47,782 nt of DNA from Octopus bimaculoides (taxonomy: Eukaryota), in contig NC_068988.1 in assembly GCF_001194135.2 (NCBI RefSeq), forward strand, positions 73,835,839 through 73,883,620. Reading direction: 5' to 3'. A program made the position numbers and the translations under genes. The notes under the pieces are model-generated. The model was not told the origin of the DNA. It searched no databases and saw only the letters and a list, made by a program, of their open reading frames with translations. Positions 1-47,782 of the stretch are shown here, one piece after another (position 1 is the first letter of the stretch; each line of letters starts with the position of its first letter).

Positions 1-176
1 ATTTACTTTATATAGATATGAGTTGAAAACTTTCTTCTAGCATTCCACTTAATGTCTATGTTCCATGCTGGCATGGATTGGAGAGTTATTAAGGTAGAAA
101 TATGGTATCGTAGCTACTAACAGTTGAGGGTTGCGTAGTCTAGGCGGCGTTTTTAGATTTCATTATTCTCTTTAAC

Positions 177-203
177 CCAGGCAAAGCCGGGTATTTCTGC
201 TAG
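177..203 (+). mobile_element. Helitron-like 3' terminus (hairpin + CTAG)
   Basis: acccaggcaaagccgggtatttctgCTAG followed by T; short GC hairpin shortly before CTAG; same motif at 34615-34644 and (minus) 47578-47607. Confidence 0.5.
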
Positions 204-1514
204 TTGTAAATAAATACCAAAAATTTCATGATATTAACGGGTGCAGTGTTTATCTTTACTTTAAAATTTCTATCAGAATTGTTTACCTTTAAAGTGAAAA
301 AACAAAACAGACGTTTATGACAGACATGTAAAACATATTTCTGTGTATTTTCATTCGGATAAGGTGTAGAAATTGTTGCACGCATGCACACACAAACAAA
401 AAATTTCCAGACGTTTAGCTGTTATTTTTAGCGTATTGAGTTTCATGGTGAGGGCTTCACATGCTGTGATCCTTTTGCTGTTTCACTATAAATCTATACA
501 TGCACAAACGGACAAAATAGCTGTTCATTTTCACTTTTAGACAGTGAGATGGGGTGGCGATGGGGGTGTGGATCAATTTTGGAGTTTTATTCTTACTCTC
601 CGTATTTTTCCACGTAGATCGAAAAAGAAAATTTCAAAAAAAGTTAAAAATTAAAAATTTTGGGGGGAATTTTGAAAACGTGGTTTTTTGTATATTTGGA
701 ATCTCCATCATTGAAAATATAGGAATCTGGTGAAAAAAAAATTGGAAAGGTTGGTTTTGGTGATGGGGATTGATTGTGCGCCAGGTTCACCGAAAAAACT
801 TACTAACAGAAGTATGCTATCAAAATAAATTGTCTTTTACACACATACCTTTGTTAAATCACTGGATAAATCCCAGCAATGACCTCAGGCTCTCCAATAT
901 TTTAAAATTATAAACAGAAGCAATGGGGAGGAGGTAAAGAAAAATCATAAATTTTCAATTTTTTTAAATAGAATAAATGTGTGAGGAGAAAAATATTAAA
1001 AACATCACATTTATTTGTATCAATCATTAGAAGTTTCATTTTTGATTTGTTGAAAATCAAAATCTTACCTCTCTTATTACTATGTTCCCATTATGGGGTA
1101 GCCATGTGGTTTGGTCGTTGCAGTGCACCCTCACATCTGCCCCACCACTTATACCAGAAACCTTTCTTCAGTACTAAAAACCTGCATGGAAAGCTTTCAT
1201 CAATCCTCACTCCCTGTCACTGGCATCAACACACCAGCAGCGAAAGTATTACAATATAAAAGGCATAACTAGCTCACTTGCATCAGATATATGATAAGTA
1301 TACATACTAGTGGAGTAATTACTGGCACCACTTATCTTTGTATAAACAATCATGTATACCACACCTTCTTCTGGTAGATGCAGCAAGTGTGAATTGAATG
1401 ACTGATGGTAAATTAAAAGCAGGGTTAAATTTATATACACATGTTGGCAAGCAACCATGCAAACCTTATTCTTTTCAAATGCTGAATATTGTCCCCCATT
1501 CCCCTGTTCCCTCT

Positions 1515-1680
1515 TGCCACCCCTTCATCATCATCATCATCGCTTAACATCCACCTTCCATGCTAACATGGGTGGGACAGTTTTACAAGAGCTGGCCAGG
1601 CAGAAGCCTGCACCAGACTTCTGCAACTGTTTCGGCAAGATTTTTACAGTTGGATGCCCTTCCTAACACCAAACACTCAG
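1515..1680 (-). mobile_element. RTE LINE 3' tail fragment
   Basis: Reverse complement of the ...gaagggcatcca...catgyNagcatggaa...(gat)n tail that ends the RTE copies at 20833 and 31543. Confidence 0.75.
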
Positions 1681-1769
1681 CAGAATATAGAGAGACAGAA
1701 ACAGGCATCTTGCTGTAGAGACTCTATATACAAGGTTACCCAGCCATGGAGAGAGAGAGAGATTTTGTT

Positions 1770-2125
1770 GCCAACAGATAGAACTTTCGCTGTTCTGTTC
1801 TAATTCTAGCGATTACACTTTCAGAACATCCTCCTCCACTGCTAATTATGTCACCTAGGTAACAGAAGCTACCGCTAAGGAATCTCCAGTGCATTTGAGA
1901 AAATCAATTTCCTGTGTGATCTGAGAGTTTATGACACCTGTGCATTCTCCACAAATAAAAATTACTTTCTCTGTTAAACTTACAGCAATTTCACTGCACC
2001 TCCTGTGTGTTCATAGCTTGCACTGGGTTCACTGTATTGAACTACTGCCTACACCTTTCCTACATATTAAGTAGGGCAATCTACATGACAGGGGTAGGGT
2101 TCTGTCTGTTTTCTTGCTTATTAGT
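1770..2125 (-). mobile_element. RTE LINE ORF2 fragment (post-RT Cys-rich/PHD-like region), decayed
   Basis: rc reads ctaataagcaagaaaacagac...atgtaggaaaggtgtaggc...cagtgcaagcta...aggaggtgcagtg, collinear with 12060-12400 and 30630-30950. Confidence 0.75.
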
Positions 2126-3299
2126 CAAAAACATATACATCGAACAATAATATAAGATAAATACCATGACAGCTAACTTATACATACCTTACCTTGAACA
2201 TTAATGTAATGTATAGATATACCACAACTGCTAAAATATACATACACTGAATTTTCGATAAATATTTACCTAACATATAATATATTCATGCATTGAACTT
2301 AATGTAGGATATTTAGTAAAAGTGATATATATATTTGTGTATATTTATATCACCAATGCAAAGTACACTTTATTCATCAATATTTTCCACACGATACCTG
2401 GAAACCATGACATACCGAGAAAGATATACAATATCCTTTATTTAAAAGAATAAAAAGAAAGAAAAAAACTAAGAAGAACAGTTAAATGTTTCTGTTGTTG
2501 AATCATTTTATAGTTCCCATGAATTGGAAGATCTTATTTATGGTCGGTGGATCATTGAAAATAAATTGTACCTCCAACTTTGGTAGCTTTACAAAGCCCA
2601 TTTTTAAAATACCTTCTTTCACAGACTGGTAATTTCAGCATTGAACAATTTAATATCAGTTTTTTTTTTGTTTTTGTCTCGACAATGACATGAAGGTGAT
2701 TCTGTACTACCTGTTTGTGACAGAATATATTTTAAAGGAATACAACCCATTTGAGGTCAACAAAGCCTTAGTTAACCTTGCTCAGTCTCTGATACACTTT
2801 GCATGTTGATAGATCTGGCTGAAATAATGGGAGGCTAAAGTTCAATAGTTTATCTCTTGATTCTTTCTAATATTTTTTTCTACTTTCGACAAGTTATGCT
2901 TGTACTGAATGCTTTGATCTGTGAAAGATTTGGAATATAGTCTATATCTATTATTGTTTTTTTGTCTTTCCTTTTTGCAAATTCATCTTTCCTGTTTTCC
3001 TTTAATATATGTATGGTCTGGTATCAAAACTATTGTTACTTGGTTGTTATTTTCACTAAATAATTATCGTTTTTAGAATATTTTTGATTATTTCAATTTA
3101 GCTTCTGTTTCTTGATTGAAATAGTTCTAGATTGAAAAGATTATAAGTGACCAGAAAAAGTTTTATTAGTGTTTCTTTACCAGATCATTTCCCACCACTC
3201 TACATCAAATATTAGAAAATCATAACACAATCTGACGATTATATTTATATTCATATTTTGAAAGATCCAAGTAACCCACACCCTCTTTATTGCCAGAGT

Positions 3300-3900
3300 A
3301 TGACCTTGGACAGCAATATAGGTGATAGTGTGGGTTAGTACAAGGTCTATCAATGCAATGATGTGTTCCGACAGAAAGCTTTCAATTCATTGGTGGTCAC
3401 ACATAACTGATGTCACATATTAAATTACATTCATAGATCTCAATGCCAAGGCATCATCACTGAGTGACATTAGGAATCAGTTCTCCAGTAGATGAAGTTG
3501 TACAAAAGATATTACTAATGAAATGAGGAAGGGAGACCACTATTGGGTGACATAGAGCAGTTTTGTTGTATATCAGATATACAGGCAACTGTGAGGTGGG
3601 AGACAGACAAGGTCTATAACATATCAGCATGTACAGTAGCTGAATTAGTGAATAATGAGGCAGGAGAAAGAGTCAGGGTGTTGGAGAAAGTAGGTGTTGA
3701 CAACTCCATCACTGTTGATTAGTTGGAAGAGTGACAGATCAATAGTTTTTAGGCTCAGAAACATTGCTTTTCTTGAGAATGAAACATATTACAGCATATT
3801 TCCACAGATTTTGATGAGGATGGGGGCTAGATATGTTATGTAATGAAAGATACTATGTCAGCATCATTAACTCCCAATCATTATGTATCAATTAGATTGG
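3300..3900 (-). mobile_element. Highly decayed non-LTR reverse transcriptase (CR1/L2/Jockey-like)
   Basis: Minus strand gives ILKKSNVSEPKNY*SVTL (RT start motif PIPKKGxxSDPxNYRPISL), then an FLI-FISNI-like and a DD-like motif, with many stops and frameshifts. Confidence 0.5.
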
Positions 3901-4114
3901 AAAAGGAGAGTTTTAGCAAGTTTGGACATTACGGCTTTGAAAACAATATGTAGAAACTTTCTCCAAAGAATTACTGCTTAAGGATCCAGCTTGGTGGAAG
4001 AGTCGAGTAAAATGAATTTCAAATTTTGGCAGAGATCCCTTTTGCAAGAAACCAAAAGTAACAGCTACTATTTCCTTTTGGACAATATCAACACAAAGTT
4101 TGTAATAAGTTATT

Positions 4115-4265
4115 CCATCCCGAAGGGCATCCAGCTGTAGAAACTCTGCCAAATCAGATTGGAGCCTGGTGTAGCCATCTGGTTTCACCAGTCCTCAGTC
4201 AAATCGTCCAACCCATGCTAGCATGGAAAGTGGACGTTAAACGATGATGAATGAATGAATGAATG
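4115..4265 (+). mobile_element. RTE LINE 3' tail fragment with (GAAT)n end
   Basis: gaagggcatccagctgtagaaactctgccaaatcagattggagcctgg...gcatggaaagtggacgttaaacgatgat, nearly identical to 20695-20830. Confidence 0.85.
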
Positions 4266-4288
4266 AAGCAAAGAAACACACTACCTTC

Positions 4289-4319
<31 letters not shown>

Positions 4320-4351
4320 TTTGTCTAAATGTACTCTTATTATATATACAT

Positions 4352-4860
4352 AGAGAAAAACAATTTGTTTTAAATCTCTGAGCAAGAGATATACAGTAAC
4401 AGTACCGAATAGTAAAGCTTATATGCCAACAGAATGTGTGGCAGTCCTATAAAGGACGATGTTACTGTTGTTTTAGCCCCAGGAAAATATCTTTTCCAGC
4501 TGACTATCGACACACAATTTGTGTCCGTATAACATTTGCACCCAAAGATTTAAATCAAATTCTTTTTTTTCTATACGAGATCAGCAACTGTGTGTTACTT
4601 AAAGAATATATAGTATTTGTGAGTGGAGAGAGCTTTTGTCGCTAGCTTGTGGTTTTCTCACACTAAGGACAGGTAACCACCCAGAAAGCTAGGTCTATAT
4701 CATGTAAGGCTAGAGATAAGAGCGATGACCTCACTTGCAAATTCAAGGGACACAAATTGTGTCGATAGCCAGCTGGAAAAGATGTTTTCCTAGGGCAAAA
4801 ATAACAGTAACATTGTCCTTTATAGGACTGCCACATTCTGTTGGCATATAAACTTTACTA
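4352..4860. mobile_element. Retrozyme-like repeat locus 1 (inverted block plus forward unit with HHR)
   Basis: 4400-4527 is the reverse complement of 4748-4860; internal part matches 8416-8600; carries HHR motif at 4657-4701; both ends abut (TA)n. Confidence 0.7.
4657..4701 (+). ncRNA. Type I hammerhead ribozyme, degenerate copy (family A)
   Basis: ctcaca CTAAGGA caggt-aacc-accca GAAA gctagg TC tatatc; core G5A, helix I 3' strand lost. Confidence 0.65.
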
Positions 4861-5014
4861 TATATGTATGCATGTGTATATATATATATATANNNNNNNN
4901 NNNNNNNNNNNNNNNNNNNNNNNNNNNNNNNNNNNNNNNNNNNNNNNNNNNNNNNNNNNNNNNNNNNNNNNNNNNNNNNNNNNNNNNNNNNNNNNNNNNN
5001 NNNNNNNNNNNNNN

Positions 5015-5044
5015 GAGTTTCATGTTCCCGTTCATCGGACAGTT
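5015..5044 (-). ncRNA. Partial hammerhead-like motif truncated by assembly gap (family B)
   Basis: rc: aactgt CCGATGA acg-ggaa-cat GAAA ctc[N gap]; one core change (U4C) and one helix II mismatch. Confidence 0.4.
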
Positions 5045-5389
5045 TTGTTAGAAATGGGAAAGGAATAACAATGCAATCAAAAGTGATATAAAATTTAAAA
5101 CACAAGGATCCGTTTGATTGGTTGTTTCAAATAATGGTCATGGATGCGTAATGAACAAAACAAATGAATTTAATATAGATTCATCCTATTTTTAAAAAAT
5201 ATCGAAGAAAACCTTAAATAGAAAAATGGGCTCAAAATACATATTGTAAATAATTAATTATATTCGAATTAACACATTAAAATCAAATCAAATAAAATCA
5301 AATCAAATAAAATAAAATATAAGCTGCATTCAAAATAAAATAAAATTACAATAGCATATACGCATACTAGGCTATCCACAACATATATA

Positions 5390-6120
5390 TATGTATATAT
5401 ATACATCAAAATACACAGATGCATACGCACAGACAATCTACTTATATAGGTATATATTTGCAAGGCACAAATATATACATGAATACAAATTTATACACAT
5501 ATACATACACACGTATTATAGTTTGCGCACGAAAAAACTTATGCGATGGTAACAAAAATTGTATCTTAAGCTGTGGAGTGGGGGGGGGTAAAGAGTAACG
5601 TATCTATAGTAACGTTATTAATATAGAAAAGGGGGAAAGTGTGGTTGTCATGAGGAAGGAAAGGAAGAAAGAAAGAGAAAAAGAAAGAAAGACAGAAAAG
5701 GAAGAAAAGAGAGAAAGGTGGGAATGGGAAGAAAGAAGTAGAGAGAGAAAATGAGCAAGAACGTATGTATATAGTAAACCTGCATAAAATTTAGACTGCG
5801 TATATATGTGTATACAAAAATGTATATAGCCTCACGTATATAGATACATATGTGGATATGTACGCAAATACTCGCGAACATAACCGTATACATGCGTATG
5901 CACACATTCAAGTATGTGTGAGTGTGAACCTAAGCGCACATTCCCATATATAACATAGATGCACACACGCGAATAGATGCATGTATGTGTAAATAAATAT
6001 AAGCATATACTCTTACCCATGTATACACAAAAACATACACGCACGAAACTGCATATGCACAAGTGCAAACCCAGGCCCTATATGTGAGCGCAGACGCACG
6101 CATATGAATACGTAAGTGTT
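5390..6120. repeat. (TA/CA)n-rich and GA-rich low-complexity tract
   Basis: Degenerate tatata/cacaca arrays and gaaaga purine run at 5650-5760. Confidence 0.8.
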
Positions 6121-6490
6121 GTTACAATACAGACATCTACATAAAAAACCCTTTTAGATCTCAGCGTATATATGCAGACAACTTTTTAAGAAACTGCTGG
6201 GTGTATAAAAGTTAAAATCGGGCGAAAATACATGCATAATAGAATTCAATATGTCGAATCGTCCATAAAAATGGTAAAATTTGCATACAAAGTGTTTTAA
6301 AATAAATAGAAGAGAATGAAGTAAAAAGTAAAAACAAGAGAGAAGAAAAAACTATGTATATAACAGTTGAAGGTTTTCTTAAAATGACGTAGGGGTCTAT
6401 ACAAAATTCTTACAACGCTAAATAAATCATTTATAATGCGGTACCAATCCAATAGTAAGGAGTCAAACATTATCAAAAAAATATATATAT

Positions 6491-6902
6491 AGGCGAAGGA
6501 GTGGCTGTGTGGTAAGTAGCTTGCTTACCAACCACATGGTCCCGGGTTCAGTCCCACTGCGTGGCACCTTGGGCAAGTGTCTTCTACTATAGCCTCGGGC
6601 CGACCAAAGCCTTGTGAGTGGATTTGGTAGACGGAAACTGAAAGAAGCCCGTCGTATATATGTATATATATATGTATGTGTGTGTATATGTTTGTATGTC
6701 TGTGTTTGTCCCCCCAACATCGCTTGACAACCGATGCTGGTGTGTTTATGTCCCCGTAACTTAGCGGTTCGGCAAAAGGAGGCTGATAGAATAAGTACTA
6801 GGCTTCCAAAGAATAAGTCCTGGGGTAGATTTTCTCGACTAAAGGCGGTGCTCCAGCATGGCCGCAGTCAAATGACTGAAACAAGTAAATTAATAAAAGA
6901 AT
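6491..6902 (+). mobile_element. tRNA-derived SINE (octopus-type, internal TA/TG microsatellite)
   Basis: Pol III A box (tggctgtgtggtaag) and B box (ggttcagtccc) head, body tggcaccttgggcaagtgtctt..., A-rich tail; near-identical inverted copy at 41249-41637. Confidence 0.9.
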
Positions 6903-6904
6903 AC

Positions 6905-7315
6905 TATCCATACGGTATATTACTTGCCAACATTTTAAATTTGGAGGCATGTCTACATGCATTTAAAAGTTCGCGTCTTTGGTTTAGCGCCTTCTTATCT
7001 TCGAATAAAATATTCAGTTTTTCCAATAAACAAAGATCGCATTTCAATGGTCTTTTATGGGCACTGTGTCTGTAAGGTGATGCTCTACCTAAAATCCTCT
7101 ATGTCACGTTGAAAGGCTGGGCTCCATTTTCCTTTAATTGCCAGACGTATTTTGCCAGGCTATCTAAAAGAATTTTTGTGCGAATACAGCCTGGTTTTGA
7201 AAGAATTTTCTGTAGCCCCTGTATAAGTTCTATAATCGTGCGAGCCTTCTATCTGGACTTTGGCCCTATATACGATACCAAAGGTAGTGTGTTGCTTACG
7301 GGATGGAACAACTAA
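6905..7315 (-). mobile_element. Penelope-like element, GIY-YIG endonuclease C-terminal fragment
   Basis: rc translates GIVYRAKVQIEGSHDYRTYTGATENSFKTRLYSHKNSFR/SLAKYVWQLKENG...*RILGRASPY...KCDLCLLEKLNILFEDKKALNQRRELLNACRHASKFKML; one frameshift, one TAG. Confidence 0.9.
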
Positions 7316-7384
7316 ATTATATATATATACCCAAGTGATATGTTGTTATATTGTTTGTTCTAGACAACATATATACACTACCTT

Positions 7385-8022
7385 ATATAAGGGCCTTTCC
7401 CTTGGAATGAAAGGCAGATTGTATGATACCTGTGTGCAGTGAAACATGGGCTGTAACCACTGAGGATACACATAGGCTGGAATGAAATGAAGCTTGTATG
7501 ATTTGCTAGATGTGCAATGTCAGTGTGCATGTATGGCAGAGTGTAAGCACCTTGAGAGAAAATTCAGATGTGGTGTGCAAGAGAGACAATTGTGCTGGTA
7601 TGGTCATGTGATGCATATGCATGAGGATAGCTGTATAAAGAAATGCTGATCTTTAACTGTGGAGGGAACTTAAGGAAGACGTATATCCGAGAAGACATGG
7701 GACAAGGCGCTGAAGCATGATATTCAAACGTTGAGCTTCACAGAGGTGATGACAAATGACTGAAACCTTTGGTGATATGCTGCCCTTGAGAACACTCATC
7801 AAGCCAGCGTTACATAACTGGCACCCATGACAGTGATACATAAAAGCAGCTGTGCCAGTGGAACATAAAAAGCACCCATTACACTCTTGAAGTGGTTGGC
7901 ATTAAGAAGGGCATCCAGCCATAGGATGCATGCCAAATCAGACTGGAACCTGGTGCAGCTCTCTGGTTTACCAGTTCCATCTAACCCATGCCAGCATGGA
8001 AAGCAGACACTTGATGATGATG
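7385..8022 (+). mobile_element. RTE LINE 3' fragment (ORF2 C-terminus, 3'UTR, (GAT)n tail)
   Basis: KGLSLGMKGRLYDTCV; WYGHVMHM motif; tail matches the other copies. Confidence 0.85.
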
Positions 8023-8119
8023 GTGTTATATAGATACATACAGCTGATATATTGTCATATTTACTCTAAATATCATATTTACACTACCCTACAACTGATG
8101 TGTCCATATAGCATTTGCA

Positions 8120-8157
8120 CTCACAGAACTAGGTTTCTGGGTGGTCCTCAGTGTGAG
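8120..8157 (-). ncRNA. Type I hammerhead ribozyme, helix II-deleted copy (family A)
   Basis: rc: ctcaca CTGAGGA ccaccca GAAA cctagt TC tgtgag; helix I perfect 6 bp, core intact, 5' strand of helix II missing. Confidence 0.7.
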
Positions 8158-8497
8158 AAAACCACAAGCTAGTGACAAAAGCTTTCTCCATTCGCAAACA
8201 CTATATATTCTCTAAGCGACAGTCACTGATCTCGTATAGAGAAAAACAAATTGTGTGTTGATAATTACTGGAAAAGATGTTTCTCTGGGGCTAAAATAAC
8301 AGTAACAGTGTCCTTTATAGCACTGCCACATTCTGTTGGCATATAAACGTTACTACTTGGTACTATTACTGTATATCTCTCACTCAGAGATTTAAAACAA
8401 ATTGTTTTGCTCTTTACGATATCAGCAACTGTGTGTCACTTAAAGAATATGTAGTATTTGCGAGTGGAGAGAGCTTTCATCACTAGCTTGTGGTCTT

Positions 8498-8542
8498 CTC
8501 ACAGTGAGGATGAGTAACCACTCAGAAACCTAGGTCTGTGAG
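8498..8542 (+). ncRNA. Type I hammerhead ribozyme, near-intact copy (family A)
   Basis: ctcaca GTGAGGA tgagt-aacc-actca GAAA c-ctag-g TC^tgtgag; helices I (6 bp), II (5 bp) and III with palindromic CUAG loop; single core change C3G; predicted cleavage after 8536. Confidence 0.8.
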
Positions 8543-8989
8543 TATCACTTAAGGCTAGAGATGGGAGCAATGACATCCCTTACAAATGCTGTATGGACAC
8601 AAATTGTGTGTCGATAACCAGCTGGAAAAGATGTTTTCCTGGGGCTAAAACAACAGTAATATCATCTTTTATAGGACTGCCACATTCTGTTGGCATATAA
8701 ACTTTACTATTCAGTACTGTTACTGTATATTTCTCGTTCAGACATTGAAAACAAATCGTTTTTCTCTCTATATATATATTTTCTAATCACTGTTACAAAA
8801 TATGTGATACCTGATGTTTTTATTTTGTTTATGTTGACCGTAGTTTAAAAACCTGCATTTGTGACACTTTATCATCTATGATTTCTTGAACAAATAGGTG
8901 AGTGGCAAACAGGTAGAAAAGCATAGGTTTCCTTACAACCTCCCAAGTGTTGATTCTATGAGAAAATGCACCCAGGATACTGTGAAATT

Positions 8990-9150
8990 ATTGGTAGTGG
9001 GAAGGACATCTGCCCATAGAAACTAAATCAAAATTACATGTACAAGTGTCAGTCTATGATAGCAGTGACTCTTAATAAGAACTGACTTGGACCATGATCC
9101 TTCCAACCCATGCCAGGTTGGAAAGCAGATGTAAGACGCTGACAATGATG
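8990..9150 (+). mobile_element. Diverged RTE 3' tail
   Basis: ggaaggacatc...ccaacccatgccaggttggaaagcagatgt...gatgag. Confidence 0.55.
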
Positions 9151-9367
9151 AGTATTCTGAAATAATGACTTTATTGTATTATCACAGTAGTAAGTTATGT
9201 CATCAGAGTTGTGGTTATATAGTTTGGGAGGTTGTTATCATACTGTTACTTCTTTCTAGTGTCAATACATTTAAGGTTATATATTTCTTCATGGAATTTA
9301 TGGTATTATGTTTATTGGACTGTATGAATATACAGGAGTCATTAAGTGATGTCTTTAAGAGAATATA

Positions 9368-11161
9368 TTACCACATATCACAGGAATATAACTTCTCTTC
9401 CATATGAATGTGTTTGTGTATATTTAAGTTACTATTAATATTGAATGATTTACCACAGACATCACAGTGATATGGTTTTTCACCTGTATGAATTCGAACA
9501 TGTTTATTTAAGACATCACTAACGGAGAATGATTTACCGCAGATATCACAGTGATATGGTTTCTCCCCAGTATGAATACGTCTGTGTTTAGTTAAATCTC
9601 CCTTTCCAGAGAATGATTTAGCACAGATATCACATTGATATGGCTTTTCTCCAGTATGGGTACGTTTGTGTTTAGTTACATCACTATTTTGAGAGAATGA
9701 TTTACCACAGATATCACAATGATATGGTTTTTCTCCTGTATGAGTACGTTTGTGAATAATTAAGTGACTTGTTTGAGAGAATGATTTATTACAGATATCA
9801 CAGCCATATGGTTTCTCTCCTGTATGAGTATGTTTGTGAATAACTAAGTGAATTCTTTGAAAGAATGATATACCACAGATATCACATTGAAATGGTTTCT
9901 CACCTGTATGAATATGTTTGTGAGTGGTTAAAGTACCTCCTTCAGAGAATGATTTACCACAGATATCACAGTGATATGGCCTCTCTCCTGTATGAGTATG
10001 TTTGTGTCTAGTTAAGCTGCTTCCTCTGGAGAATGATTTACTACATATATCACACTGATATGTATTTTCTCCTGTATGCATTTGTTTGTGAATAGTGAAG
10101 TGACTTCTTACAGAGAATGATTTACCACAGGCATCACAGTGATATGGCTTCTCTCCTGTATGAATGCTTTTGTGAATATTTAAGGCATTTCCATTAGAGA
10201 ATGATTTACTACAAATATCACAGTGATATGGCTTCTCTCCTGTATGAATTCGTTTGTGTCTAGTTAAGCTGCTTCCTCCAGAGAATGATTTATTGCAGAT
10301 ATCACAGTGATATGGCTTCTCTCCTGTATGTGTACGTTTGTGGGTAATTAAGTGATCATTTACAGAAAATGATTTACCACAGATATTACACTGATATGGC
10401 CTCTCTCCTGTATGAATATATCTATGCCTAATCAAGTGACCTTTTTGAAAGAATGATTTACCACAGATATCACAGTGATATTCTTTCACTCCTGTATGAA
10501 TATATTTGTGTTTAGTTAAATTACTTCCTTCTGAGAATGACTTACCACAGATTTCACAGTGATATGCCTTCTGACCAGTATGAATGCGTTTGTGGGCAAT
10601 CAAGCTGCTTCCTCCAGAAAATGATTTACCACAGATACCACAATGATATGGCTTCTCTCCTGTATGAATTCGCTTGTGAGTAATTAAGTGATCCTTTTGA
10701 GAGAATGATTTACCACAAATATCACAGTGATATGGCTTCTCTCCCGTATGAATGTGTTTATGTCTATTTAGGGTATTTCCTTGAGAGAATGATTTACCAC
10801 AAACATTACAGTGATAGGGCTTTTCTCCTGTGTGAATGCGTTTGTGAGTAGTTAAATCACTACTACGAGAGAATGATTTAGCACAGATATCACAGTTATA
10901 TGGTTTTTCTCCAGTATGAATACGTATGTGCTTAGTTAAATCACTACTTCCAGCAAATGATTTACCACAGATATCACAGTGATGTTTCTCTCCTGTATGA
11001 ATATGTTTGTAACTTGTTAGATAACCTTTCTGAGAGAATGATTTTTTAGAGATATCACAGCTGTATGATGATTTTCCTTTTTCTTCCAGTATCTCATTAG
11101 GAAAATCAATCCTTTTAGACTGTGTTTTACCATAAACCTGAGCCTCACATAATTCCATCAT
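9368..11161 (-). CDS. C2H2 zinc-finger array protein (597 aa; 19 intact fingers, 1 degenerate N-terminal finger, truncated terminal half-finger)
   Basis: Uninterrupted ORF of CDICGKSF-x5-L-x2-H-x3-H TGEKPY repeats; first in-frame ATG after an upstream TAA; no KRAB/SCAN/ZAD-like N-terminus visible. Confidence 0.95.
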
Positions 11162-11460
11162 TTTTTTTCTCTTACTGCAATATACAGATATTTTTCTTAT
11201 TTTCCTTGTTACATTTTATTCCAAACAAATATTTCTTCTGCTATATTTGTATAAACTGTTTTATTTCTCTATATCTGAAGATGCTGCAAACTCTTTTGTA
11301 ACTTGGGACAATTTTGATTAGATTTAAACTAATCTTGTACAGATTCTACACAGTAATTCCACTACATATTTATATAAAAAAAAAGGTTCTATTTTTTCTG
11401 TTTAGATATTGATGATGTATTTGATGTAAAGAGTTCTTTTAATCCAATGATACCTGATAT

Positions 11461-11480
11461 TCTGAAATAAAAGAGAAAGA
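11461..11480 (-). other. Splice acceptor for the ZNF1 main exon
   Basis: rc ctttctcttttatttcAG|aatatcagg; homologous acceptor in the paralog at 26894. Confidence 0.75.
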
Positions 11481-11596
11481 GTATAAGATATGCAAAATAT
11501 TCAAAATTCAATAGTAGACATTTTACTCCATTTCTATATTGATAAACTATACATATAAACATTTATCTCAACAGTTGAATTATTTCTTAATTTGTT

Positions 11597-13350
11597 AATG
11601 CAGTTCAGTTTTGTACCAGGAAGAAGTACTACCAATGTTATTTTTTAAGTCAAACAACTACAAGAATAGTATTTAGCTCAGAGTAGACCATAGTACTTGT
11701 CACTTACTGACCTGGAAAAGCCTTTGACAGAGTCCCTCGCTCTGTAATGTAGTGGCCTCTGAGGAAGGTAGGGGTAGAAAAATAGTTTATGAAAATCATA
11801 CAAGTCATGTACAGGGGTGCTGTCAGTAAAGTGAGAGTTAGCCATGAGTATACAGCGAATTTAGTATACAGGTAGGCTTCACCAGAGATTAGTTCTCAGT
11901 CCCCTCCTATTTGTCACTGTCTTCCATGCCACAGCAGAGGAATTTAAAACAGGTTGTCTCTGGGAACTAATATATGTTGATCTCATTCTCATAGCAGAAT
12001 CTGTAACTGAAAAGAAATTCCAGATGTGGAAGCAAAACTTGGAATAACAAAGACCAAAGCTCTAGTAAGCAGGAAAACAGGCAGAATTCTACCCACTTCA
12101 GGTAAATGGCCTTGCTCAAGATGTAGGAAAGGTGTAGGTAGGAATTCCATACAGTGTATCCACTGCTAGCTATAGATATACAAGAGGTGCAATGGCATCA
12201 CAGAAAGGTTAAGAGAGAAAGTAGTGTTTGTATGTGGAAGAGGCATAGGTGCCTTAAAGAGTAAGGATATACAGGAAATTGATATTCTCAAATGCTCTGG
12301 AAGCTTCTTAGAGGTAGTAGATAGTTTCTATTATCTTAGGTGGCCTAATTAGCAATGGAGGGAGGATGTTCTGAAAGTACAGTAGCTAGAATAAGAATAA
12401 GATGGAGAAAATTCAGAGAGCAATTACCTCCGTTGGCAACAAAAGGTCTCTCTCTTCAAATAAAAGGCAGATTGTATGATGCTTGTGTACAAAAAGCAAT
12501 GCTGAATATAGTGAAACATGGGCTCTAAATGCAGAGGACATGTGAAGACTTGAGAGGAATGAAGCTGTTCATTCCCTTAGATGTGCACGTATAACAAAGT
12601 GCTAATGTATTGAGAGAAAAGTTAAGTATAAGAGGAGTCAGGTGTAGTATACACAAGAGATGTGCTCGTAAGGTAATAATGATGCACATGGATGAAGGCA
12701 ATTGCATGAAGAGGTGCTGACTGTTTAAAGTGGTTGGAACTTGTGGAAAAGAGAGACCCAGGAAGACATGGGTTGAAGTATTGAAGGCTGATTTCAAGAT
12801 GCTGAACCTTATAGAGGAGATGACAGAGGATGAAGATAATAGGTGATTTGCTGTGCTCATGAAGATACATCAATCACAGCAAAAATGATTTCCTAAAATG
12901 ACTTATAAATAAGGAGCTTTGCTTCATCTCCTCCCTCACTCTGATCCATTAAACATTCCTCACAATTCTCGTCCCCTTACAATTATCACTACACCATCTA
13001 TGGTACTACTCTGCTGCTGTAATCACTTGAGAGCAGAATTGGCACATATTACATTTCCCCCTTTCTGCTTACCTTCATCCCTCCTCCCCTCCCCACTGGA
13101 ACCACTTCCATTGCTTATCATCATCCCTATCACACTATTTCTGCCAATCAACTCCTTTTGTGCTACTGATCTCTTTCTTCTGCTATATTCCATTCTTAAT
13201 ACATCTCTTATTTGCTATTATTCTCAATGTTCCCTCATTTCTATCATCAGACACCAATTACTATAGCACCCTCTATACCTCTGTATCTCCCTCTCCACAA
13301 CCTTGCACCGTCAAACATATAGAGAGTGGACATTAAATGATGATGATGAC
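11597..13350 (+). mobile_element. RTE LINE, 5'-truncated and decayed, with long pyrimidine-rich 3'UTR
   Basis: QFSFVPGRSTT, DLEKAFDRVP, VLSPLLF and Cys-rich module motifs; ends gtggacattaaatgatgatgatga. Confidence 0.9.
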
Positions 13351-13719
13351 TATATGACTTTGTGTAAAATCTACAAATTTGCAAACTATAGCTACACCTT
13401 CACATTATATAATATTGTTACATAATAGCATTGTAAACAATAATAATCTCTCTGCAGAAACATCCTTTGTTGTTGTTGTTTAGCCCAAGAGCTAGGTTAC
13501 CTACAGCAGAGAAGACCTATTCTTCTTTTTCTTTTCAGGTATCATGTATCTATTACAACCTTGTGTGCTGTTTCTCAAAATTTCTGTTGCTAGATTAATA
13601 ACTTCAGTGAGTTTGGATTGAGGGAGGTCATATTTTTATATCCTTGAGCTTGTTCTCAATGTTGATGAGGGTTGTATTATATGATAGAATTCCTTTGAGT
13701 ACCTGTGTTTCCATGACAA

Positions 13720-14050
13720 TAGGGGTTTATCTTTGGCTAGGTATTTCTCCTGAAGTTGCCATACCAGGAACATAGGGCACAAAGTCGAACTGCATCTCAT
13801 CTAAATAGACTCTCTCCTTAATTAGTTGAGCTATGACACTCTCCATGACCTTCATTACCTGATCCAGCAGTTTGATACCCTGTAGTTATTTCTATCTAAA
13901 GCATCACCTTTACCCTTGTAGCAGTTGACTATGGTGTTGCTATGCCAGTCATTGAGTATGACTCCTTCGTGAACTAGCTGGTTTGCAATACAGGTGACTA
14001 GGCCATAACCCACACTACCAGATATTTTAAGTATCTCAGCATACTCTCTT
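13720..14050 (-). mobile_element. RTE LINE RT N-terminal fragment
   Basis: rc NCYKGKGDALDRNNY...LLDQVMKVMESVIAQLIKERV, homologous to 29900-30230. Confidence 0.85.
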
Positions 14051-14289
14051 CAAATAACACTTTCAAAAGTTATGAAGCTGGTCTTCATCACCATGCTTTG
14101 TTGATCTTTCTCTTTCTCTCTCTGGATGTTAAATGATGATAATGATACACACACACATATATATATACATACCAGGTTTTGCAAAAGTCCTGTCATACTC
14201 ATTAGAACACTCTCAATAAAGGACACAACGATAGTTTTGATGCAGTTAGACATGTTTTTATTGTTTTAACATATAAATATGTTTAAATA

Positions 14290-14560
14290 TCAATATTAAT
14301 CAATGTGGCTGCTTATTGATGACCAGATCAAACATGAAAGTTTTTCATCAGAAAGAATGAGAATTTGATTTTCATGACAAAAGTTGTTAAGAAGGTGACG
14401 ACAGCACTCCCAACATTGTTCTTGCATACTTTTGGTAAGCAGAGGCTTTTCTATGCACCTCAAGCTCTTGTAGCCCTCCTCCATCACAGCCCTGGACACC
14501 ATGTTCTTTGCAAGCGCAGTTATTTTGAGCTTCAGATCATTTAAGTCCTCCCACTGAATT
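14290..14560 (-). mobile_element. Tc1/mariner-superfamily transposase fragment
   Basis: ORF 14296-14502 ...KPLLTKSMQEQC..C.HLLN...ILILSDEK resembles PLLT..MK..R..LLN...IxFSDEK (first catalytic D). Confidence 0.65.
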
Positions 14561-14599
14561 ACACTCCCTTCTACATACCTGACAGATATGATTAGTATG

Positions 14600-15940
14600 G
14601 TGTAGCACCACCACCATCAGCGGCCTGGTTGTCAATCATCTATCTCACTTTATGACTATGAAGATGACTCTTGAGTCCAGCTTTACTGAGGCAGGGTCTT
14701 GCACAGACACTGTAGGTCAGCATCATAGGAAGACTCTTACCATCTGGAAGTGCAACAGCAATGCCCTTCCTGAAATCCCTCCTTACTTTCTCATGCGCAA
14801 CTCGAGATTTCTCAGAAGTAGCTGTCCCCTCGTGCACAATCCTTCTCCATCACCTACAGTCAATAGCTATGACCTCCCATGTGTCAGGAGAGATGCAAGC
14901 ATTTCTTAAGAAAGCCTTCAGCAAGTCCTTATACCTCTTTTTTAGTTTATGTGGAGGTCGTTCTCCTTTAGCTAACTCTCCATAAAAGAGTTGTTTTGGC
15001 ATGCTTGAATCCTTCATCCTGACCAGATGACCACTCCATCTGAGCTTTTGCTTTAACACAAGAGCTTTCCAATATTTCAAGATCACTGATGCAGTCCTCC
15101 CACTTAATGCCATAGATCCGTCTGAGACACATCTGATGGAAACGTTCCAGTTGTTTAAGGTGGTATCGATACGTGACCCACTTCTCGCAGGCATAAAGAA
15201 GAGAAGAGAGTACACACACACCTTGTACACCTTTATCTCTGTCTTCCTGCATATGTCTTGCTGACTCCAGAGACGCCTTTCTAGCCTTCCGAAAGCATCA
15301 CTTGCTTTCCTAATTCTGTATGGAATTTCATTATCCAAATTGCCATATCTATTAACGGTGCTTCCCAGGTAGACAAACTGATTGACTACACCAAGTCATT
15401 TACCATACACATAGATATTTGGTTCAATATACTGCTTACCAGGGGCAGGTTGGTACATGAGAACAGTTTTCTTGAGACAGACTGTCAATCCTAAGGCAGT
15501 GGAAGCATCAGAGAATGCATTCAAAATGTGTTGCATATCAATCTCTGTGTGCGCTACTAGATCACAATCATCTGCATACAAAAGGTCTCTTATGATAGAG
15601 GTAAATACCTTTGTTTTTGCAGCAAAGTGCCTGATATTAAATATGCTGCCAGAGGTTTGATAATGGATGTAAACACCATATCTGCAGTTTCTGAATGCAA
15701 TACAGAAAACCATCACAAAATATATGGCAAATAGGGTTGGTGCCAGAATATCCCCATTTCACTCCATTTTGTATTGAGATAGGCTCCGACATTTTACATC
15801 TAACATTAACTCCACCCTTCATGTCTTCATGAAAAGACCTAACCAAAGCAAGGAACTTTTCAGGACAACCAAGTTTCTGGAGGACTTTCCACAGTGCACT
15901 TCTATTAACNNNNNNNNNNGTGCACTTCTATTAACGGTAT
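14600..15940 (-). mobile_element. RTE-BovB-like LINE, 5'-truncated at (TA)n
   Basis: RDLLYADDCDLVAH; KASDAFGRL; LRWSGHLVRM; C-terminal CARPCLSKAGLKSHLHSH; frameshifted across ORFs 15637-15846, 15396-15716, 14850-15338, 14640-14837. Confidence 0.9.
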
Positions 15941-16669
15941 TGTATATATATATATATATATACACATACATATATATACATACACACATATATACATACA
16001 TATATATATATATACATACATATACACTGTTCTAAATAAACTGAAAGACAGCCCGTCCTTAACATGGCTGTTTAGTTTACTAGAAATAGCAGTTATTAAA
16101 CGTATAAAACAGCCGCTATTCTGATCACCTAATACGCCGCAATGGGGGAAAAAATCCTCTGCAGTATATTAGGCGAGATTAATTGATAGCATCTGAAAAC
16201 AAAACGAGGAAAAAAAAACTCCGCGGTGTGGGGGAGGGAATTTCTGAGGTGCAAGTTGACTGGGAATCTGGGGCCCACCAAAATTGTTCCCAATTAGGGT
16301 CCCGCACATCCTAAGGCCAGCCCTGTCGCCAAGGGAAACTAATATTACTCTCTAAAAATTTTGAGACATCCCAAAATACTTTTAGCATTATCGCAGGTAT
16401 GACGGCAGGGGAGCACTTGAATCGCCGAGCATCGTTTGATTCTTCAATGTACCGGGACAGGAACGACATCAAAAATATTTTTGTTAACAGTCGAGAACCC
16501 ATACAGGCGACAAACTAAATAATGTAACTTTCAAACTGATTACGGTTATTTCAATGCCTTGTTTTGTTCAGCTACGGATGCAGTCAATTCCACCTCCTTC
16601 GCATATTGTAATAATGGGTGTAAATAAAAATTCTATTATTTACTTGTAATAATACAGATTTAAAACAAG

Positions 16670-17070
16670 TCAACTTACCGTTATCAGATGTAAACAGTGA
16701 ATTAGTATGTTGTTCTTTTTTTACCAAATTACCAAAGAAATTATCTCGTTGCTAAATTTGAGATTCATAGATTTTAGTAAATCTAATCTACATTAATGTT
16801 AAGCAGGCAACATTAGCCAAAGTTTCGTATCTTCTCAAACTGGCTTTATATTTTTAGCTGTAATTTTATAATTTATTATAATCAGCTTGCTTTTATGTCT
16901 TTTAGCTGCAGTGAATTATAATCGTTTATTTTTCTACTCGCAGTAATATTTTCAATGCAACGTGTTAAAAAAATTATTCACAAAACAAACACGTACACGT
17001 GCAAACGTCGACTCCAGCTCGATAGCATGTCTCTTTTGACTGCGAGATGACATTACGCGCACTAACTCTG
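16670..17070 (-). promoter_or_regulatory. Candidate first (non-coding) exon and promoter of ZNF1
   Basis: Perfect minus-strand donor cg|GTAAGT with intron starting at 16678; CpG-enriched 16990-17070; motif shared with 36450-36495. Inference only. Confidence 0.35.
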
Positions 17071-17376
17071 AGACAATGCCTAGTCCTGTCTTCTGCATAA
17101 GTTCGCAGCCATACGTCCCTATAGAACTGGCTCTCAACCTATTTTTGTCCATGCCCTCACCCACTTTAATTCCTATTTTTACTGGGCTTCTATACCCATT
17201 CGATCTTTTCTTGTTTGGCTGCCAATTTTCAATCTCTTCTGTTCGAATTGATTTCATATTCAGTGTAATATACTTTTATATGCTAATCAATGCCATGAAA
17301 TTTATTTTTGCCATAAATAAATAGTTATTAGCAATTAAAGTTCGAAAATTTGGGGTAATTTTAGCCAGTCATGCCT

Positions 17377-17390
17377 GTTTCCATAGTAAC
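17377..17390. promoter_or_regulatory. RFX X-box-like palindrome
   Basis: GTTTCCATAGTAAC matches the GTTNCC-AT-RGNAAC X-box consensus. Confidence 0.35.
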
Positions 17391-17766
17391 AAGCCAAACA
17401 TGCGAACTATTTTGTCTATGAGAAAGTACATGTTGACTAAATATGTTCCAGTCATTGAGATGGTTGTCTTGTATGCTAAAAATTGCAACCAAATAGGCCT
17501 TAAATCACACACCAGAAGAGGATGCAGTTTCGTACTCACAAGAAAAGGGTGTTATACTCAAAAGAAAATTATGCAAAATGAAGAAGCATTTTATGAGTAC
17601 AAGAAAACGTGGTGAGAATATGTATTGACGATGCATGCACCAAGGATGCATGGAGTCTGTGTCAGTGAGGAAAGACACATGGCGCCCTTCCTCTTGGGAC
17701 TCTAGTGTTTTTTTCCTTTACTCATGGGTTAAGGAATTAACTTCAGTCCAGTTTTGTGTTGAAGAA

Positions 17767-17979
17767 GGTACTACTAAAGCAGCACGGTCCCGAACGCGCA
17801 GTCGCGCGTCCGCGTCCGCGCTAGCTAGTCTTGAGTGGTCGATCCTAACCCTAACCCTGTCCCTAACCCTATCCCGCGTGTGCAAATGAATATGTGTTTA
17901 GGGTTAGGATCGACCACTCACGACTAGCTAGCGCTGACGCGCGACTGCGCGTTCGGGACCGTGCTGCTTTAGTAGTACC
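17767..17979. mobile_element. Foldback MITE with ~85-bp TIRs, 8-bp TSD and telomeric repeats (Merlin-like)
   Basis: GGTACTAC...GTAGTACC termini; TSD ttgaagaa at 17759-17766 and 17980-17987; (CCTAAC)n and (TTAGGG)n at the inner TIR ends. Confidence 0.85.
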
Positions 17980-18854
17980 TTGAAGAACTGGGGATGAGCC
18001 ATTGCACAGCTGTTGATTATAACAGCTATGTTAGGGAAGTATATGTGGAGGACCTGCTCCATCATCCAGTTAAGGTGGTCCTGGGAAGATTGTTGAGATG
18101 TTTGTTTGTTTTTTTTTAATATTTAATTTGTAATGTGCTATAAGTTTATTATTTTGAGAAATATTTAATTTGTATTGTGTTGTTTATCGCATTAAATTCA
18201 CATTGAATGCTTAAAACTATAAAATACGTGTTGTTTACTCGTTTTTTGTTTGTCATTGAGGTGATTGTGAAGTGTGCTAAAAATAACAGCTACATAATCG
18301 TATGAAGTCCCACGTATAGAATACAAATTCATAAAAATTTTCTGAAAATTCCGAAAAATAAAAAAAGCTATGAGGGTTATATGTCGTGCGTAATTCATTT
18401 GTTTATGGTTTCATATAAAAAAAAAACAAGTGCCATTTTCAGGACGTTGACAAAATATGCAGTCACATACAAAATGATAACTTCTAAATCCTGTTTCCTG
18501 ACTGGGTGAAAATGATTAAACTTTAAACCTCTATAAGGTTTTTTTCTTTTAAATTTTTCTGGAAAGAGTGAAATAACTCCATCAATTCAACTTGGAAAAC
18601 TGTATTAATGTACCAAATTTTAAAATTTTCAACAAACTTTGATTTTTGAAACTGTGGTCGCCAAACAGAAAAGATCCTACTGTATTTTTATAATTAAATA
18701 ATAGGAACTATATTAAAAAATCAAAATAGTTTGTGTATAGTAGAAGTATAAACGATTTATTGCAGATAAATTTTAACAACAGAATCTTAATATGGACTTC
18801 CAGGGCTCATATGGAGCCCTGTTGAGAACCATTGGTATATAAAAAAAAAAGTGA

Positions 18855-19660
18855 CAAGTTGACTTGTCCAACGCAGGTAGTGGCCTGTGAATGTTAGCTG
18901 CCTTTGTTTGATTGTCTGGCTGACGGGCAGTAAAGATGCATGTTGTGACTTGTTTGATATATGGTTGGCATAATAGATGTTAAAGGCCTTACGCAGAGGT
19001 CAAGCATGTCTATCATCTAATTGGGCGACCATAACAGACCAGCATTCAGAGTCATGGACAGAACAGATTCTACTGTAGCATGAAGCAGGCATAGTTTTAG
19101 ATCATATGACAGCTGTGGTGCTTTTGAAGTTTTCCATTGCTTGTCAGATGCTGGCCATATTATTGCTTTATAAATTTTAACATCAGTACTGCAAGAGAAA
19201 ATACGAGAACCCAGTTAGCAGAAATCGGTAACTGACTCAATGGGCCCTGATGAAAGTGTAAGATCTCCTACATCAGCATTTTTACCAAAGATTATGGAAG
19301 GTGACTCCATGTTTGTGAGGAGAATCCGAGTATTTGTGATTGTATGTGAGATGAGTACAATGTCATCTGTGAATTTGAGGTCAGTGAGGTACAATGCTGG
19401 ATAACATGAACCTTGGCTGGGATAGAGAATTATGCATTGCTCTAATACCAAAGTGTACTGTAGTACATAGTCGAAGACTATAATGAAAAGGAAAGGAGCT
19501 AAGGTGTTCCCTTGGAGAACTCACGTTGACTGCAAATGTGTTGGTGTCTGTGTCAGAAGTGCATAAGAAAAGTTTGCAGTCTGCATAGACAGAGCAGATA
19601 GCACTTACAACTTCACTTGGTATGCCTTCAACAGAAAGAAATTGAAACATTTGCTCATGG
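18855..19660 (-). mobile_element. RTE-clade LINE fragment (a different family)
   Basis: GIPSEVVSAICSVY; TDLKFTDDIVLIS (FADD); LHATVESVL; IKQRQLTFTGHYLR. Confidence 0.8.
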
Positions 19661-19920
19661 TGGAAAGAATCAAAAGCTTTTGTGTGTGTGTGTATATGTA
19701 CACATAAATGACAGAGAAATATTTGATGAACTATTATTTAACAATAGGAAAAATCTTATATCTACGACAAATTGTTTTGTTACTCAAAAATATACAAATA
19801 ATTTACATTATCAATGATACATTAAGGAGCTTTTTTATGAGCATTACCGGATTACACAAATCCATATATTGTGACTTAAATTTCTGTGTGTGTGTGTGTG
19901 TGTTTATGTACATATGTATA

Positions 19921-20380
19921 TTGGGTTTGCCAAAATGTCTGTTCAGCTTTCATCGACACTAAACTTCAAGCACACTAACAAGTAACTAACTGCAGACTGT
20001 CTCTTGCGCATGTGCACTCATTAGATACTTGACGCTTTAATGTAGTTCAACATGAACTTGCAACGAGATGCATTTTGTGTACTTGGGATTACTCTGAAAT
20101 AGGAGAACCAAAACTAATATTACCAATACCTCATGCTTTTTTATTTAAAAAAGGCAAGAAAGCACTGTGTATGGAGAAGATGCTTTTACGGAACATATAA
20201 GCCAGAAGAGGTTTTCAAGATTTTGCTCAGATAACCTCGCTCTGGTCATCAACAGAGATTGACAGCAACACCAACCCATTACATAACCCCAAATATCCAA
20301 ATCAGGTGTTGAAAACCATTCGCATCAACTTGATTATGTCAGCAGACTTGATGTTTGGGACCCACATCAATTAGATGAGG
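19921..20380 (+). mobile_element. Mariner transposon 5' fragment
   Basis: TA|ttgggtttgcc TIR-like start; VYGEDA, RSG and VWDPHQL (WVPHEL motif) remnants. Confidence 0.75.
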
Positions 20381-20419
20381 CTAGCCTCATGCAATGGATT
20401 TTCATCCGCAATATTCGAT

Positions 20420-20833
20420 GACTGGCACCCGTGACAATGTCGTCTCCTTCATTGGACACGTAACTCAGCTTGCGAAGACTTATTGGGGCAAGTGAAAGCG
20501 AAATCAGGATAACACCTGTGCCCAGCGTCGCCTTTCTAGCACTTGTACCCGTGACATGTGTAAGGACTGGCTCTTGTGCGGGTGGCACATAAAATACACC
20601 ATTCTGAGCGTGGCCGTTGCCAGTACTGCCTGACTGGCCTTCGTGCCGGTGGCACGTAAAAGCACCCACTACACTCTCTGAGTGGTTGGCGTTAGGAAGG
20701 GCATCCAGCTGTAGAAACTCTGCCAAATTAGATTGGAGCCTGGTGTTGCCATCCGGTTTCACCAGTCCTCAGTCAAATCGTCCAACTCATGCTAGCATGG
20801 AAAGCGGACGTTAAACGATGATGATGATGATGA
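20420..20833 (+). mobile_element. RTE LINE 3'UTR and (GAT)n tail
   Basis: Repeated ggcac(a/g)taaaa units, then the standard tail; rc copy at 46625-47116. Confidence 0.85.
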
Positions 20834-21280
20834 TTATCTATATTATTATATTATCGAATACTATGCATNNNNNNNNNNNNNNNNNNNNNNNNNNNNNNNN
20901 NNNNNNNNNNNNNNNNNNNNNNNNNNNNNNNNNNNNNNNNNNNNNNNNNNNNNNNNNNNNNNNNNNNNNNNNNNNNNNNNNNNNNNNNNNNNNNNNNNNN
21001 NNNNNNNNNNNNNNNNNNNNNNNNNNNNNNNNNNNNNNNNNNNNNNNNNNNNNNNNNNNNNNNNNNNNNNNNNNNNNNNNNNNNNNNNNNNNNNNNNNNN
21101 NNNNNNNNNNNNNNNNNNNNNNNNNNNNNNNNNNNNNNNNNNNNNNNNNNNNNNNNNNNNNNNNNNNNNNNNNNNCTGGGATCGAGATGTAGGAAGAAAG
21201 TTAGCTTCAAGCAATCCATAGTAAATACAAAAAACAACTTTCAGGGACAATAGTGGTTTATTCTTTTCTACTCTAGTCAC

Positions 21281-21475
21281 AAGGCCCGAAATTTTGGGAG
21301 AGGGGAGCAGTCGATTAGATTGACTTCAGTATGCAACTGGTACTTAATTTATCGACCTCGAAAGGATGAAAGGCAAAGTCAACCTCGGCAGAATTTGAAC
21401 TCAGAACATCAAGACAGACAAAATAACACTAAGCATTTCGCCCGGTGTGCGAATGTTTCTGCTAGCTAACTACCT
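21281..21475 (-). mobile_element. tRNA-derived SINE with Nin-type central domain
   Basis: rc gttctgagttcaaattctgccgaggttgactttgcctttcatcctttcgaggtcgataaattaagtacc (B box plus Nin-like core). Confidence 0.8.
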
Positions 21476-21739
21476 TAATATAATATACTTAGTTGCATTT
21501 GGGTGGATTTCCAAAAACTAGAACCCTGATAGAAAATAATAAACAAAAAAGAGAAAAAGATCCAAAGCATTTAATCCATAATTGTTAAAAGAACTGTATT
21601 CTGCATTCCAGAACAATAAAAAGAAGGTATCTCATTTTAAGTTAAATTAGTCATTAGCCAAGTTTCGACAAGTCTAATAGAGAGAATGAAATGCAATGGC
21701 AGGTTGGCTTTGTTCTTGCATGTAGTGTGTAGTTCTTGC

Positions 21740-23380
21740 ATGACCATAATTGCTCACTCTCAGCATTGATTGCTTCTGCTGATGTTTAGTTTTGAGGGCT
21801 CTTCTTTCCAGTGGTTTGTCAAGCATTTCAAAGAAGTCTTGTAGGATAGTAAGGCTTGCAATAGCTCTGCATAATCTTCAGCTCCATACACTTGGTCACT
21901 GAGCCAGTAGTCTGCCCAGTCATACAAGATGAACTGGCAGACCATCTGCAATTTCTCACATGTGGCATGATGGAAAATGCAACAAGGGCTAATATTGCTT
22001 GCGAATACCATCTGGCATTACTGATGTTTGGAATTTTCTGAAACTTGATGAAATGTATGTCTCGCTTTTCATGGAATAACCTGAAGGCATGGGTTAAGTG
22101 GAACAGAAACTTCATATCAGCTCTCTAACCAGCTTGATCTTCAATGACATGAGTTCCATTCTGGAAGGAGCCTTGGAGTTCTTCATAACTTGTCATGAGT
22201 TCTTTGACAAGAAAATATTCGATGTTGAATGAATTGCTTGCACCTGTTAGCTCCTCATTTATACCAATGTGCAGGATTCTGTCCAAGACATGGTGTTGGC
22301 AGCTCATGAATTGTAGCTTGTCATAGCCTTTGCTCAAGAAATTCTCTGCAGTCTAACCACTACCCTGCTCTTTCATCCTGTATTCACACTCATTGTATCA
22401 GCAATAATCTTTGAAATAAGTGACGTTCGTCCAAGTTGCTTTTCAAATCTTCTGTAATGGTCTCAGCCTTGCCATCACACAGCTTCAGAGCAGCCATCTT
22501 GATTTCATTTGCTTCATTCTTGATGACAACTGCTTGATATTCATTTCTGTCAATATGTTTACCATTGAAATGCAGGCTCCATTTCTGATTGCATAGTGTA
22601 TCAATCAAGGGTTTCTTCATTTCACCAGCTTTCTTGAACAGTGCATTGTAAATGCCTTGCAGATTAGGAGCTGGGATATCAATGTCATCCTCTGACAATT
22701 GCTTGCAGATTTTCACAGCTTTGTTAGTAGAGACGTTTGTTCCAGTTACAAATCTTGTACCAATTGCAGATTTGTTGTGTCTTCTTGTGGAAGAATAAGT
22801 GCCATCACTATCACTATCATTTTGATCAACTCTGTCATCTTCACCATAATTGTACTCTTCAATCTCTTCTTCAGAATCACTGTAAGTATCCAGGGCTGTT
22901 GAGTTTGATAAAGAATGGGAGGCTTCAGCATGAGAATATCTTCTCTTGGAAGGATGGATAGTGTGCTTGCTTGCAGCTTTGCTTGTTGAATAACCCACTT
23001 TGCCCTTGCTTTGGAGTTGGATGGAGTACAGCATTTTATCATCTGCATTGAGCCATTCACTGCAGACTTTGGTGATACTGAACAGTTCTTCTAATGGCTC
23101 AAATTTTCCTTTCTTGGTGCATTTGTCATACAAATGAAGCACTTTTTTGAGCTTGGAAATGATTGGAAAATTCAGTTTCTCTCTACAGTAGTGTCACCAC
23201 TCTTAGTAATTCTGCCACTCTCTCCTTTCTGCCTTTAATTGATTTCCCAAGAAACTGGTACCAACCAACAATCTTCTCCTCCTTGAGTGGCATTTGGCTT
23301 TTGCTGGCCAGTGAGGCTTCTTCTACAGCCACATGACCTCTAGATGAATGGGACTGGAACTGCACTAAATACAGTGCTTA
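21740..23380 (-). mobile_element. Decayed DDE transposase of CxxH type (hAT/P/MULE/Kolobok supergroup; resembles hATm)
   Basis: WSLHFNGK (D1 mutated), IADTMSVNTG*K..VVVRLQ (D2), SCQHHVLDRIL (CxxH), NARW, SNQC*E*AI (E); several frameshifts; TIRs not identified. Confidence 0.7.
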
Positions 23381-23789
23381 GGTAGGTAGAAAAATACAAA
23401 AGCACCTGGAAGCATCCCTGATCTGGTCACTGGTACATGCTGAACTATGTTATAACTAAGAACAAGGATTGCGGTGATTACAGATTCACCAGAACTCACA
23501 AAACTCCCAAGTGTTACTTGGATCACAGATGGTTCACAGCAAGGTATTACTTTAACCATATGGAAAGAGGCCACTGAAATCCAGTTTACATCTGAGAATT
23601 AAAGTCGCTTCTTTAAAAAAATCCAGAAATGATAAAAAAATTTTGAAATACATTTAAATTCAAAGCTTGCAGAAATAGAGGAATGTCTGAAGTGTTGTGA
23701 CACAATATTTGTGACATCAAATCATCTGTTGAAGTAGCTCTAGGATTTGTGAAACACAAACCCCAACAAGAACGATTCTCAAATTAAAC

Positions 23790-24285
23790 CTCTCCTAAAA
23801 ACTTTGCACAAGGTATCTTTTTCACTTCCAAAAATCATTTCACTTGATATCCATCCTTTATTCTTAATATTGTGCTCTCCACCCTTCTGTACCACTAAAT
23901 CATCTCTCCCTCTTCACCACCAAACATTTCTCACTCTCCCCATGCACTATGCTTGCCTCCTCTCCCTCACACTCTTGCAACCTACCACACCACACATTTC
24001 ACTTGTCTATTGTATCATTACTATTGAGCTGCTCTTCACCTATTTCTGTACAGTCTCATCCCTCCATCCTTGTCTACCATTCACTACATCCACCCCTTAA
24101 TCTTACTCTTCCCTACAACACATATTTATCATCAACTACTTCTCAATTCTTGTACCCTCCTCACCCATTCTGGGCCTCACGGTAGAAATGACAAAACATG
24201 GAGAAAATGTAGAGATATCATGCATAAGACATGTCCAACCCATACCAATTTGCAGAATGGAAATTAAAACACTGATGATGATGAT
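23790..24285 (+). mobile_element. Pyrimidine-rich RTE 3'UTR remnant with (GAT)n end
   Basis: CT-rich body like 12900-13350 and 43430-43880; gtccaacccatacc...gatgatgatgat. Confidence 0.55.
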
Positions 24286-25025
24286 AATAATTATTCACAA
24301 ATAATATCACCCACTTTCAATTTATATTAAGTTTATAGCAACTAACACTCACAAATAAACATCCAACTTAAACAACAGGGTCATGATAATATCATGATAT
24401 AAAGAAAAGAAAATATATTTCATCAAGAACAGGTTGGTTCCCATGATGGGATACATGCATAAAGTTTAAATCAATATAAATGAAAGAATATGTACAAAAT
24501 CCTAAACACAGAAGATACCCAAATGCAGTCCAATGAAATATTTTTTTATGGTTTATGCATTTTATTTCTTACATTATACATTGATGTTTTCCCTGATTTA
24601 TGAGAATGCATTACTCAACTATTTACCCACAACTTTAAAGGAATCGATAGTATCTTTTACTTTTCAGAAAATGTTAGAGGGAATACAAAAAAAAAATGAA
24701 ATAATAATAAAAATGAAAAAATTATAATTAGCTTCTTCTATACAGGGCTCAAATGCACAACTCGAAAAAGTAAAAAACAAAAAAAAAAGGACAAAGAGGA
24801 AAGGGTACATAGGCACATTGGGGGTTGTATTGACAAACTTCAGGGAACATGAGTATTGTGTGTTTTAATTTAAACTATCACAATGGTAAACTATCTCACC
24901 AATGTAGATATAGTTGAAGCTATGTAAAATATAGTGTTAGCAGGTTAATATCATATTGTTATATTCTACCAGTGTGAATATCTTTAGTAGATATTTTTTC
25001 ATAGAATGACTTCTAACACTGACAA

Positions 25026-26462
25026 TTATTCTCCTGCATGAATACATTCATGTGTAGATAAGAGACTTTTGCGAGAGAATGATTTACTACAGATGTAGCA
25101 GTGATATGGTTTTTCTCCTCTATGAATATGTCTGTGTGCAGCCAACTGATCATTTCGAGAGAATGACTTACCACAGATATCACACTGATATGGTTTTGCT
25201 CCTGTATGAATACGTTTGTGAGTATTTGATTCACTACTCTGAGAGAAAGATTTACCACAAATATCACACTGATATGGTTTCTCTCCTGTGTGAATGCGTT
25301 TGTGAGTAGTTAAGTTACTTCCTGCATGGAATGACTTGCCACAGATATCGCAGTGATATGGTTTCTCTCCTGTGTGAATGCGTTCGTGAGTAGTTAAGTG
25401 ATATTTTCTAGAGAATGATTTACCACAGATATCACAGTGGTAGGGTTTCTCTCCAGTATGAATTCGTTTGTGAGTAATTAGGTTACTTCTTACAGAGAAT
25501 GACTTTTCACAGATATTACATTGATAAGGCTTCAGTCCTGTATGAATACGTTTGTGGTTAGCGAAATTATTACTTCCAGAGAATGATTTGCCACAGACAT
25601 CACAATGATATGGTTTCTCACCAGTATGAATACGTTTGTGAGAAATTAAGTGCTCATTTTGTGAAAATGATTTACCACAGATATCACAATGATATGGCTT
25701 AGCTCCTGTATGAGTGCGTTTGTGAGTAATTAAGTGATAATTTCTAGAGAATGATTTACCACAAATATCACAATTATATGGTTTCTCTCCAGTATGAATG
25801 CGTCTATGTGCAGTTAAGCTACTGTAATCAGAAAAAGATTTATCACAGATATCACAGCAATATGGTTTCTCCCCTGTATGTATACGTATGTGTTTAGTTA
25901 AGGTACTATTTACAGAGAATGATTTACCACAGATATCACAATGATATGGTTTCTCTCCTGTATGAATACGTTTATGGGTAGATAAACCACATGTTTGTGG
26001 GAATGATTTGCCACAGATATCACAGTGATATGGTTTCTCTCCTGTATGAATACGCTTGTGGGTAGATAAACGACACGTTTGTGGGAAAGATTTGCCACAG
26101 ATATCACAGCGATATGGTTTCTCCCCTGTATGAATACGTGTGTGGTTAGTTAAATAATCATTCCTAGAGAATGATTTACCACAGATATTACAGTGATAGG
26201 GTTTCTCACCTGTATGAATACGCTTGTGTGTAGTTAAGGAATTTCCTTCAGTGAAGGACTTACCACAAATATCACAGTGATATGCTTTCTCTTTTGCATG
26301 AATGTGCTTATGTTTAGTCAAGCTGCCCGACTGAGAGAATGATTTACCACAAATATCACAGTAATACGGCTTTTCTCCTGTATGAATACGTTTGTGAGTA
26401 GTTAAGTAACTATTTTTACAGAATGATAAACCACAGATATTACAGAGATATGATTTTCCCAT
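25026..26462 (-). CDS. C2H2 zinc-finger array protein (478 aa from first ATG; 17 fingers)
   Basis: ORF track starts at a GTG (26543); frame is closed by TGA near 26606 and first ATG is at 26462 (MGKSYLCNICG...); TGEKPY-linked fingers. Confidence 0.93.
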   Translation of the reverse strand: MGKSYLCNICGLSFCKNSYLTTHKRIHTGEKPYYCDICGKSFSQSGSLTKHKHIHAKEKAYHCDICGKSFTEGNSLTTHKRIHTGEKPYHCNICGKSFSRNDYLTNHTRIHTGEKPYRCDICGKSFPQTCRLSTHKRIHTGEKPYHCDICGKSFPQTCGLSTHKRIHTGEKPYHCDICGKSFSVNSTLTKHIRIHTGEKPYCCDICDKSFSDYSSLTAHRRIHTGEKPYNCDICGKSFSRNYHLITHKRTHTGAKPYHCDICGKSFSQNEHLISHKRIHTGEKPYHCDVCGKSFSGSNNFANHKRIHTGLKPYQCNICEKSFSVRSNLITHKRIHTGEKPYHCDICGKSFSRKYHLTTHERIHTGEKPYHCDICGKSFHAGSNLTTHKRIHTGEKPYQCDICGKSFSQSSESNTHKRIHTGAKPYQCDICGKSFSRNDQLAAHRHIHRGEKPYHCYICSKSFSRKSLLSTHECIHAGE

Positions 26463-26893
26463 GTTCTTTGCAGGTCTTGAATAAAAATGTTTATTCCTTA
26501 AGTTTCTTTCAAAATTAGTTTTCCATAATTTTATTGCCTCCACAAGATATGGCTCATTTTCTTGTTTTTTGTACTTACAAATAGTTTTACATCTATATTT
26601 CCATCAGTTGTGATCTTTGTCCATATCTGAAGATGTTGCAAGCTTCTTTATAAAATTTCTCCAAGTCTAGTTAGAAAGTAAACACATTTGGTACAAATTC
26701 CAAATAGTGAAGTAGAGAAATGTTATTAACAATCTCACTCAGAGGAAATATTTCACAGTTATTCTACAACAGACATATAAATTGAGTTATACCTATTTTG
26801 TATAACACCTTCTATTAGTCTCTAAAAGATGATAAACATTGATGACGATGTAGCTGATGTAAAAAATCCTTTTAATCCAATGCCATTTGATAT

Positions 26894-26913
26894 TCTGAAG
26901 TAAAAAGAGAAAC
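26894..26913 (-). other. Splice acceptor for the ZNF2 main exon
   Basis: rc gtttctctttttacttcAG|aatatcaaa; homologous to 11461. Confidence 0.75.
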
Positions 26914-27019
26914 TGTATAAGACATAGAGGATACTTAAAGATTCAACATTAGAAATTTTACTACATTTCTATATCTATAAAATATAGGTATAAACATTTA
27001 CCTGAGCCTTTAAATTTAA

Positions 27020-28270
27020 CTATATAATTTCTGATAAAATGCAAAACGCCCACCCCCATTTATGAGTAATGCAACGATATATTAAAATCCAAATTTCACG
27101 AAGAAACAAAAACAGAAAACAGAAGAACAGATACAAACAAGTGAGCAAGCTGACAATGGCCAATAGTCCAAGGTGAGCACGAAGTAGAACTAGGAGAAAC
27201 AGAAACCTTGGGAAAAGAAAGCCTATGTAATCTCTAAGTCCTATATAAATGGTAGCAAATGACAGAAATAGGCTGTCAATTTGCTCATGCCAAACCCTGT
27301 GAGAACTGCTACCAATGGAATAAAAACTGCCAAGAGGATCAGCAGGGGCACACAACCATGTCACAGCACATACTATCTCTACCCTGGAAATACGCAGATG
27401 TTGCACATACTGCTTGCAAGAAAAAACAATATACATATGCAGTATGGACAGCAGCCAAACAGCAGTCTTTTTTAAATATGGCACAGAGAATTGTAACACA
27501 GCTGACCTGTTTACATCAAATCATCATCCAGTGTTTTAAATCTGGGTTTTGTTCCCGTTAACGGGGGTGGCCAGATCTACCTCAATGCCAAAGAAACGGA
27601 GGTAGGCAGGTGCAGCCCACCCCAACTTTTGGGCTGGCTGGCTGGTGACCATTCTCCTTTGCTATCATGAGGCTTTTTTGGAGCTGGATTTTCTATGGGG
27701 AGCATGCCCTTGCTTACTCCCAACCACAGTTTCTAAACATGAGTGGTCCCGAGACCAAGGCCTCTACCACGATTTTTAAAAAATGTGGTGAAAAACTAGC
27801 TCAGGAAGGCAGAGATGTTACTCCCTGAGACCCCCTTTTGGAGCCCCCCTACCTAATACAGAATCAAAGTTATGCACTCCAGCACTCAACACCACCACAA
27901 ACAACAAAAGAGACAGAGTGGCCACCTCTGACACTGCTACAAACACCACACCAAAGGTCACTTCTGATGCCCAATATATCACCACAATTTTACTGCTAAA
28001 TGCCAAAGGCCTTGTAAGACATACCAAGCAATTTAAAATCCCATACCTGAGAGACCTAGTTACATATAATCAAGCAATATGCATGAGACTAACATAAATG
28101 CATCTGCCAAAATACACATACCAAAGAATGTTTTATTTCATACTGATAGGTGAGAAAGAACTCAGGGTGGAGTTTTAGTGACAAAATTCAACACTTCATG
28201 ACAATCATGCAAACCATATACAGTTCCGGAGAGAATTTTCAACCAACAAAAACATAATTTCAAGAATTAA
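27020..28270 (+). mobile_element. CR1/L2-group LINE 5' fragment (ORF1 zinc finger plus APE endonuclease start), decayed
   Basis: GCQFAHAKPC (CxFxHPxxC-like) at ~27270; TILLLNAKGL...KIPYLRD...LFHTDR*ERTQGGVLV at 27980-28180. Confidence 0.65.
27520..27760 (-). mobile_element. Diverged RTE tail nested in the LINE
   Basis: catcatcatccagtgttt...gcatgcccttgcttactcccaacc. Confidence 0.45.
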
Positions 28271-29734
28271 TTTCTAGAATTTCAATGAGACGAAGAACAA
28301 AGATCTCAAACCATTTAAATAGGTTATCAAATAGAGAAGAATGCACTGCAAGCACTGTTTAAGACTGAAAATGAACACACCCCACTGAATATTTCTGTTT
28401 ATAATTTTATATTTTTGGAGAACCTGAGAAGATTGTTGCTGGAATTTATCCACAGTGATTTTAAAAAAGAGGTACATAAAACATATTTTATTTTAATAGC
28501 ACACTTTTCTGTTTTCTTACACACAGCGTTGCTTGGTTGNNNNNNNNNNNNNNNNNNNNNNNNNNNNNNNNNNNNNNNNNNNNNNNNNNNNNNNNNNNNN
28601 NNNNNNNNNNNNNNNNNNNNNNNNNNNNNNNNNNNNNNNNNNNNNNNNNNNNNNNNNNNNNNNNNNNNNNNNNNNNNNNNNNNNNNNNNNNNNNNNNNNN
28701 NNNNNNNNNNNNNNNNNNNNNNNNNNNNNNNNNNNNNNNNNNNNNNNNNNNNNNNNNNNNNNNNNNNNNNNNNNNNNNNNNNNNNNNNNNNNNNNNNNNN
28801 NNNNNNNNNNNNNNNNNNNNNNNNNNNNNNNNNNNNNNNNNNNNNNNNNNNNNNNNNNNNNNNNNNNNNNNNNNNNNNNNNNNNNNNNNNNNNNNNNNNN
28901 NNNNNNNNNNNNNNNNNNNNNNNNNNNNNNNNNNNNNNNNNNNNNNNNNNNNNNNNNNNNNNNNNNNNNNNNNNNNNNNNNNNNNNNNNNNNNNNNNNNN
29001 NNNNNNNNNNNNNNNNNNNNNNNNNCCACAATTTTTTTAACTTTTCACTCTTTTTTTGAAATTTTTTTCAATCCATGCAGAAAAATACGAAGATTACAAA
29101 CCTGGGAAAAAATTTTTTTTTGATTTTAATTTTTCTTACAAAATACCCTATTCTCCTCCGTGCTTTCAAAAAGCTAAAAACTCTGTTTTACTTTAGTCAC
29201 GCATACATGGATTTCTGCTTAAACAGCAAATAAAAAAGTATCATACCAACACCAGAAAACCCAGTATGCTAGAAAGAACAGCTAAATGTATGGAAAATAT
29301 TTTTCTTCTCATTTAACCCATTTTCCCTTCTTTTTTAAAACATAAATGACAATCGCCCACAAAAATTTTTTTTGTTTTCAGGTGTTTTACATATTTTGTA
29401 CGATTTCTGAAAAAAGTTCATTTTAAGTTTATATTGAAGATCAGGATTTCAATTGGAGTTGAGCTGTAATTTTTGCATGCACACGACAAAAGAAAATTGC
29501 GGAAGGTTTTTCCTTTTTTTTCTCATGCCAAGTCACATATTATTTTCATGTTGTGTTTATATAGAAACAGCAAATAATTTGTACTGAAATTTTACCCAAT
29601 CACAATTATATTGAACTATGTTTATCCACAACCAAAATCTGTGAATGTGTGTGTGTGTGTGTAACAGAAACGTACACAAGTTTTGTAACAAAGGAAGCTA
29701 TTTTTACATACCTTTCTTAATTGCAAAACATTGC

Positions 29735-29869
29735 AGGCAAAGCTGTGTGGTAAGAAGCTGGCTTCTCAACCACATGGCACCTTGAGCAAGTGTCTTCTAT
29801 TATAGCCTTGGGCTGATCAAACCCTTGTGAATGGATATGGTAGATGGAAGCTGAATCCCATCATATATA
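29735..29869 (+). mobile_element. SINE 5' half (split by LINE insertion)
   Basis: Matches 6495-6660 up to the internal tatata. Confidence 0.8.
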
Positions 29870-31543
29870 AGCCCCCAGCCCATCAGGAATCACTGCCAAG
29901 ATGCTTAAAATATCTGGCGGTATAGGTTCTGGTCTAGTCACACACATAGTTAACCAGGTGGTACATGAAGGAGTTATACCCAATGACTAGTGTAGCAGCA
30001 CCATAGTCAACTGCTACAAAGGTAAAAGTGACACTTAAACAGAAATAATTAGAGGTATCAAATTGTTAGATCAGGTGATGAAAGTCACAGGGAGGGTCAT
30101 AGCCCAGCTAATTAAGGAAAGAGTAAGTCTAGATAAGATGCAGTTTGGTTTTGTGCCAGGGAGAAGCACTACTGATGCTATATTTCTGGTAAGGCAGCTG
30201 CAGGAGAAATACATAGCCAAAGATAAACCTCTGTACTTGGCCTTTGTTGAAATGGAGAAAGCCTTTGACAGGGTCCCCCAATCATATTATCTGGTGATCA
30301 ACAAGGAAACTAAGGATAGGCAAGTGGTTGGTGAAAACTGTACAAGCCATGTACAGGGATGCTGTCAGTAACGCAAGAGTTAGCAACAAGTATAGTGAAG
30401 AATTCAGGGTACAAATAGGGGTTCACCAAGGCTCAGTCCTCAGCCCCCTCTTGTTCATCATAGTCCTCCAGGCAATAACAGAGGAATATAAGACAAGCTG
30501 TCCCTAGAAGCTCCTCTATGCTGATGACATTGTTCTTATAGCTGAATTACTACCTGAACTAGAGAAGAAGTCTCAGGTGTGGAAGTAAGGTCTAGAATTG
30601 AAGGGCCCTAGAGTTAACCTAACAAAAGCCAAAGTCTTAATAAGTAAGAAAGCAGACAAATCACAAACCCCCTCAGGTAGATGGCCCTGCTCGATCGGCA
30701 GGAAAGGCATAGTTAGAAATTCCATAAGATGTACTTGGTGTAATCTATGGACACATAAGAGGTGCAGCAATATCAGAGGAAGGTTAACAGGTAAACTAGT
30801 TTTTGTATGTGGATGGTGCACAAGTACAGAAAATAGACTCCATCAAATGCCTGTGGGGAAAACTAGAAGTAGTTGATAGCTTCCATTACCTAGGTAACCA
30901 AGTCAGTAGCAGAGGTGGATGCTCTGAGAGCATAACTACTAGAATAAGAATAGGTTGGGCAAAGTTCAGGGAGCTCCTACCTCTGCTGGTAACAAAGGGC
31001 CTCTCCCTCAGCATGAAAGGCAGATTGTATGATGCCTGCTGCACAGCAGTGAAACATGGGCTGCCAAGGACATGCGTAGGCTTGAAAGAAATGAAGTTAG
31101 TATGCTTCACTCAATGTGCACTGTCAGTGTGCATATGCACAACAGAGTGTAAACATCTTGAGAGAAAAGTTGGGCATAAGATGTGGACAGCTGAGTGAAG
31201 AAGTGCCAGTCTCTACTAGTGGAAGGAAGCTGTGGAAAAGGGAGACCCAGGAAGCCATGGGACTAGGCGTTGAAGAATGATCTTCAAACGTTGCATCTCA
31301 CAGAGGCAATGACTAGTGACCGAGACCGTTGGCGATATGCTGTGCTTGAGAAGACCTGAAAAGTCAAGTGAAATGATAGTTGCGGCTGTTGTCTGTTGAA
31401 GTGGTTGGCATTAGGAAGGGCATCCAGCTGTAGAAACCATGCCAAATCAGACAGGAGTCTGGTGGAACTCCTCAACTTACCAGCCCTGGTCAAACTGTCC
31501 AACCCATGCCAGCATGGACAAATGGATGCTAAATGATGATGAT
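29870..31543 (+). mobile_element. RTE LINE, 5'-truncated, RT plus PHD-like module plus tail
   Basis: APSPSGIT; QFGFVPGRSTTDAIF; EKAFDRVP; KLLYADDIVLIA; WPCSIGRKG...HKRC; (GAT)n end. Confidence 0.92.
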
Positions 31544-31745
31544 TTGTGTTTGTCCCTCCACCATCGTGTGACAACCAATGTTGGTGTGTTTACATCCCAG
31601 TAAGTTAGCAGTTTGGCAAAAGAGACTGATATGAGGCTGACAAAGAATAAGCTCTGGAGTTGATTGCTTTCACTAAAAACCCTTAAAGGCAGTGCTCCAG
31701 TAAATCCAGTCAAAATGACAGAAACAAGCAAAAGAATAAAAGAAA
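31544..31745 (+). mobile_element. SINE 3' half
   Basis: tgtgtttgtccc...gacaaccaatgttggtgtgttt...gaaacaagcaaaagaataaaaga matches 6700-6902. Confidence 0.8.
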
Positions 31746-32371
31746 AAAAGTATACTCTCAGCCATGGTTGTTGATCCCGTAAGGATTTTCTTTCTATTTT
31801 GTTTCCTCATAACTTTCTGAAAAATGGGAAAGGACAGAGATGCGTATTGTATACCCCCANNNNNNNNNNNNNNNNNNNNNNNNNNNNNNNNNNNNNNNNN
31901 NNNNNNNNNNNNNNNNNNNNNNNNNNNNNNNNNNNNNNNNNNNNNNNNNNNNNNNNNNNNNNNNNNNNNNNNNNNNNNNNNNNNNNNNNNNNNNNNNNNN
32001 NNNNNNNNNNNNNNNNNNNNNNNNNNNNNNNNNNNNNNNNNNNNNNNNNNNNNNNNNNNNNNNNNNNNNNNNNNNNNNNNNNNNNNNNNNNNNNNNNNNN
32101 NNNNNNNNNNNNNNNNNNNNNNNNNNNNNNNNNNNNNNNNNNNNNNNNNNNNNNNNNNNNNNNNNNCACAAAACTTAACTTGGTAAAGTTTTACCAAATC
32201 ACTCACAAAATTTTTTTTGTTTACAGGTTTTTTACATATTTCATACGATTTCCATGCACACAGCAAAAGAAGATTGTCGAAGGTTTTTCTCTTCTTTCTA
32301 TGCCAAGCCACATATTACTTTCATGTTGTGTTTATATAGAAATAGCAAATAGTTTGTACTGAAGTTAGTTT

Positions 32372-33348
32372 TGTAAACGACCATGCGAAGGAGAGGTGAC
32401 GAGAATGGCTCCTTTAGTACATCGCACGGTCAATACAATAAATATGAAAAGGATAAATGTGTATGAGTGCCAGAAGGAAAAGATAGACACAACCGAGCAG
32501 AATGTTTAAGAGAAGATTTTATTGATAGGTTAACATGTGTGTCTGTGTGTGTGCATCATATAAACATAATAATAGACAGGCCATCATGTATGTGTGTGCA
32601 TTAAGTACAGAGCATTGAAAGCGTCTATAATATGACGTTAGAAGAATGTTCAGACACAAGGATGATAAATATCAGCTCATAGTCAAGGTACACAATAGTT
32701 GAAATGCCGTATCAAGAAGTTGTGGCTGTAATGCAGAGCCGGTTGAGGTACATGTCGTATAAGAAGTTGTGGCTACAATGCTACTGCTGGTCTCCTGTTA
32801 CAGGAGTTCTCGCAGGTTGTATTTGCTGCTAACCATGGTGAAGTAATTCACAAACAGTGTGGAGATAGAACCTGCGCGAGTGTTGCTGTGTACGTAGAGA
32901 GATGATGTTGACGACGTTAAGAAGATGGAGGTGACGAAGAAAGAGATTGCCGTATGCTGTTGGACGAGAGTTGATGAGTCTCCATGTGGCTGCTGTTGTG
33001 TTGTCGCTGGAACTGGCTGTGTGCTCTGTGGTCAGTGGCTAGACCTCAAAAGGTCTAGAACCAAAAGACTTCGAGATGGTGTGAAGCTAGCGTCTTATAG
33101 AGAGCAGTCGGTGCAAACTGAGATTTAGAAGAGACTGTCTCACGTGACCTTATCAGAAGGCTGCAATTGGTTGGGTTGCATATTGGCGCGCAATAGAGTA
33201 AGAGACAAACTGCGCCAATACCAACCAATCAGAGTAGTGGACACAACAGGGTCCAAATGGGCAGCCGAAGGCTAGCTGCTATCTACTATATCCGTATTTA
33301 TGTATATATAACAGAGAGAGAGGAATTTCCCTCAAGTCGTATGCTACA
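32372..33348 (-). mobile_element. Solo LTR (977 bp)
   Basis: TG...CA termini, 4-bp TSD gttt (32368-71 / 33349-52); interrupts a sequence that is contiguous in the paralogous copy at 29580-29600; minus-strand CCAAT boxes (33166, 33182), TATA-like (33094-33100) and AATAAA (32518-23) in the correct order. Confidence 0.75.
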
Positions 33349-33485
33349 GTTTTATCCAGTCACAATTGTATTGAACTATGTTTATCCACAACCAACTTCT
33401 GTGTGTGTGTGTGTGTGTGTGTGCAACAAACGTACACAAGTTTTTTTTTTAATCAAAAGAAGTTATTTTTACATACCTTTCTTAA

Positions 33486-34644
33486 TCTTAATATATAAAG
33501 CTGAAGTTGTGTCTGTGTGAAGCCTTTTTAAAAGTGTATAGAAATCCACATTTTCCACTTTTTTTGTAAAATTTTTTACATCAATGGAATTTTCTCGATG
33601 TAAACTTTCCAGTGCAGTAATTAGATTTTTTAAATTCCGTTTACTTTGTGTGATTTAAGGGAGATTTGGTTGTTGTTTCTAGCAACTTTTATATTTCTTC
33701 CCTTCTACCTNNNNNNNNNNNNNNNNNNNNNNNNNNNNNNNNNNNNNNNNNNNNNNNNNNNNNNNNNNNNNNNNNNNNNNNNNNNNNNNNNNNNNNNNNN
33801 NNNNNNNNNNNNNNNNNNNNNNNNNNNNNNNNNNNNNNNNNNNNNNNNNNNNNNNNNNNNNNNNNNNNNNNNNNNNNNNNNNNNNNNNNNNNNNNNNNNN
33901 NNNNNNNNNNNNNNNNNNNNNNNNNNNNNNNNNNNNNNNNNNNNNNNNNNNNNNNNNNNNNNNNNNNNNNNNNNNNNNNNNNNNNNNNNNNNNNNNNNNN
34001 NNNNNNNNNNNNNNNNNNNNNNNNNNNNNNNNNNNNNNNNNNNNNNNNNNNNNNNNNNNNNNNNNNNNNNNNNNNNNNNNNNNNNNNNNNNNNNNNNNNN
34101 NNNNNNNNNNNNNNNNNNNNNNNNNNNNNNNNNNNNNNNNNNNNNNNNNNNNNNNNNNNNNNNNNNNNNNNNNNNNNNNNNNNNNNNNNNNNNNNNNNNN
34201 NNNNNNNNNNNNNNNNNNNNNNNNNNNNNNNNNNNNNNNNNNNNNNNNNNNNNNNNNNNNNNNNNNNNNNNNNNNNNNNNNNNNNNNNNNNNNNNNNNNN
34301 NNNNNNNNGAATTCTGGCAAAACTGTGTAGCAACAGATCACCAGCAATTGCTTCATCACAAATTGCCGTCCTAGCTCCTGCGAAAAGGGATTACCCTGCT
34401 ATGTATAATCAGGGCAGTGCAAAAAGTTGTTTTGCACAAGCATTTCTATAGCTAATTAGACGGATGAAATTTACGTACGCTCAGACTTTCCCTATTAATT
34501 TCATCGTCTTTTGAATTATGAACACATTTACATTAAGGGTTTTTTCATTGTAAGGCTTTCTTTTTTAGTTGATTTTCACCTAGCAAGACTTATCGTAGAT
34601 GGCGTAATAAGTCACACCCGGACAAGGTTGGGTTATACTGCTAG
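33486..34644 (+). mobile_element. Non-autonomous Helitron-like element (spans a gap)
   Basis: A|TCttaatatataaagctgaag 5' end; acccggacaaggttgggttatactgCTAG|T 3' end. Confidence 0.6.
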
Positions 34645-35622
34645 TTCCAGAATAAGAAAAAGTTGAATATACTTTCAAAACTGGACTTCAATCATGATTG
34701 TTCATCCCCTAAGAACTGTGTATGTGTAGGGGTGGGTGGAGGTCGGTGTGAGCATGCAAGAAAAACATTTATGGAAAGGTCAATATAAAGATCTTTACCC
34801 GGGAACAAAAAAAATAATATAAACCAGCCTGGTGGGTGTTAACAAATATGTAGAAAACGAGTATGAAAAAAAAATGCGCGCTGACGACTCTGGGGGTGGA
34901 GGTGGGGAGGGGACTTTTAGAAAATTCACAAGATCTGATTTTTCAGTCATAACTGCCTTTACTTTTGTTGCTTATATCCCAGCAAAGGGACGTGTTTATG
35001 GGCGGGGTATTAAAATAACATCAATGCATGTGAGAGTGCTAAAGAAACGAGGAAGGTAGTCGTGGGATGTGCTAGAAACAACATCCAAATCACATCTTTG
35101 CGTCTAAAAATATTTACAATTTTCTTTTTACTGAAAAGACTTCTCCCATGGTTTTACAGTGCGTAATGCCAAAAAAAAAAACACAAAAATTTGGCCATAA
35201 TCGATCCTGAGTGAGATGACGAGGGGGGGGGGGGGGAATCAAATTTTCAAAAAGATACCCCCATCATTTCGAAGGCCGTGGTGAAAAAAAAAAAGTCATT
35301 GTCAAAACTGAGAACATCCAACACGTGGGCGTCCAGATCCGAAACTCTGCCAAAAATTAATTGAGGAAATCAGTTTCAGTTTCGTAACATTTTCCTTCGT
35401 GGAATACAATTGTAATTAACCTAATTAGATTCATTTCTGTACGTATATTTATCTCGAAATCATTGAATGAATGACTGAAATATTCATCTAATCTTCAGCA
35501 TGTTTACAATTTAACCTAATACTCATTAAAAGCTATTTGACGATCCATATGCCGATCACCAATGAATTTTAATTATTATAAAACGTAAACATAGAAATAT
35601 CTTAACAAAGGAACAAAAAATT

Positions 35623-36500
35623 ACTTACGCAAATAGATATTACTTGCACTGCTTGAATAATTTGGTTGATTTGTGTTGGTTAGTGTTTAAATCTGTTTAA
35701 TAAGTGATTCAGAGAATATGGACAAAAGAATCGTTATTAACTTCTGAGGTTTGGGAAGCAAAACTATAATGGATAACTCTTTAGTTAAAGAGAATTAGGC
35801 AGAGAGCGAAACAGAAAGAAAACACAGATTTGAAAATTCATATCAAGACTAGAGAGAGAGAAACAAGGGAGATTATTCTCTACAGAGTTACTGTCGATTA
35901 ATTTGTAAGTGCAACGGCTCTGGCAAAAGATATATCCTCGTCCAGCCTTTTACCTTCAGGATAATTCCAGACTGAAGTGTTGAATCTGTTACATTTGACA
36001 CAACACTTCATCCTGGAATTATTATCCTGTAGATAAAAGGCAGGACGAAGAAATATCTTTTGCCAGAATCGTTGTGTTGCACTTCTATATAATTACTTAA
36101 ACATAATTTGGGGTTTCGTTATATTACTTCACATTACATTATTTCTTACCACCTACGCATACCTCCACACATCTCATATAATGTGGGTCCCAAGAATATA
36201 TTGTTTAATTAAAGGCTGTTGTTCTGTCTTGTCTATTACTACTAAACCCTTACATGCTTGTGTTAAACGCTATCAGTTGAATATTATTTGATGTTACTAA
36301 ATACATATATCTCAGCAGAACTAGACCAAATCAAGACAAACTTTCGGTGATGGTATCCAAGGTGTCAAATGAAAAATCAGCCGTTTTATCTGTTATGGCA
36401 TTTTTTTTTCTTTAGTTTTTCATGTGCTGGTGATGCCGCCATTGTCTTTCACGTTCACGAGCAAGATGAAAAGCCGTGCGCGCACACTAACTGGCAAACA
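35623..36500 (-). promoter_or_regulatory. Candidate first exon and promoter of ZNF2
   Basis: Minus-strand donor gc|GTAAGT with intron starting at 35628; YY1-like caATGGCGGC at 36436-36445; tgcgcgca at 36477; shared motif with 16990-17004. Inference. Confidence 0.3.
35907..36084. mobile_element. Foldback MITE (~178 bp)
   Basis: aagtgcaac..ctggcaaaagatat..tcgtcc.gccttt..ggataattccag..gaagtgttg mirrored on the right arm. Confidence 0.75.
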
Positions 36501-37033
36501 GCTAATAATAAAGCTAAGGTGAAAATCAAATAAATTGTGCATTGTTTATAGGCAATATGACCGTCCCTAAATATAACTATGTGTTTCAAAGCATGATCTC
36601 ACATCAAGAAACCTGCGAAACATACATAAGCGTGTAGCACGTGAAGAATGGATTAGAACTTGTGTTTTGCAACTTACCAAATTTCAAATCATAATTCATT
36701 CACAGCTTGATTATATGTGCAACCAAAATCTAATTTAATCAACGGCTGTTGTTCACGTGACAGTTCTTTAGCCCAGGCACCAATTTCACGGTGTTGAGCC
36801 GGTATGATGTTTTCCACTCTCACCATTGTTACATTGTCTTGGGTCGAGTTTCAAATTACACACTATCTCTAGCTGTTTCAACGGCTGCATATTCAATTGA
36901 GGATATTGAAAAAGCAGATATAACATAGCACCTTTATACTTGCTTAGTATGTTAAATTCGTCTCAAGTGTTAAAGTTTGAACAAACATTTTCCTTGCCTG
37001 TCACATTATGCTATTTCCACCTTAAGCTTCCAT

Positions 37034-37718
37034 GGATCTTTTTGGTTTGACGGGCAACATTTTTCATTAATGTTTTATGTAGTTTATTTTATGTGAAAAG
37101 TTGTCGTATTTCGGTAATTTCAACCAATCACTGACGTCTATTGAGGTGAAAACAATTACTGCCGTGGAATGTAAACAACGGTGTCATGGGATCTTTTCCC
37201 TTCAATAAAATTAGTGCCGTTGTTTGTCAACAACTACCCGTGTTACTCTTATTTATGACATCGTTCGTGCGTTTGTACTGGTTTTAGCTTTAGGGTTTTA
37301 GGGTTAGGGTTCCGGTTTTAGAGTTAAAGTTAGTTTTAGGGTTATGATTATTTTTGCCATAACCTCACTCATAACCCTAACCCTAAAACCCATAACCATA
37401 ACACTAACTCTAAAACCCGAACCCTAACCCAAACGCACGAACGATGTTATAAATAACTACCGCCGATAGTTGTTGTTGACAANNNNNNNNNNNNNNNNNN
37501 NNNNNNNNNNNNNNNNNNNNNNNNNNNNNNNNNNNNNNNNNNNNNNNNNNNNNNNNNNNNNNNNNNNNNNNNTTTAACATGAAATAACTTATTAAGAACT
37601 AATTTTTGTTAAGAAGGCTAAGAGAAAAGATGTTTTATATGACACATTCTACCAGTATCCCAAGTTTGAAAGTGTTTCGTTAAGAAAACAAGTGTTGCCC
37701 GTCAAACCAAAAAGATCC
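37034..37718. mobile_element. Palindromic element with internal telomeric-like repeats
   Basis: 26-bp TIR ggatctttttggtttgacgggcaaca; inner arms with degenerate (TTAGGG)n then (CCCTAA)n around ~37335; no TSD seen. Confidence 0.7.
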
Positions 37719-37865
37719 TTATTTCGGCCTAGCTAAAGGCATCTGGAAAATGTAAAACTGCTGTTACAGAAAAACCATTGTTCCAACGTGGGAAAAGTTC
37801 TGTTGCAGTGTTAATTTAAATTTGGCTATAGTGGATCGAATCCACTTCATGCATGCAAGATTCTC

Positions 37866-37867
<2 letters not shown>

Positions 37868-37899
<32 letters not shown>

Positions 37900-38042
37900 C
37901 AATGTATCATATATCCGAAAAAGAAGCAGACTGTAAAGTATTGAACATTAAAGTAATAAAGCTAATGTCTGGTCATAGAGTGACCAATGGTTTCGCATCC
38001 ACGAAGGCTGCAGTTACGTGGACGACTCATTAGACTCTAGTC
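37868..38042 (-). mobile_element. 3' end of Penelope-like element 2 (continuation of 42213-42615), ending at (TA)n
   Basis: Contiguous with 42213 once the hAT is removed; contains the HHR motif. Confidence 0.6.
37976..38039 (-). ncRNA. Type I hammerhead ribozyme with G5A change (family C)
   Basis: rc: tagagt CTAATGA gtcgtccacg-(13 nt)-cgtggatgc GAAA ccattgg TC^actcta; helix I 6 bp, helix II ~9 bp. Confidence 0.8.
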
Positions 38043-41000
38043 CAGTGGTTCCCAGACTTTTTTTTTTACACACAGCGCACCTTACAAGAAGTCAAAATAT
38101 TTTGGCGCACTTTGTACATAAATGGATTTTATACATATTAGCATAAACTATAAAGCAATATATAATTAATTAAAAATACAGAAAACCTGCATGTACTTAC
38201 TCTCTATTCGATATGAAGCAAAATTATCAACGAGAAACATGCGCTTGATGATTTTGGAAACGTTTTCATTATTGGGACGTATTTGAGAAAGATGAACCTT
38301 CATTTCTTCTTCGATGCAACGGAGCCTCTCTCTTTCTTTGGATTTGATGTGACTGAGGGTTGAAAATCCCAACTCGCATAAATACGATGTGGAAAACTGC
38401 ATCAAAACGGATAAAGCTTTTTTTGCTACTGACGGGTATTCTCCTGTAATAGCAATCCAAAATATATCGATACGTAACTCAGCGTGCTTGATTTTAAGTT
38501 CGCGATCACTGGATATAGATGCCAATTCTTCTTCTTCACATATTTCAGACCAATATTAGATGGAATTTTTATGAAGAGATTTCGAACCCAATCATACTCT
38601 TCTATGTTCAATGACGGAAGATAAAAATTTATTTTTTCTTCCAGATTTGTCAAATATAATAGGAGTCATTTCTTTTATGCAGCTTTTACGTGTTCAGGGA
38701 GACATTTCAACCTTCAGCTGTAGCAGAATTACATATTACATAGTAACATGTGAGTCGACCTGCACAGCAGACGAATATATCGAGGAAATGTCTAGCTTCG
38801 TTTTGAGACACTAGACTCGTTCTGAGCTACACTGTAGAAAACTCAATTCCTGCTAGGTTTCGGTCAAAGATTCATATCTTCTCTATAGCTCCATGCGCAA
38901 TCACCCACGTGCGACTCACCATGTCTATTTACCTTGACACAAGATATATGGTTCGTAAACGAAGATATTTTATTACACACACTTTCTAAAAATGACTGTT
39001 CTCATTACACACATGCATACATACTGTAATACAAATATTATATGTGACTTCTTTCAGTGCAAAAGCAAAATCAAAACTTTCTTTGTATGTTTACATACAT
39101 GTTTTTGTATCATTCTACAAGCTTCCACCACAAAAGGCTAATACAGAATAAACAATATATTTATGCACAAAAATGTCGGTCAAANNNNNNNNNNNNNNNN
39201 NNNNNNNNNNNNNNNNNNNNNNNNNNNNNNNNNNNNNNNNNNNNNNNNNNNNNNNNNNNNNNNNNNNNNNNNNNNNNNNNNNNNNNNNNNNNNNNNNNNN
39301 NNNNNNNNNNNNNNNNNNNNNNNNNNNNNNNNNNNNNNNNNNNNNNNNNNNNNNNNNNNNNNNNNNNNNNNNNNNNNNNNNNNNNNNNNNNNNNNNNNNN
39401 NNNNNNNNNNNNNNNNNNNNNNNNNNNNNNNNNNNNNNNNNNNNNNNNNNNNNNNNNNNNNNNNNNNNNNNNNNNNNNNNNNNNNNNNNNNNNNNNNNNN
39501 NNNNNNNNNNNNNNNNNNNNNNNNNNNNNNNNNNNNNNNNNNNNNNNNNNNNNNNNNNNNNNNNNNNNNNNNNNNNNNNNNNNNNNNNNNNNNNNNNNNN
39601 NNNNNNNNNNNGTTCCGAGTCCTCTCCCCACCCCGCCTTTCGCGGGAGCGCATTTTTTCTTTTTTTTTCATATTCGTTCAGAGCAAGTCGTTTTACAACT
39701 ATTACACTATTTTTCTTTTGTTTCTTGGCTCCGGTGAGGCGTCTCGGAACATTCAGGATGTTCGCGAGCGCGCGTTTTTTTCTTCATATTCGTTCGCAGC
39801 AAGTTGTTTTACACCTATTAGAATATTTTATTTTTTTATTTCCCACCTGGTAAAACCCTTTAGTTTGACCAAAATGTCTTATGGTGATTCATACTAACTG
39901 GTCTTCCATTTAATAACCCGCACTTGAACTGCCAACGACCCAGCCGCTATATTTTACTAAATTACAACTTTCTTTTTAAATGAAACTAGCTTATCTGTCG
40001 AAGTGAGAATGTTTTCATTTCTACCTTGCATATTTGTGTTGACGCTATTAAGTTGTGCAAATATCTCTGTTAAATATTCTGGCTTGGAAACTCAAAATTC
40101 ACATTGTAGATATTTCAAGAAGCAGTCATGTTTTTCTTCTTTAAAAAATGTATGCAGTTCCTTCTGGAGTTTATGTATGCGACGTAGCACCTTACCTTTT
40201 GAGAGCCATCTGACTTTTGTGTGGAAAAGTAAGCGCTTGTTTTTGAGAATCCATATCAACCATTTCAATAACTTGGTTTAATACTTTAATTCAACTGGTA
40301 TTGTTTTTTGAAACTAGTACTTCCCTATGTAGGAAGTAATGAGTACGTATAACATTAGGATTTTGCTGTTGTACGAGAGATACAAAACATTTAATAGAGC
40401 CTATCATAGATGGTGCCTCATTGGTACATATTCCAACTCATAAACTCCAGGATAAATTCTATTTTTCTAGCTAGGCAGATAAAATGTCAAAAATATCTTG
40501 ACCTCTTGTAATGAGTGGCATTTCTTCACAACAAAAGAACCGATTTATGGTTTGGTTACCATCAATAAAGCGAATAAATGTAAGTAATTGTACTTTGTTG
40601 CTAATGTCAGTTGATTCGTCAACTTGTAGAGCAAATTCTGAGTTCTGAAATTTGTTCTGTACATTTTTCTCTATATCAGCAGATAAATCTATAATTCTCC
40701 AATAGATTGCATCATTTGAGAGCGGAATCTTACTTATTTATTGATCGGCTTCGTCACCCAACATGATTTTAACCATCTTTCTACAAGCGGGTAAGATAAT
40801 CGACTCGACTAAAGTATGCAATTTTATTTGTAGTGCAATCATTTCGGCTCTCTCAATAGACGCGATTTGAGCCTTTTCAGAAGCATTCATCCTTTTGCCA
40901 AAATGGTTTCTTTGTTTAGATTGCTGTTCTAGCAATCTTTGGAAATAATTCAGATCTTTACATTGAAGATGAGTGTTTAGTTGTAAAATATCTTTTTAAC

Positions 41001-42212
41001 TTGCTAGGCAACATACCTTCGTTAGACATCTTTTCACCACAAACAACACACAGCGGAAAAGGTTGATCCTCGATGCCAGTCCAATGAAACCCAAACTTTA
41101 AATTGTTATTGCAATATTTACGATTTGGTCAAGCTTTCGCATTATTATCACTACGCTTAGTTGCTTTTGACGAACACTCACTTTCAGATTCATAATCGTC
41201 ATGGTTATGTTTCATCTTAGTAAACTTTTCCATTTTATACTCTCTTTACTCTCTCTTTTACTTGTTTCAGTCATTTGACTGCGGCCATGATGGAGCACCG
41301 CCTTTAGTTGAAGAAATCTACCCCAGGACTTATTCTTTGTAAGCCTAGTACTTATTCTATCAGTCTCTTTTGCCGAACCGCTAATTGATGGGGGACGTAA
41401 ACACACCACGGTTGTCAAGCGATGTTGGGGGACAAACACAGACACATAAACATATACATACACATACCTATACATATATACGACGGGCTTCTTGCAGTTT
41501 CCGTCTACCAAATCCACTCACAAGGCTTTGGTTGGCCCGAAGCTATAGTAGAAGACACTTGCCCAAGGTGCCACGCAGTGGGACTGAACCTGGAACCATG
41601 TGGTTGGTAAGCAAGCTACTTACCACACAGCCACTCTTAGTCTGTTAATATGAATATATGAATAGTATTGCACAAAGAGCACAAATTACTAATAGTCTCA
41701 AACTGAGACAAATGATCAGTGAGCTGTGAAAAGTGGCAGTGTGTCAAATATTATCGGACTCTTTTGAGAAGTCTTTCAAAATTAATTGAAAAGATGGAAA
41801 TTCTTGCCACTATTTTCAATGAAAAACTTCAAGTATTGCCGCATTACATGAGGACGTAATAAAAGATTTAGTTCAACATCATATGCTTTAGTTCAGTAGT
41901 TTATTTTTCACACTTATTGACATGAAAACTGTAGAGGCTATAGCCGAAATAAATTGAAACATAGTCGTGCACTGAATATGTCCATAAGACGTCAATTTCG
42001 AGGATAGATTGATGCTAATTTAGTTCACCATAATTAGCCTAAATGAAATGAATGACACAACCAACTCTTATTCTTAAATTATTATTAGTATTTAGTTTTT
42101 TGCCACTTAGACATTTATATATGAACTTTCTAGTGAATTTCGGTTTGTAATTTTCATATTTTTTTGAGGCACACCTTATTACATCTTGCCACGCATGGTT
42201 TGGGAACCACTG
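38043..42212 (-). mobile_element. hAT Buster/Charlie-type DNA transposon, decayed, with nested insertions
   Basis: TIRs cagtggttccca / tgggaaccactg; TSD ~(c/g)tctagtc fits the nTCTAGAn Buster target; hATC dimerisation remnant EYPSVAKKALSVLMQFSTSYLCELGFS (38166-38525); ZBED5-like HTLVESIILPACRKMVKIMLG (40738-40935). Confidence 0.9.
41249..41637 (-). mobile_element. tRNA-derived SINE (same family as 6491-6902) nested in the hAT
   Basis: Near full-length reverse complement of 6495-6900. Confidence 0.9.
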
Positions 42213-42615
42213 TCTAGTCCGAAGACAAATTTAACTCTTCACCTTTGGGAGGTGGAAAGCTGTTACAGTCATTGGTTAATTGGTAAACAGAGAATAAAAA
42301 GTCTGCCATTAGTGAGGACGGGTTATCTCTTCTAGACCAGCTATTTAGAGAGGGGAATAAGAGATATATCACTTGGCTTGCTAATGGATCGTAAGGACTC
42401 TTCTGGGTTTAGTCAGCAAACGGGGAATCCCGTGTTTGCAGCTGGTAGTGCTTGAAGTGGATGCACGTGTGAAAATTTCTTAGTGAGTACTCAGCAACCC
42501 AGGTCTCAGGGAGTCTTTGAGTATCCTAGCATGTTCAGCTATGCAGAGCTTGCAGCGCACACTCCCGTTATGTTGGGACCTGGCCGTTCTAAGATCTTCC
42601 ACTTGATATCGTATG
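42213..42615 (-). mobile_element. Penelope-like element 2, GIY-YIG C-terminus plus 3'UTR
   Basis: rc DIKWKIL.../...NGSVRCKLCIAEHARILKDSLRPGLLSTH*EIFTR (matches the WxIL...CxLCxxE...LLNxRxEI pattern). Confidence 0.7.
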
Positions 42616-42619
42616 GGAT

Positions 42620-44150
42620 CACTTCATTTTGAGTCGCCACACATGGCTGACCAGGTATGGAAGCAAAACCTGGAATCAAAAGGCCTTAAAGTTAACCTAG
42701 CGAAGTTGTTGTTCACAAGAAAGCAGATAAGACTCTCTTACTCACTTCCTTGCTCAATATGTAGAAAAGGAGTCGGAAATAATTCCATTTGTTGCACCCA
42801 GTGTAAGCTATGGATACATAAAAGGTGCAGTGGAATCACATGTAAATTAATAGAAGTCGTCTTCATGTGTGGCAGATGTGCAGGAACAATACACACTCAG
42901 GACACACGGGAATTAAACTCTCTCAAATGCCCAGGAGGCTCTTTTGAGGTTGTAGACAGTTTCTGTTACCTAGTTGACTAAGTTAACATTGGTGGAGGAT
43001 GTTCTGAAAGTATTGTTGCTAGTATAGGAGTACGATAGAAGTTCAGAGAGTTATTACCTCTGTTGGTAACAAAAGGACTCTCTCTCAGAGTGAATAGCAT
43101 ACTGTATGATGCTTGTGTACGAATGGCTACACACCATGGTTGTAAGAGAAAAGTTGAGCATAGGAGGAATCAGATGCAGCATGCAAAAGAGTTAGTTTGG
43201 ACATGTGATGCATATGAATGTAGACAACAGTATAAAGAGGTACCAATAACTGAAAGTGTATGGTACCTGTGGAAGAAGGAGACCCAGGAAAACATGGAAT
43301 GAAGTAACAGGACCAATCTCAGAATGTTGGGCCTCACAGAAGAGATGACAATGGACCAAGATGACTGGTGATATGTGGTTCTTGAGAAAACCCACCCATC
43401 CCAGCGAAACTGAGTTCTGGGAGCACTGTATCAAGAAAAAAATTCACACACCCTACCCCAACAAAACAAACTACACCTCTTCACTTTTTCACATTTCCTC
43501 TTTTTCATGCACTATGCTTATGCTTATCTCCCGCTCCCCAGTCTTGTCCTCACTGCCCTGCTCACTGTAGCATTACTGTCCTGTTGTCCCCAACCTCCTC
43601 TATGTACCGACATTTCACCAGTTATAGCATTCCCAACCCCACATTTATATGAAGTCCCTACTCCCTACTCATGCACCCTTGACAATACTCTACCATCCCA
43701 TTTATATATTGATCCCTGTACCTTGAGAGTATGCCTTGGCACTTCACCACCATATTTCTCTTTCTCTTTCTCTGACTGGGTAACCATGTATCTCCTCTAC
43801 AGCAAGACACCTGTTTCTATCCCCCTGTCACACTAACCTCTCATCACCTGGCACAAGGCCACCTCTTTTAATTCCCACTCCCTCTCAAAGAATCTTTGTC
43901 TTGTAAATTACTTGGTGACTCCACCAGTGTTGGTGCATCCAAGTCCACACTATAAAGTGGTTAGTGTTTGGAAGAGCATCAAGATCTAAAAACCATGCCA
44001 AAACAAGCCTCACCAGTGTTGGTGCCATGTAAAAGCACTCAGTCCACTCTATAAGGGGGTTGATGTTAGGAAGGGTATCCAACCGTTAAAACCCTGTCAA
44101 AACTGACAGTGAAGCTTGGTGCAGCCTTCTGCCAAGCCAGCCCCTATTTA
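42620..44150 (+). mobile_element. RTE LINE 3' part with PHD-like module and long 3'UTR
   Basis: KQNLESKGLKVNLAK...CSICRKGVGNNSICCTQCKLWIHKRCSG...CGRC; KGLSLRVN..LYDACVR; CT-rich UTR and duplicated tail units. Confidence 0.85.
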
Positions 44151-44508
44151 CATGCCTTAAAGCTTTATTTCCACTCATCTATCGTACTATCTTTCACCAC
44201 ACTTAATTTTCTGTAAATTTCTTTCCTTCTCCTCCATCCCTTTCTCTAAATTGCCTTTCACGTTAAATCTATTAACAGTTTTTTTAAAACATAAATTGCC
44301 AGTGTTCCCTCCATCATATACGTGGTAATCGCATTTGGTTAAAATGGCTTATTGATGTGTTTTGTTCCTATTTTTTCCCTCGCGAGATGATTGCATTGTT
44401 TTACATCATCTTATTCCCTCAGGAATAATACCAGTGTCTTCTTCGAAATATATGCCAGAAGTAAACAGATTTGAATAACACCTGCGTTTCACTCCATTTC
44501 TTAATTTA

Positions 44509-44611
44509 TCATATATATATATATATATATTCAAATATATATATATGCACATATATACACACATAAAAAATATATATATATACATACATGTATATATACA
44601 TATATACAATG

Positions 44612-44677
<66 letters not shown>

Positions 44678-45200
44678 NNNNNNNNNNNNNNNNNNNNNNN
44701 NNNNNNNNNNNNNNNNNNNNNNNNNNNNNNNNNNNNNNNNNNNNNNNNNNNNNNNNNNNNNNNNNNNNNNNNNNNNNNNNNNNNNNNNNNNNNNNNNNNN
44801 NNNNNNNNNNNNNNNNNNNNNNNNNNNNNNNNNNNNNNNNNNNNNNNNNNNNNNNNNNNNNATATACATATATATATATATATATGTATACATGCATATT
44901 TATATGTATGTATATATATATATATACACATATATATATGTATATATGCATATATATATGTATATATATATATATACACATATATGCATATATATGTATA
45001 TATATATACACATATATGCATATATATGTATATATATATATATATATACACATATATATATATATACATCTATATATATACACATACATATATACACATA
45101 CATATATACACATATATAAAGACATACATGCATATATATATACACACACACACACATAAATGTATATATACATACAGATGTATGTACACATATATACATG

Positions 45201-45241
<41 letters not shown>

Positions 45242-45245
45242 ATAC
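44509..45245. repeat. (TA)n/(TACA)n microsatellite array with gap
   Basis: Long pure and degenerate TA tract. Confidence 0.95.
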
Positions 45246-45264
45246 AAATAATTTGTAAGTAAAT

Positions 45265-46110
45265 GCATATATACGTACATGTATGTACATACCTACATCT
45301 ACATGTATATATAGATGCATATCTGGGTACAGAACGTCACAAAAAAACGTGGACAAAATGAAAAACAACATAAACAGGCCACATAGAGAATATTTCCTTC
45401 GTCAGCTGCTCCTATTCTAAACTAAGCATTTCGAAGAGTTAGGGCAGGACGCATTGTTAGAATAGCTCTTCCCGTGGAAACAAATTAAATTAAATTAAAT
45501 TTGTACTGCGGCGGAATTAAGTGGCAAACAGAAAACACGACAGAAAAACGAAACAGTGAAAATAAAAAAGAAGGGCTGTAGGAAAGATGTGAAAAAAATA
45601 TCTGTATACTGAACGCTGTGATGTGACGAACTTGAGGGGAAGAGAGAAAAAAGTTGGTACTAGCATGGCAGTGGCCAAGAGAAGAAAGAAAGCAGTAGCC
45701 GGTAACATGTGACCAGCGAGGGGTAAGGAGAAAGAGTGGTAGAGAGAGAAAAAAAGGGGAGGAAGTTGAACATAGGTGAGCAATGAGAGACGGAGGAAGA
45801 GAGAGAGAGAAAAATAGTAGTGAAGGGGAGAGGCGAAAAACAACAGAAGGAAGAACGAGAGGGGGAGAAAGATACAAAGGTAGGTATAGTAGCATCAGAA
45901 AATATAGTTAAAACTTACTTGCAAAAAGGACGCGTGCATTCGATCATATAATAATACAAATAATATGTGAGTATATGCATATATACGTACATGTATGTAC
46001 ATACCTACATCTACATGTATATATAGATGCATATCTGGGTACAGGACGTTAGAAAAAAATGTGGACAAAATGAAAAACAGCACAGAAAACAAACAGAATA
46101 TTTCCTTATA
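45265..46110. repeat. ~140-bp direct repeats (45265-45400, 45975-46110) flanking a GA-rich spacer
   Basis: catatatacgtacatgtatgtacatacctacatctacatg...gtggacaaaatgaaaaac...agaatatttcctt twice; possibly PLE pseudo-LTR. Confidence 0.7.
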
Positions 46111-46240
46111 TATATATATATATATAGATAGATAGATAGATACACACATATATATACATCTATCCATATACATGTAACATATGGTATAATTATAAACGGC
46201 AAATTTTAGCCACTTCTCTGCAGACTGAAAAAAGTAATGA

Positions 46241-46288
46241 ACATCTTTAATCGATTTTCGAACGTTATTGAGTTCTCATCAGAGATGT
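46241..46288 (-). ncRNA. Minimal type I hammerhead ribozyme with intact core (family D)
   Basis: rc: acatct CTGATGA gaac-tcaataac-gttc GAAA a-tcga-t TA^a agatgt; palindromic UCGA loop in helix III; one extra A in helix I. Confidence 0.8.
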
Positions 46289-46511
46289 CCACATCATTCT
46301 CATCAGAGAAACAAGCATCCACACTGTTTATATACTCAAACAAATGCTGCAGGTACTCTATGAAGTTTGCATCCCGAAAGTGTTTAACAGTCTATAAATA
46401 CCAGCGGCCTGTCAACAGGGATGTTAGTCCACACAGTATCAAGGTATGATATAATAAATATGTAACGTATGGTAAGTAGGGCAAATTTTAGCTATTTCTC
46501 CACAGATGAAT

Positions 46512-46556
46512 AACCTTAATCAATTTTTGAACATTATTGGGTTCTCATCGGATGCG
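46512..46556 (-). ncRNA. Degenerate second HHR of family D
   Basis: rc: gcatc CGATGA gaac-ccaataat-gttc AAAA attgat TA aggtt; tandem partner ~270 bp away. Confidence 0.6.
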
Positions 46557-46624
46557 TCCAAACCATTCTGACAGTTTCCACAGAAACAAGCAGCCGAAGG
46601 AATCCCTAATTTGCATACATCTGT

Positions 46625-47115
46625 ATCATCATCATCGTTTAACGTCCGCTTTCCATGCTAGCATGGGTTGGACGATTTGACTGAGGACTGGTGAAACCGG
46701 ATGGCAACACCAGCCAACAATCTGATTGGCAGAGTCTCTACAGCTGGATGCCCTTCCTAATGCCAACNNNNNNNNNNNNNNNNNNNNNNNNNNNNNNNNN
46801 NNNNNNNNNNNNNNNNNNNNNNNNNNNNNNNNNNNNNNNNNNNNNNNNNNNNNNNNNNNNNNNNNNNNNNNNNNNNNNNNNNNNNCGAAGGCCAGTCAGG
46901 CGGTACTGGCAACGGCCACGCTCAAAATTGTATCTTTTATGTGCCACCTGCACAAGAGCCAGTCCAGGGGCACTGGCAACGATCTCGCTCAAAAATCCTA
47001 CGAAGGCCAGTCAGGCGGTACTGGCAACGGCCACGCTCAAAATGGTGTATTTTATGTGCCACCCACACAAGAGCCAGTCCAGGGGTACTGGCAACGATCT
47101 CGCTCTAAAATCCTT

Positions 47116-47116
<1 letters not shown>
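46625..47116 (-). mobile_element. RTE LINE 3'UTR/tail with a 115-bp tandem duplication
   Basis: catcatcatcgtttaacgtccgctttccatgc...; units 46886-47000 and 47001-47116. Confidence 0.85.
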
Positions 47117-47160
<44 letters not shown>

Positions 47161-47577
47161 CGTGCAGATATATATACACATGCATACATATATACATTCA
47201 TACATTATAAATATGTGTGCATGTATGTGTGTAATATGAGATAATAGTTTCACTATGTATATATTATATACATAGTGAAAGTATTAATGGGGAAACTATT
47301 AAAACTGAAAGTATTATCTCACATTTCAATAGAGATGCTATTGTTTCACTTTTGACACATAATACCAAAAACAGTCTAAGATATTGCTCTAGGCACGCAT
47401 TAGGCAAGAAGTTGAAAATTTTTTTGGCCCATTACACTCCATAGACCCTAGTAGGGTATGTGTAAAATTCGAATGAAATCGGTTGGGTAATTCTCAAGTT
47501 TAGTGATGCACACATACAGACTGACATGCTCATATACATAAATATATATATGTATACACCATATATATATATATATA

Positions 47578-47610
47578 CTAGCAGCTAAGCCCGGTTTCAC
47601 CTGGTCTGTT
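47578..47610 (-). mobile_element. Helitron-like 3' terminus
   Basis: rc gaccaggtgaaaccgggcttagctgCTAG|T next to (TA)n. Confidence 0.5.
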
Positions 47611-47655
47611 TGGATGATGTGGCTGTGATCGTTTTCAGTTAGTCATAATCTATAA

Positions 47656-47782
47656 CAGCGTTTCTCAACCCTATCATTTCGGGTCCCCTGTTTTGATTGA
47701 AGCCTCCAGCTGTATGAAAATTTCCTCCCCTCAAACCTGTCAGAAAACAGCTCCCCTCCAAAAAAAAGAAAACCACCCTTTC
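47656..47782 (+). mobile_element. hAT (Charlie-like) element left end
   Basis: cagcgtttctcaacc TIR preceded by atctataa (nTCTAnnn-like target). Confidence 0.5.

What the first reader, a model, noticed from the sequence alone, without database searches (positions are those of the whole stretch)
4352..8770. Retrozyme-like family: ~353-bp non-coding unit carrying a type I hammerhead ribozyme, in tandem and inverted arrays
Seen: two loci (4352-4860, 8101-8770) are built from the same blocks in tandem (period 353 bp at 8247/8600) and inverted arrangements, ending on (TA)n. Three copies give the consensus CTCACA-CTGAGGA-TGRGT AACC ACYCA-GAAA-C CTAG G-TC^TGTGAG, a complete type I HHR. Helix II covaries between copies (tgagt/actca vs the accca strand), helix III has a palindromic CUAG loop, and helix I extends (gtggt/atcac) past an internal loop. 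Each local copy has a different lesion (C3G; G5A plus lost helix I; helix II deletion), so the ancestor was probably active. Established: metazoan retrozymes are non-autonomous tandem monomers of a few hundred nt with such dimer-cleaving HHRs, make circular RNAs and are thought to use PLE machinery. Inference: this is an octopod retrozyme family, and a PLE endonuclease remnant lies between the two loci (6905-7315). I do not know of a description in cephalopods but cannot search to confirm.
Basis: partly seen in the sequence, partly recalled or inferred. Interest (0 to 1): 0.88.

Follow-up and report, generated by a model that had tools for sequence, protein, structure and literature searches.

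The report
Decayed hammerhead-ribozyme retroelement copies in octopus
Two nearby stretches are old, broken copies of a 353-base non-coding mobile repeat that once carried a self-cutting hammerhead RNA; this kind of element is already known from mussels, corals and amphibians and is here seen in an octopus-like genome.

Summary
Two loci (4352-4860 and 8099-8770) are built from one 353-bp non-coding unit in head-to-tail and head-to-head arrangement, and they end on (TA)n. Each locus carries a type I hammerhead with a 2-bp helix III and a palindromic CUAG loop. All three local copies are broken, and Rfam models find none of them.

Genomic reads from the same species show that the family is real, with roughly 150-600 copies at 80% likeness or better. 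Their majority letters restore the CUGAGGA core (C3 in 88% of reads). In the reads N7 varies, while no variant reaching 8% is listed at the other core letters. One helix II pair switches A-U to G-C at matching frequencies.

The ORF remnant on the minus strand (7309-6907) is a GIY-YIG endonuclease of the Hydra clade of Penelope-like elements. That clade inserts into (TA)n and carries hammerheads.

RNA data show only weak read-through transcription. There is no pile-up of ends at the cleavage site and no sign of abundant circles.

Verdict: a fossil non-LTR retrozyme-type family, a new member of a known kind. No description in cephalopods turned up in the open literature searched. Self-cleavage and circular RNA remain untested.

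The parts
4289..4351 (.). (TA)n and AT-rich flank next to the 3' end of the inverted copy of locus A; the putative target microsatellite
4352..4538 (-). Locus A, inverted 5'-truncated copy (unit 337..353+1..167). Its 3' end at unit ~167-178 abuts (TA)n.
   Evidence: 87% identical to the unit
4539..4860 (+). Locus A, direct copy (unit 135..353+1..109), head-to-head with the inverted copy
   Evidence: Junction 4538/4539 is spanned by identical DNA contigs 4482-4606 in four runs.
4657..4701 (+). Hammerhead copy A, dead: CTAAGGA (G5A), G.G mismatch in helix III, 3' strand of helix I lost
   Evidence: read; printed
4861..4892 (.). TA-rich microsatellite closing locus A; the assembly gap 4893-5014 follows
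6907..7309 (-). 5'-truncated GIY-YIG endonuclease remnant of a Hydra-clade Penelope-like element. It has one frameshift (7163/7158) and one in-frame stop (7099-7101). Its truncated end abuts (TA)n at 7316-7330.
   Evidence: clade motifs from PMC8557442
8099..8254 (-). Locus B, inverted 5'-truncated copy (unit 151..297 plus a 20-nt piece of unit ~337-356)
8120..8157 (-). Hammerhead copy B-inverted, dead: core CTGAGGA intact, 5' strand of helix II deleted, G16.2>T
   Evidence: read; printed
8247..8599 (+). Locus B, full 353-bp unit (the reference unit)
   Evidence: DNA contigs with 0 mismatches
8490..8548 (+). Hammerhead copy B-direct with extended helix I (GTGGT/ATCAC). The core motif is 8498-8542, C3 is 8504 (G here), and the predicted cleavage lies between 8536 and 8537.
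8600..8770 (+). Locus B, second tandem unit, partial (unit 1..170), 85% identical to the first. It ends at the family's usual 3' terminus.
8771..8781 (.). (TA)n at the 3' terminus of locus B

Best explanation
These are decayed insertions of a short non-autonomous retroelement of the metazoan non-LTR retrozyme type, that is, a Penelope-like-element (PLE) dependent repeat.

Shown: a 353-nt non-coding unit with one type I hammerhead, present as short head-to-tail arrays with an adjacent inverted 5'-truncated copy, ending at (TA)n.

Inferred life cycle:
1. Multimeric transcripts are cut after GUC at each hammerhead. Helix III has only 2 bp and a palindromic CUAG loop, so two hammerheads probably pair to form an 8-bp intermolecular helix III (a double hammerhead).
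2. The 353-nt monomer may then be ligated into a highly self-paired circle.
3. A PLE reverse transcriptase/GIY-YIG endonuclease nicks a (TA)n microsatellite. This was probably a Hydra-clade enzyme, a remnant of which lies between the two loci.
4. The nicked end primes on the ...UUUUCUCU-UA... site at unit position ~170-178.
5. Copying more than one unit length gives the tandem. Priming from the second strand gives the inverted 5'-truncated partner.

The family is old (copies are 80-87% alike). All three local ribozymes are dead, and the locus is now only passively transcribed.
For: - Architecture.
- A shared 3' terminus next to (TA)n occurs in B-direct and A-inverted. It also appears in other genomic and RNA copies: loose ends ...CTCTCTATATATA behind 8408 and 8769 and (TA)n behind 8407. 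DNA depth falls from ~235 to ~130 across 8397-8421.
- Genome-wide reads at 80% likeness or better: 8504 G>C in 144 of 164 reads restores C3. N7 (8508) varies, and no variant reaching 8% is listed at U4, G5, A6, G8, A9, GAAA, U16.1 or C17. The hypergeometric P is about 2.5e-4.
- 8513 A>G (~73%) and its pairing partner 8522 T>C (~71%) change together in frequency. The helix I pair 8499/8541 also varies on both sides.
- Cofolding two consensus copies gives the 8-bp ACCUAGGU intermolecular helix III.
- The circular monomer folds at -98.5 kcal/mol, z = -3.2, 68% paired, GC 38.5%.
- There is no shared ORF.
- The Hydra-clade EN remnant has no Cys pair in the GIY-YIG core and has CxxC...E...N...CxH. 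Its homologues have CxCX5C. PMC8557442 says this clade inserts in (TA)n and has canonical hammerheads.
- Mussel retrozyme repeats are 350-390 bp (PMC7229834).
- The family is present in two further species labels; one contig carrying C3 covers the whole hammerhead.
Against: - No Rfam hammerhead hit at the gathering score or at E<=10.
- Every local copy is mutated.
- About 70% of family copies have C at 10.1 opposite A at 11.1, a mismatch next to the core.
- RNA coverage is low and equal in both read orientations. There are no read ends at 8536/8537 and no back-joints. Known retrozymes are highly expressed.
- The local PLE remnant shares no sequence with the unit. No full-length PLE with a matching pLTR was found.
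- Linkage of the covarying positions within single reads could not be seen.
- Copy numbers rest on an assumed ~0.7x read sampling.
Confidence: 0.7

Rival explanations
1. The blocks are pseudo-LTR fragments of an autonomous Penelope-like element. They are leftovers of full-length insertions whose ORF was lost, not a separate non-autonomous family.
For: PLE pLTRs carry type I hammerheads and form tandem/inverted insertions (PMC8557442). Retrozymes are related to pLTRs (preprint 10.64898/2026.07.22.740005). A PLE EN remnant lies 800 bp away. PLEs expanded in Octopus at JC ~0.2 (PMC13282606).
Against: Every adjacency around the 353-bp circle is seen in at least two independent copies, with no ORF between them. 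About half of the family reads run through the 3'-terminus position into the next unit. The unit has no similarity to the remnant or its flanks.
Confidence: 0.15
2. An ordinary satellite-like tandem repeat that spread by DNA-level duplication or unequal exchange. The hammerhead would be a fossil with no role in its spread.
For: Tandem units within locus B are as diverged (85%) as copies between loci, so the array is old. No RNA evidence of processing was found.
Against: The copies are dispersed and number in the hundreds, arrays are short, and the terminus next to (TA)n recurs. Head-to-head 5'-truncated partners are typical of PLE-type reverse transcription. The core letters are kept while the free position N7 varies.
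Confidence: 0.08
3. A TIR-bounded DNA transposon or MITE inserted at TA. The ~110-bp inverted arms of locus A would be its terminal inverted repeats.
For: Locus A has arms 4409-4521 / 4753-4861 that are 92-97% complementary, and it is flanked by TA repeats on both sides.
Against: The termini differ between and within loci: A left = unit ~170, A right = unit 109, B left = unit ~355, B right = unit 170. Locus B has a true head-to-tail tandem. No transposase was found.
Confidence: 0.03
4. The hammerhead-like motif is a chance resemblance in a repeat.
For: No Rfam hit. With one core mismatch allowed, loose hits occur at 0.6 per shuffled window.
Against: Three copies carry different lesions. An independent read consensus restores the full core, with variation at N7 and a pair change on both sides in helix II. 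The motif is compact, with 6+5+2 bp helices.
Confidence: 0.03

Closest known systems
Metazoan non-LTR retrozymes (Cervera & de la Pena 2020, PMC7229834), e.g. the Mytilus galloprovincialis 350-390-bp repeats
   Same: Short non-coding head-to-tail unit (353 bp), GC below 45%, one type I hammerhead per unit, a 2-bp helix III with a tetraloop, a strongly self-paired monomer, and co-occurrence with PLEs in the genome.
   Different: All local ribozymes are mutated. Arrays are very short (1.5 units or fewer). RNA is scarce and no circles were seen, whereas mussel circles reach a high share of total RNA. The host is a cephalopod, for which the literature search found no description. A fixed 3' terminus on (TA)n is visible here.
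Pseudo-LTR hammerheads of Penelope-like elements, especially the Hydra clade (Craig et al. 2021, PMC8557442; Cervera & de la Pena 2014, PMC4209133)
   Same: Type I hammerhead, tandem plus inverted 5'-truncated insertion structure, and insertion into (TA)n. A Hydra-type endonuclease remnant lies in the same window.
   Different: There is no RT/EN ORF between the repeats. The unit closes on itself after 353 bp. No sequence is shared with the local PLE remnant.
Amphibian satellite 2 / axolotl HHR_Amex repeats and Schistosoma Sm-alpha (classical type I hammerhead repeats)
   Same: Weak helix III capped by a palindromic tetraloop, implying cleavage as a double hammerhead. HHR_Amex2 also has a mismatch at the base of helix II.
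   Different: Copy number here is hundreds, not tens of thousands. The sequence is unrelated. Activity is untested.

Membership tests
Non-LTR (metazoan) retrozyme | Type I hammerhead with a complete catalytic core in the repeat unit | tested here: inconclusive
   The three local copies each carry a disabling lesion. The family majority from genomic reads has the full core: CUGAGGA, GAAA, U16.1, C17. It also has a C.A mismatch at 10.1/11.1 in ~70% of copies. The preprint's 'active' definition (a hammerhead in all repeats) is not met at these loci.
Non-LTR (metazoan) retrozyme | Head-to-tail tandem repeats of about 170-400 bp | tested here: met
   Period 353-354 at 8247/8600, 1.48 units. About half of the family reads continue through the terminus position into a next unit.
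Non-LTR (metazoan) retrozyme | Non-coding, low GC (<45%) | tested here: met
   GC is 38.5%. Only short ORFs occur, none shared between the loci.
Non-LTR (metazoan) retrozyme | Monomer RNA highly self-paired | tested here: met
   Circular fold -98.5 kcal/mol, 68% paired, z = -3.2 against 200 dinucleotide shuffles.
Non-LTR (metazoan) retrozyme | Abundant linear and circular monomer RNA in tissues | tested here: not met
   Tens of reads per ~12 million in three RNA-seq runs, in both orientations. No ends at 8536/8537 and no back-joints. Contigs show low-depth read-through. Caveats: the libraries are cDNA of unknown selection, and a circle from a tandem has the same junction as the genome.
Non-LTR (metazoan) retrozyme | Self-cleavage at the hammerhead | not testable with these tools
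   Needs in vitro transcription of the consensus monomer and dimer.
Non-LTR (metazoan) retrozyme | Co-occurrence with autonomous PLEs | tested here: met
   EN remnant at 7309-6907 and a weaker one near 42489-42686. PLEs are annotated in Octopus genomes.
Rfam Hammerhead_1 (type I) covariance model | Score at or above the gathering threshold | tested here: not met
   No hammerhead hit at the gathering score or at E<=10 over 4200-9000. The consensus itself could not be submitted to the tool.
PLE pseudo-LTR | Repeat flanks an RT-EN ORF (the period equals the element length) | tested here: not met
   The period is 353 bp and there is no ORF between repeats.
Hydra-clade PLE endonuclease (for 6907-7309) | GIY-YIG core without the CCHH cysteines; CxxC and CxH around the conserved E and N | tested here: met
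   Remnant: IVYRAKVQIEGSHDYRTYTGAT...CDLCLLEK...NQRRELLNACRH. One homologue reaches Pfam GIY-YIG above its cut-off.
Hydra-clade PLE endonuclease (for 6907-7309) | CxCX5C linker and an upstream RT | tested here: inconclusive
   The remnant is truncated just upstream of GIY. Its homologues P0001, P0005, P0060 and P0064 have CNCRxxxxxC and RT-thumb-like N-termini.
TIR DNA transposon / MITE | The same inverted termini at every copy | tested here: not met
   The four outer ends fall at unit positions ~170, 109, ~355 and 170.

The most novel reading that the evidence does not exclude
The unit belongs to a larger octopod superfamily. An 80-nt core (8583-8664) is shared with a relative about ten times more abundant, at roughly 3000 copies. 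This superfamily would be mobilised specifically by Hydra-clade PLEs through microhomology priming on (TA)n. Younger members may still self-cleave and form circular RNA in some tissues. That would make octopus a system in which the retrozyme-PLE partnership and its target choice can be read directly from insertion ends.
Probability: 0.15. Interest if true: 0.55.

Novelty: new member of a known kind. Interest (0 to 1): 0.38.

Why it matters
It extends hammerhead-bearing retrozyme-type repeats to cephalopods, where repeat annotations list Penelope-like elements but do not mention ribozymes. It also shows a recurring 3' end on (TA)n, alongside a Hydra-clade endonuclease remnant. That hints at which PLE clade moves such elements and how priming occurs. 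For genome annotation, it explains an unclassified repeat and a local inverted repeat that looks like an RNA-editing substrate. It does not change what is known about how retrozymes work.

Tried and rejected
- Rfam cmscan over the window (gathering score) and over 4200-9000 (E<=10): no hammerhead hit.
- Rfam on two loci encoding Hydra-type EN homologues (L001, L002): no hammerhead. The 3' region of L001 showed no canonical motif by eye. A direct comparison with a Hydra-PLE hammerhead was therefore not obtained.
- Bridging the gap 4893-5014 with DNA contigs: failed, because (TA)n unitigs dominate.
- Looking for circle or cleavage signatures in RNA: none found.
- Pfam on the read-through remnant and on most homologues: no hit. 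Only P0109 reaches GIY-YIG.
- Direct protein search with the remnant: only one hit, so a second search from that hit was needed.
- The TIR/MITE reading was rejected on inconsistent termini.
- Segmental duplication of A and B was considered because both lie ~100 bp after a LINE tail (D6, 79% alike). It was not pursued: that similarity is at repeat-family level, and the block order differs between the two loci.
- The unit was not found elsewhere in the window.
Full report
WHAT IS THERE. A blastn of the unit 8247-8599 against the whole 47.8-kb window finds only two loci. The repeat finder and pairwise alignments give the same picture.

Locus A consists of two parts. The first, 4352-4538, is the reverse complement of unit positions 337..353+1..167. 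It is joined head-to-head at 4538/4539 to a direct copy, 4539-4860, covering unit 135..353+1..109.

Locus B also has two parts. The inverted copy spans 8099-8254 (unit 151..297 plus a 20-nt piece of unit ~337-356). It is followed by a direct run, 8247-8770, of 1.48 units with a period of 353-354.

Copies are 80-87% identical, and the two adjacent units of B are only 85% alike. Every adjacency around the 353-bp circle is seen in at least two copies. The unit has no ORF shared between the loci and 38.5% GC. DNA contigs from independent samples tile 8040-8800 without a mismatch and span the A junction. The arrangement, and the lesions described below, are therefore not assembly artefacts.

THE GAP. 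The gap 4893-5014 could not be bridged. Its left edge is (TA)n, and contigs and loose ends there are heterogeneous. It starts 32 nt after the last unit base, and the region is non-coding, so neither the ribozyme reading nor the block structure depends on it. The A-B spacing, and whether A resumes beyond the microsatellite, stay unknown.

THE RIBOZYME. B-direct (8498-8542) reads CTCACA-GTGAGGA-TGAGT-AACC-ACTCA-GAAA-C-CTAG-G-TC^TGTGAG. This is a type I hammerhead: helix I is open, and helices II and III are closed by loops. C3 is replaced by G. Helix III is a 2-bp stem (A15.1-U16.1, C-G) with a palindromic CUAG loop. Helix I is extended by GTGGT/ATCAC beyond a small internal loop.

A-direct (4657-4701) has G5A, a G.G mismatch in helix III, and no 3' strand of helix I. 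B-inverted (8120-8157, minus strand) keeps CTGAGGA but has lost the 5' strand of helix II and has G16.2>T.

Rfam models score none of these copies. A home-made strict descriptor finds nothing in the window. With one core mismatch allowed, B-direct is the only compact hit among four, against 0.6 expected in shuffles. The window alone is therefore suggestive, not decisive.

FAMILY EVIDENCE FROM READS. Two 2026 genomic runs of the same species label were laid on the locus at 80% likeness or better. Each supplied about 1.9 Gb of reads. That is roughly 0.7x if the genome is about 2.8 Gb, as for O. vulgaris.

Depth over the hammerhead is about 85-125 on its 5' half and about 420 on its 3' half, which suggests roughly 150-600 copies. 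An 80-nt block (8583-8664) reaches about 2300. Its loose ends run on into related but more diverged sequence, which points to a larger superfamily.

The majority letters differ from the local copy exactly where the local copy is broken. Position 8504 is C in 144 of 164 reads, which restores CUGAGGA. In the reads, N7 (8508) varies, the one free position of CUGANGA. No variant reaching 8% is listed at U4, G5, A6, G8, A9, GAAA, U16.1 or C17. About 21 of the 45 motif positions vary, giving a hypergeometric P of about 2.5e-4.

In helix II, 8513 A>G (about 73%) and its partner 8522 T>C (about 71%) occur at matching frequencies, an A-U to G-C switch. The helix I pair 8499/8541 also varies on both sides. 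Linkage within single reads could not be read out, so this is covariation in frequency only.

One caveat: about 70% of copies have C at 10.1 opposite A at 11.1, a mismatch at the base of helix II. A base-of-helix-II mismatch is reported for axolotl HHR_Amex2, but its effect here is unknown.

FOLDING. The consensus monomer does not take the hammerhead fold as its minimum-energy structure (-15 against -20 kcal/mol). Two copies cofold with an 8-bp intermolecular ACCUAGGU helix III. This is expected for the short-helix-III type I hammerheads, which act as dimers. The 353-nt monomer, folded as a circle starting at the cleavage site, is rod-like: -98.5 kcal/mol, 68% paired, z = -3.2.

ENDS AND TARGETS. 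B-direct and A-inverted both stop at unit ~170-178 (...AAACAAATCGTTTTTCTCTC) directly on (TA)n. Other copies do the same. RNA and contig loose ends behind 8407/8408 and 8769 read ...CTCTCTATATATA or (TA)n. Genomic depth falls from about 235 to about 130 across 8397-8421. This suggests that roughly half of the copies end there and half run on into another unit, so arrays are short.

In both loci the two copies face outward with their 5' ends meeting in the middle. This matches the tandem plus inverted 5'-truncated structure described for PLE insertions. Target-site duplications are not discernible in microsatellites, as that paper also notes (PMC8557442). The four outer ends fall at different unit positions, which argues against a TIR-bounded DNA transposon.

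THE ORF REMNANT. On the minus strand, 7309-6907 encodes ...GIVYRAKVQIEGSHDYRTYTGATENSFKTRLYSHKNSF / LAKYVWQLKENG...CDLCLLEK...NQRRELLNACRHASKF. It has one frameshift and one in-frame stop.

Its relatives number 544 proteins, from echinoderm and other eukaryotic assemblies and from marine metagenomes. They carry a CxCX5C motif upstream and RT-thumb-like N-termini, and one passes Pfam GIY-YIG. The defining motifs of the Hydra clade of C-terminal-EN PLEs are the missing CCHH cysteines, the CxCX5C linker, and CxxC and CxH around the conserved E and N. That clade is reported to insert into (TA)n and to carry canonical hammerheads.

The remnant is 5'-truncated at a (TA)n (7316-7330). A tRNA-derived SINE cuts off its 3' UTR. 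It shares no sequence with the unit. It therefore shows that such elements lived in this genome, not that this copy was the partner.

RNA. Three 2026 RNA-seq runs give only tens of family reads per ~12 million, in both orientations. There is no accumulation of ends at 8536/8537 and there are no back-joints. Older RNA assemblies contain the locus at low depth in contigs that continue into the flanks, which indicates read-through transcription. There is thus no support for abundant circles. Library selection is unknown, however, and a circle derived from a tandem has the same junction as the genome.

TAXON AND LITERATURE. The closest named relatives of a window ORF are Octopus vulgaris proteins. 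The window also holds C2H2 zinc-finger arrays. Related copies occur in two further species labels, and one 277-nt contig spans the whole hammerhead with C3.

Full-text searches found retrozymes described in cnidarians, a mussel, amphibians and other vertebrates, with a general statement that they occur 'from molluscs to arthropods'. Nothing on cephalopods turned up. Octopus repeat papers list PLEs, with an expansion at JC ~0.2, but mention no ribozymes.

VERDICT. The best reading is a fossil family of non-LTR retrozyme type: a non-autonomous, PLE-dependent, hammerhead-bearing 353-bp repeat, inserted at (TA)n, with all local ribozymes dead. The main rival is that these are pLTR leftovers of an autonomous PLE. 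Satellite, MITE and chance readings are unlikely. Self-cleavage, circular RNA and the identity of the mobilising PLE are inferred, not shown. This is a new member of a known kind and of moderate interest.

Noticed in passing
window 8119-8543 (sites 8170, 8183, 8184, 8191, 8204, 8206, 8415, 8484, 8496): RNA-run contigs differ from the window only by T>C, at 9 sites lying in or beside the two arms of the inverted repeat 8145-8221/8434-8510. DNA contigs of two samples show T at all of these except 8191. This looks like A-to-I hyper-editing of a minus-strand read-through transcript folded into dsRNA by the inverted copies.
   Followed up: partly
window 8583-8664: This 80-nt block contains small hairpins (GACACAAATTGTGTGTC; GGAAAAGATGTTTTCC). 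It has about ten times the genomic read depth of the rest of the unit. Reads continue on both sides into related but more diverged sequence, which suggests a larger superfamily of roughly 3000 copies.
   Followed up: partly
window 6494-6895 (+): A tRNA-derived SINE (A/B-box-like head GGCTGTGTGGTAAG...GGTTCAGTCCC) lies directly after the stop codon of the PLE endonuclease remnant. It is bordered by (TA)n at 6480-6493.
   Followed up: no
window 7390-8022 (+) and 4150-4249 (+): LINE 3' fragments (RT C-terminal region ...LCWYGHVMHMHEDSCIKKC...; tails 79% alike) each end about 100 bp upstream of one of the two hammerhead-repeat loci. A related fragment lies at 30803-31198.
   Followed up: no
window 42489-42686 (-): A weak second match to the Hydra-type endonuclease family (tblastn E from 5e-4 to 0.1 with several homologues), possibly another decayed PLE remnant.
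   Followed up: no
window 9368-11161 (-) and 25026-26543 (-): Two long C2H2 zinc-finger ORFs (597 and 505 aa). Locus B lies on the 3' side of the first in its transcript sense, which may explain the low read-through transcription.
   Followed up: no
window 5380-6100: Sub-threshold Rfam mir-297 matches (best 43.7 bits against a gathering score of 90) fall in TA/CA-rich low-complexity sequence. They are most likely compositional artefacts.
   Followed up: no
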